Origin: Trichosphaerium sp. ATCC 40318
Taxonomy: Eukaryota; Protista; Tubulinea
Reading direction: 5' to 3'
DNA length: 64,000 nucleotides
NCBI GenBank assembly: GCA_038496445.1
Contig: JALMLS010000173.1
Location: forward strand, 80,822-144,821
The notes under the pieces are model-generated. The model was not told the origin of the DNA and did not search any database. It saw nothing but the letters and a program-made list of their open reading frames with translations. How positions within the stretch are numbered: the stretch's first letter is position 1; every line of letters starts with the position of its first letter. A program made the position numbers and the translations under genes. Of the stretch, positions 1 through 64,000 are shown in pieces.

Positions 1-814
1 AGCTAAGAAGAATATAATGGCACAGAAAAGGAAACAAGCTAAATATTATAATGAAAAAAGAAGAGAGATAGATTACGAACTGGGACAAAAAGTTTGGTTA
101 TACGTACCTTATGTCAGAGAAGGAGAAAAGAAAAAATTGACTCAGAAATGGAAAGGACCTTACGAGATATTAGAAAGGATTGGAAGTGTTAACTACCGGC
201 TGGACATACCTAAAGGAAGCAAATTAAACCCTGTAGTTCATGTGGAGAGGATGAAACCTTTCATTGATTCATACCTAAGGCCTACTGAAGATATTGATGT
301 GGACCTAAGAAATATTTATACAGAGACGGCAGAAAGAGGACTTTCAGAATTAGAATCAAGTGAAGATGGAAGTGGAGAATATATACCTGGACCTGTGATG
401 GATGGAACCAAGTCTATGCGAGATGCTAGAACAATAGCTAATAAGATAAGGGAAGAAAGTAACAAACCACAAAGAATGGAAATCGATGGAGAAGAAGAAA
501 ATAATACAAACCTGCGAAGAAGTAAAAGAGGAAATAAAACCACGAGAACGTCAAGGCTAAAAGAACTGATCCAAAGTACCTACAAGGTAATGGAGAAGTT
601 AGGATTGGACAAATCAAAGGAGGCGCTAAAAGATTTATTGGGAATAGGATCAAGATTTATTAGATCAGGCACCAGGAGTAAGGATTTAGAAAATGAGATT
701 TCGTACCAGGCAGGATGTGGTCTTCTACAGTTGAAAGAATGGGTTGGAGAAATGCTGGATAACTTCGATAATGAATTTAAAGAAGAACAACTACTGGCTA
801 TAAGCGACTGGTAA
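1..814 (+). CDS. pol: pol C-terminus: integrase GPY/F-SH3-like region plus C-terminal helical extension (5' partial)
   Basis: QAKYYNEKRR...GQKVWL...KKLTQKWKGPYEILERIGSVNYRL...VVHVERMKPF is the typical Ty3/Gypsy post-integrase GPY/F module; the frame is open from the window start. Confidence 0.85.
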   Translation, partial: AKKNIMAQKRKQAKYYNEKRREIDYELGQKVWLYVPYVREGEKKKLTQKWKGPYEILERIGSVNYRLDIPKGSKLNPVVHVERMKPFIDSYLRPTEDIDVDLRNIYTETAERGLSELESSEDGSGEYIPGPVMDGTKSMRDARTIANKIREESNKPQRMEIDGEEENNTNLRRSKRGNKTTRTSRLKELIQSTYKVMEKLGLDKSKEALKDLLGIGSRFIRSGTRSKDLENEISYQAGCGLLQLKEWVGEMLDNFDNEFKEEQLLAISDW

Positions 815-1017
815 CAAACGCGTTTAAAGAAAAGCGAAGATTTGTAATTTAATTACGTACCGACGCTAAAACAGGATCGAGGATGGTTATTAAGGCTAAA
901 CGATGCGATAAAAATTATTAACGGTTTTGATTACAAAAATACAGACTATAAACGTACCTGGATCAAAGGAGATGATTTATAAGACGAGGGCGTCTTATCT
1001 GGGGTCCCTGGGAGATA

Positions 1018-1269
1018 TGTAACAGCGGTCAAACCAATTAAATAAATAAATCACGTGGACTTACAATAAGACGACTTGTTATCTTTATCCCTAACCGACC
1101 TTTTAACATAATTAGTGCTTTATAAGTAAACAAAGGACGAAAGTTTGACAAAAAAAAGTTGAACTAAGAACAGAAAATAAACAGACAAACACAAACAATT
1201 GGTTCTTTTTGTCCATGGAAAAGAGTGTGGAACTAAATACTAATAAATAGTACAGCAGTTTTTCTTACA
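1018..1269 (+). repeat. putative 3' LTR of element A (~252 bp)
   Basis: Starts TGTAA immediately after the PPT-like tract and ends TTACA. The partner LTR is outside the window, so the end is inferred. Confidence 0.6.
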
Positions 1270-1574
1270 CCAACAATTGAATTACTCACATGCACTTAGA
1301 GTTGGAGCCAGAAATCGATATCAATTCGCAGCTCAGTGAAAGCTTGGATTCACCACATCTAAAAGAAAAAGTAAAAGAGTTTTATGAAGACAAAGAATTT
1401 CAAGTGCGTGAAACAGCCCATATGCCACCCCACCTTACTTAAATTTGTAGACGGCATTAAAATCGTTCTCAGAAATGAAGGAGGTGTCTGTCGTTTTCAA
1501 AAATATGTTTTCTGGGACTTCCCCGTTTGCTATTGTACATGAAATGTCTAGGGATTTCACTTTTGTTAAAACAA

Positions 1575-1705
1575 ATATAAACTGTTATGGGTTTATTAAC
1601 TCACGTGGGTTTGAAACGGTGGGTTGAGGCAGATCGTGTTTAAATAAGTGAGACAGAAATATCATCTGTCAGATCGGGCAGAGAAATTGGATTTTTTGCG
1701 ACTAA
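1575..1705 (-). repeat. dispersed non-coding repeat, copy 1 (related to 60720-60890)
   Basis: Reverse complement shares AAAAAATCCA.TTTCT..GCC.GATCTG.CAGAT and CC.TTTCAAACCCACGTGA.TTAA.AAA blocks with 60720-60890. Confidence 0.6.
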
Positions 1706-2030
1706 GTCCATAGGCATGTGCAAATACAAGCTAAAAAAAAGAGATTATTGATATCTTGTTGTCAATAATCTGAGGAAAACCTAGCAGTTAGCGGACCAGC
1801 AACAACATAGTCGTATATAGACAGGGTATATAACGTGGACAGTGTTTGCCCTAAACTTGTACAACCAAGTAACCAGAATGTAGAAGCCCAACACGCTTGT
1901 TAAAGGTTTATTTGATAGATATATGTGTACGAGGTGCACACAGAGAGTTAGTTCAGTGTGTCCACATGTCGTTCATCACAGAAAGAAAAGTACAGCCGTA
2001 AGTTTTTTATTATGTTACAAAACGTTTTGA

Positions 2031-3242
2031 TTAAGATTCACCTGTTAGCTGTATAATCGTTAACTCAGGCGGACAGAACAACCTTAAAGGAGGATGAGTG
2101 GCAATTCCTCTACTAGTATATATAAACATATCGTTCCCATCAGGACGTGTAAGCTTATTCAACCCTGAAGCTAATTCCCAGTGCTTTATCTTTCCTGGGT
2201 TGTTCCAAGGTATCATTCTTCTAAGTGTTGTTGGCAGTTGCCTGTGTGCTCTCGTTATAATAGGTACTAGTGGACCAATACTATTAATGATGTAAAAACG
2301 TGATATAGCTACTTATAGGTGTACGTTGGCAAACAGATTTGTCCGCCATGAGTGTGTCCACACAACATGAGGTCGATGCTCCATTTAGAATTAATATCAG
2401 GTGCGCTGTCTTCATGCAACAACTAGTTAGTGCTTGATACTTCGGCGTTTAAATAAACGTACCTGGAGCATGTGATAGAAGTATAGTAGCGTGTGTTTTT
2501 TTCACAGAGTCCAAGTCTTTGAGAGCAACTTCTGGTTTAAAATCTCTAAAGTCTCCTACTCCTAAAGGAAAGTCAGAACGAAATGTACTTCTGGCTAATT
2601 ACTAAGTACCAAAAAGAACCAAGTTAGTATCAGGTATAGGCACAACACTCTTGTTCATGAGTACGTGTATTCCTATATCAGTCAACGCCTTAATTATTCG
2701 CTCAGTGCCTTGTCTATTCTCTAAACAACAGTCAATACATTTGATAATAACAAACCGCAGCACTAATACCACGTGATGAAAATCCTATTTGATGGCATTT
2801 TCTGTAAGCGTACCTTTATAGTCATGGTTTCCTAATACAGCATACACGCCATGTTTCGCTTTAAACTTGCTTAAAAATAACTCACAAAATTCATGAATAG
2901 GTTCAGACCTGCGTTCAACATAGTCACCTAACCCATAAATAAGTTTAGGCACGTGACCTTAGAATAAAACTTATTAAGATACGTACCTGTTAAGACAATG
3001 ATGTCAGGGTCCTGAGCGTTTGTCTGAGTGATGAGTTGGCGTAGTAGAGCGTGTCTCACCCTTGTTGGAAAAGGCCATTTATCATAGTGAAAATCTGTCA
3101 AATGAACCATCTTTACAGGTTTGTTTAGGTTAGGTACGCTTATAGATACGTTCTCTGTGCTTAAGCGTGATGGAAAAACGAGCTGTATCAGATAAACAAT
3201 GAATTCAAAGCATTGAAGCCATATAATCGTAGTTGTACGCAT
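2031..3242 (-). CDS. calcineurin-like metallophosphoesterase (YkuE-like), multi-exon
   Basis: Motifs in order across exons: HLTDFH, DIIVLTGD, VLGNHD, LLSHAP, LCGHTHGGQ, YTSRGIA..PLRLFCPPE; GT-AG introns. Confidence 0.88.
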
Positions 3243-4869
3243 TTTTACGCTGCCAGCTCCTAAATTGGCTGTTTGCTTGTTATCGATATTCGTTGGGTAT
3301 CCCAGGCGCTTGTAACGGAGAAATAAATGAACCGGTGCGGTTGTGGAAGTGTAGATGCTTACTGGACATGGTTTTAAGTTAATCCAGGCTTAATTGTACA
3401 GTCAGCTTTACATTGAAACGTTCACAACATTAAATGAAGCGCTATAGTATTTAAAACTTCTAGATGTAGAATCTGCATATAGCTTTGGTTCACAGTGTAT
3501 TAAACAACAGGATTTTTATTAAAGAGTAGGAGTCTAGGAGGTGCAATGGTAAAAAAAAATTCTTGTTACGTTAACATAATATTAGGCACGTGACCTGTTA
3601 CTTCGCCGACTGACTTCAGGCTACGGTGAACGTAGTTTTATTGGTGATTGTTTTTAAAGGTTCTTTAGCCACTGTCCTAACGTTCATATGATGCTATATT
3701 AGCAAGCTCGTTATGGAATCTGAATGAATTAGCAGCTTGTCCATGGAAATGAGGCTTGTTGTTATCAATGAAAGCCAAAACATCACTCCGCTAAATCTAT
3801 TATTGTAGCTGCATTGCATGAACTGTGGGTGTGAAATGTTGTCCTAAGATAAGTCAGCGATATGATCTTCAAGCTGTTTTCATCAACATACCGCCGCTGG
3901 AAGGAGCCTCCAATGAGTGTCGGTTTACAAAATAGATAAAAGCGTGGCGGCATTTAATTTCTGTCTTCGCACCTGCTGTCATTTCCATGGGTTATTCAAC
4001 GACTGACCGCTGTACCTCACATTGCAGTGAGCTCAACAGTGAAATTACCTTAAGCACATGTTAAGTCACTGATTTAACAAGATGCACATCAACATTGACG
4101 ACACATACCTCACGCGGAGGTACATAAACAACACAACACCAAAACAAAAGCCTAAACTGAAAACCAGGTTGTTTGTCGTGTTTTTAAACTAAATTGCCTA
4201 ACATTATCTTTGAAGCTATCTTGTCTAAACGGTGACAAAGGTATACATATCATTCGCTCGTCAAAAAAAACACGTGTCAATCGTAGTGCCACGAAAAGGT
4301 TTTTAATTTCTTGTGGGGTTTTGCGCTACTTTCGTGGAAACACTAAGTCTTTACCTTGCTCAATTTCTGAGGAATCGAAAGGTGAGTGTCTTTGTGGTGT
4401 ATTTTGAAGAAACTATTAGTAAGGCTCCTAATCACGTTTCGCCAAGTACGATTTGACCTGAAATGACAATAATACTATAGGTTCTAAGTACGCATAGTTG
4501 GTGTTACGTAAGCACCAAGACCATAACTAAATAGAAGATTACGTGAAAAAGTATTTCTTCTGCAGTTTTTGCCAAGTGTCCGAACCTCCATTAATGCTAT
4601 TTTATTTTACCGATTTGAATCACGTGTGCCTTTCCTTTTTGGCATGTAAGCGTAGAAATACATCCATTTCATGTTGACTCCCAAAGCTGTTGAAAAGGCC
4701 AAAGAGTTCAATATTTTAAGCCACATGTAATCTTGATATTCTCGCTAACTCTTGTTCAGGAATCAGATCAAAGAGTAGATGTGCTCGTTATTGGATCTTC
4801 CATGTGAACTTCATTAAAAGTACATTTGTACTTTTAATTGTGAAGCATTCACAAAGTTTCATACACTAT

Positions 4870-5522
4870 CAAAGACAACTGCAACGAATACGCATATGGC
4901 GAGCTAAATGGTGAATTCATATGGCAAACGGAAACCTTAGAACTAGCCACGTACAACAATGGTGAACTGAATGGAGAAGTAAAAGAATGGCATGACAATG
5001 GACAACTTAAATTAATCAACAACTGGCTTGATAATAAGCGTCAAGGTGAATGCATAAAATGGTATGTAAACGGGAATCTTAAGGAAAAGCCTCTTGGCTT
5101 GATAACAAACTACATGGCGAATGCATTGTATGGTATGAAATGGGAATCTTAAGTCACAATGCTTAATCTGACTAACCAACGTGGTGAATTCATTGTATGG
5201 TATGAAAATGGTAACCTTCACCAACAAAGCACTTATCAATGGTAAAATGGATGTAACGTTGAAACAGTGGTATGAGAATGGACAACTTGAGTTACAAGGC
5301 ATGTTTGTTGATGGTAAAGAAGGAGAAATGAAAGCATGGTATGACAATGGACAACTTATATTTGAGAGTATTTGGGCTTCTGGTGAACAAGTAGGAGAGA
5401 TTAAACGATGGAATAAGAACGGAAAACCGAGAGAAGAAGTGAACAAAGAGATGCAGAAGTGGTTTGGTACTTTTCTTCTTCCACCAGCAACCACAACAGA
5501 AAGGACAAAGCAACATAACTGA
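4870..5522 (+). pseudogene. frameshifted MORN-variant (YwqK-like) repeat protein
   Basis: Repeated GE..K.W(Y/H).NG(Q/N)L units (GEVKEWHDNGQL, GECIKWYVNGNL, GEFIVWYENGNL, GEMKAWYDNGQL) spread over several frames; no introns. Confidence 0.75.
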
Positions 5523-5911
5523 TAAGACCTTTACCACTGTTTGTGTAGCCTATAAAGATGAAATAGTTCACTTACTGGACTGGAAACAAGAAATACCAGT
5601 GTGTTCTGCAACAAGGCAATTAAATAATCTAGTCATAGTTTAGAAAATCTAGTCAGTACGATACATGATAGCAATCTGCTAGATTAAGCCTTGTTTTCTC
5701 GGGTTTTAGCTCAGCCCGAATGAGACAGTTGTTGGTTAATGATATATACTTACATGATATACATACTAGTGTTTTTAGTGTTACAGTTGAGAATAAGTGG
5801 CATAGCTCTTAACAGAGGAAATGAGTAGACGAAAATAATTCAACAGTAAGCCACGTGTTTTGTTTGTAAAATATTTTATTTATAAATAGGCAGGAACGAG
5901 TCGCATTCGAT

Positions 5912-8900
5912 TTACCAAGGTATATGATCAGTAACAGGAGCACATCGTTGGTTACCACTGCAGGTAGCTGTGACTATACACTTGTAACCCCAAGTAGCCC
6001 TTAAAACGAATATTAGGAAACGAACTTTTAACATCGGTTGAAAAAAGAACGCACTCAAGGAGCTCAACGCCACCTCTTCTGAATACTGTAGATTCATCTG
6101 GGTAAGTACTATCTTCCATATATCTTAATAATAGACTCGATTTAGATGTATCATAATAATACACCAAAGAGTCTGTCATGTCCCAGACCTTTAACAGTTT
6201 AGTCAAAAACAATCAATAAACAACCTTTTTTTTCTGGCAGTTCCTAAAGACACGTACCTCTTGTGCTGATGAAACTTCAGTGATTGGTACATTATTACCC
6301 CATCTATCACATGATACAGTTACAGTAGTACCTGGTGGGTACTCAACACTATTTACAAGACCCTTATCATTAGAACGATGGAAAACTTGTCCAGTAAAGT
6401 GCAGGACTTTCGGTGTCCCATCTTTGTACCACAAATGCCATCCAATGCCGTGCTCTAGAGGACCAGCAACACCTATTAAATACGTTAATTATATGGACAG
6501 GAGTTTGTAAACTTGTTTTAATAAGTAACAAAATACCTGTGTTAGGAGTAATCACTACACTTCTTGGTGTGTTTATTTTTGGTCCAAAAAGTGTTGTTTT
6601 TCCAATATGATACTTAGTCCCTATTAGTGAGTTTTGAGATTCAATACAAAGCCGCGGTTGTAGAAGAAATAAAAAACTGTGAAAAGAAGAAGACAACGGC
6701 GAATGTTTGGCCAGATTAATTGTTTTCAGAGAAAAAAGTGATAAAATAACTTTTTAACCACTGGTTGCTTCGGTCGCTTCTGCTACCATTCTCTTTGTTT
6801 TAAATACCTTCGTCACCGCGCTCGTCTATGACTTGAAAGCTTCCATATAGCCCTGGAGACGAAATATCCATGTAGCCAACTCGTCTTACATCAGAGCTAT
6901 CCTCACAATACCATAACTTTAAAACAGTATGGAAAGTACAATCATCTCCAAAGTTCCACCAATCATTGGTGAATCCTGAAGATGTGCCCCATATAGTACG
7001 CTTATAAAATGATTAATTTACTGAAAAGATGGCAATGAATACGTACAACACCGTTACCAATGACAGTACCATCAAAGTCAACGAGATTCCAAAAACGCCA
7101 AGAACCTGTGTTTCTCTGTTCTGTAACCCTTGGATGTACACGATATTGTACAGGTATGTTATCGAACTGCATGTTAATCTGTGCACTGATACCCTAATAT
7201 TTATATCAATAAAAAGAATACAGAAATCAACACAAGCGCAGCTGGCAGCACAACAATAAAAAAGCATATTTTAGCTCGAACAAAATGAAAAAAATAACTT
7301 GCCTGCGGTTTAAAAAAGTCACTATGTGTAAGGGTATCGATAACATATCCAACTACATCTGGTTTCCTATTAACAAAATATAAGTAATTGTTTTAAGAGC
7401 ACATAATGTGGCACAAGGAAGATACTGTTTGAACAGCAAAAAAGAAAGCAGAAAAAAGCAGAAGAAAAAAAGATGCTTTCGGCATGTACCTTGGATTCAC
7501 GCCATAATTCTTTACAAGAACGTCAACTAGTATGACAGAAGAAAAAGTATCATAGTACTGAAAACCAAGATTAGTTTTAGCCCATTCACTATAAACAGCA
7601 GCATTGACATTATCTGTATACTGCTGTAAAATAACATGTTGCATAAGACCTGCACCAAATAACGTAGCAGCTAAAAAGATACTCATCAGTACACGTTCCA
7701 AGCATATACACAAATAAAATGGATGATAATAAAGCAAGACAAGCCATAATAGAGGTTGCTGCTCCCAACTCAAACCGAAAACAGAAAAAAACTGTTTGTG
7801 AAGAGGCAAAAAAAAAAGTACTCCGTACATCGTTCAACATCGTATACTTCATAATTGGTAACCTCAGGCTTATGTCCCCAATGGTTAATACCAACACGAC
7901 TAGCCCAAACTCTTGTATTATTAAAATACATTGATACAGTCTCGCCATTCAAATCCTTTGATATTCTCTCATGACGACCAGTATCATACTTTAATGTATC
8001 TGAAACTTGTGATGTATATTCTAGTTTACCTCCAACATATATACAAGCACCAAGGTCCCAGTATAACCCACCAGAGTGACACTCATTACCATCAAATAAT
8101 TTTAAAGGTCTCTCTGATGGTACAACCGGAGAATTCCTGTGGTTTCCGATTGGTTTTGCAAAATTAGGAAAAGTGAAACCTGCAAAACCACCAGAAGCTG
8201 TGTTACCGATTATTGTATTCCAAGCATTTGGAATATAAAAGGCTGAAGCTACACAGTCTGCTGGTTGTATACGGTTTATATTACCAGTTATTACTGCACC
8301 ACCTTGTCCTGCTCCAAGGTTTATTTCTCCTTGAGATTCCTATGACATAAAGTAAGGAAAGAAGTGCCAAGGGATTTTTTTGGTTTTTTCGAGAATTTCA
8401 AAGACGTCAAGAAAGAAATACTTATTGCTTCCAAAATATAATAATATAGTGCTAGTACGATTGGATTAAAGATAGTTGTGCTTAATATTTATCGCTTTTC
8501 CAAATAGTTCAAGTTTCAAGCGGTGTAGTTTCGGATTTTTGGAAATGTTATGTATAAGAAAACGTACAGGTGGATTTATGAGACGTATGAAAGCGCCCAT
8601 GTTGTATGATAGCGTATTATTCTCTTCTACACCATCTTCAAGGTAGTAACAATGTCCATATGTATCATAAGCAACATTTTCAGTTACCAATACATTATGG
8701 GAGCCTTACAAAAGATATTAGAAGTATACTAAAAAGAAATAATAAAAAAAATTATCTCACCATGCAAGGTCATACACCTAAAGTACGAGAAAGTAATAGC
8801 GTTATCAGAGAAGAAACTATTCTCGGTCTGACCAGCTAAATGCCTAATTAAAAGGGTGAGTAACAGAAGAATGAACTTAGAAAAACTAGAAAAACTTACA

Positions 8901-11900
8901 TGTGGAATGGGTATCTTCCCAAGTGATTCAACTGACCCATACGAATAGTTCTTACACCTGATATACGCGCTTCATTACTCACTAATACGTGACCACCATA
9001 TTGATCATCATGAGTGGAATTATGAGTCTGTAGTACGATCTGTCTAGAGAGAAGGCCGACCTAATATTTTGTTTAATTTCTTGACAGCTTGTCTTCCAAG
9101 AAAAACCACAGTCAACTAATTTGACACTAACGTACCTCGGCCTGATACTCTACACCAGCGTAGTGATAGAAAGATAATGGTTTATCAATGACTAGCTTAT
9201 TGTCTATCACTGAAACTATAGTTCTTACTTCGTTCTCATGATGTTGTTCTCTATCAATATATATTGACGTTACAAATACTATTTCTTGGCCAACTTCCCA
9301 GTTAACATTATCTCTAAGTAGAATCTTTGTGTCTCCTGGATAAACTAGAAAAGATGTCAGAATAGAAGTCTAAGAAGCAAAAGAACTAGAAATTTACAAA
9401 AGATAAGCGAGTTTTCAAAGAACATCACGTTTAAACCACGTGTGCACTTGTAGTAGTTCCCTCAAGGCGAGGCAAAAGAGATATGATAAATGAGTTAAAT
9501 TGAGGAGTTATGCAAAGGGGTTAGTTAAGTGAGTTTTTTTTCTTTGCTGATTTTTTTGCGTAAAAGTTGTAGAAGGCTGAGTGTTTACTATTAAAAAAAG
9601 GTACGTACCTGTACGTCCAAGACGAGTCCAAGTAGGATAATATCTCTTTCCATGAATATCAAGTTCACCGTCACCAAACACAGCAATACCTTTACTAAAC
9701 AGGGAGTTATTAAGAAAACTGACTGTTTTGCTAAGAAAAAAAACGAAAAGATCTTGTCTAGTATGCTCGTCTTCAGCGTACGTTATTGTATCCTGCTCAA
9801 ATTCTGATGATGGTTTTGCGCCATGGAAGATAATATTGATTTTTGACTCAAGCCTGCAAGTAGGACTACCAATCCTAAGGCGACCATATACAATTACTTT
9901 CTTAACATCAAGTTGAATTGGTTCATCTTTGAATATAAGTTCAGAAGTTTCTGGTACTGTAATAGACACGTATTGTTCTCCAGGAACGAAAGTATTTCCA
10001 TTAACAAGAACCTGAAGTAGGAGAAGAAAAATCAATAAGAAACTCCTGTTGAGTTATAGCCCTTAAAAAGAAAAGGACTTACTTTGGCGTTCTGTGGTAG
10101 TGTGATTTCTTGATTAAACGTTGGTACACTACCACCCCAAGTGGATGAATCTTGCCACAAACTAAGTCCAGATTCATCATGAGGACAATTTGATTGTTGG
10201 AAATCAGAAGCAGGAGGTTGAGGTCTAGACACAAAGTTAATAAAAAACATAAACAAGTTTATCAAAAAAAATACTTACGCCGTTCTCCTTTCAATACGTC
10301 TCTCATATAATGGTAGTAAATTAGTAATATAAGGCGTCTCTGGTGTTATGATATGCATATTCCTCATGACAAACTTTGTATTTTGAATGACAGCAGGTGA
10401 AGACATAATAAGTCCAAAATAAGAAAGACCAGTATCTTTTGCTAAAGTAAACTTCAAAGTCTTTGTTTCCCACTCTTCATTGCTATGGTTACCTGGTACA
10501 GTACCAAGAACTATGAACTAAGTTAGACCATTGTATAACTAATGCGTAGTACCTGTTTCGAACCAAATATCTGACTTTGAAACGTACATCTCGTAATCAT
10601 AAATAGGTTCAAAAGCGGTTGATTTTCTCAAGAAGAAAGTAACATTATTGATGTGTGAATGCTTCACGAGCAAGATCAATACCTTTGTAGGTATCATGCT
10701 AAACCGTAAAATTAGTTAATTTTGAAAACAAAAAAGGTGATAAAAATAGGATTAGACTCTGTACCTTTTGCACATACGTTGCTGCCTCATTATAAGCAGT
10801 ATTTTCGAAATTGATAAGTACATCACCATCTTGTTCACTCTCAACAGCAGTACCCATCTGTGACTGCCAAGGAAATCCAGATATTGGCATTACTTGACTT
10901 GGTTGAACACCATCAATCACTGGAGCTTCAGTTGGAGGAGCCATGGTTGGAGGCGGACTGGTAGTTGGTGAATTCGTTGATGAAGCCGTAGGTGGGTCGG
11001 TGGCAAGTCGCTCTAAGGACAGGACTGCGTCATCAATATAAAAGTTAACTCCTTTAAAAAAGCTGAGTTAGCGGAGCAATACAAAAAGAGCCAAAATCCG
11101 GTACCTGCGTTTGGACCTTCAATGAAGATTCGTAGCTCTTTATACTGTTCTACAGGTAACATAATATACTCTCCTGATAGTTTAATCCACTCCATACCAT
11201 TAAAAGTGCCTTCTTGAAGCGAAGGCCATAATGGTTGATCGTCTTGTAGAGTTACTCTAAAAAAACAGTTTCAAAAAAGTAATCTTAACTTTTGAGAACT
11301 ATAAAGCCGTACGCTAAACCTGCTTTGAGTCTATGCATAGCAGGTGCATCAACATGTACGTATACTTCAAACTTAAAAGTATCTCCAGCCGTAGTACCCT
11401 CTGATTTTGCTATAGGCAGCAAATCAAAACCAATACCATGCCAGTAGTCAGAATTCCTATTTTTTCAAAAATCAGCGAGATTTTCAGTTGTTACGAGATT
11501 AATAGCGATGTTTCAACTCAAACGCTGTCAAGCTGTTACGTAATGTAGTAATTCGCTCAGGTAATGTATCTTGAAAGGTACATGATAAAGCCAAAAACAG
11601 ATACTGAGTACAAAACCGGAAGGTGATTTCGTCGCGTTTTTCTCAATTTCTGAACATTAAACAACATCCACAAAGCGTTTATATTGATAGAAATGATACT
11701 TGACGCTAATTCAATAGAATTATTACGTACGCAGGTCGAGTTATTTTGACAGAATAGTCACCACTCCTTGTCATATTCGTAGTTGCCTCTATGTTAGTTG
11801 TAGGAGAACCAATGGCATACCAGCCCGTAATAACGTTGTTTTCAAAGTCTACATAATATTTGAGCTCAAATGACAAAGCATTTAGTTTGACGCGTTGTTA

Positions 11901-12117
11901 CTTCACATTGGGGCAATTGAGCGCGTGTTAACGTACCTCCATTAATTAAATTATTTACACAAGCTGTAGATGTATCTCCTGCGGTACACGTTGTAGTAGT
12001 GGTACCTGTGGGAGAGTTTGAATCTCTCGATAATACAACACCAAGCGTTGTTCCCACAATTACAACAGAAAACACCGCTGCCGCCGCTATGATTATGTAC
12101 CAGTAGCGCGGTGGCAT
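5912..12117 (-). CDS. G8-domain parallel beta-helix protein (TMEM2/CEMIP/fibrocystin-like) with N-terminal TM anchor and CBM-like inserts, multi-exon
   Basis: N-terminal TM (YIIIAAAAVFSVVIVGTTLGVVL); G8 motifs (WQDSSTWGGSVP; GRLRIGSPTCRL...GELDIHGK..PTWTRL); beta-helix motifs (ENVAYDTYGHCYYLEDGVEENNT). Last exon ends ...VTDHIPW*. The 5' end is uncertain. Confidence 0.85.
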
Positions 12118-12715
12118 TTCAGGACTCTGATGAATTGTAGAACCAATTGACGTTTGTGGACTGTTGATCGAACTTCTCTGTGGACTTACTGGTGATCACC
12201 ATAGCTAGAGTGCCGTAAAATCGCACTGTCGCAGAATTCTGCATGGCAACAACAAAATCGTTGTAAAACATGTAAACCCTTTGCGCGGTGTGTCCTCATT
12301 GGCGACAAACGTATAGGCCTGTAGCTTTTATGAAATTGGTGACGGGTAGACACTACTGCCATAAAGGCTCTGAGGAAGCTCCCCTTGCGTTCCGAAACGT
12401 TGTTAGTGCGGTACCGTGTTACACTAGCGTATCAAAACAAACGCCAATAGTTTAGACATACAAAACAGAGGGATACAGTCTAAAACGCTAAATTCTGGTA
12501 TAAAATGACCGTTTGATAGAAAGAAACGAATTTAGCATGTTGTCGTTATTAGGAGTTTCTGGTTTTAAGTATTAATAGCAACACTAACGTGTTACAATCT
12601 TTCGTAAGTTATTATGTATTCCTTCCGGCCATTTTTGTACGAAAACAGATTTTGTCGTCCTTAACTTCATGAAGTTTGAAAACCAATTTGAATAACGTAT
12701 GTGGCAATAACAAAC

Positions 12716-15700
12716 ATGTACTACGCTGTGGTGTTATTTATTAGCGCTTTGCTATTTGGCACAAGGTAAAACAAGTTCATTCGCCTTCAATTCTGTATTG
12801 GTGGTGTATTTGACTCTCTGGTAGTTATTCCCAAACTCTATACGTGTCCCCGACCGCCACGACAACAAACGTTGATTGTACCTTATCTTTGCCCTGCACA
12901 TTAGAGGCAGCGTTAATACACCTCCACAACAATACCAATGGCGCAGGAGGCACAAACACAATCATTGAGCTTGCAAGCGGTATTTACACAGGCGATTCGT
13001 ACAGAGGACTCTTTGTAGACGCAAAAGTACGACACCAACCAAGCCTTACCCAAAACGTCTCAATTTGACCAAGTCTCTTGTTTATTAAACAACATACTTG
13101 AAACGACAACAACCAACTCACTACAGACCATTTGTGCACATTTAGCGCCTTATTTCCGTCCTAACCCCGATTTTTTCTAGAATGTGCAAATAACAGGCAC
13201 AGGCTCTTCTAGTACCATCTTTGATCTTGAACACACAAACAGGTATGAACCGTAACAATAAACCCTAATCTAGTGTTTCGTTCTTCTTGGTTTTTTTCCT
13301 TCTAACCCGATATGTTTTTTTTCAGGGCTCTTTCTATTGTTAATAAGGCGAACGTATCTATATCTGGTGTAACATTCAAAAACGGGGAAGCTCAACCTTT
13401 TCGCTCTTTTAGCGCTTATGGTGGCGTATTTCTCACTTTTGATGCATCTCTTACGCTCTCTGATGTCCGTATGTTGAATAACAGCGCTCCAGGATTCTTA
13501 TTTGATGGCCTTGGCGGGTAAGAGTGTTTTTTGTTTTCCAGATTTTTTTTTGTTTTGCTCAAACTTTCAACTAGCGCGGTTTGGGCACAAGACACAATCC
13601 TTAGCCTAGAAAATACTGAAATAATAGATAATACAGCCGGATTAGGCGGTGGATTCTACAGTACTGGAGCGAATGTAGGCGAAATGAGGGTTAGTGATGT
13701 TTTCCGAAACAAAATTTATTCGATTCATTTGATTTTGTGTCCTTTTTTATTACCCTGACTTTTCTTTTGTTTTAGAATGTTACATTTAGACGTAACAGAG
13801 TGAGAAACGGAGGTATGTTTGTAATGTTGTTTGTGAAAAATAATGGGTGAGTTAGGCTGGGCTGGAGGTTTCATACCCGAAGGAACATCTAAATGGGTTA
13901 TTTTTGATTCGTTGTTTGAAGAAAATGTAGCTGAGTTCGGTGGTGCTATCGATGATGGTACGTTTTTTGGATCACGTGAAACAACAAAAAAAAAAGGGTG
14001 TTGTCTTATGCATTCATTTTTAGGTGATTCTGCTGATACAAGAATTGTTAATTCCGTATTCAGAGGAAACATTGGCGTACGACTTATTATAATTTTTTTT
14101 TAATGGATCTTTTGTGGATTGTTTTTACATTTTTTAAATTTACTATTAAAAACATTGCGACGCTGTTAGAAGCCATTATCACAGTTTTTAGTAGCTTTAT
14201 CTTCAAATGTACCAGTATTGTTTTTTTCTTGTTTCGTCAAAATGTTGCTTCGTCTATTTCTCTTTTCTTAGCTTGTTGTAGATTACTGATGGCGGAGCTT
14301 ATTTCGCTTTTTCTGCTACCAAAATGGTATTTGAGAATTGCTTGTTTTACAACAATTCAGCTGTTTCTGGAGGTGGTGCAAGGTTAGCTGTCTATTTTTG
14401 TTGTAATTTCCTTTTCATTATTTTTTTTTGTTTTGTTCAATTATCTTACTACTGCAACATAGAATAACTAGTTCTACTGATGTTTCTTTCTTTAATTGCA
14501 CGTTTGATAGCTGTGTGAGTAATCAGGGCGGTGCTGGTATGTAGATTGTTTTTATTTTTCAATTTCTTTTTTTTCAAATTTGGGCTTTCTCACGCTACCA
14601 CTAGTTACACTCAACTCTGATCAACCTACAATATTAACCAACTGTACCATACGAAACTGCTCAGCAAACCTTTGGGGTGGCGGTGTTGTCTATGGTGGAA
14701 CTGTACGCTACAATTTGAAAAAAATACTGTTTCGCTAGGCTGTTGAAGCCTTCAAATTATTATCTATCTTAACGCTTACAATAGGGTGACGCAATATTCA
14801 CAAATGTAATTTTTGAAGAGAACACATCCCAAGGACCAGCAGGTGAGTTATTTTTAACAAAAAGAGGAAAACAGAGGCAACTAACACGTTTTTTTAGCTG
14901 GACTTTATTTGGGAGGATCCCTTGCATTGTTAAACAATTGTACGTTGAGAAACAACGTTGCAAGACTTGCTGGCGCCGGTGTATATGCTCTTACTGGTAC
15001 TGCATCAGTAACAGGAAGTTTATTTATTGGAAACAATGCGTTCAATGGTGCAGGTACTAACATAAAAGTTCTTCAAAGAAAAAACGTTGCAAGAGCTTAA
15101 CCCTTTCTCTAGGTGCTGCTTGTGAGAGTGGAGCACTGAACATAACGTCTTCTGTATTCAGGCAAAATATTGCTTCAAGGTGCGTGTTGTTTCTTTCTGG
15201 TTAGTGTGCTTGGAACTAACAGAGTTGTTTAGAAACGGAGGTGGTTTTGGTGCTGTCAGTTCTTGTACAGCGTTCTTGGAGTAAGTAATTGAGCAAAAAC
15301 CAATTCACATGACAAGCTTCTAATAATCCCTTTTTTGTTAGATCCATTACCTTTGAAGAAAATACTGCAAGAAGAGGCGGTGGCGCCTATCGTGACTTGT
15401 TTACTTCAGTACAAATGAAAGACATGTTGTTCAAAAACAATACAGCTTATCGTGGCGGTGGCTACTACATTGACACCTTGCTCACGTGTTCTGTACCAGT
15501 CCAAACTGGGGTCGTATTTGAATTCAATAGCGCTACAAGTGGTACGTATAGAGAGTATGATAGTTGGCCTTCTGTACTTACTTTTCTGATTAGGAGGTGG
15601 AAGTCTTTGGGTTGAGTCTCCTGAAGGAGAATGTTATGATAGTTTTGAAAACGCAGTGTTCAGGAACAATTCTGGTCTATATGGTAATAAATATGCATCC

Positions 15701-18286
15701 CCACCATATAGTATCGCTGTTACATCTGTACCTGATGGTGTGGCACCATCAGAACCCTTTCAGATTGTACGTTAAAAGATAAAAAAAATACAGTCTTTTT
15801 TTTTTGTTAACTTTCTTCATAAAGGTAGTAGAAGCAAGAGATTACTACAATAACACTGTTTTTGGATCTTCTGATATATTAATGTCTTTGGACTTGGCCG
15901 AGAATGATCAAAACGCTACTATAACTGGGTTACGATCAGTTGAAGTATCTTCTGGTGGCACAGCAGTCTTCAAGGTACAAAAGTTGTACAGAATTTCTAT
16001 TGCTTATCTGTTTTTTTTAAAGGGCCTTATTCTTGCTGGAAAGCCTGGTTCTACCTTGACTTTAAATGTTGTTTCAGACCCTGCTACGAAATTAACTACA
16101 ACAGATATTACATTAGCACCATGCGATGATTCAACATTATTGTATGAAGACCGTTTTTGTCTCACAGAGCTCAAGGTATGTGAAAAATCAAAAAAAAAGA
16201 AAATCTTCAAGATTTGACGTTCTGACTCTGACTTTTGTAAAAGATTGCTACTGGTTCTCGTATTTTTATTGCATTAGTTGCATTGGCAGCAGTTATCAAT
16301 GTTTTGGTATTGATAGTACTTGTTGTCATCTACAGACATTCGATTGTGATCAAGTATTCTTCTTTTACTTTCTGTCTGCTTGTATTGTTTGGAAGTTTGA
16401 TTTTAATTCTTTCAGTAACTTTATGGCTTCCTGATGTCGCTAGTTGGGTTTGTCCTGCAAGGTATGGATCACATGTTTTCGGGGTTTTTTACGCAGAATT
16501 TTTGTGCTTTTCGCTGTTTTTGAATTTTTCTGAAAGATTTGAGTTTATATGGTTATCTAATATCGGAATAGGGTATGGTCAGCGTTACTTGGTTTCTCAG
16601 TAATGTATGGTGCATTGTTCATGAAAGGTGTGAGGATTTGGAGAATGTTGAAAGTAAGCGAAGATAGTTTTTTTGTTGAGATAGGATAGGATTTTTTCCT
16701 TTGTTTTTCCTTTCTTGTCCATGTGTTGTATGTGGTTGCTGATACATTTATTTTTATAGTCTGGTGATAAACTTAGAGTTGTTACTTTCTCGACATTCCA
16801 ACTTGTACGTCAAGTCTTTTTAAAGCGACGGTAAAGGAAACTCACTAATTTTTTTGCAGGTTCTCGCTCTCGGAGGTGTAATCGTACCAGTTATTATTGT
16901 ATTGCTTATCTGGCAGTTTGTCGGATCCTATTCCGTAAGTATTTCTATGATTTGGTTATTTCTGTTGTTGTAACTTTATTCTGTAGGCAGTGACAACTGT
17001 CGATATTCTGGATCTCACAAGTGCGTATTTCAAACTCACGTGTAAACTATTGCTTTTATTTTCTTACTTTTTTCACTTTAGCCACAACGAGATGTCGTGT
17101 AGGTCAACTAGCATTCCCTTGGTTGCTTGTTTTGTATTGCCTATGTATACTATCATGTTGTGTGTTTATAGCATGGGTATCACATAAATATCCGGCGAAC
17201 CACAATGAGTCACGCTCTGTATTTATTGCGGTACGCAAATTGTTTTACAAAAAAATATTTTTTTGGATTTGTTTAAGAATACCTTTCATACTACACGTGC
17301 ACATTCAAAATATCTCTAAAAATCCACACATACTTAAATAGTACTTGTAAACAATGTTTCATGGTTCATTTTTTTTTTTACTGCCGACGAGGAGCGGGTT
17401 CTCTTTTTTTTTAAAATTATTCTTCATCTGACATTTTCTTCTTTTGTAGATTGCAGGTGTTGCCTTCATAGCAGTTATTATAATACCTTTATTGTCTGTT
17501 AGTGATAATATGAATATAGAATTCTTTAGTCTTACGCTAGCCACAATACTTACAACTATACTATCTGTTAACATCATATTCATACAAAAGTTCATTGAGA
17601 CGTACCGTGAGAAAAATATAGAAAACAGATTAATGAAAAAGATTGATACATTAAAAGATAACCTACTCGTATTGGAGAGACAGTTATACTATATACAAAA
17701 TGAAGATGATGATGGCTTCCAAATACCTAAAGGAAACGCAGCAGGGCCAGCACCAAAGGGTAAAACAGTGGTACTCAAGAAGAAGAATGAAAAAGAAGAA
17801 AAAATCCAGAATTCTTCTTCGGATAAAAAAAAGGAGTGGTTACCAAGATCAAGAAGAGATTCAGCTAAAATAGACTATGTATGGCAAAGAACAAATAGTA
17901 GACGTAGTCATTTCGGTATTCACTCAGATGATGACTTAATTGCTGAGAAGGGAGGTGATGATGAAGAAGAAGAACCTCAAACAGATAATGATGATGATTA
18001 TTTTTATGATAGTAACAAAACCAAAGAAAGTGATTCAACAACAGGAGATGAAGATACAGTTGAGTTAACAACAACAAGAAAAAAACCAGAACGTAAAAAG
18101 TCAAGAAATAGTAAAAAAACAGCTACACCTTCACCTTCACGTCCAAGACGTAAAAAAGGTTCTACTAGTACAAAAAAGAAGCCAAAGAAAGTAGCATCAT
18201 CATCACAACGTAGATCACAATCAACAAGGCAAAAAAGTACTACAGTGAATCAAAAAAAGCTGAGGAAAAAATTATCAATGAAATAA
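12716..18286 (+). CDS. class C (7tm_3, GABA-B/Grl-like) GPCR with Pmp-like GGA/FxxN beta-helix ectodomain and charged C-tail, multi-exon
   Basis: Signal peptide MYYAVVLFISALLFG; repeats such as FEENVAEFGGAI and FKNNTAYRGGG; 7TM region with IKYSSFTFC, YGALFMK..RIWR, HNESR (FNES motif) and IIFIQKF. Confidence 0.82.
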
Positions 18287-18574
18287 GAAAGAAAAAATGC
18301 CTCACTTCTTGGCTTATTGTATGTATGTATTTTACCAAAATGAAAAAAAAAGAAAAAGTTTACAAAGAAAAAAAGTGTTTTCAGATTTTTTGGCCTTTAC
18401 GCGCGTAGATAATACTCGACGCGTAGATATTACGAGTGACTATTTGTATCCGTTTCAGGGCGTTGTGAGCGAAGGACAAAAAACTCTAATTGTGCTTGAG
18501 ATCTATTTTCGCTGAAATGTCGTTTTAATGGAGCTTAACATTGAATTTGTTATTAACCGGCAGTTATCAATACA

Positions 18575-20143
18575 ATGGAGGAGAAGGAAACAGATTTATT
18601 ACCTTTTGAATCGTTTCCGCGTGAAATACTTGTGTTAATCATCTATAACCTCGATGTGGAACATTTGGTAGCTCTTGGCGCTACTTCTAAGTCTTTTAGA
18701 TCATTTACATCTGATAACATTTTGTGGCAATGGTTTTACGCCCAACAGTTCGTATCAGAGCCTAAAGGTACCGATTCAAGCGTTTAAATACAATTTACAA
18801 ACAAACTTCAACAGGTGATAACATCAAGAGCGCTTTTATCTACGACTGGACACATAAGGTACTAATCTAACTGAATCCATTGCAACCTATCAAAACAAAG
18901 CCCTCTAGGAGCTACGAATTTCGTTTTTTTTCAAAAACTACATTCTAGAGGTGTTAACAGCTTTCTTGTAGGTGGTCATGCTCTCAGTTTCCAGGTGATC
19001 TCTTTTAAACGTCTCGCTACTAGAACACGTTAACGTCTTCCCAGTTCGTATGGTAACGAAGTATTAAAACATATACCAAAGTTGGAAATGTCAAAGACCT
19101 CCATAAGAAAAATCACAGCGTCTGACATTGAAGTACGTGTTTACACCGAGAAAGTTAACTTGAACACTACCTAATACAACATGTATTTTTAAGATAAAGT
19201 GTTCTTTCTGTGGAGATGGAGGCGTAGGATGTGTATGTCAAGGTTTTTTTTTTCTGTCACGTGATAAAACACGTGTTTTTGAGTTAACTCAACAAACTCT
19301 TGATAATAGACTGCTATAATTACAAGATACATAACTGGTCGGTTCCTGGATGGATACGATCCAACAATAGGTAAGTGAAGCTTTAGTAACATGACTTGTT
19401 GCATTGTACTTCATGATACTACCTACCACTCACACTGAATTTAGAAGACGAAACGATAATGTACATCAAAAAGGGAAATTGGTATGCTAAATTTAGTGTA
19501 CTAGCTACCACCGGCCAAGAAGAGTGCGTACACATATCAGACTTCCATTTTCGTGTTTTGTCTTTGTGAATTTACTTCTTATCAGGTACATAGAAATGCG
19601 TGATTCATATATGCACAGGCGAGACATATTTGTTCTTGTTTACTCTAGTAGCAGTAGACCAAGCTTTGATGAACTTGTATCGTTTAGAGACCAGATCATT
19701 CGTGTTAATGATATCGAAGTATTCTCAATGATACTAGTACTGCTCTTTTGCTGTGATTTTCGTGATGGTTCTGGACTGTTTGGTCACTTTGTATGTAGGT
19801 TGCGAATAAGTGTGATCTAGTTGATGAAATACAAGTACCCGAGTCTGAAGGTATAGAACGTGCAAAGTCATGGGGAGCACGTTTTATTTCTGTTAGTTGT
19901 AAAACAGGACAAAATATTGAAAAGCTTTTTGAACTTATCGTTGAACTCTATCAACAAATGGTGTTAAAGTTGCAGCCACCTGTAAGGTATTGTCTATTTA
20001 CAACTTTTTTGGTTTGATTTTGCTATAATTTTTTTAAATTATTTCGATTTCACACGTGTTACATTCCTAACCCTAAAAATAGTACTACAAAAAGTAAATC
20101 CAAGATATCCAAATTTTTCTCTAAGATGCTTGGCAAGAAATGA
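18575..20143 (+). CDS. F-box + Ras-family GTPase fusion, multi-exon
   Basis: F-box (FPREILVLIIYNLD...LW) spliced to GDGGVGKT, YDPTIED, ATTGQEEY, NKCD and SCK motifs; ends KISKFFSKMLGKK*. Confidence 0.82.
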
Positions 20144-20510
20144 TGTAACTTGTACAAACTAAGCACTTAATTAATGGCACTCAATATAATTACAAAGAAC
20201 ACCATGATGATTCAGTTGTAAATAGCATAGCACAAGATTATCAAACTTGCACAAAGAATAGGCTGTGTGGTTAAGTCATTTTTCTATGATATGTGCACTT
20301 AGGTGAAAACAATTTAAACTGTAAAGGTTATAGAGCAGAGTGTGCACATATGTGCTTGATAATGAATAAACAAGTCAGGTGCGGCTACTACCGCTACCAA
20401 TATACGTACAGCAACATCTTTGATAAGAGACAAGGGGACGGTGAGTCAGAAGAGTAGAGATTCCACATTAAACAGAAAAGAATATGAAGTTTCTGCTTTT
20501 ATTCAATACA

Positions 20511-23500
20511 TCACAACTGTATGTATCCACATGCGCGTTTTCTTAGTGTGTCTAGATCTATTGACCCATTCTTATATCGTTTCACATTCTTTTCTAACCA
20601 TCTATTGGCTTTCAAAGCGACTAGTGACCATTCATTTGAATTTGATTTATACTTCTTTTTTAAGAACTCTAAAACAATCGCTGTTGCTAATATATCGTCT
20701 ATACTATCTCCTATACTTAAACCAATTACTGGTAGTACTTTTGATCCAATCCAACTTCCGTTAGACTTTTGAAGACGGATTATTTTCTTGAATGTGAAAT
20801 CATCTGTTTTTCTTTCTTCTACCATCTTTTCTGCTTCTTCATCACAACTGTCATCTCTGCTTTCGTCACTGTCGCTACCCAACATATCAATATCATTTGA
20901 ACTATCACATACTGTTAGTTGTGCTGATTCGCTTGTCAACTGTCCGGCAAGGCTTCGTTGCAATCCACCGGCGCTTCTTTTTAGTTTTTTTTGCAACATT
21001 TTTTTGGACTTTTCTCCTTGGGTAGAAGTGGCCATTGCATCCCAAGGATTTTTACTACGCTTTCTCTTTCTGGATGCCGTTCTGGATGGCCCATTTGTAC
21101 GTACAGCGTTGTAGCAGTTTAGTGAGAGTTGATTGCTTAGAGTAGCAGGTACAACTTGGTTTATCTTTTCTCCACTGTGTTCATCAACAAGTACAAAGGA
21201 AGTAAATGATGATAAGACATTGTACCTAAATAAAAAAAATTAAACTTGGAATGGTAATAATTAGACAATCTGCAAAGAAAAGAAAAAAGTGACAACGATT
21301 TTACTTAAACAAGGTTTTTTTGTTGGGTTCTCCTATGGCGTACTTTGATGATAGCTCCTTGATTTTATGCTTTGTTGCTACCAATTTTGGGTTTACATTT
21401 GGCATACAAGCGGCTATGCCGAGTGTCAAGTCACTAAGAGTAATAAGTAATCAACAAATACAGTTTTCCATTTTTTATTCAAAGAAAGTCGTACTTGATA
21501 ATTTCTGAGGTTGCCAACTTTGAAATAACATCTCCTTTGATCTTAATGGCATCTTTAAATTCTATTTTATCCTCTAGATGATTTCCAAACGGTAAAGTAC
21601 CGCTGACAATAAAGTGATTTGGTTCAATAGGTTTTTCATAAAGATAGTACGCCAAAAGTGTATCGCCATTACTAGTATCACATGATAAGCACGTGATCAA
21701 ATACTTCTAATTTAAAATCACCAGTGTTGTAACGTACCTTTTAGCAGATATTTTGTGCGGTGAACACAGTTTCAGGTCGATAACATTATCATCTTTGCCG
21801 CAAGCGTTTATTCTCATATTAGCAATACTTGGATATAAACTTCTATTTAACTGCTTTATAACAGCGCTTTGAAGTCTTTGCCCTTCTCTTACTAATTCAT
21901 AAGAACCTCCTCCTTGTCTAGCCATCTCTACATGACGATTTAGACCACAATCCAATGAAGAAAAAGAAAAAATAACATACGTATGACTTGATCCTTTGCA
22001 ACGCTCTGACCCAAGCCAACACTGAAAAGGCGACATGTTGCATTTGTTTTATCAGAAATCAACTTCAATACAAGAGTCTATAATACACGTATAAGAAACT
22101 AAGGATCATTGTTGATGTAAGTGCGTACCTTTTGGTCTACACCACCATCAGTCAATACCATGAAAATACGGTGCATATCTTTTTTTTCTGGTTTTTGGTT
22201 AAAAGCATAAAACAAAGGTTTATACAGCTTTGTTTGTCCTAAGTCAGGTTTCACTGTATCAACGTGGTTGCTTGCAATTTCCAAGTTCTTGTCATTATAA
22301 GGTACACTCTTCTCAAATAATTTAGTGAACTTTGTGCCGAATCCCAAAACTAAGAAAATAGTTAGAAAATCAAACGAATATTTAACGTAAAAAACTTGAC
22401 ATAACAGGTTCTTTCAAAAAGAAACCATGATTATGTACTACTAAGCATAACCAAATAGAAGCAAATATAAAGATGTTGAAAGCATAAACGAAAAAAAAGC
22501 AAGTGCCTGGTAACATTTTGCGTGCTTTTTTTTTGAAGAGAAAAAAAAATCAATGCACTTTCTCGTAACAGCTGGTTTTGTACTAAAAATTTACTTCTCG
22601 CTTTCTGGTTGACAAAAAATGTAATTACAACGACCACGTACTATTAAAGAATGATCCTTCTGGAAGTGATCTTAGGAATAATTGTAAAGCATCTTTTGCA
22701 GAAGCCATACGTCCTTCACGTCTCATACTTCCACTTCGATCAAGAATAAAAACAAATTCTCTTTGTGGTTCGTTCTCGAATGTAGGTACTTCTAACCTTG
22801 ATAAAATCATGGAAGCACGTATTTTATCATTGTCATCATATTCAACCCATAATTGAGGCTTCCATGAGTTATCCAAACCAATAACAACATCAAAATCTTT
22901 ACCGTCTTTTGACCACTCTCCTCTTAATTTCAATGTCTTATCACCGGTCTTGTCTTGCTTGCAATCATGTGTTGTTACGATACTTTTAATAACACAAGGT
23001 GCTGTTATATTCACATCAACTATCGTAGGCTCTTCTGTATCAAACATACGCAGAGATGAAGGAATACTGAAAAGTAATTTTTCGCCTTCAAAATCCAAAG
23101 CACGTGCGAAAGCGATTGATACTTTGATTGTCGTAGCAGATACGAAATTACCAATTGTCAATTTATATTTCCCTGGTGTTCCTATTGACAAATATATAAG
23201 AACGAGGGTTGGAGAAGAGTAAGAACAAAAAAAACGTTTTTTCTCTTTTTTTTCCTCCTTTTTGGCTTACATACCTGTTTTCTCGAACAAAACAGCTCCG
23301 TGACCTTCCGCCATGGCATCGTCGTATGTCTCGGATGCTTCTTGCGCTTCTTTAATAACGGCAGTGATAGTTTTACCATCTCGCGTTATTGACAGTCCAG
23401 TAATTGTATAAGTCATAAAATCGAGTTCATATACTAATTCTACTGCGTTTGAGCTAACATTAGTGATTTCGTGATGTTCAGTAATTTCTGCATGCGTTCC

Positions 23501-23742
23501 GAATAGCTCGACGCTATTAAAAAGGTGTAAGTGATATTTAACTCATTTGGAAGTTATTTCACGTACTTGAACTGACATTTGGATACTTTAAGCTGTTCAG
23601 TTGTAAAACCATGCTGTAGCAGGTTTGGTGTGGCTAAAAATGGGTTTCGCACGGTTGCTGGCGGGTTATATGGCCTCCAACCCATGCCAAAAGCTACACG
23701 ACGTCTTGTCATCCGTACAGGATTTAGTACAGCAGCAGCCAT
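20511..23742 (-). CDS. VIT + von Willebrand A domain protein (VWA5A-like), multi-exon
   Basis: VIT region, MIDAS motif FILDRSGSM, VLTDG, SKYNVLSSFTSFVLVDE and the C-terminal LQKSNGSW...ATAIVLEFL...EWSLVALKA..W of VWA5A-like proteins. Confidence 0.88.
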
Positions 23743-24576
23743 TAGGGTATTGTGTTTTCCTTATGTGTTGTGTTACGCAACTTGATAAATGATCCGGTTG
23801 AGGTGTTCAATGAAACAAAACTGAACCAACTTCCTTGCTTTTTCTTTTCTTTTTTGATGTTTGTTCCCTTTAAAAATAATGACCTTCTTGGCTTTTGTGC
23901 TGATACAGCTTTCTAAAAGAACGTAGTCTCTTCCATAATTTTGATCACATCACGCCGTCATTTCTTGCGCGCAACACACATGTGGGTTGAACGGATTCAT
24001 TAACTGGGCACTGTAGTTCATTGCTCACATTACACTAAGCCTACTGTATTCATTGTTACTGCGCATGCCGTAGAACAATCTTATTGTAAACAAAGCTACC
24101 TAAAGCACGTGTTAAGCCTCCGATATAAACAAAGTGAGCAACCTTTAACTCAGAGAGGCACATGACAACCAACACTAAACAAACTGATTCAGGTTTTTTT
24201 GTGGAGACATAATATTTTCCACCAGAATAACACTAAAATCCACTCGAGTGGATTTTGGTACCTAGCACATATTAACCTGTGCTGCCACACCCACCAATGG
24301 ATGACATTTTGTGAGCGAAGGTCGGGTTCTTGTCCCGAGCGAAAGCGAACAGTGCTCTATATTAGCTTGCATTCGCTGTCCCATACTCGAATAGTGTAAA
24401 ACCAAAACTGGGAATACAAATAATCCATTTGAGTGCCTGAAGCTCGGTTTTTGTTTAAGACACGGTTTAAGGCCGCTTACTTTCGCGTGATATCCAAGTT
24501 CTCCTCGGTTTCCATTATTTCAATTTAAACTTGGTTTGTTGCTTATGGTTTTTGTTTATTTTTTTTCTCGTACTTG

Positions 24577-27500
24577 TCATAAGTTGACAAATTTGAAGTA
24601 TTGATTGAGCGATAAGTCTTTAAGCTTTAAGTATGGTATATCCTCACTTGCAGCAACTTTTCTATTCCAAGGAGGTAATATACTTCTTGTAGTGTAACCA
24701 TTATCTTCCGCTGATGTTTCTTGTAAAATTGCTATATCAATACATTCAGAAGAACAACAAAAGCTATACGATGCAGCATTGATACTATTATCAGTTGTTT
24801 TATAAGAACCAAAGGCACGTATACGTGGTTGATACTTAGGTAATTCTTTAGCACACTGTTTGCAATAAGAAGTACGATTTGGTTTATAATCAAGATGCCA
24901 TTGAGTTTGATTACGCTCTAGAGAAGCAAGTAAGAAAAAAATAGGAATTTTTTTTATTGTAAGTACGCACCAAGGAGTTGTTTGAATTTTAAGTCTGGTC
25001 TTAGTCTTACGAACTGGGGATTTTGTGGAATACCAAAATGACCATCTACACTATACCTGTAGCTGAATATTTGCTTACCAGATAGATTACGTAAAGTGTA
25101 CGGTAATGCAATACTAAATTTTTCTCCAGTATCGCTTAACAGCATATTAATGTTAAGTACGATTAAATGAAACAAAGTTTGTTAACGTACGTAATGCAGT
25201 TCATAACATGATCCTCATCTTGTTCTTCATCATGTTTTTCTACTTGTTTATGTACTGATACTATAATACCTTCTCTTTGTTTTATAGTCTCATAAATCAA
25301 TGCACTATCTGATAACCCAGGTGTATACTTTGATGATCCATCAACTAGGTACAAACCAAGAGCTTTTAAAAGGTAAGTATGTCTTCATTCTTTTGTGTAC
25401 AAAGATGCTCCACATACTATTGTTCATGTCTTCCCTAGCGTCTTGTATCATCAAGCCAAACTCTTCAGAGTGTGAGCACTTAGCATATGGTACTACCTTC
25501 ACGCTAACGTAAACAGTCAGATATATTACAAACCAATAACATGTTGATTTGTTTTATTGAGAACGTACTGAGGTGCTTCCTCGTTTATCCAGTATTTCAT
25601 ATTATCTAGTCTTTGACTGAAATTATCACGGGACATTGGCATATCAAACGCATAAAAGATAATATCATTCCAGTCACTTACACTAAAAGAAAGTCAATGT
25701 GAGTGCTTTTTCAAAAGCAAACAATAGCGTACTATTGTTGCTTATGTGGGTCATATGATGCTCGATCATAGGTCTCAAGCATACCAGCCATGTCATCGGA
25801 CCTAAATCAATAAACAAGTGGAAACAAACATAATTGGTGTACCTAAGTTGGCCTTCAAGAGGAACATGTTCAGGAAATTCTTGCAACCATTCCATTGGTG
25901 CGTTTACTTTGATACCAAAAGTATTGTAAAGAGCAAAACCATCCCAGAATACACGAACACCATCCCGGATACGTGTGACCCACCTGAAACATACTTGAGT
26001 AAACAGATAGTAAAGAAAATAAGAAATAACTAGAACGTACCAACCAGTTGTATCTATTGTATTTCTGTATCTACCATACCTCATCAAGCTAATTGCTGAT
26101 ACATTGTAAAGCGTTGGCTCTATGTTGAAATGAGATAAGTTATCACTAGGTTGTTTTGTTCAGTACCTTGCATCGTTGGTGGATCTGTTGGGATTCTCCG
26201 ACCTAAAATATTATCAGTATACAATCAATTTCAAAGTATAACACACCTTGCCCTGGGTCAGGGAAAGCATCAGGTCTGTAATAGTTCATAGTCGCAAGAA
26301 GTGAACTACGTTTAAAATCCCACCAATATGGTATTTCCACAAGGGTAATACCAGCCTCTGCACAAGCTTCCCTAAAGCCATAAAAATTAAAACATACGAA
26401 ATATCTAATGAACTTTACTTTTTTTCTGCATCTCTTGCAATTTGATTAGCAGGTGATCCATTTAGATAATGTCTCATATAATGTTGTTCCCCTATAGTAC
26501 AACTTTAGTTATCAACACTTCCGTAAACCCATGTACCCTGGTACTCTATGGCAAGCTTGTATTTTGGAATGTACATATCGAGTTCCATTTTATAACCGGA
26601 TTGTTTAAAATACAATGCTTCTCCCCTCCAGTTACTCAATACCTCTTCTCCTTCCAAAAAGCTCCTATAGTGGAAAATATATTAACAAGATAGCTAGTTT
26701 ATAAATAATCACGTGCTTGATAATTTTATAAGCATAACGTTGTGTTTTCTCGTTAGCAGCTGAGAACTTTCTTATATTCCATTTTTTTTCTGGAAAATGT
26801 GTTTTCAAAAGTTTTATGATACCACCTTGCTGTTTGAACACATATCCTCCTTTCATCTGATCAAGCTCTCCTCTACCAACAAGATACCTATTTAATATCT
26901 ATTAGAAAAGGAAGCATAGACACACTACAGCCAACAAGTGATTTGGCGAAAAACAGCAAAAAAAAACGTCATTGAAAAGCAAGGCCTTGTTAGCGACCTG
27001 CTATTTAATGATCAATGAGCATTCATATCAAGCTAATACACGTCTTTTTTGCTAGCTCAACAGCGTACCAATCATCCAAGTCTTTCATTTCAAGTTCTTG
27101 CATAACCCACAATAAGTACGCTTTCTGATTTTTATCGTTATTGAAATACCCACGTGGAGTTGATTTAAATAACCAAGGATGCCAATCAGTATCTCTGTAA
27201 GCAGCTCTTAATACACCTGCAGGTGACCCTTTATGAGAGTCAAGTAAAGTGGCACCACCGCATGCACTAAAATCGCCTGCTGTACAAGTATACCAGTCCT
27301 CAATCTTCTTAAAACCAAGCTTCTTGCTCATCTCACTTAAGAAAATTCTTACGTTTTTAACTTCATCCCAGAACCCAGAATGTACTTTAGTAAACCGCCA
27401 TTGAGTCCAAGAATGTGAAGGAAAAATAGATGTTAAAAGAACTCTTGGTGAACTTTGATACATCTCAAGAAGACCTCCTGCGCCTGCATTCATAAAATCT

Positions 27501-28523
27501 TCTCTTTTAACTATATGCCAATCATCAAGTGTTTTTAAGGATACCTCTGATGCCATGTAATGAAGGAATTGTACTATGTTATCTCTGTTTTTCCAAAATC
27601 CAATCGGCGCTTTTTCAAAACGCCAAAGTTGCCATTCATGCTCAGGATACACCTCTTTAAGTATATCATACAAGCTACCATAGGTTTTAAGTAAAGTAGA
27701 ACCACCATTTTTTTTTATATCATCACGTGTTACATTGTACCATTGGTCAAGATTTTTACTTTCAAAAGAATCTTCAATGTCATGTATAAATTCTTTGACA
27801 TTTTTCTTATCTTCCCAGAACCCACGTGGTACTTTTCCAAATCTCCATAACCTCCAATGATGCTCTGGAAAACACTTTTGTAAGGTAGTATAAATAGATC
27901 CTTTGTAGAATGTCAGGACATGAGAGGCATTGTTTTCGTTAAAATCCGCTTTTGTTACGTTGTACCAATCTTTCCAATCTTTGAACCCTAAAACCCTTTC
28001 TAGCTCCTTTAAAACCCGTACATGGTTAGCTTTATTTGTCCAGAAACCAGGTGGCTTGTTTAAAAACCGAGCAACGTCCCAAGAAGCGTCTGGAATCGTT
28101 TTTTCGAGAACTTTTGATAAATCTCCGTTATATTGTTTGTGATTAAGCAATGTAGAACCACCACGAAGCTTTTTAAACTCTTTGGAAGATATTTTGTACC
28201 AATCTGATTGCTCGTTTATGCCTAACTCATTCGCTGCCCAACCTATGTACTACACGGTTCGTTAAACGCTAAATCACCCACGGATTAAGTGTTTCGTTTA
28301 CTTTTTATTCGGATTTTTTCGGAAACACGTATAGCAGGTATAAAAAAAGCGCTAGAAGGTAAAGCGAGCGTCGTACTTGTTTTTGATAATCTAAATTGCC
28401 CCACTTGTGTCTATTGAAGTAAAACTGCTCTTTTGGAGCTTCAGTAGAATATTTTACGCGTTTGGTAATGTTTTGAGCGCATTTAGTAGTTAAATTGTTG
28501 ACAATAGAAGTAGAGCGGTACAT
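24577..28523 (-). CDS. putative mitochondrial multidomain protein: 6 Trp-rich ~75-aa repeats + RAP/Vsr-like PD-(D/E)XK nuclease + degenerate ATP-dependent ligase/OB + PARP-type zinc finger, multi-exon
   Basis: Hand-spliced exons join in frame. Presequence-like N-terminus; GFW..N/DWY/P.H.W repeats; ELDMYIP...AIEYQGEQHY...RDAEK...GITLVEIPYWW; IRDGVRVFWDG...LEGQL...FYAFD...GIPQNPQF; CKQC...FCCSSEC. Confidence 0.75.
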
Positions 28524-28971
28524 AGCTCACTATCGCTACCCAGTCACGCGTGTAGTGCATAGGAAACCATTTAACTACACTAAGTCTGCTTTATGTGAAC
28601 CCTTTCTGTGAAGTTGTTTTAGGTCTGGCAGGTTCCGCAATTGGAGAGGGTGGCATAACGTGGTATGAAAGAAGGGAAGTGTAGGCACAGTACACACATA
28701 TCTCGAACTCGTCATACCTGGTAGTGGGAAGTACAATTAATATCTCGTTTTACGTTTTTCCCAATGTAGGTTAGCAAAACAAATTAAGCGGATTTTTGAT
28801 TCCGCATGCTCATTTAGCTAGAATTAGATACGTGACTTTGTTGGATCAACAAGTTCTAAGCGTGTTTGTTTGTATTAGCGCTTATATATCACTGGCACGT
28901 GACATGCTGTAATCGCGAATGAATTGTGAACGACCAGCCCTGAACAAGTCAATGCCTGAAATTACACTTTA

Positions 28972-29427
28972 TTATAAAGTATTCAAAGCTAAAAACACTG
29001 ATACAACTATCAACATAAATTTCAAAGCATAGCGAGATCCGTCACTGCATAATACTGCTGTAAGCATGCCATCAGTCTGTGAGCAATTTACAGCATTGTT
29101 TAAATCATTCTCCAAGCTATAATCACAACGAACGGTGTTGGTACCGCTTAGGTTTGGCTGATCTTTTATGTAAAAGTTTTTTGCGTTGTCCTTGCATTTC
29201 GTACTCCCAAAGCTTAAAAAACCGAAGCACAGGATGTCTGAGAACTCTCCGCGCACTGGTAAGCACTCATTAGCGAATCCGTTAGAGTATTCGATTGTAA
29301 AGTTGCCCACCACTCTCGTGCTGTTGATGATGGAGCATTGGTAGACTCCGCAAGACGTTTGTGCAAAACTGGATGCCATAAATGATAGTACAATGATAAT
29401 CGTTTGGATAGAGGTGTTGTGGATCAT
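28972..29427 (-). CDS. small Cys-rich secreted, probably GPI-anchored, surface protein
   Basis: 151-aa intronless ORF with signal peptide (..SSFA/QT), 8 Cys and a hydrophobic C-terminus. Confidence 0.7.
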   Translation of the reverse strand: MIHNTSIQTIIIVLSFMASSFAQTSCGVYQCSIINSTRVVGNFTIEYSNGFANECLPVRGEFSDILCFGFLSFGSTKCKDNAKNFYIKDQPNLSGTNTVRCDYSLENDLNNAVNCSQTDGMLTAVLCSDGSRYALKFMLIVVSVFLALNTL

Positions 29428-29549
29428 GGCAGTTATAGAAGTTGTTGCCTTAAGGGCAATCGGCCCTTAAGCTGCGTCTAGATAAGACAGTCCACAATCT
29501 GATTAAGATTGGTGACATTTAATTTTTACGTAAGTTGTTTTCGCTAGAT

Positions 29550-31060
29550 CTATTGGCTGTACACGTGTTTTACTCCACAGACGTTTGGGTAAACTTCAGT
29601 TGACTTTGTATAAATCAGCAACAACAACTTCCAAAGCTTTAAAAAACATGGAGAGTAGCAATCACCCACATCCCACCCAAAAATATCCTTTTCAATTAAA
29701 AAAGTTTCTTTTATTGTCCAAGTGTTCTTGTATAACATATAGCAAATGATTGGCGCTGTGCTGAGCCGCAAGACATTTTGTCTTCCTCCCAACATTGTCT
29801 ATAGTTAGTGTTCCTTGGTTAGTTGATAGAAGAAAGTAAACTGAGAGTGGTGGAATTCTAACGGTTTCGATGTTAAAACGCATGTATTAAGCAATAATCA
29901 AGGTAAACTCAATGATCACAAGCTACCTTCAAGGAGCAATTGTAATACACCTTAGATTCTCTTGAACAAAGTGCGTTTTGAACATCACCAGTGTCACACC
30001 TCAGGATCTTGGTTTGTTTGTTTTGTGTTATAACAAGTTTGGCTAGAAATACAGTTTTCTTTTCCTCCATGATACACCAATTTGGTGGCTTGCTCGTTAG
30101 GTCTATTGTAAGCCATGTACATAGATCTACGTCTTTAAAACTGTAAGTACGAAAAACATGCAACCAAACCAGCTGAAGTCAAACATGAGTCTTCTTGTTA
30201 AAAGCCAAGTAGACAGATTTAGGCCTTTAAAAAAAGTTAGAAAAAACTGCAAACATTTTGGCTTGAAAACAAAAGACGAAGGAATCAGTAAATGATATTG
30301 CGAAACTCACCGTTCTTGTGTAGGTTTTTTTTCGACAGCCATTATTTCATTTTCACTCAGCGATCGCTTTAAAAAGTTCTTTCCTTTAGCAGTAACTAAC
30401 GCTTTGGTATTGTTATTGGTATTTTCTAATGGTTCCCTTATGTTTTTCTTGTTACGAACCGGGTTTGCAGGTTTTTTGGTAGCACGTGGTTTGGGCAACG
30501 CTTCGTACATCGAAACTGCTCGCTTTCTTTTTTTGTTATTGTCAACTGCACTGCTATCACTATACGCCGCTGCTATTGCTTCCAAAGGCGTCGTTTCTTT
30601 ACTTAAGTTTGATTTTGTATTTTTTTTGAAATTGTTTTGTTTTGATGGCGGTTTCGGTAGTGCTCCATACGCAGATGCAAGCGCACGTTTTTTTTGCTTT
30701 TTCTTTATAATAAATTCGTGTGGCATTGATACACTTCTATTTCTTCGGATGTTCTTTGTACTACTACTTCTAGTGTTAATGAACGAACAGCGTATTTTGG
30801 AATTAATATCTCATTTGTACCTTGGTTGTTCCGTTTTAAAGTGGTTTGTATTCGGAGGTATTGGTCTTATAATGTTTGTTGGGAGGTTGCTCTTTGTACT
30901 ACTTATAGTGTTAATGAACGAAGAGCGTATTTTGGAATAAATTTCTCATTTTTACTACCTTGGTTCTTCCTTTTTTATGTGGCTTGTATTCGGAGGTATT
31001 GGTCTAATGATGTTTGTTGCCAGAGAAGCTCTTCTTGCTCTTCGTATACTCATGCTTGTA
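29550..31060 (-). CDS. hypothetical Lys/Asn-rich protein, multi-exon, boundaries uncertain
   Basis: Exon ORF 30307-30726 with the repeated motif KKR....Y.ALPKP; splice-like sites in the flanks; ends not resolved. Confidence 0.35.
30755..31019. repeat. imperfect tandem duplication (~135-140-bp unit, 2 copies)
   Basis: TAGTGTTAATGAACGAA.AGCGTATTTTGGAAT...TGTATTCGGAGGTATTGGTCT.AT.ATGTTTGTTG occurs twice. Confidence 0.85.
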
Positions 31061-32319
31061 CCAGTATTTAGTTGCTATCTTTTTTTGATCTTAAGTCAAC
31101 ACAAAAAACCAAAATCAATCAACAAGTGAGCCGGAAACAACTTTGAAAGTTCATTGAATGAAGACCGGTCTTTCTATATCTCGGACCGGAAATCATTGTG
31201 TTTCTCAGCCCTCTTTAACATGTCTATTCGATGGTCCATTGTAAAGAAACTTTTTTACCGTAAAGTAGTGATCAATAAAGCTCACAAAATTGACTCAGAG
31301 CTGATGTGATTTTGTTCTATTTTTCAAGTCAATCCTAGTAGAAATTGTTAATAACCCTGTCGTTGGTAAGTATTGGAAGAGAAGCATGCAATGTATTTCA
31401 TGTGTTTGTTTTAAGCCTTTACCTACTATCGTCGGTGGAGTTACTACTGGAATTTTTAGGAGACAATCAGTGTTTGATAACAGTTGCTTTTAAACTGTTG
31501 TGCCTCCCATTTCACCACTTTGAGTATTTCGTTACTAACGCTTCCCCTTTATTACATTGATTAATCGTGGCACCACGAAAATCGCACTGAAATTAGTACT
31601 AGTTAGCAAAAGCAGTTCACAACGAACTAGCGCAAAAAGCTAACTATATTTTTTCGACTAGGTGAGATAGTTGCGTAAGATATTGCGTAGGATTGCCCAC
31701 TGCTACATCATATTCGTACAATAAAAGCCAGTAAATAGGCGCTATGTACTATGAGCTAAAATACACTGCCATACTGTAAGCACATTTTTCACCGTTTACA
31801 AATACAACACAAAAAGACATCTTTTTTCCGAAGAAAAGTCTAGTTGGAAAAAAATTTTCTCCACCAGCCATGAAGCATTGTAAGCTAGATTACGAAATAG
31901 TTGAGTATTTTTTTAATTGTGAACTTGTTTGAAAAACTTCGACTCAGTCACGTGTCGCGTGATTTTTACCCTTTTATGCCAATATTGGTCTTAAAGAAAA
32001 CAAAAACCACACAGCTGTATTGTTTTTAGCGGCTTGGGAAGGGTTCACACATAGATCTGGAGGTGAACGCAGTAACAAAAGGGGTACTCTAGTTCGGTTA
32101 TAGATACATTATTTGTATCACGTGATTTTGGGTAGAAAATCTTTCTTGCGAAAAGTATGCAAATGCTGCGCTTCTTAAAAGCATGTGTACATAGTAGAGA
32201 CCATCTGGTTTTAAGTAGTAAAGTATATAAAGCGAATTACTTGTGCGGTCTCGCATTCCAACGCACAAAAAACTGTCCGCAAGAAAAGTTCGTTTTTTTA
32301 CATTGAGCGCTAGTACATC

Positions 32320-33684
32320 ATGCACGCAACAACAGCTGTTCTGGTTATACTTCTATGCTGTACTCTATCTACTGCTGCCGTATTTGAAGGCAAAGAAGGC
32401 ACTGTAGTCATAAAGGCTCTATCTACAACTCTTGTTGGCTTCTGGAAAAGCCATAACGTCCAAGGAGAAGGCGGCGCCTTGTGGGATGGAGAAGACAACG
32501 ATTACAGGGGAAGACTCTCGGCAACAAATACCCTCGAGTACAAATTCACAGTGGACCAAACGGGCACATACTTCCTTACTCTGTACACCGCACGTGTTCC
32601 TGCCGCTCACCCTGGTTTGGAAAACGACGCCGGAAATGACTGCTTTGTATCGCTTTACGAAGGCACCAATGAAATCAAAGAACCTACAAAGCTCTTTACC
32701 TTCTTCGGGTCTGATCATAATACCTTGAAATGGGGTGATACATTTGATAAGGGTGGTAAGAGCAAGGCGACTTTCGATCTCGTACAAGGTAAAGTCTATA
32801 CTCTTGGCATGGCTGGACGTTCAGACGCTTACTTTTTGAGCCGAATCGTGATGAACAAAGACAAGAAACTGACCGATGCAACGTTGCCTGAATCACCTAA
32901 AGCCGATACAAACACGGATGCCCCTACTGATGTCCCTACAATGGTTGCGACAAATGCACCACCAATGAATGTCTCAGATCCTCCAACGAAAGTAGTGACA
33001 GGGCCAGGTAAAATAGAAGCAGAATCTTTCATTGCCGCCACAGACACCACCGGTGCAAACCAAGGTAAGCATCTTTTTCGCTGTGATACAAAGCAATCTC
33101 TCCGTTTTCACATTGATGATTCAACGCAATACTAAGACTTTGCTCTAGGTGGTAAAACTTGCGGAAACCCACAATCTGGTGGAAATTTGGTAGATTTGGA
33201 GAATGCTTTTGATAGTGCTTTCCCTGGAGGTTGTAATGTCGGTTGGACTGCACCAGGAGAGACTTTGACCTACAGCGTAACATTTAGCGGCACTACATCA
33301 TACACTATACTCGCACGTGTTGCTGGAAAGGGAGGTCAAAAATCCATTGACGTTTTTATTGATGACGAAGCTACACCACGTGCAACAATATCTTTCTCGC
33401 CAACAGGTGGTACGTGTATACTTTGGAAGATCTGACATTATCTACTACTAACACGTATATATCTAGCTTGGCAAAGATACAAGAACGCATATGCAAGTTT
33501 GGGAACAGTGACAGAAGGAGAGCACACGGTTAAAGTGGAATTCAAGACTGGTTCAGTCAACTTGAACTTTTTGGAAATAAACCCAACTGCTCAAGCCAGA
33601 GGTAGCGACGCATCGAGTTCCATGTCATTAGTACTATCATATATTTTACTCGGTTTATGTTGCATGATACAAATACTCTTGTAA
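32320..33684 (+). CDS. secreted/GPI-anchored protein with bacterial-type beta-sandwich, P/T linker and CBM6-like domain (2 introns)
   Basis: Signal peptide; PGKIEAESF...DTT.AN.GG...VGWTAPGETLTYSV...ARVA...GEHTVKVEF..GSVNLNFLEI matches CBM6 hallmarks; hydrophobic C-terminus. Confidence 0.78.
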
Positions 33685-34065
33685 CTCACCAGTTAAACTA
33701 GTTTAGAAAATAAACATAACGTAGCTTCATTCGCAATTTCTAAAGTCTAAGTAACTAACTGTCACTCCTTTTCCTCGCCCTCCTTTCAGCTTGTTGTAAT
33801 TTACTTGGTTTCCACTCACTTGTAAAGAGCCACGTCATAACTTGTTTTAATAGCACCCTTAGCCTTCACTCCGCATTTCGTACAGTGCAGTGTGCACGAC
33901 TAACGAAAAAGACTGAAAAAATAATTTTCCTTTTTTTTCTTTTGCTCACGTTTTTCAAAAGTCACCTTTGCTGGTAAAATGCAAAAATATACGCGAATAA
34001 AGCTCTTAGGCGAAACGCAGTACATAAGGGAGCTTTCTTTTTACCTTTACTGTATAAACAAATGT

Positions 34066-36496
34066 ATGGACTCATTCACTCCTTCAACAACATGGGACAA
34101 CCTATTAAACTTCAGAAACGCTCCTAACTTTACACTACCTGATACTGATCATTTACTCGGAATGTCAGCGAAATTATCGCCTACGTCGCTTGAAGGTACT
34201 AATATCACGTGTTTTAATAAATTATCACGTGATATTTATTCTATCGAGCTAAAACTTGTTAGGCAAGTTATTGTTTGTTAGAGATAAGGATTCGCCGTTA
34301 TTGAAGGGATCGGAGTATTGCTTTCATGAGTTTGACGATGCAGAATTTTCTGAAGAAGATAGTTTTGTTTTCCAGTCGACTTCATATACTGTTGTGGAAG
34401 TGCTCGTATGTACAAGACAGTGGCTCCAATCTACATATTATGGCCCTTATAACGAGTTGTCAGACACAAGATTACACAACCATAAACCCTTCAAGTAAGT
34501 GCAACACGTTCTCCAATTTATTTTTTCAAAAAAAGATAAAACCGAAACTTTTACAATGTCATTTGTCAAATATCTCAAACCCGTTTACTATGAATTTCTG
34601 ATATCTGTAAAACTCTGTATATTGCCTCTAAAAGTTACAGTCCTTCAAGGTACTGTCACATGCTGATTTTTTGTTCTCAGTTCTTGTTTTAAAACTGGAG
34701 AACTTTTTGTTTGCGCGTGTCATTTTCTTAATGTGAATCCATTTCTTTCGATATACACAAGGTGTATTACTTTAATTAACTCTCTGTTGAAGATACAAAA
34801 CACCAAAGATTCAAAAAAAGAAAAAACGAAGAAAGAAACAAAGACCAACGTACTTACAAATAAGGTAAAAAAAAAACAAAAAAAAAAAGAACTTCCTTCC
34901 TTCTTCTTTGTTTGTAATCGTTGCTAATTACATACTTTATTTTAGTACCAACAGCGAGGAAATAGTGGTAGCAAAAAAAAAGTGTTGTAAGACTCCAAAA
35001 TGCTTCTCAATGAAAGAGTTTTGGTCCAAGTACAAACGAAAAAAAAACCAAATCAACTTATTGCTAACATCAACTAACTCCTTTGCTAGGATGAGTCCTG
35101 GAAATCGTCTCAGTTGTGTTACACTAGTACTATTTGTAGCTATAATAATATTGATATGTGTTTTGATACCAGTGTATACGTTCACGTGGGGTGATTGTCT
35201 GTTGGTTGGTATGTAGTCTTTGTCTTTTTTTTGTGGTTAACATTTACTGTTCAGGATCTCAAGTTCTTCTACTTAATGACGATTCAGATACCGTTTACAA
35301 CCCTTACGCTGTTCCTGTAATGTCTGTTTCTTACGGGGATAACGTTGCTGTACAAGGAAGTGATTTTTATGTTAACAGAGGGCAGAAAGTAGTTTCAAGA
35401 CCTATTAACAATTGGTTTTTTGTTTGGACCGAAACTCGAATAAATGCACGTACCGCTCTTGCTCTTCTTCTCCAAAAACTTTAGCATTTACGGAATTGTT
35501 TAGAATCTCGAGAACTCTACCATTGGATCATTTGATATTTACAATAACTATGTGTACTATGCTATTCAAGTGAACACAACTTGGTATCTTGAAAAAATAG
35601 CTTTTGATTTCTTCCTTATTACACGTGGAGAAATCCTTTCAATAATGCCAGATTATAACCCAAGAGATATTGCTGCTTGTGTTGTTATTACCACTAGGGA
35701 TTATATATACGCTATTGATGCCACTCATGAAGCACCAACAGCCTACAATATTGTTAACGGTACGCCAAGATAAAAAAAAAAATTATTTAAAAGACAATTT
35801 ATTTTCTTTCGTCTGAAAAAAGAACGTCATGGCTTCAAGCATGTACCTTAGTATAAGTTTATTAAAAACAGCATAAAGCAATAAAAAGTCAATGAGACTC
35901 CAAATATCACGTGAAACTAATACAAAATTGACCAATTCTTTGTTGCTTGTTGTAAAACAATCTAACATTTACTTAAAAGGTACCTGGAGCGTACTGCCTG
36001 GTGGGAATTTATCTACTGGTATACCAAGATCCATGACTGCCTTAAAAGATAGTAATACTGTATTTGTATACTTTATGAACAGTTTCATAGCGCAATACAT
36101 CAACGAAACACTAGTAAGGATCATAAAACCGTACGGACTTTTTTAACAACATCCAAAAAAAAAACAAACTATGAACTCTTGACGTAATCACCACTTTGTT
36201 ATGAGCCTAATTGGATGTTCTACGTTGTATATAATTGAAACAGAATACTGTTATTGCTGCTATGAAATATCACGTGTTTAATTGACTTTATTAGGTATCA
36301 AGAACTTCAAATTGGTCAAGTTATGGCAGTAAGCGATGCAAGTTTGGACTTGTATGTTTTTAACCATGGATATCTCGTCAGACATTTTGCGCATTCGAAT
36401 TACAACCTAACTACTAATTACTCCCTTATTTATGAGGACTTTTATGCTACACTCATTTACAGTCCAAGCTGCAGTACGGTTTTTTCCATCTTTTAA
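34066..36496 (+). CDS. hypothetical single-pass membrane protein, multi-exon
   Basis: Exons can be joined in frame through GT-AG introns; TM segment VTLVLFVAIIILICVLIPV; no family recognised. Confidence 0.45.
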
Positions 36497-36697
36497 AAAA
36501 AACTGAAGGCGACAGCCAAAAAGCAAGCGTCAAGCTATGCACGAGAAGAGTTAAAAATTTATATCACAAATCAGAAATTTTATTGTGGTCATAACTTGAT
36601 ACTTGCGAGGAGAACTTTGCACGTGTTTTTTTGAAAAAAGTCGCAAAAGTACATGAAAATTAGAAAGTGAATTTAATGCGAACGACATCTTACGAAC

Positions 36698-36961
36698 ATG
36701 ACTTTGTTGGATTTTTTTTTTGGAACAGTTTTCGTTTGTGCACTTACAATTTCCCTCACCATTTTGTTGATTTTTTTGTTCGTAGATACAACTGGATATG
36801 TTAACATTCTGTTCGTTTGTTTAATTGTATGTGTTGCTTCAGTTATTCTGCTTCTTGTTGCCATGTGTGGATGTAATTACAGAAAGGATCAATTTAATGA
36901 TAGAGAAACACAGACAAATACTAATACACCTATGGATAGTAACATGCTTAACTCGCTATGA
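36698..36961 (+). CDS. small two-TM hypothetical protein
   Basis: 87-aa ORF with two hydrophobic helices and a Cys-rich juxtamembrane segment. Confidence 0.45.
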   Translation: MTLLDFFFGTVFVCALTISLTILLIFLFVDTTGYVNILFVCLIVCVASVILLLVAMCGCNYRKDQFNDRETQTNTNTPMDSNMLNSL

Positions 36962-37672
36962 ATACATTGAAACAAAGTTTAAAAAAGTAACATTCAGTAC
37001 AAGTCTTGAGTCTACCGTTTACGTTTTTTTATGCCTTTCAATTTAATTTGTGAGAAGTGATAGCAAAAGCCACAATTTCGTGACTCATGTAGAAAATCTC
37101 CCATACAGTTCAAATGTTTGTCGCCATCTCTACATAGTGTATTTTTTCTTCAGATTTGTTCTTTCAAACACGATACATTTCACAATCAAGCAGTCATCCT
37201 ATTAACATTATATGTCTGTATATTCTCACGAATTTCAGGCGTTTTCGGAGCTTTGCTGACCAACCTTATTATATCTAGATTATCAAATAATTATTGGCAA
37301 GCACATATGACTGATGGCAAGCAACGATCATTGGTCTTGAAAACCAACTCAGTACTACCGTTCTTCGTGATATGAGTGTCAAAGCCTGGCATTGCCCTAT
37401 CATGCCATAATGGCTCTTCTACCATAGGACCTTGAGTGTCTGCTTATTCGGGTTCAAAGTTACTGAAACAAACAAGCTTGGCGAGTAAAAAAAAAGGGTG
37501 ATTGAGTCATAGACAGTAATTGAAGTCTCATAAGATAGAGTCTAAATCTATTACGAGTTCAGTAGGTTCCTGTTGAGTGCTACCATTACACCATAAGCAG
37601 GTTGTATCTGTCCAGAATCGAACTGGAATCTTCAATATGCAGAATGGATGTGTTGCCTTTACACCACAGACA

Positions 37673-37765
37673 CGACGCTCACTTGGAATCGAACCAAGTC
37701 CACAATATTGGATATATTATTGAAGAACCTACGCTTTACGTTTGTCAGGTTGACATTTGAGCACC
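37673..37765 (-). ncRNA. tRNA-like element (possible pseudo-tRNA or SINE head)
   Basis: T-arm CTTGG-TTCGATT-CCAAG and an 8-bp acceptor-like pairing GGTGCTCA/TGAGCGTC; the D region is non-canonical. Confidence 0.3.
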
Positions 37766-38153
37766 CTATTTAATAAACAAACCGGTAGACGTTTTAAGTT
37801 GATGAAAACTTGAAAAAAAAAAAATTGTGGAACCAAATACTTCCCAAGAAATTTCTCTAAATTACTTCACTGAAATTGTATACGGTAAATTATAGGGACT
37901 CCACTTCGTAATGCAGCTGTGCTAATGGGATCCAGGATTTCATTCATTGGTAGCAACACGTGTTTTATCGTGTTTCTATCAACTAAACAAACAAAGAAAA
38001 AACAGTTCTGGACCACTTTCATCTTTGCATTCTCCATACGTAAACGAAACATAAGCAACGGCTACAGCAACAAACCAACATACAACAGAGAATGAGATGG
38101 GTGTTTATTAAGAAGGTAAAGCTGTTTGGTAACAAAACAACACGTGTCGTAAA

Positions 38154-39155
38154 TCATGCCCAGGATATTTTGTAAAGGTCAATATGTAAAGGAAGTCCCT
38201 TTGTTTCAGTTCTTGCAATCATATAATTAACTTGTGCTGTTTCAGAACCGTAACTATCTTCGTACACAGGAGTTGGTTCTAGAGCACCGTCAAGGGTTTC
38301 AAAGTTCCCTAGTAATTTCCATGTCAATCCGAAGTCATCTATATCAGCTACAAAATGAGGACGAGTAATTTTGGAATCACCATGTGAACTACAAACGACA
38401 TGAAGATTATTTTCTGGTCCTTTAAAAAACTCACAATTTTCGTATCCAACTGGAAACTCTGAACCCGCAGGGAATATTGGATTATTATCGTATTCCTTAT
38501 AAGGAGGTAGTAAAGAGTCCTTGTTATTACTATCCGGGAAATAAGCGCCTTCTTGAGCGTAGTTATTACCTGAAACGCCTTTTGTAAAGTAAATTCTTTT
38601 TCCTTTAATTTTCATAATTCTACCACTGTCACATCTTCTCGCATTCCATGTCTGATTCCAAGATGGTGCTTTTCCTGTTGGATAAGCAACAAGACCATGA
38701 CGAGTCCAAGGTCCGTGCATTGTTGGTGAGGATGCTACAAGTTGTGCTGACTCTTTTGTTGATGAATAGTTCTTTCCAGTTCCCGTATAAAAAACCCAAA
38801 ACTTTCCGTTATCGTAGATGAGAGATGGCGAAAGCGTTCCGCCATAGTCAAACGCGTTTTGGTCTGTAGTGCGGTTGAATAATAACCCGTGACTTGTCCA
38901 CTCTCCAGTAACGTTTTTAGTGGAATAGTAATGTAAGAAAGCAAACCAGCCACCATGCTCTCCTGGACCTGGGATATAATCTGTGACGAACCAATACGTT
39001 CCATTTACGAGTATAACACTGCTTGGATCGCGTAGATGTCCTGTTTGGTCGACAGCAATCGTTTTAACTCTTGTAAGTGATGGCGTAAGAAAGCATAGAT
39101 AGCAAGGTATTAACACAAAGAGAATAACACGTGTTAAAGGTAAGAAATGGTGCAT
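38154..39155 (-). CDS. secreted five-bladed beta-propeller glycoside hydrolase (GH117/GH43-like), copy 1, intronless
   Basis: Signal peptide; RDPSSVI..GTYW, FDYGGTLSPSLIYDNGKFWVFYTG, SPTMHGPW and GYEN motifs. Confidence 0.8.
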   Translation of the reverse strand: MHHFLPLTRVILFVLIPCYLCFLTPSLTRVKTIAVDQTGHLRDPSSVILVNGTYWFVTDYIPGPGEHGGWFAFLHYYSTKNVTGEWTSHGLLFNRTTDQNAFDYGGTLSPSLIYDNGKFWVFYTGTGKNYSSTKESAQLVASSPTMHGPWTRHGLVAYPTGKAPSWNQTWNARRCDSGRIMKIKGKRIYFTKGVSGNNYAQEGAYFPDSNNKDSLLPPYKEYDNNPIFPAGSEFPVGYENCEFFKGPENNLHVVCSSHGDSKITRPHFVADIDDFGLTWKLLGNFETLDGALEPTPVYEDSYGSETAQVNYMIARTETKGLPLHIDLYKISWA

Positions 39156-40287
39156 AGTACCGAACGTCGAAAGGTACAATGACTATTCATTAAGGGCTAG
39201 TGCCATCCTTAAATATGTCGCGACATATTGCGTATGTACTAAACGATAGACTAATTACACGTCATTTCGGAAAACGGAGGAAGAATGATAAGTGAAAGTT
39301 CAAACGAAAAGTACCAAAAAAACCAAGTAATAACATTCGCAAATGATCACGTGATTTTCCGGCAGAGACAAAGTATCGAGACTTTTGGAGGTGAAAAGAA
39401 AGGAAGACGTTTGAATATTGTGGACCAGAGATCCAACGATATATTGACAACTACAACAACAACTCTCAGATAGCAAGCAGAAATCCCCTCCCACCCTTAA
39501 TAATTTGTGGAAATTTTTCTCAAAACAATTTTTTTTTTGCATCTCGGATCGTGTTACTATTGTTAATAAACCACACGCTCGCTCTGCGCCTGAGCTATCT
39601 GTCAGGGACAGATGTGTTCCTTACCTCCCAAAGAACGTCGTAGTTGTAGATAGGATCTCCGAAGAACTGATCTAAACGCCAGCTTTTATACCTTGTCCTA
39701 ACCAGGTATTTGTTTTGGCTCAACTTGTTTGTGATCTTTCAACATAAACAATACTTAGTAATCGCAATGTGGATACTGTTGGAGAGCTTTGGACAGTTGA
39801 TTTTTCGTCTTGATTCTGTGACTTTGCACTGTGTTATATACTTACGTTTGTTTATCTAAAAAGCATTTTGTGCTGATTGGTGTTGTATGTACTTAATTCC
39901 TTATAAATTAGTCAACAGTCTATACGATTCACAGGTATCAATAAATTTGTAAAGTCTATTGTAGTACCTGTACAATCAACTTATCTGCAGTAATGGACGT
40001 ACATTAAAGGTTGTAGCACATTTTTAAACACTACACATACGACATTAAATAAAGGTAATGTAGAATTAAACAAGTAGGTATTTGACAACATATTCAATCT
40101 TGAAAATCACGTGATATTGGTTTTTTGAATAACTTTTCGTATGAACTTTCATTTACTGTATCCTTCGTCGGTTACCTAAATTACACACAACAAGGCTACT
40201 ATGTTTACAACACACGATATGTCGACATATTTAAGTCTGGCACTAGCCCTTAATGAATAGTCATTATATATTTCGACATTCAGCGTG

Positions 40288-41292
40288 ATGTACCATTTCT
40301 TACCTATAACACGTCTTATTCTCTTTGTGTTAATACCCTGCTATCTATGCTTTCTTACGCCATCACTTACAAGAGTTAAAACGATAGCTGCGGACAAAAC
40401 AGGACATTTACGCGATCCAAGCAGCGTTATACTCGTAGATGGAACGTATTGGTTTGTATCGGATTATATCCCGTTATCTCAAGGAACACCAGGTGGCTGG
40501 CACGCTTTCTTACATTACTACTCCGCAAAAAACATTACAGGAGAATGGACTGATCATGGCTTGTTATTTAACCGCACTACAGACGAAAACGCGTTTGACT
40601 ACGCTGGAACGTTTTCGTCATCTCTCATCTACGATAACGGAAAGTTTTGGGTTTTTTACACGGGAACTGGAAAGAACTATTCATCAACTGAAGAGTCAGC
40701 ACAACTTGTAGCATCATCACCAACAATGCACGGACCTTGGACTCGTCATGGTCTTGTTGCTTATCCAACAGGAAAAGCACCATCTTGGAATCAGACATGG
40801 AATGCGAGAAGACTTGATAGTGGTAGAATTATGAAAATTAAAGGAAAAAGAATTTACTTTACAAAAGGCGTTTCAGGTCACAACGATGCTCAAGAAGGCG
40901 CTTATTTTCCAGACAGTAGTGTCACAGACTCTTTACTACCTCCTTATAAGGAATACGATAATAATCCAATATTCCCTGGAGGTTCACAGTTTCCAGTTGG
41001 ATACGAAAATTGTGAGTTTTTGAAAGGACCAGAAAACAATCTTCATGTTGTTTGTAATTCACATGGTGATTCCAAAATACCTCGTCCTCATTTTATAGCT
41101 GACATAGATGACTTCGGATTGACATGGAAATTACTTGGGAACTTTGAAACCCTTGATGGTGCTCTAGAACCAACTCCTGCTTACGAAGCTAGTTACGGTT
41201 CCGAAACAGCACAAGTTAATTATATGATTGCAAGAACTGAAACAAAGGGACTTCCTTTACATATTGATCTTTATAAAATAGCCTGGGTATGA
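40288..41292 (+). CDS. secreted five-bladed beta-propeller glycoside hydrolase (GH117/GH43-like), copy 2, intronless
   Basis: Near-identical paralog of 38154-39155 in the opposite orientation. Confidence 0.8.
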   Translation: MYHFLPITRLILFVLIPCYLCFLTPSLTRVKTIAADKTGHLRDPSSVILVDGTYWFVSDYIPLSQGTPGGWHAFLHYYSAKNITGEWTDHGLLFNRTTDENAFDYAGTFSSSLIYDNGKFWVFYTGTGKNYSSTEESAQLVASSPTMHGPWTRHGLVAYPTGKAPSWNQTWNARRLDSGRIMKIKGKRIYFTKGVSGHNDAQEGAYFPDSSVTDSLLPPYKEYDNNPIFPGGSQFPVGYENCEFLKGPENNLHVVCNSHGDSKIPRPHFIADIDDFGLTWKLLGNFETLDGALEPTPAYEASYGSETAQVNYMIARTETKGLPLHIDLYKIAWV

Positions 41293-42769
41293 TACCCAAT
41301 ATAAGGCTTAGTGTATTGCAACTACATAGCTTTCGGTTATTAATAAACAACCATTTCTCTAACAGGTTTTCTTGTATAAATCACGTGAACTTACTACGTT
41401 ATCTGTAACCTAATATTAGAATGGTTGTACTAGAGCTTTTGAGAAAACAGCCCAACAGTTCTTGTATTCTTGAGTTACAAGAAATATACCTAATGTTTAT
41501 GGAAACTCTCTTGTGTACTGTTTGAGTTTTGTAGCTGACTTTTAACAATGGAAGCTGTACCGTTTTGGAATTTCAGGTATAGTGTTACATCTCGGACTCA
41601 AGGCCGATATGTTGCCTTTACAGTAATCCTCACACTCGTATTGCCAATAGTTCAAATTTTTTTAATGGCTAAAGTTCTGCAGAACACGTGATTAGTTTTT
41701 TTTTCAATATATACTGATTTCAAACAGATTTGTCATGTGATAAAAAATAGGAGTACTTACGTTTATCGTTTCTACTAACAAATTGATAAGTAGTATCCAA
41801 TTCCGAAGCCAATATTTTCGTATTTCACAAGACGCTCGAAGAAGCAGCACCTTTCACTGATGCACGTTTCGATGAGATTAAAAGTGTACTTAAAAGCATG
41901 CATAGCCCTAGGAGAAGCCCACACTGTCCTCCTATCAAATCCCAGACACTCAATATCAATCTCGTTCAACATGATAGGCTCCATGTTTGCAGTGACACTA
42001 GGTATGAGAAAGAAAAAGAGTAAGCGAGCTTTGCTCGTACGCTAACGAAAGGTGAATAGGTATTCGAGGATAAGCAAATGTGAAGTTAACTATAGAAGCT
42101 GGATACTACAGCATCGTAGTAAGTGAAATAGTCGTAGATGTACTTGACCTAAGAAAGATAAGATCAGAGTTTTTCAGCATTGGACTTACTTTTTTATAGC
42201 GTACTTCCTTTCACTATGTATCAGATTCTTATCTTGACTCATGCTACACTGTAGATACCGTGGTTCAAAATATTCAATGTTGTTCTGTTCTTTACTTCTT
42301 TGTGCATATTGAAACGTAAAGAGTTCTTTATTGTACTACGAAAAGCAGTTGTTAGAGTATAAAGTTTGTACTTTACAAAAGTACCTCTTAGAAGAACTTC
42401 AAGTAACCTTTTCGCAACCACACAAACATTGATGGGTTGTATTTGTACGAAAACGCCAACCATTACACAGTGTTGTAGATTGAATGAGTGGTTGGCTAGT
42501 TACAAGCACTTACTTGTACCTTGTGCCCACAAACGTTTGAACAAAGCCAAGCACTTATAATGCAACATTGATAAACAGTAAGAAATAATAAAAACGAGAA
42601 ACATTGGAAGCGAGAATATCCACTGAGATCCTACTAGACTACTTTTCCGTGGTCTGTTATATGGGAACAGTGTGCTGAAACAATTTTAGCTGTATTTGAG
42701 TAGTATGGTTTGTGGGCAATGACTGTCTTGCGGCAACAGTCTTGGGAGAAGGGATTTGAGAAGTGATTT

Positions 42770-42975
42770 CAGTTGGCTTGCGGTTTTGAGCACTGGAAAA
42801 ATGCTAGTACTCTTCATAGTGTGTACAAACGGGCAGATGCTGAGATGAGATACAAACAACTAAGAGTTCAGTTGGCTTCTCGGTTTTTGAGAACTGGAAA
42901 AACGCTAGTACTCTTCCCATTGTACAAAATGCAAACCCTAGTCAGTGAGAATAGATACAAACAAGTACGCGCAGT
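42770..42975. repeat. imperfect tandem repeat (~100-bp unit, 2 copies)
   Basis: CAGTTGGCTT..CGGTTTT.GAG.ACTGGAAAAA.GCTAGTACTCTTC...TGTACAAA...AGATACAAACAA occurs twice. Confidence 0.8.
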
Positions 42976-43654
42976 TGCGAGATCACAATGCACAGCTTCG
43001 CCAACAATTCAAAAAAGAGCCGAGCAAAGAAATTCCAATATTTCAGATTAAACTCGATGTTACTTCTCAATTTCGCGTGGTAACTAATGGCAGATATGAG
43101 GAGAACCTATATCTTAGTATTGAACGCTTTCGATAGCGAACGGGTCTGTTTTTCGGATATTCCCCAAGTTTTAGTACAAATACCTTTGTTGGCCATCTTG
43201 GTTCTACTGGTACCAATTTCACGTGTCATCTCGTTCGGGTAAATCACATTCCTAGCTTGCTCAGCGCCAAACCATACAAAAAGTACCCTACAAACTTGAA
43301 TAACGAATAAACAAGGAACACGTTTGTTCAAAGTAAAACAATATCAAAAAAAAAATTACCCAATTGTAGTTTTTATGTTTAAGATGTCACACCACTACAT
43401 CCAAACGAAAAGCTGTTTGTTTCTTTGTCAAGACTTATTATACGAAACTCCCTTTCCAAACCAAATAATATTCAGCGTACTATACGCTTAAATTGATTAT
43501 TCTATACCCAAAACTCTTCGGAACTACCATTGCACAAATTAACACGACTTCAACTCACGTTAAGGTTTGTTCACATCCCACGCCATAAACTCGAAACCTG
43601 AACGCAAACAACAACAACAACAACGACTGAAATTCTCCTATTAGTACCAATAAT

Positions 43655-46600
43655 ATGACAAGTACGTTCTCACAACTGTAAATAGCTTATACAACAGCAA
43701 AGCTAAAAGTGTTTTTAGTTGTATTTTTATCTATTTTTCCTTTCTCTTCTGAGCGCTTTATCATCCTTACATTGTTTTAGATTCTCTGCTAGCGGTACTA
43801 TACCGCGGTATTTCGCTACTACTAGTACTTGTAATAGCAAAGGGTTTTTGCGGCTCGAACTCAAACCCTGACACTATATTCACCTGTGATGCAACTTCTA
43901 CTGGCTGGGGATGTGACCCTAGGATGTGGGCTATTGTGAGGGGCCGCAAGAACAGATTAATCTGTAACGAGTCCCCTCGGCCACGCATGCATTGGGCGTC
44001 TAAGGTGAAGGCAAGTTCACAGTATCAGGTATTCGCTGGTGAAGAGGACTCTCCACAAACAACATACGTACCTGGTAGTATTGTAGACATCACAGTGCTG
44101 GTAAAGAACTACTATAGAAAGTACAGAGGAATCCTAATGTACGCTAACCAAAGCAATCAACAAATCAATTCTTGATTTTTTCTTCTTTTTTCTCTTCCAG
44201 TCGCCCTCAAGCATCTTTCTTATGTTTTGTTCAGGTACGCTGTAGATTCTGATGGAAATCATGTTGGTGAATGGAAATTACCAAATGATGAACCACGTGC
44301 GCTAAATTTGTCAGATCTTTTTTTGTGGAAGTTGTTTCTTACTTTTTTCGGTTTTTTAGCTTTATTCCTTATACCTTGGGAGAAGTCACATGCTTGTGGG
44401 GGCAGCGTTATGCATGCAAACGCTATACCGAAACCATTAATGACAACATTAACATTCATTGCGCCTCCAACTGGAACAGGTAAAATCACTTTTCATGCTC
44501 TCATCAAGAGTGGTCCAGCTAACAGTGGCGATTTCTGGTGGCCAAACGGAGGTAACCCATTATCGCTCACAGAGTCTTCAAACTCTCTTTCAACCAACAG
44601 TGGATGGTTCCAAACAGAGGTACATTGAATCGACTGAAAACGACTTAAAAACAAAAAGTGTTTGGATTTAGCGTCTTATTTGTTTCTTAGCTTGGAGAAT
44701 CATGCACTGAGAGGTGCTCTAAAGAGGGACTCCCTTGCAACGCTGCATCTATTCAAGGCATAAACAGTATTTCGGAAATCAATAGACTCTTAAAGCCTTC
44801 GGGTTTTATTTGCAGAAAACCATTTTTGAGCGGTTGCAGTTCTATGGGAACAACACAAACGGTGGACGGCATGTGTTATTACGATGATATGTCATGTGAA
44901 GATGGTCGCTCAACAGATGTTGCTACATGTGAAGCTAAAAGCACAAATGAAGAAGATGGGTACGTACTTTAAAATGAATCGCCACTGTTGGTCAACTTTT
45001 ATTTGCTGTTATTACTTTCTCCTAACACATCTGTTTTAATAGATTGCGCTTCTGTAAATGTGGTAGTACAACCAATCCACGTGATGCACACAATGGAGGT
45101 TCATCAAGGAGTGCTTCGTTCATATTGTTGGCTTTATGCAGTTTGGGCCTAGCTTTCTTCAACAGTAAGAGCCACGCTACAACGTCCATGATTCTTGGCC
45201 TGCTTCTTATCTCTTTATTGCTATTACCGTCTGCAAGCGCTCACAACTGGCTCAAAAGTCCAGCGAGAGCAGGTCACGCAAGCACAGAAGGTCCTTGTCC
45301 TCCAAAAGTATCAAACGGCCCACATGCTCAAATCGGCCCTGACCAAACGGTCCAAATCGAATGGTCTTCAGGTCACTTTTCTCCTGGTTACTTTGTCATC
45401 GTACATTCTAAAGACGAAGATAAATTGAAGTACCACAACAAGAGACTGTTCCAAAAGTACTTTGACGAAGCACCTGATGGAGCTATCTCTACTGTCAAGA
45501 TATATCACAGAACATCAGATAGTGGCGTTGGTGGTTTATATGGAGATATCATTCCGCCAACCTCTAAAGACTACCTTGTCAGACCAGGAGTTTTCGCAGG
45601 AAGTACCGGATGGGGACCTAAACCTACTAAGAAGTTGGTCAACTACAGAGAAGGTATACATAAAGATAACTGGGCTGAGTATAGGAACGAAAAGTATCCA
45701 TGGATTGAAGCTATATTAAGGGCGAACCACCCAACTCACAGACCATCACAAGCTGATGTCGCAGCAATTAAAATACCTGGGCGTGCTGGATTTGGAAGAT
45801 ACATAGTACGTCACTCTCCAACAAGAACTCTACTTTTTTCTAAAATTTCTCCTTAAAAACATCACATGCACTTTTTTATCAAACTGTAGTTTTTCTTTTA
45901 ATGAAATATAGGCACATTGGGTATGGAAAGGATACCGTGATTGCACAGATATAGATTACGTAGAAAATCAAGTAACTGATATTTATGGCGTAGCTCCACC
46001 TCCTGGAGCAAGATACACGTACGTGCTCCAAAAAAACAATAGCTATTCATTAGTACATGATTATATTTTGCTAACTGTTTTGTTTGAAGGCGTATCGATC
46101 ATTGCTACTTCCCTACTCCTAAATCAACACGAGGTAAGTGTTTATGTCTCGGAGGTCCAGAGGCTTTCTCTTTTTTTTCTTCTTTTTCTTTTTTTTTGGT
46201 TTAAGTGTTCGCTTCGTTGACACTTTACTAGGTTGTACAAGAGTATTCAGCAATCTAAAATACTGTCTCAAATTCTGTGAAGGCAAAAAGATATGCCAAG
46301 GTGTATACACAGCTCCTCTAGCGGTTCCAGGCAATAGGTGGTATTCTCAAGCTAACCTCATACCTCAAAAGTGTTTAGATACTGTAAACATGACGAAACT
46401 CAACCAAGAAGAAGATCCAAGCAAGGCATTCATGTGTATGGCCGTATACGCTAGAAGTGGAAGCGATACCAGAGGACAATATGAGACAGTACTTCCAGGT
46501 GACCCTGCTTACAGTTCAAGTTGTTATGTGAAAAACAAGGGTAATATATTCCCAAGCTCTCCTGAACCGAAAACGAAGAATATTCCATGGCGACACGGAG

Positions 46601-47091
46601 ATAAATGTATAGATTGTTACACAGCGAAAAAAAACAGGGATATTACTGTAACAACATTCCCAAGATTCCTACTTCAAGATAAATGTATCAACTGCGATCT
46701 TGAGCCATCAACGGAACCTTTACCAAAGAGAATCAGACTTGTTAACGGAACATCGTACAGAGCTTGTAAAGGATTACTAAATGATTGGTCAGGTTCAGGA
46801 TCTATCACTTGTAAGGGTACAAGAGAGCAAAAGAGTGCTCTTTGCTTCAAGCAGCTCCTTGTGAACGGACGAGACTTCAAACACCAGTGGTTTAATGACG
46901 AATGTGCAGCTGCTATTGTTGCTGATCCCGAATGTGATAACAGGTATCTGAACGCATACAGAGGAAGGCAAGCTTACCGAGGAGAGAATACTGGAAGTTG
47001 TTATTGTATGAGAAAATTAGATTGCTGCGCTTGTTCTCCAATCCAAAAGGCAAAGAGCGCTTGGAAATATTGGGAGATAGAACTTGTCTAA
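43655..47091 (+). CDS. Reeler domain + Cys-rich domain + internal signal peptide + LPMO-like His-brace domain + Cys-rich C-terminus, multi-exon
   Basis: Signal peptide; Reeler (TYVPG...YRGILMYA...VGEW...HAN..PK...FIAPPTGTGKITFHA); LLLPSASA/HNWLKSPAR; WSSGH; GRYIAHWVWKGYRDCTDI. Confidence 0.75.
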
Positions 47092-47443
47092 TGATTCACA
47101 TCACCAATTACAATCAAATCAAGTAACAACTCAATCAACGAGTTAGCAATAAAAAATAGTTTCAAACACTATAGTCAGTTTTAGTTGAATGTAGTGAGGC
47201 TCCTAGTACTTTCAAAAGTGCCAATTGAAATCCATAGTACTATTTGCAATCTGCTTGATCTTATTACTGACAATGGCTAATTTACATCTAACTTAAAGCA
47301 AGTATATGAAGTCTGTTAAAAGTAGCGGATACTGCTCATATTAGTTCGCACTAATTTCGAAATTGATTAGGACTACAAGCGCAACAAAACGCGAATTTTC
47401 TTTATCGAAATTGTGAAAACCAATCACAAACTCGTTGTGGTAA

Positions 47444-47541
47444 TGTAATAAAGAGAGACGGCAATTAGGTTAGCCTGTGAATCTTCTATGTATTAAGGTA
47501 CAGGAATAGTTAAGTACAGTATGCGGTATATTGTCATTACA
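47444..47541 (-). repeat. 3' LTR of element B
   Basis: TGTAAT...ATTACA, identical to 52746-52843. Confidence 0.95.
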
Positions 47542-47552
47542 GTTCTCCCCCC
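47542..47552 (-). promoter_or_regulatory. polypurine tract of element B
   Basis: GGGGGGAGAAC on the minus strand abutting the 3' LTR. Confidence 0.88.
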
Positions 47553-47583
47553 GTTTTTAGAGCGTTGTCACTCCTGTGCAACG

Positions 47584-50500
47584 TTAGCGTCGAAGCTTAG
47601 CAATCTCGTAAGAGAACGCAATGTCAAAGTTTGAAATGAGTCTATTGACGAAGCGGAGGACTTCCTCGTTGCTATGCAATCGGCCAAGCTGATGTAAGAA
47701 AACATCGTTGCGAGAATTACTGGTAACGTAAAAAGAACCATGAGTCAACAAGCTCATGAGAACTTTTACAGCACCCTCGTAAGCTTTCTGCTTCGACGAG
47801 GTGAGTACGCTATCGCGTATACGTGTCAGATGATTCTTCAGGGTAGCCATCGTGTCTACAGTACGTCGACTGGACTGGCTACGAGGCGTATCTTTAGAGG
47901 GACGCGGAGTGTGAGGTAGACCTGGGGTAGGAGTTTGGGTCTGATGAAGTTTTGGAATTTGATTATCACGGAATTTCCAATAAGATTTGAGCCGTCTAGC
48001 ATTGACAATGGGGTGCCATGATGTCTCTCCAGAGGGTTTATCAAGCAGGAATACACCTGGAGCCGTTTGTTTAATGATCTGATACGGTCCAATCCAGTGA
48101 CTGGAGAGCTTGTCGGTGAATTTGCCATCGGGTTTGGGGACATTAACCATAACCCATTGAGCGGGTTTATAGTTATGTGTTTTAGCACCGCGAGTACGGT
48201 CATGATATGCTTTTTGGTAGGCGCGTTGTTTTTCAGCGTGCTGATTTGCAAGGCTGAGTGCTTTGGACAACCGAGTACGAACACGTTTAGGAAAAGCGTG
48301 TCCCAGAGGGGGTGAAGCGTCTGGAGCCAAAGAAGCTTGAATAGCAGTACGGCCAAGGCGTCCAGTCATCAGGAAATGTGGAGACTGTTTAGTAGAGGCG
48401 TGTGGTGCAAAGTTATACGCTTGTAAACATTGAGGTAAAAAGTCGTCCCAGTCGTCATGATCTTCATTGACGTACAGAGAGAGCATCTCAATGATAGTGC
48501 GGTTGAAGCGCTCTACTTGGCCATTGGTCTGTGGGTGATATGCAGTGGTGTTCAACTTCTTAACACCAAAAAGGGCATTAAGCTCAGAGATCAATCCAGA
48601 CAGGAAGTTCTCGCCACGGTCGGAAAGCAATTGCATAGGATAGCCCCAACGGCGGAACACATCGTTGTAGAGCCAGCGGGCAATCTTGGCGGACTTCTCA
48701 TCAGGGAGCGCAACAGCTTCAACAAATTTGGTACACAAATCGGTAACCACAATAACTTTGCAGTTACCATGGTGCGACTTGGGAAGTTTAAGGGCATCAA
48801 TGGACACTGTGTGCCAGGGTTCTATGGACACAGTAGACTTCATAGGAGCTGTAAGCTTCGAACGTGGACCCTTACGAGCGGCGCACTTCGAACAATTTAA
48901 GCACCAATCTTTGACATCACCAGAACAGTTACGCCACCAAAAACGGCGGCGAATGCTGTTGAATGTACGCATGAACATCTGGTGGCCAAGGTCATCGTGG
49001 AAGGCAGCGAGCACTGTGTTGACATGAGATCGGGGAACGCAAAGGAGTCGGAAGGGTTCATCAGAGGGAAGTGCTTTAGAAGGAAACCAATATCTATATA
49101 ATAACAAAGAATTGTCATCAATAAAATATGATTCGGATTGTTCGAGAACACGGCGAGAAGCAGAGCGCCCAGTAGGTTTGACACCAGTGAAAATATATGT
49201 ATACAGATCAGAGAAGGCAGGATCAGCCTTTTGAGCTTCAGGTGTGATACGGAGGTTATCAACAGCAACAGCAGAACTAACATTAGCTATAGGGTTACGG
49301 CTTGGACCATCAGCGTTGCCGTGCCAGCGACCAGGGCGGTGTACTACAGTATAATCATAGTCTTCTAACTGTAGTGCCCATCGAGCATATTTAGGCTTGA
49401 GAGTTTTGGATTGTAAGATATACTTGATAGCACTGTGATCAATATAAATGGTAACTTTGCTATAAAGAATATATGGACGAAACTTAGCGAGAGCGCGGAC
49501 TAACGCAAGACACTCCCACTCAGTGGTGTTTTTGTAACGTCGCTCGGCTTCAGAGTGTGCTTTGGAGAAGTACGAGATGACACGTGAAACACCGTTGTTG
49601 TCAAGCTGTTCGAGGACTGCGCCAGAGGCGTAGCCAGATCCATCAGTATATAGCCGAAAAGGTCGATCAAAACGTGGAAGAGCTAACAGCGGAGGTGAAG
49701 TCAACGCAGTTTTGAGAGCTTTAAACGAACGAGTTTGAGGAGCCGCCCAAACCCAGGGTTGTTCATTGCGAATAAGCTTTTGCAGTGGTTCGGCTATGTG
49801 AGCGTACTGTTTGATATACTTCCGATAGTAGTTCGACATCCCCAAAAAGGTGCGTACTTCGGAGGCGTTGCGAGGAGATCGTGCTTCTAGAATACACTTC
49901 GTGTGCTCTGGATTGGGTCGTACACCCTCGGACGAGATGACATGTCCCAAATAGGCGATCTGAGGTTTAAAGAACTGGCATTTGTCAGCACGGAGTGTGA
50001 AACCAGAATCGATAACGCGTTCAAAAACGAGGAGCAAAGCAATAAGATGATCCTCGAAATTGGCAGAATAGACGATAATGTCGTCCATATATACCAAACA
50101 AACGTGCCACGCTAGACCTGACATCAGAACGTTCATGGTGCGCTGAAAGGTGGCAGGAGCATTGGTTAGACCAAAAGGCATGCGGTTCCACTCGTATAAT
50201 CCGTCGCGAGTAGAAAATGCAGTCTTGTGTTTGTCTTTTTCATCAACAGGTATATGCCAAAAACCTGATGGAGCATCGAGAGTTGAAAAGAATTTAGCGG
50301 ATTGTAGGTGGTTGAGAGCGTCATTGATGCGTGGTAATGGGTAAACGTCCTTCTTGGTGACTTTGTTGAGAGCACGATAGTCAACACAAAAGCGTTTGGA
50401 TCCATCAGACTTGCGGACAAGCAACACAGGGGAAGACCAAGCACTGTTAGAGGGACGAATAATGCCATTTTTGAGCAATTCGTCAACTTGAAGTGCAATA

Positions 50501-51555
50501 TGTTCAGCTTCTGGAGGTGAAAACGAGCGAAGCGGAACACGGACAGGTCTGCTATCACCGGTGTCAATCTGATGAGGAGGTACGTGCGCTTGTGGGGGTG
50601 CTTTGGGATCGGAGGTGAACGTGTGTCGAAGTTGCCACAGAAAAAGCAGAAGTTGATCATACTGCAATTTGGTGAGGTGGTCACCGCGTTCAACTTTGAA
50701 TAACTTCAGTGTCTGTCGTCGGACCTCTGGCGTGAGAAGCTGCATTTGGAGAAGTTGATGCAGTTTTTTCTTGATACGTTTAAGTTCTGTGTTGGCATTA
50801 CGGATGCTACGAATACTGTTTACTTCCAACAGTGCAAGAGCAGTCCCAGCGCGTATTTTAACTCGATTGGCTGTAAAGTTGGAAACGCCAATAGAAATAT
50901 GTGGACTATCCAGAGTGGTGATGCCACGTGCGACGTTGAAGCGAGAGTTATGAGAACGAAGAGGACGTACCAAGCCGTGTTTGACATTGGGCTTCCAGTT
51001 TGTCACATGACCCTTAACAACCTGAGCGCCGGTCAACCCACTAAAAGCAGGCAAGGTCACGGTATTCGAACACCGTACATAATGCACGTGTTCGGGCGCG
51101 TAAGAGAATATGCCCATTGACTCAGAGAGTTCAAAGGCGGTCTCTTTGAGGGTCATCTTGGCGTCGGAAATGTCGAGGACTGCATTGAAGGAAGCGAGAG
51201 CGTCCATACCGAGAATGACATCGTAACGAGATGTGAGGACGACCAGGAATCGAACATCACGAACACGACTGCCAATACGGACAGGGAGGAGATGTGAGCC
51301 GAGAACTTTAACAAGGGAACCATCAAAAGTACGAACGGAACGCGTATAAAGAACAGGTACTTTATTGTTTGTAACACGTTTTAATGTTTGCAAAGAGATC
51401 AGAGAGGCATCGGCACCAGTGTCGAGTAAGCAGGGCAAAGGGGCATCGGAGACATGGCAAGTACCCATGAGAGCTTGTACTTGCTTCTGGCGAGGTGTAG
51501 CTGATTTGTTTGCAGAGGCGCTTGCTACGAAATGAGCGCCTTTTACCAGTTTTCC
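47584..51555 (-). CDS. pol: Pol (protease, RT, RNase H, integrase), reached by -1 frameshift
   Basis: LLDTGA, YMDD, YTDGS, HHCC (H..LGH...CSKC), D-D-E (SIDA/SDRG/QVER) and WIGPY; the frame is open from the gag-end slippery site to the ATG at 51468. Confidence 0.95.
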   Translation of the reverse strand, partial: GKLVKGAHFVASASANKSATPRQKQVQALMGTCHVSDAPLPCLLDTGADASLISLQTLKRVTNNKVPVLYTRSVRTFDGSLVKVLGSHLLPVRIGSRVRDVRFLVVLTSRYDVILGMDALASFNAVLDISDAKMTLKETAFELSESMGIFSYAPEHVHYVRCSNTVTLPAFSGLTGAQVVKGHVTNWKPNVKHGLVRPLRSHNSRFNVARGITTLDSPHISIGVSNFTANRVKIRAGTALALLEVNSIRSIRNANTELKRIKKKLHQLLQMQLLTPEVRRQTLKLFKVERGDHLTKLQYDQLLLFLWQLRHTFTSDPKAPPQAHVPPHQIDTGDSRPVRVPLRSFSPPEAEHIALQVDELLKNGIIRPSNSAWSSPVLLVRKSDGSKRFCVDYRALNKVTKKDVYPLPRINDALNHLQSAKFFSTLDAPSGFWHIPVDEKDKHKTAFSTRDGLYEWNRMPFGLTNAPATFQRTMNVLMSGLAWHVCLVYMDDIIVYSANFEDHLIALLLVFERVIDSGFTLRADKCQFFKPQIAYLGHVISSEGVRPNPEHTKCILEARSPRNASEVRTFLGMSNYYRKYIKQYAHIAEPLQKLIRNEQPWVWAAPQTRSFKALKTALTSPPLLALPRFDRPFRLYTDGSGYASGAVLEQLDNNGVSRVISYFSKAHSEAERRYKNTTEWECLALVRALAKFRPYILYSKVTIYIDHSAIKYILQSKTLKPKYARWALQLEDYDYTVVHRPGRWHGNADGPSRNPIANVSSAVAVDNLRITPEAQKADPAFSDLYTYIFTGVKPTGRSASRRVLEQSESYFIDDNSLLLYRYWFPSKALPSDEPFRLLCVPRSHVNTVLAAFHDDLGHQMFMRTFNSIRRRFWWRNCSGDVKDWCLNCSKCAARKGPRSKLTAPMKSTVSIEPWHTVSIDALKLPKSHHGNCKVIVVTDLCTKFVEAVALPDEKSAKIARWLYNDVFRRWGYPMQLLSDRGENFLSGLISELNALFGVKKLNTTAYHPQTNGQVERFNRTIIEMLSLYVNEDHDDWDDFLPQCLQAYNFAPHASTKQSPHFLMTGRLGRTAIQASLAPDASPPLGHAFPKRVRTRLSKALSLANQHAEKQRAYQKAYHDRTRGAKTHNYKPAQWVMVNVPKPDGKFTDKLSSHWIGPYQIIKQTAPGVFLLDKPSGETSWHPIVNARRLKSYWKFRDNQIPKLHQTQTPTPGLPHTPRPSKDTPRSQSSRRTVDTMATLKNHLTRIRDSVLTSSKQKAYEGAVKVLMSLLTHGSFYVTSNSRNDVFLHQLGRLHSNEEVLRFVNRLISNFDIAFSYEIAKLRR
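51497..51555 (-). promoter_or_regulatory. -1 ribosomal frameshift signal (G GAA AAC + stem-loop/pseudoknot)
   Basis: G GAA AAC at 51555-51549 just before the gag stop; stem AGGCGCT/AGCGCCT; loop GTAGC complementary to downstream GCTAC. Confidence 0.75.
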
Positions 51556-52694
51556 GAGTCATAGTACTCATCGTTGTAATAATCATCCAAGGCATCGGCT
51601 TCATGAGAAGACACGTGATTGACATCAAGCATTGGGTCATCTAGATCGTCGAGTGGAGGAGACTGCGGTTCAGGCAAAAGAGAGAGTGGATCAGTATCGA
51701 CATTGTTGACCTGTCGATTGCGTTGAGGATAGCGAGGGCGTCGGGACTGAGGTCGACCATTATACTGGCGAGGTCTTGAGCGGTTGTTGTAGGTGGGACG
51801 GGTGCGTAGACAGGACTCGAGGCGTCGGAGGCGTTGAAGACGGTAACACTGTTGAATAGTGTGATTGTCCTTGTTGCAATAATCACAGTGTCGGCGAGGT
51901 CTGGCGGGCGTTGGAGGAGCACGAACGGCGCTAATGGTAGGAACAGGAGCCATGATAGTAGAAGGGCTGAAATCGAGTTGATGGGCTAGAGTATCAGCAA
52001 TACCAACAGCTTCGTCGAATGTAGGAGGTGCGGCAGTACAAACGAGACCACGTAGAGCAGGGTGAAGGCCATGGAGGAATATATCCATCATGACAGGAGT
52101 GTCGAGGTTGTTAGCCTCGTTAGCATCGAAAGCAAGATCACGAAACTCATCGACGTACTCGTGGATAGGACGATTACCTTGAGAAATCACCAATAACTTC
52201 TTACGGCACTCGACAGCATAACCAGTGCGTAGGTAACGACGCATGACGGAAACGAGAATAGGGTACATAGCTGAGGTAAATCGTATTGTATTACCAGGGC
52301 CAAGAACGACTTTGTACTTCAAGGAGGGGCCTTGGGGAATCGATTTGACAGCACCGTGAGCATCGCCAAGTAATCTCGTGCGGAGCATGAAATTATAATC
52401 TGGCTCCAGCCAATTGTATTGGTGTGCGCATTGCTTCATGTAACTAAGCCAATCGCGTATGTTGGACAGGGGGTCTTTGGTGGGAACGCCATGAAATTCT
52501 ACAACTTTAGGGAAGTTCTTTTTATCCCTAACAGCCAGTAGGTCTTCAGGCGCGATCTTAGCGTCTTTATAGAAACGCTCTATCTCGCGGGAGGCAAGCG
52601 CGAGAGCATCCGAATTTATCTTATCAAAATCGGGTAAATAGTCCCAGGGAGCGTGTTCTAACTCGAACTGGGAAGAAATAATAGTAATAGACAT
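51543..52694 (-). CDS. gag: Gag with retrotransposon capsid region and CCHC zinc knuckle
   Basis: QGNRPIHEYVDEF...FLHGL and CDYCNKDNHTIQQC; first ATG after the LTR at 52694. Confidence 0.92.
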   Translation of the reverse strand: MSITIISSQFELEHAPWDYLPDFDKINSDALALASREIERFYKDAKIAPEDLLAVRDKKNFPKVVEFHGVPTKDPLSNIRDWLSYMKQCAHQYNWLEPDYNFMLRTRLLGDAHGAVKSIPQGPSLKYKVVLGPGNTIRFTSAMYPILVSVMRRYLRTGYAVECRKKLLVISQGNRPIHEYVDEFRDLAFDANEANNLDTPVMMDIFLHGLHPALRGLVCTAAPPTFDEAVGIADTLAHQLDFSPSTIMAPVPTISAVRAPPTPARPRRHCDYCNKDNHTIQQCYRLQRLRRLESCLRTRPTYNNRSRPRQYNGRPQSRRPRYPQRNRQVNNVDTDPLSLLPEPQSPPLDDLDDPMLDVNHVSSHEADALDDYYNDEYYDSENW

Positions 52695-52730
52695 CCGAGA
52701 GGTATAATAGGTAAAGCGAGGCACAAGAAA

Positions 52731-52743
52731 GCAAGTGTCGCCA
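52731..52743 (-). promoter_or_regulatory. primer-binding site, probably tRNA-Ser
   Basis: TGGCGACACTTGC 2 nt inside the 5' LTR, complementary to a ...GCAAGUGUCG-CCA tRNA end typical of tRNA-Ser. The tRNA identity is inferred. Confidence 0.7.
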
Positions 52744-52745
52744 AA

Positions 52746-52843
52746 TGTAATAAAGAGAGACGGCAATTAGGTTAGCCTGTGAATCTTCTATGTATTAAGG
52801 TACAGGAATAGTTAAGTACAGTATGCGGTATATTGTCATTACA
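52746..52843 (-). repeat. 5' LTR of element B
   Basis: Identical to 47444-47541. Confidence 0.95.
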
Positions 52844-53099
52844 GTAAAGTAACAATCTTAGCAAAACGCAAAAGTTTCAACCGGTGGGTAAAACTGATCA
52901 TTTTGAGGTACTAATTTTTTTCGTCATGAATATTAGTGAATACGTATTCATTCATAACACTAAAGCATTAGAAGATGCCTCGAGTACAAACCCTGAATGC
53001 TGTTGAAATACTTAATGTTCAGTATCTCGAGCTCTTTCATACCTAGGCCAGCAAGTTAATAAAACTAAAGGCTTCGAAACGAACAGTTTAACTTTCACG

Positions 53100-53615
53100 T
53101 CCGGCGACTGAGGACAACTTCACGTGATATTTGTGAACTTTATTTTCGAAGCACAAAAGATTGTAGACGCCTAAATACAACTTTGAAGCTATCAATACAA
53201 CCTATGAGTGTCACAGTTATGAAAGACATCAAAAGGGGTAAACAAGGATGGCTCACAATACTTATTCAGTCCATTTTTTACAAAGCTAACAAAGAAAGAT
53301 GCGCCTCTCTACTATTTTTCTCTTATCTCTCGTTATCCTTTCAGTCTATGTTGCCACCAGCGAAGCAGCAGTACGCTATATAGGCTTTTACCATACAACT
53401 AACTCAAGCCATAGTGCGGTGACTTTTGCAGTGGATGCCCTACTGTAGCCAAGAAAATGAGGTGTTGCTTTAACAAACATAGAAGACCAGAAAGTTCTTT
53501 CGAGCGTTGTAGGACTCAAGAACCCCTATAATTCCAATAGTGCTCCATAGCCTCTGCATACCGCTCCAGAAATCTTCATGTTGTATGATCAATAAAACAA
53601 CCCAATTAAGAATTT
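53100..53615 (+). repeat. left arm of a long imperfect inverted repeat
   Basis: Colinear reverse-complement match to 57865-58495; core 53281-53382 is nearly identical to 58096-58200. Confidence 0.85.
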
Positions 53616-54776
53616 AGTTGTGGCACTTTACAAAGTTGATTGTAGCAAAGTTATAGGCTCGAGTTTTGAGGATTGCTTAAACTCAAACGTGTTAAACTTG
53701 AGACATGTAAACAAGAGCTAATACTTATCACAGCGCACTACAAGCGGAACATTGGTTGTTAGCAGACGTGTACTTGTTTCGTTGGAAAGACGCAAGTTTC
53801 AGTATTGTGGTCACTCGCAGAAACTTTTTTTGGATTTGAGGATCTTCTGATCTTATCCTATGTAAAGTAAGGATATACACTAGTGGAAAATTTGCATATT
53901 AGTACAAGGGCTACCTATGTTCAAGAACCATGGACTTGGGTTATCGATGATTTCAGTTTGTCATAAAGTTTCCCGTTGATAAACAAAATCGATTAGCCCA
54001 CCGCTTCGTTCCACCTCTTTCTTAGTACAAAGGGGTAGAACGTCTGGATTGGTTTGTACCGATTAAGGCTAAAAACGTGATCACTTGTTTATTTCTCTGC
54101 ATCACAGGGAGTGAATGGTTTTGATTTCAAGGCGCGGACGCTATTTCTCCTTTTTTGAAGTTGATGTGTAATTCTCCTCTTTTCAATCCATAGCACGAAT
54201 GACACAAAGACACTAGGTGGCAGTTTTTGAACTTCCTAACGTTTTTATGAACCATCAGGCATTTGGTGTGTATTGTCAATTGACACGCAATTTGATGTCT
54301 GTTTTCAGGTAGTTATAGCGCGAACCGTAACGTTTACTCGGTAACCACTTGTGTTGTGTGACTTTATTTTCTGTAAATGTGTGCAACGTCCCATTCGCTT
54401 TATTTATTTCTGTGGCTTTTAAAAAATACACTCGACGCACTTTAACGCCCGTGTCCACGGTATAAGCAACTATTTATTGTCTAGAAGTGTAATGTTATGT
54501 GTGTTGATGTCGATAGTAGCTTACTCCACCTGCTTGCGTACTTCAGTGATGTTTGCGGGTGAGAATACGTAAAAGGCAATTATTCCTCTTACAACGAATT
54601 TGTCATGTTGTTTATTTTGAAAAGTATACATTCCACGTTAAAACAGAGTCTAGGCGTTTTTTCCAAATACGATTGTCGGAGTTCGTAATTTCAACACTTT
54701 TAAAACAACATTGTCGCTAGGTTACATTTTTACGTCTAGTCACAAGCCCACGCCTTCCTGTGCGTTCGCCTACATA

Positions 54777-57418
54777 ATGAGAGTATTTTTAACTACTTGC
54801 GGTACATCTACAATAAATTTGATCTACAGCGTCACCAATTGAAAAATAGTAGCTCGTTGCGGTTACTCATAGTATGAATATACTAGAATACCATATTTAA
54901 AGCGAGTTTAAACATTTAATGATTTTTTTATAGTTCTGTTCGCAGTGTCGCTTTATATTACCAATGCACAGTATGGAAACAAGGTATTTATACTAGAGAT
55001 GCAGTTACAAATATCTGCAAAAATATGCACACCATCAGAGAGTGGTTCTCTTTATACAACAGCCGATGGCCTAGACGTAGAATGTGATGCGGAAAGAGTT
55101 CCAGTTGATCTAGGCAATTACAGTCTTGTCATAATTCCTCCATCGATCATGAGGTTGCTGGATGCTGAAGAAATAAGCTCTCTTACTAACTACGCGAATA
55201 ATGGTGGCCGTTTATGGATTATTGGCGAAAGAATCGGTGGACAAACTACAGAAGCGATGTTAGATAACCAAAACTCTATACTAGAGAGTATTAACGTCAC
55301 TTCAAGATTTGCAGCGTACCGTGTTGATAAGGACTGCGAGGTTCGTTGTGTGTTTTTTCGGATTTTTTCAAAAACTTCAAAAAAAAACTTGTCATGACGG
55401 TCTTTTATACCGATTTGTCTATTCTTGACTCTATAAATATCCTGGATATATTGTCACACTTATAACTCCTCGAAAAATCGTCGAGGAAACCAGTAGCGTT
55501 CACTTTTTTTAATTTTTTTTTTGAACATTTTTATTATTTTATGGTATTGACGTTGATTTTTGTTAGAGCGGATACTTTGTACCAAATGATTATATGCTAT
55601 TCAGTAATGCTTCCACAACATCACCTCTCCGTACTATAGGACCTGGAAACATAACAGTAGCAGAACCTGGTAAAATAATTGCTGAAGCTAATGCTACAGG
55701 CATTGTTTTAATAGCAGCTGAGCGTAAGTCTTTTTTTTTTTTCCTTTTTTTTTGTGGGATATCACGTTCGCTTAGTAACTTTTTGTTTAACAGGTAACAT
55801 CGTGTTATTTTCAGATTTATTTCTTGTGGCATCTGGGTTTGATTCTGGTACTTGTGCTGTAACATTCAGAACAAATGGAGCTTTATTAAACCCAATTGTT
55901 ATTGAGATTGTTAATTCACCTATCCTCCCTCCAACTACAATGTCACCTACAACATCACCTCCAACACCAATACCAACGACACAATCTCCAACGCCTAGAC
56001 CAACAACACAATCTCCAACGCTTATACCAACAACACAAGCTCCAACGGCAAGTCCTGGGGTTTGTACAATATGTGGATGTATTCCACCTCAACCTTTGTT
56101 CACGTGTGAAAATGGTACTTGGACGAAAAATGGAAGTGTAGTTGGGAGCATGAATATATTGGCTGTACCGATTATAATTGTTGGTGCGTGCAGTTTTATT
56201 CATCATTTCTTATTATTTTAATACTCTAAATATTCCTACTTGCAATTTCTCCGAAGAGAAAAGAAACGTTACTGCTTTGAGTCACAAGTATTGTTTTCTT
56301 TTTTCTTTTTTTTTCAGTTTTTTTTTGCGTTCGTTGCATCGCTATTAAAATACACTGTTTGTTCAGTTGTTTATTTATTACTTGTAAAATACTTTGGTTA
56401 GGGTGCAATGTTTTTCTAATTAATATCTTGCTATTTGTGGCCCAAAACTGACTTTTTTGACAAGGTGATGTATTTGTTGGAGCAAATGAGACTATTACAT
56501 TTGGTCGTGATAATTCTTTGTTAATAGACGGTTGTATAACCTTAATGGGTAATATAAATATTACCTTAAATAGCACAGAAATTGAGGATATAAAATTAAA
56601 GTACGTAACTTGCGACAACGAAACACCAGAACACTTTTTATCTTTGTTCAAAAAAGTAAAAAAAAACTTGAATCTAACAACAAAATCTAGTGGTGGTAGC
56701 TTTCAACTGTTAAAGTCTACATGTAACGTAAGTGTTACAGATGCATCTTTTACAGTACCATCTGATAAAGATTGCTATAATATTACACCACAGCCTGGTA
56801 TTAGACCTTTTGGTGATTCTGGACAATCTGTTTGGGTTTCGTTTAGCATAAACACTAATGACTGCAATAGTGGCTTTGTACGTGTTTTAACAACTACCTT
56901 GAGTTTAAAAACACGAATTTAAATTTGAACTTTGTTTGCTTTTATTGGCTTGGTGTATCACGTGATTTAAAAAAAAACGTTGTTGCCAAAAAAGTTTTTT
57001 GTGTTAGTTACATTCGTTCTAGTTCTAACTGTTTGTTTTAGAGCATGACATGGATAATAGCTATTACTTGTTCTGTTAGTGCATTCTTAATAGTAGTTAT
57101 CATACTATTGGTGATATTCTTTGTACCTCCGATAAGGTACAAGCCACAATAGCACTCTTTTTTTTCTTTTTTTTCTAAAATGTCCCTTTGTTTGATCAAG
57201 TACTAATCAAACTGATAATTAGTGTTCGTGTTCTTCCTTATAAAAGACAAATACATAAAATACGAAAGAGAGGTAAACAAGCATCTAAAGTCAATTACTC
57301 GGTAAGAACGAAGAAGAATTAACAATTTGTTTTGTTCTTTACCCAATACGAAATACTAACACTTTCTTTCCAGACTTCAACAAACTCACTCCATTCTCTA
57401 AATAGCCAAACAATGTAA
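54777..57418 (+). CDS. type I membrane protein with T/P-rich (TTQSPT) stalk, multi-exon
   Basis: Signal peptide MRVFLTTCVLFAVSLYITNA, TxSPT repeats, TM WIIAITCSVSAFLIVVIILLVIFFVP and a basic tail. Confidence 0.72.
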
Positions 57419-57864
57419 GCTTGAAATAAAGCCATTTTTTCAAACAACAACTACGTTTGTGAGTTTCCCTTGATAGTTCTATTACACCAAGCCAGCATTT
57501 TGGTTTTTAGCCACTACCTCAATAAATAGTTATGTACTCCACAAGTGACTGATTTGCATAAGTACTGCAATATCACAATTTCACCATTGAATTGTTGATT
57601 CATGCAACTGTGCTGAGAGCATGTAGAACTTAACAGGAGCATGTGGTGGCATTGTACAACACCAACAAAATCTCATTTTTTACACGGTTAGCTGAGTACA
57701 GATTTTTTTGCTGAGTTTCTTAGCCTCGGTGAACCGGCTACAGATTTTTATCGGGACCAGACAACGATCAGTTGTATACACAAAATGCCAAATAGTTTCT
57801 AAAGCTGGCTGTAATACACTGTGTATACCGTACAGTGCCTCAACTGAATTCTCAATCTCAACTT

Positions 57865-58495
57865 GAGGTTTGGTTTATTGATCTTACAACATGAAAGGGT
57901 TCTGGAGCCGTACACGTGCAGATGCCATGAGCGCTCTTGTACTTACTGGTAGGGTTCTTGAGCCAAACAGTTAACGAAAATTCTCTCTGGTCTTCTATAT
58001 CTTCTAAAGCAACACCTATTTTTCGTGAGTATATCACGACATCCCCTGCAAAAGTAATCGCACTATAGGCTCGAGTTAGTCTTCTGGTAGAAGGTTATAT
58101 AGCGTACTGCTGCTTCGCTGGTGGCTACATAGACTGAAAGGATAACGAGAGATAAGAGAAAAATAGTAGAGAGGCGCATCTTTCTTTGTGGTTAGCTTTG
58201 TTATGTTCACGCCGAAAACATATTGTGAGCCATCCTCCTTTTTGGGCAAACAGTAGAATGTGAGTATCTCAAGATGCCTTAGCGTAAACCTTTTTATACA
58301 TAGTTTTGTTGGTGGTGTTTTTGGGCACGTGGAGATATTCTGTTTTTTTAGTTTACCTTTTTATGTCGTTCGTAACTATTACTCACAGGTTGTATTGATA
58401 GTTTCAAAGTTGTGTTTAGCCGTTTATGATCTGTTGTGCTTCGAATATAAAGTTCACAAAAAGATCAAGTAAATTGAGTCTTTAGTCGAAGGATG
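57865..58495 (-). repeat. right arm of a long imperfect inverted repeat
   Basis: Reverse-complement match to 53100-53615. Confidence 0.85.
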
Positions 58496-59096
58496 TGGGA
58501 TACAGCACCCTGGCCTCAAGGTGAAGATTATTTGAGGAAAACACATTCATCATACTTTCAGATTTCTTCCAGATTTCATAAAACTTGAAATTTTCCCTCG
58601 TTGTAAACTAATATATCTACACCTTTCAGGTTTTTCCCAAAAGTATTTCGCTTTTGGTAATTTCAATGTACAAAGCGGTCAAGCAAATTGTTACCTTTAT
58701 CTTGCTAGTACTTTCATTAATCATGACGGTACAAATAGTATTTTACCGGCGTTTGATAAGCGGGGTAGTTTGTTACTTAAGGTAGTAGTTTCCAGTGTAA
58801 CAACTTCGGTGACGAGCAGTTCAATCAATGACAGATTACGACAGAAAAAGTTTTTTAATGTAATGTAATTTATTGATTTGTACAAGAGATTAATCCAATA
58901 AATGGGATGGGTCTCAGGCTATGTTGATCCAGGTAGGGTCGCAGCCGAGCGAGACAGAGTCTCTCCTCCAATCTGGTAGTGTTGGACTAACAAGAACAAG
59001 TGAATCTAACAATCACAGAGTCAAACTTTTGTTAACATGTTTATTCAAAAGGTCCTCCACGTGTAATTAAAACAATACCTAGCTTGTCAATCTCTT

Positions 59097-60254
59097 CTAC
59101 AAATGTATTGGCACTAAAGTACCCAACTCAAAGAATATGAGACTTTTTAAATAATGCAAAGAGCTACGTCTGATCATGCCACACTGTCCAAGTTTAAAGT
59201 ACTCTAGGTTAACCAAATGCTTAAACCCTGAGCCCTTAATCCTTTTACTTGATAATGAGAGGTATTTGAGATGATTCAAGTACTTGAAGCCTGAGTCTTT
59301 TACTTTAAAGCAGTATTGAAGGCTGAGGTGATCAATATTTCCCATGAAGCTCAAACTTATGTTTTTGATCTGTTTACATCTCTCAAGTTTGACATGTTTA
59401 AGTTTAACCAAATCCACAAAACTCGAGCCTGTAACTTTGTTACAATCAATGAGTGTTAATCGCTTAAGATTGACCATAAACTTCAAACCAGAATCAGTAA
59501 TGTCAGACTTCCAAAGTTCTAGTCGCTCAAGATTGTAAAGGTGCATCAAGCTATTGTCCGTTATATCACAGTACTCTACTTTAGGTACTTGGTAGTTTCC
59601 GCAGATATGATTGTATCCTCATTAATACGTGTAGGATAAAATTGTGAGCTTTGCACGTGAATTGTGTGTACATTACCAAGGTGTTTAAGCCAATGATTGT
59701 TTATCCCAGAGAAAGCAATTTTGTGTACACCACTCAGAGCCTCTATTCCTTTAGCTGTGATATTCTTACACTGCATCTGTGATATCTGTGCCACGCAAGT
59801 TTATAGTATGTACTGATTTCAAAGCTTGTATTGAAGCATCCGTTATTAATGTGTTTACCAAGCTAATACTATGGATACTGTGGCCCTTCTGTGAGTACAA
59901 TGATATCTTCATCGTCTGTTAAAGTGTTATCCATTTGTATAGTGTGAACACCACGAAGACAAGCCATATCACTCTCAGAGAGAATTTGTATCTTGGAAGT
60001 GTAAGCACTTTTGTGGCCAAAGATAATCTTGGTGTTTTTAAGCAAAGGACTTCCTTTGAGAACACTGCAATCTGCAATCTTGGTATATTAATGGTATAAA
60101 ATCCAATATTACAGCGAATGATGGTATTAAACACGTGAGAAACTGTAGTAGTGCTAATACGGTGTCTTCGTCCTAAATAGCTTAGAACATACGTCAATAT
60201 CTCCGTTGGTAGGTCAAGGAGCAAATTAATATCTGATTGGGTTTGCTTGGCCAT
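59097..60254 (-). pseudogene. frameshifted F-box + leucine-rich repeat protein, intronless
   Basis: F-box LLDLPTEILTYVLSYL; LRR units (L..VHTI.L...ITD; LVNL..L.L..C..I.DSG) split over three ORFs. Confidence 0.78.
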
Positions 60255-60719
60255 CAGCAACAGTATTGGGTAAGAATGCTAGGAATTTAAGATATATCCA
60301 AGAAATATTAAGTGAAATTTCTATTTACTCTTTGACACGTGGTACTTATTGTCCGTTGCAAGCAAGTTTGCAGATGAGAAATTAGTTTACTAATCTAGAC
60401 TGATGTTATATGAGATGTTCTACACTTTTCTTGTAAAGCAAATATACGATAGTAGTACCACTATGATCAATGGTAAAAATACACATGTCAATAGCATTGA
60501 GCCAAAAGTACTTAGAATGGCACATTTTTATGCTGCAAAAATGGCCAGAACAGCCCTTTTATCTGATAAAAGAGCTCAACGCAACGAATTTAGGTCGCTC
60601 GTTTGTCAAGTAATTCTGATACAAATAACCTTTTCTGAGCTTAATTATTTCCACAGAGATGTAACAGTGAAACAAATATTGTCTGTTTCATTCAAGTGTT
60701 GAGACAGACTGACTTTTAG

Positions 60720-60890
60720 CATGCTAAAAAATCCAGTTTCTGCCTGATCTGTCAGATCTGACGGATTTGACTTCTGACAGATCTTCCAAATTGTCATTTT
60801 TTAAACGTGAGCTACCCTCATGCCTGTCGAGTGAATCCAACCATTTCAAACCCACGTGATTTAACAAAAATTTTATTTACATATTTGACG
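60720..60890 (+). repeat. dispersed non-coding repeat, copy 2 (related to 1575-1705)
   Basis: Shares blocks with the reverse complement of 1575-1705; internal TCTGTCAGATCTGAC near-palindromes. Confidence 0.6.
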
Positions 60891-61508
60891 CCTGGCGGCG
60901 TTTACAAAGCCTACAGCAACGCTGGTGCTGTTTTGGGAAGTTTTAACGTTATTACATTGCCTTGCTATTTGGATGCTACCATAGCACTTTTGTTAGCGTG
61001 GGGTAGGCGCTAGCGTAGCGCTACTAGTAAGTTATACACGTACGTTGATTTTTTGAAGCAAAACATAAAGCAAACAGTGTTTGAGGCATTCATACAGTGT
61101 TTGGCGGTAATACGATAGCTTTGTAGGACATCATACCTTTTTAATTCGCTTTTAGCGCATTGAACACTTCTGTGGTTTGATCGTACCGTGTACAGTTTGC
61201 GTAGGTAAAATGCTGCGATCATCTTCCATGGTCTATTGAAACTTACTTTGAAAATTGTGCTGTCGCTTGCCGTAAGGTGCCAAAGTCATACAATGAAGAA
61301 CAACATTGTAACACAAATAGTTCACATTGTGATAGATCTACACCATTTGACAGAAGTGTCAGATCTTGCTAGATCTGCTAAAAGTGCTAAAAACTCACTT
61401 TCTAGAAAATATTAGAAAGACTTAGAGCCCCAGTTTGAAAAAAAAGTGAAGGCAAAAGTGCCAAAACTCGTGATTTATTTGAAACTACTAAAGTTCTGAG
61501 TTAGAAAG

Positions 61509-62035
61509 TCACTCTACATTCATATTTGACCTTTGAGAAACTACAGCCTGAACAATATGTTGAAAAACTGCTTCAACATCTTCAGTGTTTGTAGCGCACG
61601 TGCGAAAATGTTTCATACCGCCATTAGCGGAACAAAACTTTTCAGCTTCATCTACACTCACTTGTTCTTCACCAGCTAGATCCGCTTTATTTCCAACAAC
61701 GCAGAACACCCTATTCTTCCCTCCTGCAGTGTCTAAAAACTGTTTTTTCCATTTTAGAATATTCTTGAATGTTTGGGTTCGTTGACGTTGTATACGATAA
61801 CGCAGGCGTCAGATCCTCCGTAAAAGGCGACAGAGAGGGAGGTGAAACGCTCTTGACCTGCTGTATCCCAGAATTGAGCTTTTATTTCTTTGTCACCACA
61901 AATAACTTTTTTATTATGAAAATCGGCACCGATCGTTGGTTTGTACTTGTCTTTGAAGGCGTGTTTGACGTATTGGTTTAATAAGCTTGTTTTACCGACT
62001 TCAGCGTCTCCAATTACCATAATTTTAGCTGTCAT
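61509..62035 (-). pseudogene. intronless Rab7-like GTPase with a 1-nt frameshift and no C-terminal Cys
   Basis: GDAEVGKT, TIGADF, WDTAGQERF and GNKAD; adding one A in CCC AAA CAT (~61773) restores PKTFKNILKWKKQF; ends NMNVE*. Confidence 0.8.
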
Positions 62036-62277
62036 GGCGTTTGCTTTGCCTGTAATGTTATTGAAAAATAAAGACCTTTGTTATTTGATGAAAAACTGTT
62101 CGTGCCACGTGGTAACAGCTTTCATGAAAAGAAATCAAATTTTGAATCAAAATAGCCATTTTGGTATGTTCCACCTCTATCCAACAAACAGACGGTCAAA
62201 GTTTAAGTACTAGAGCACGAGTGCTGAATTGTTTTCTAACTGTTACAATTAGGCAAATACAAAAGTAGTTCGAGTCC

Positions 62278-62775
62278 TCAATAGTCTCTTGAAGGAGAAT
62301 GCAACCTTGTAGTACAGTCATATTCTTTTTTCCGTAAGCCATTGACAAATATGTAATGTTTCTTTAACTGTCCATCTTTATACCAGTACTTGTATTCACC
62401 TTCAAGCTCATAATTGACATAAGTTAACTTCTCAAGCATTTGTCCATTGTTATACCACTTAATGCACTCTCCTTCAATAGCACCATCAACGTAACTATAT
62501 CTCTCATACAACTGACCGTTTCTATACCATTTTTTCCACACTCCATGACGCTGTCCATGATTCCAATAGGCTTGAAGTTCACAATAAGGTGGAGGATGGA
62601 TATAATTATAAAATTTCTTGAAGAAACGTATCTTCAACCATTTACCATGTTTGTTTAAGTCATTATCAAACCTTGTTGTCGAGGCTGTTTGTTTTGATAG
62701 AACTGACCATTTTACATAAACTTCAAAGTCTAAATCCATAATATCCAGCTGTAATTCAAGAGGCAGGTACAACAA
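62278..62775 (-). CDS. F-box-like + MORN-variant repeat protein, intronless
   Basis: LPLELQLDIM N-terminus; HGVWKKWYRNGQL, EGECIKWYNNGQM, EGEYKYWYKDGQL; the start codon is uncertain. Confidence 0.7.
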   Translation of the reverse strand: MLYLPLELQLDIMDLDFEVYVKWSVLSKQTASTTRFDNDLNKHGKWLKIRFFKKFYNYIHPPPYCELQAYWNHGQRHGVWKKWYRNGQLYERYSYVDGAIEGECIKWYNNGQMLEKLTYVNYELEGEYKYWYKDGQLKKHYIFVNGLRKKEYDCTTRLHSPSRDY

Positions 62776-63039
62776 GCGACAAATGTTCTGTGAGGGCTTG
62801 GTATTAGACTAAATAAAATAAATACATTACTATCCTATTGTGCTTACCCTTCAAGTCAAACCTTTAATAAATACTGCCAAGGCATTCGGTTTAAAACTAG
62901 TTTGGTCTATAAAACAAGCAACGCAACAGCATATTTATTTTACTGTTTGACTTGAAGGATACTCACAATAATACTTGAAAGCCTTATAACACGTACTGTG
63001 CGTTTTTTGGCCATTGTATTATTTAATTAAGTTGGGAAG

Positions 63040-63480
63040 AACAATCTTGACAATTTGTGTCGGAACTTTTATCTCATTGTATCCTACGTGATGGTGTATG
63101 ATATCCTGTAGTAATTGGTACGTCTTTGGCTGAATGTAGCATATGTGTCCCTTGTTTCAGACTATGAACTATTTTCGGTGTACAACATTGTCAGGTATTC
63201 AGAGCTAGATTATCTAAGCACTCCACTTTTAAAACAAAATTATTTACACTCTTATCAATAGTTTTTAAGGTTTGACGCTTGAGGACATAGTAGTCACACA
63301 TATTGTGAATAACCAACTTCATGTATGAAAAGTGTTGTTGGTGTAAAAACGATTGATTTTCACAAATGCAACAGAAGAATCCACTGCTAGCAAAGTAAAA
63401 TTGATAAGATGTACAATATTACAGAAAAAGGTATAAAGGCAGACGTGTGAAAGTATGTCTTTTACTAAAAACGGGATTTT
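63040..63480 (+). pseudogene. heavily decayed LRR gene remnant
   Basis: NITEKGIKA (~63415-63441) resembles NITAKGIEA of the 59097-60254 LRR gene; otherwise disrupted. Confidence 0.3.
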
Positions 63481-63534
63481 ACACTGAAAACAAATAGCAT
63501 ATTAAAGAACTGACAGATGTGCAGTACAACTTTG

Positions 63535-64000
63535 TTATTGTTGACTGTTTTTTTGTTTCTTTTGAGAGTATGCTTGTTTAGGGTTGGCCTTTCTTAAGGA
63601 CCAAGGTACAATTGCTTTCCTTAAAGCTGGAACATAGAAAACAACCAATAAGAAAATAATAATTACCTATGAAAAACAGAAAAAAGTAAGAAAAAGATAA
63701 AAGTGACAACTATCTACCGTACAAGAACAATGCCAACTGTGGTCCCTATAGCAATAGCGGCAACATTACTACTTACACATTCAGATGTTAATATTAAAAT
63801 ATCAAGGCTAGTTCCAGACGTTAATGGTAAAGCAGCAAAAAAATTGTTTTCTTAGTACCCAATATTTGATCTTTCTTGCAGAGTCTGAACACATTCATCA
63901 CTGACCACATCAACAGTTCCGTTTATACAAGGCGAATTGATAGCTTGTATTCTCTTATCAGAAGATGTATCAACATCTGTGACATCAACAACAAATGTAC
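63535..64000 (-). CDS. 3' end of a type I membrane protein (same tail family as 54777-57418), truncated by the window end
   Basis: TM AIAIGTTVGIVLV|VIIIFLLVVFYVPALRKAIVPW compared with IILLVIFFVPPIR..VLPY; GT-AG introns. Confidence 0.62.

Follow-up and report, generated by a model that had tools for sequence, protein, structure and literature searches.

Within the 64,000-nucleotide window of Trichosphaerium sp. ATCC 40318 (contig JALMLS010000173.1) analysed here, the forward strand carries a single open reading frame (ORF) that encodes a Reeler surface protein, a membrane hairpin of two segments and a copper-enzyme-like domain. We estimate at roughly 60% the joint probability that the locus is one gene for one secretory precursor, that this precursor is processed as proposed below and that the processing releases a copper-brace protein, most likely an oxidative enzyme. 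In the splice model, the whole coding region (43655..47091, + strand) has nine exons (43655-43661, 43781-44138, 44235-44296, 44360-44619, 44691-44959, 45043-45805, 45912-46018, 46090-46133 and 46232-47091, all +) and 909 codons followed by TAA. The introns are all GT..AG, with donors that are mostly GTACGT, and the spliced ORF of 2730 nt has no internal stop. Every exon junction fits the full-length alignment with five fused homologues, and no indel falls at a junction. An earlier note on this DNA had proposed that signal peptide, Reeler and Cys-rich domains splice in frame into a hydrophobic segment and that one ORF continues beyond it; sequence and positions agree with this, and the same collinear fusion is found on intronless transcript contigs from distant protists. 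Judging from these homologues, the locus probably gives a single transcript.

The 909-residue protein has only three hydrophobic segments (residues 5-27, 343-359 and 365-385). The N-terminal signal peptide (43655..43845, +; residues 1-24) covers the 7-nt exon 1 and the intron 43662-43780, and in the alignment it falls on the N-terminal signal peptides that the homologues have. TM1, FILLALCSLGLAFF (45119..45160, +; residues 343-359), is a putative stop-transfer segment. It is followed by a short loop of nine residues, NSKSHATTS (45161..45187, +), predicted to be cytosolic, and by the internal signal peptide, MILGLLLISLLLLPSASA (45188..45241, +; residues 365-385), whose predicted signal-peptidase site lies after Ala385. 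The next codon, CAC (45242..45244, +), encodes His1 and opens an HNWLKSPAR motif directly after SASA. TM1, the loop, the second signal peptide and His1 are all held in one 763-nt exon, with neither a splice junction nor an intergenic gap between the two halves. Two hydrophobic segments are present within the last 60 residues in 61 of 84 fused homologues, and the loop has a net charge of at least +1 in 44 of these 61, in agreement with the positive-inside rule. The h+c length of the internal segment equals that of the N-terminal signal peptides in stand-alone members of the family. The features of an internal-signal-peptide polyprotein, namely a stop-transfer segment, a basic loop, a segment of signal-peptide length and small residues at -3 and -1, are all found here. 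At the level of sequence, nothing that marks a cleavable signal peptide is missing from the internal segment, and its cleavage is predicted.

The His domain (45242..46123, +; residues 386-620; introns 45806-45911 and 46019-46089) belongs to a large family, with 286 relatives at 50% clustering in an exhaustive search of representatives. In 136 relatives the match starts from residue 1, and all of these have His at +1, in an HNW motif that follows a hydrophobic stretch in keeping with the -3/-1 rule. Among 137 homologues, residue -1 is A, G or S in 134 and residue -3 is A, V, T, C, S or G in 136; taken with the constant His, this conservation argues that the layout is not due to chance. The second signal peptide that the earlier note had placed exactly before His is therefore a family-wide feature. 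The signal segment is internal in about 84 relatives and an ordinary N-terminal signal peptide in 53. The stand-alone forms are real, and two of them (L003 and L004) have stops shortly upstream of the ATG; since such forms have an ordinary N-terminal signal peptide, the domain works with His as its first residue. That the fusion arose only once was rejected, as fused and stand-alone forms must have changed into one another at least 11 times on the tree, a count in which some "stand-alone" rows may represent truncated gene calls. Four residues are invariant in the alignment: H1, R9 (45266-45268), H45 (45374-45376) and Y73 (45458-45460, all +). The axial aromatic had been sought in the Tyr of the W.GY.DC.D strand (45918-45953, +); this Tyr is present but only about 84% conserved, whereas Tyr73 is 100% invariant. 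As in lytic polysaccharide monooxygenases (LPMOs), the first-residue His is predicted to stand directly after a signal-peptidase site, here that of an internal signal peptide.

Sequence comparison places the His domain in no known family. Pfam gave no match at E<=1 for the separate exon pieces of the window, because introns split the domains. When 110 His domains were searched, no Pfam family matched more than one of them, and the lone AA9 match had E=0.084; PF03443 (AA9), PF03067 (LPMO_10) and the other LPMO families gave no membership, and DUF6595 (X325) had no match. A profile search of PDB sequences returned no LPMO and one chance match (HopA1, E=0.53), while a search of the ESM Atlas by features gave only noise below 0.9. 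The description of the family as unclassified thus holds for Pfam and for the sequences of solved structures. As an intron splits the window domain, the protein modelled was not the window copy itself; it was its closest homologue, 46% identical to the window domain, for which AlphaFold2 gave a model with pLDDT 91. Compared with 48,161 chains, the model has LaX325 (Z 8.1) and AA15 (Z 7.2) as its top two matches, both aligned residue 1 to residue 1, with VIA Z values of 6-8 being in a range that the tool itself calls common. LPMOs or LPMO-like proteins make up 16 of the 50 top structural matches (Z 5.1-8.1, mostly residue 1 to residue 1), and an Atlas neighbour cluster carries LPMO_10. Unrelated sandwiches of the p53-core and pilin kinds score nearly as high (Z 5.7-6.5), and Foldseek found nothing in the PDB at E<=1e-3. 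The nearest structures favour the LPMO-like domain proposed in the earlier note, and the size of the scores weakens the case; the model suggests an LPMO-like beta-sandwich of middling likeness.

The N-terminal half of the window protein matches a homologue (P0001) with E=1e-52, and residues 14-218 of that protein match PF02014, the Pfam Reeler family, at 33.6 bits, above its cut-off of 21. PF02014 is matched by 31 of 48 family members, and the family profile matches the F-spondin Reeler structures 2zou, 2zot and 3coo (E ~5e-6), so the Reeler assignment made from the sequence alone is confirmed by way of the homologue and the structures. The Reeler core (44056..44505, +; residues 95-191; introns 44139-44234 and 44297-44359) contains a family-invariant His161 (44413-44415, +), and a family-invariant Met72 (43987-43989, +) lies just upstream of it. 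Between the Reeler domain and the hairpin there is a Cys-rich module (44691..45091, +; residues 230-335; intron 44960-45042), common to 45 of 150 representatives and with a weak, sub-threshold likeness to the C-terminal end of Glyco_transf_18. In most homologues a Reeler domain forms the upstream half. A cupredoxin domain (PF00127) is above cut-off in the upstream halves of two of them (P0077 and P0014), and two others (P0045 and P0102) have sub-threshold DOMON matches; these modules give a hint, from sequence, that the partner half may have a redox role.

The His domain is followed by a C-terminal Cys-rich region (46124..47088, +; intron 46134-46231; stop codon 47089-47091) with 21 Cys, common to 28 representatives. 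Its model is weak (pLDDT 67) and is best matched by PAN, apple and WSC modules (Z 4.4-6.2), so that the region may tentatively be regarded as two PAN/apple/WSC-like modules. ConA-like lectin and WxxW modules are also appended to the His domain within the family. A module of about 60 residues (PDPxC...GPPC) that ends homologues left no trace in the window by tblastn. The neighbouring retroelement starts 350 nt past the stop codon, which indicates that it has not cut the ORF. The window protein has no hydrophobic tail at its C-terminus, a feature that 7 of 137 members possess.

On the reading that we favour, the first signal peptide would carry the N-terminal half, with its Reeler and Cys-rich parts, to the ER lumen, TM1 would halt translocation and the short, mostly basic loop would remain cytosolic. 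The second hydrophobic segment would resume translocation and, being built like an ordinary signal peptide, would be cut by signal peptidase after SASA. Two products would result, a Reeler protein held at the membrane and a soluble one that starts with the invariant His. Free His1, together with the invariant His45, would make a copper histidine brace on the LPMO-like beta-sandwich, and the released protein would carry Cys-rich modules that are probably glycan-binding. This protein is most likely a copper-dependent oxidative enzyme, and the Reeler half, made 1:1 with it, would be its surface partner and possibly its electron donor. A wider proposal, possible although on balance doubtful, is that the internal signal peptide is a maturation device in a widespread protist family, delivering in equal amounts a His-brace oxidase of a new family and a membrane-tethered Reeler electron-transfer partner with Met/His ligands, which cupredoxin or DOMON modules would replace or join in some lineages.

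The evidence for a single chain bears directly on the alternative of two genes or transcripts, in which a Reeler mRNA would end by another splice, the His protein would start from ATG 45188 and the read-through ORF would be an artefact. The window copy does allow for this, since a Met starts its internal signal peptide and the alternative donor GTAAGA pointed out earlier is present at 45165. We nevertheless regard it as extremely improbable, because no stop interrupts the frame, the two halves meet within a single exon, and transcript contigs from several species read through this junction. Fused Trinity transcripts were found in the amoebozoans Flabellula baltica, Rhizamoeba saxonica and Cavostelium apophysatum and, outside Amoebozoa, in Lapot gusevi (Rhizaria) and a Euplotes focardii MMETSP sample, so that the homologue search suggested in the earlier note did return collinear fused ORFs. 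The contigs of fused homologues barely exceed their ORFs (an intronless contig of 2994 nt for 976 aa in L001; 3282 nt for 1019 aa in L002, from MMETSP0437), and in-frame stops stand upstream of the first ATG. We also considered whether the second half has a start Met of its own that is conserved, and rejected this, as Met positions are scattered, with a marginal enrichment over the TM1 window (p=0.04). No Met occurs 12-35 residues upstream of His in 35 of 82 fused homologues, and there His1 is reachable only by processing. If the chain is single, it could also stay uncut, as two extracellular halves joined by a membrane hairpin, with an internal His in some other role. Short hairpins do exist in membrane proteins, and cleavage is here deduced from sequence features; but 134-136 of 137 members retain the -3/-1 pattern together with the His at +1, those with a plain N-terminal signal peptide at this place show an identical pattern, and the h+c length is signal-peptide-like, all of which makes an uncut chain very unlikely.

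Other alternatives accept the cleavage and differ in what becomes of the two halves. TM1 could be a GPI-attachment signal that stems from a formerly independent gene for a GPI-anchored Reeler protein, in which case the products would be a GPI-anchored Reeler protein, a hairpin peptide discarded through transamidase and a secreted His1 protein. The likeness arises because the run NGGSSRSAS precedes the 14-residue hydrophobic core of TM1 in the window; across homologues, the residues at -8 to -3 before TM1 are G, A, S, N, D or C at 0.62-0.73, against a background of 0.39, and TM1 has a median length of 16 residues, often with Pro or Gly. GPI signals are C-terminal, however, and TM1 here is followed by a loop and a second hydrophobic segment, so we consider this mode of anchoring unlikely. 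The same precursor and cleavage could instead yield a copper-capture or copper-transfer protein of the X325/Bim1/CopC kind rather than an enzyme, with the membrane Reeler half joining in metal uptake or reduction. LaX325 is the best structural match, no activity on polysaccharides is known for X325, and Bim1 takes part in copper uptake together with Ctr1 (PMC7924993, PMC10952591). The cupredoxin and sub-threshold DOMON matches of some upstream halves would also suit such a role. A Reeler domain also stands beside DOMON and cytochrome b561 in animal ferric-chelate reductase 1. The modules joined to the His domain (PAN/WSC-like, ConA-like lectin and WxxW), the lack of any DUF6595 match and the absence of a C-terminal GPI signal on the His half speak against it, and we judge it rather unlikely. 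We therefore retain, as the most likely outcome of the processing, a copper-dependent oxidative enzyme released from a membrane-held Reeler partner.

According to a 2023 review, all known histidine-brace proteins owe their N-terminal copper-binding His to a signal peptide at the N-terminus (PMC10952591). Here the unmasking of His would occur in the middle of a chain, in a large family without Pfam or structural assignment. We know of no Reeler protein fused to a His-brace-type domain. Our literature search found no link between lytic polysaccharide monooxygenases and Reeler, no description of an internal signal peptide with a histidine brace, nothing on LPMO polyproteins cut by signal peptidase, and nothing relevant on LPMOs in Amoebozoa or protists. 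If the reading is true, histidine-brace searches limited to N-termini miss this class, one chain supplies both an LPMO-like protein and its candidate redox partner, Reeler domains gain a testable function, and polyprotein processing by signal peptidase gains a cellular model. In amoebae and other phagotrophs, such proteins may act on prey walls or take part in copper handling. Should the tentative maturation-device proposal also be true, this would be the first cellular case of signal peptidase making a catalytic N-terminus mid-chain, and a Reeler domain would have its first biochemical role.

Among known systems, the nearest in structure is X325/Bim1, whose X325 proteins carry a C-terminal GPI anchor. 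LaX325 (PDB 6ibh) superposes on the His-domain model with an rmsd of 3.1 over 124 residues, residue 1 on residue 1, and the group shares an N-terminal His after a signal peptide and an LPMO-like character without an assigned polysaccharide substrate. The family described here differs in having no sequence or Pfam relation to it, a domain of about 235 residues instead of 150, no C-terminal anchor signal on the His half and a His1 exposed from mid-precursor. The LPMOs (AA9-AA17) resemble the His domain in a beta-sandwich aligned from His1 (AA15, PDB 5msz; Z of 5-6 for AA9, AA10, AA11, AA13 and AA16), in the two invariant His and in the appended binding modules, and the N-termini of AA10 and AA15 carry a similar H-x5-P-x-R type motif. 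No solved LPMO sequence is matched, however, and known LPMOs all have an N-terminal signal peptide (PMC10952591), which is internal here. The family resembles viral polyproteins in placing a stop-transfer segment ahead of an internal signal sequence that carries a -3/-1 site, by which one chain would give two lumenal proteins. In the flavivirus and pestivirus structural region and the bunyavirus glycoprotein precursor, host signal peptidase cuts at internal signal sequences. In contrast to these, the present case is a cellular gene family, and its predicted cut would, besides separating two proteins, produce an N-terminus for catalysis or metal binding. With the Reeler proteins F-spondin, reelin and ferric-chelate reductase 1, finally, it shares an N-terminal half that is Pfam Reeler and, in two homologues, the possible DOMON module; F-spondin has Glu at the place of the invariant His, whereas the family described here has its own invariant Met and His.

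The gene at 43655-47091 (plus strand) lies in a region of eukaryotic character, with 38% G+C and short GT-AG introns. Its splice model has nine exons that join into 2730 nt, that is 909 codons and a TAA, with zero internal stops. The eight introns (43662-46231) have 63-119 nt each and strikingly uniform donors, six starting with GTAC and four of those with GTACGT. Aligned at full length with five fused homologues (those with the His domain internal, behind an upstream half), the predicted protein remains collinear over its whole course, from its first signal peptide through the C-terminal Cys-rich region. None of the exon junctions carries an indel, and the gene model is thereby validated. This alignment also covers the intron at 44297-44359, whose 63 nt are in frame and stop-free; its retention would add 21 residues, mostly hydrophobic, inside the Reeler domain, and no homologue has a matching insert. 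The first hairpin segment (TM1), the loop NSKSHATTS, the second signal peptide and His1, the first residue after its predicted cut, all lie within a single 763-nt exon (45043-45805), so the halves are not joined by a guessed splice. The earlier note's claim of a stop-free single ORF uniting Reeler, hydrophobic segments and His domain is upheld, and all the motifs it quoted are present in the window, including KIPGRAGFGRYI joined to AHWVWKGYRDCTDI across the intron 45806-45911. The stop codon (47089-47091) falls about 60-70 residues before the end of the closest fused homologues, which end in a Cys-rich PDPxC...GPPC module; a tblastn search of the whole window recovered no vestige of this module. 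An LTR-type retroelement (47442-52845) begins 350 nt downstream of the gene and leaves its ORF uninterrupted. It has a pol-like ORF of 1294 aa (47584-51468, minus strand) and two identical flanking 102-nt direct repeats (47442-47543 and 52744-52845), which suggest a recent insertion.

Cluster representatives searched exhaustively by HMMER with the exon of the His domain (45242-45805) included 286 relatives at E<=1e-3, 106 of them at E<=1e-10, the best being P0001 (976 aa, 46% identity). Fused homologues derive from transcripts. The ORF of P0001 (46-2976) fills a 2994-nt JGI contig, and P0160, a member of the P0010 cluster, likewise takes up a 3282-nt contig of MMETSP0437. Neither contig has introns, and each has in-frame stops upstream of the first ATG. 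Fused Trinity transcripts also come from Flabellula baltica and Rhizamoeba saxonica (Amoebozoa, Leptomyxida), Cavostelium apophysatum, Lapot gusevi (Rhizaria) and an MMETSP sample of Euplotes focardii, this last one being a possible contaminant. Stand-alone members are real too: the ATG-signal peptide-HNW start of two contigs (L003 and L004) is preceded by stops, two and six codons away. In 84 members the His is internal (positions 73-921); in 53 it follows an ordinary N-terminal signal peptide, at residue 6-57. Among 150 listed representatives, the N-terminal domain is collinear in 62, the Cys-rich module is common to 45 and the C-terminal region to 28. A tree built from 110 His domains places the window copy among fused amoebozoan members. 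Fused and stand-alone forms are intermixed in it, and its well-supported branches require at least 11 switches between them; some of the "stand-alone" rows may be truncated gene calls. Overall, the locus is very probably one gene encoding one precursor. The upstream Met of the window copy was ruled out as a family feature, since a Met 12-35 residues before the His is absent in 35 of 82 fused homologues and its positions are scattered.

The window protein has exactly three hydrophobic segments, all on the plus strand: the N-terminal signal peptide (residues 5-27), TM1 FILLALCSLGLAFF (residues 343-359, 45119-45160) and the second signal peptide MILGLLLISLLLLPSASA (residues 365-385, 45188-45241), followed directly by the His1 codon CAC at 45242. 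A signal-peptide-type site exactly before the His had been proposed, and the family agrees: all 136 matches that begin at query residue 1 have His there, in the motif HNW (rarely HNY, HNF or HQW), and position -1 holds A/G/S in 134 of 137 homologues and position -3 A/V/T/C/S/G in 136 of 137. Two hydrophobic segments occur within 60 residues before the His in 61 of the 84 members with an internal His, and the loop between them has a net charge of at least +1 in 44 of these 61. Measured over the h and c regions, the internal segment is as long as the N-terminal signal peptides found in stand-alone members (h+c median 16.5 vs 15.5). The most economical reading of these sequences is co-translational topogenesis followed by signal-peptidase cleavage. 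The first signal peptide would be removed and the Reeler half translocated until TM1 halts transfer; the basic loop would stay in the cytosol, and the second segment would restart translocation and be cut after the small -3/-1 residues, which would leave the His domain with a free N-terminus. We give internal cleavage exposing His1 a probability of about 0.75.

The TM1 region also resembles a GPI-attachment signal, in which case the anchoring mode may differ from that of a stop-transfer membrane segment. This resemblance rests on the shortness of TM1 across homologues (median 16 residues) and on the preceding run of small residues, whose family-wide frequency at -8 to -3 is 0.62-0.73 vs a background of 0.39. 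In the window (45080-45160), a GPI-signal-like NGGSSRSAS precedes the short TM1. The arrangement suggests that the fusion arose when a GPI-anchored Reeler gene was joined to a His-domain gene lying after it, which had a signal peptide of its own.

Searched as separate exons, the window, including the Reeler part, gave no Pfam match. However, the assignment of the N-terminal half to Reeler was confirmed through its homologues: this half aligns to P0001 with E=1e-52, residues 14-218 of P0001 reach 33.6 bits against PF02014 (cut-off 21), 31 of 48 aligned N-terminal domains match Reeler, and searching with the family profile recovers Reeler structures of F-spondin (2zou, 2zot and 3coo, E about 5e-6). 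Met72 (43987-43989, MxW motif) and His161 (44413-44415, motif C...V.H..A..K) are invariant in this half across the family and could be metal or haem ligands, whereas the solved F-spondin Reeler has Glu in place of His161. The Cys-rich module after the Reeler domain (44691-44957; P0005 213-298 and P0102 197-291 in two homologues) gives repeated sub-threshold matches to the last ~85 model positions of Glyco_transf_18 (GnT-V), the best at E=1.3e-5 and 24.4 bits vs a cut-off of 28.

For the His domain, no Pfam family was found with the window exon and 110 homologous domains, and no solved structure matched by sequence. In window mature numbering, H1, R9, H45 and Y73 are invariant and N2, W3, P18, Q35, D142, Y147 and P153 nearly so. 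Both His1 and a second His (H45) are thus kept throughout, and the late W.GY.DC.D strand is 84-89% conserved. Because an intron splits the window's domain, the closest homologue (P0001:377-621) was modelled from a 110-sequence alignment (pLDDT 91, pTM 0.86). Foldseek found no match at E<=1e-3, with AA9 LPMOs at E 4e-3 to 4e-2. The exhaustive VIA search placed LaX325, an LPMO-like copper protein of the X325/Bim1 kind, at the top (Z 8.1, rmsd 3.1 over 124 residues), with AA15 next (Z 7.2) and then AA9, AA10, AA11, AA13, AA16 and fusolin (Z 5.1-6.1). LPMO or LPMO-like proteins account for 16 of the top 50, nearly all aligning model residue 1 with the first residue of the mature chain, and an Atlas neighbour cluster (Cercozoa, TM 0.49) has LPMO_10 in 17% of members. 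As p53-core, pilin and adhesin sandwiches reached Z 5.7-6.5 in a second-look run, and Z under 8 is common in VIA, the modelled fold alone is suggestive of an LPMO-like domain and not decisive. A copper histidine brace is somewhat favoured.

The C-terminal region models weakly (pLDDT 67); its best matches are all PAN/apple/WSC modules (Z 4.4-6.2, residues 1-110 and 163-285), tentatively two such modules. Some homologues append a ConA-like lectin (Laminin_G_3), Mucin2_WxxW or a terminal WW domain, the last implying a cytosolic tail on the His half of the long members P0031 and P0049. The upstream half is Reeler in most homologues; in P0077 (366-441) and P0014 (13-39) it includes a plastocyanin/azurin-type cupredoxin (PF00127, 32.6 bits vs a cut-off of 21.2), and in P0045 (512-558) and P0102 (339-436) it gives sub-threshold DOMON matches. 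With redox-type partners recurring upstream (Reeler and cupredoxin, perhaps also DOMON) and binding modules appended, a putative oxidative enzyme with a tethered partner is the favoured reading. Copper handling in the manner of X325/Bim1 (PMC7924993) is a serious rival. The overall interpretation in the earlier note is partly supported: the single ORF with an internal signal-peptide-like segment holds, and the LPMO-like oxidative enzyme is a prediction, its activity a tentative possibility.

In the literature on the histidine brace and internal signal peptides we found no published account of this family or of a mid-chain route to the brace. Literature searches found no publication linking LPMO and Reeler, or LPMO, polyprotein and signal peptidase, and no relevant one on LPMO in Amoebozoa or protists. 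According to Walton et al. (PMC10952591), copper binding by the brace is impossible before the signal peptide is removed, and in every known brace protein that signal peptide is N-terminal. While those proteins are demasked at the N-terminus, the same demasking is predicted mid-chain in the window family. The family would combine histidine-brace proteins with a form of processing that is familiar mostly from polyproteins of viruses, of which it would be a cellular counterpart.
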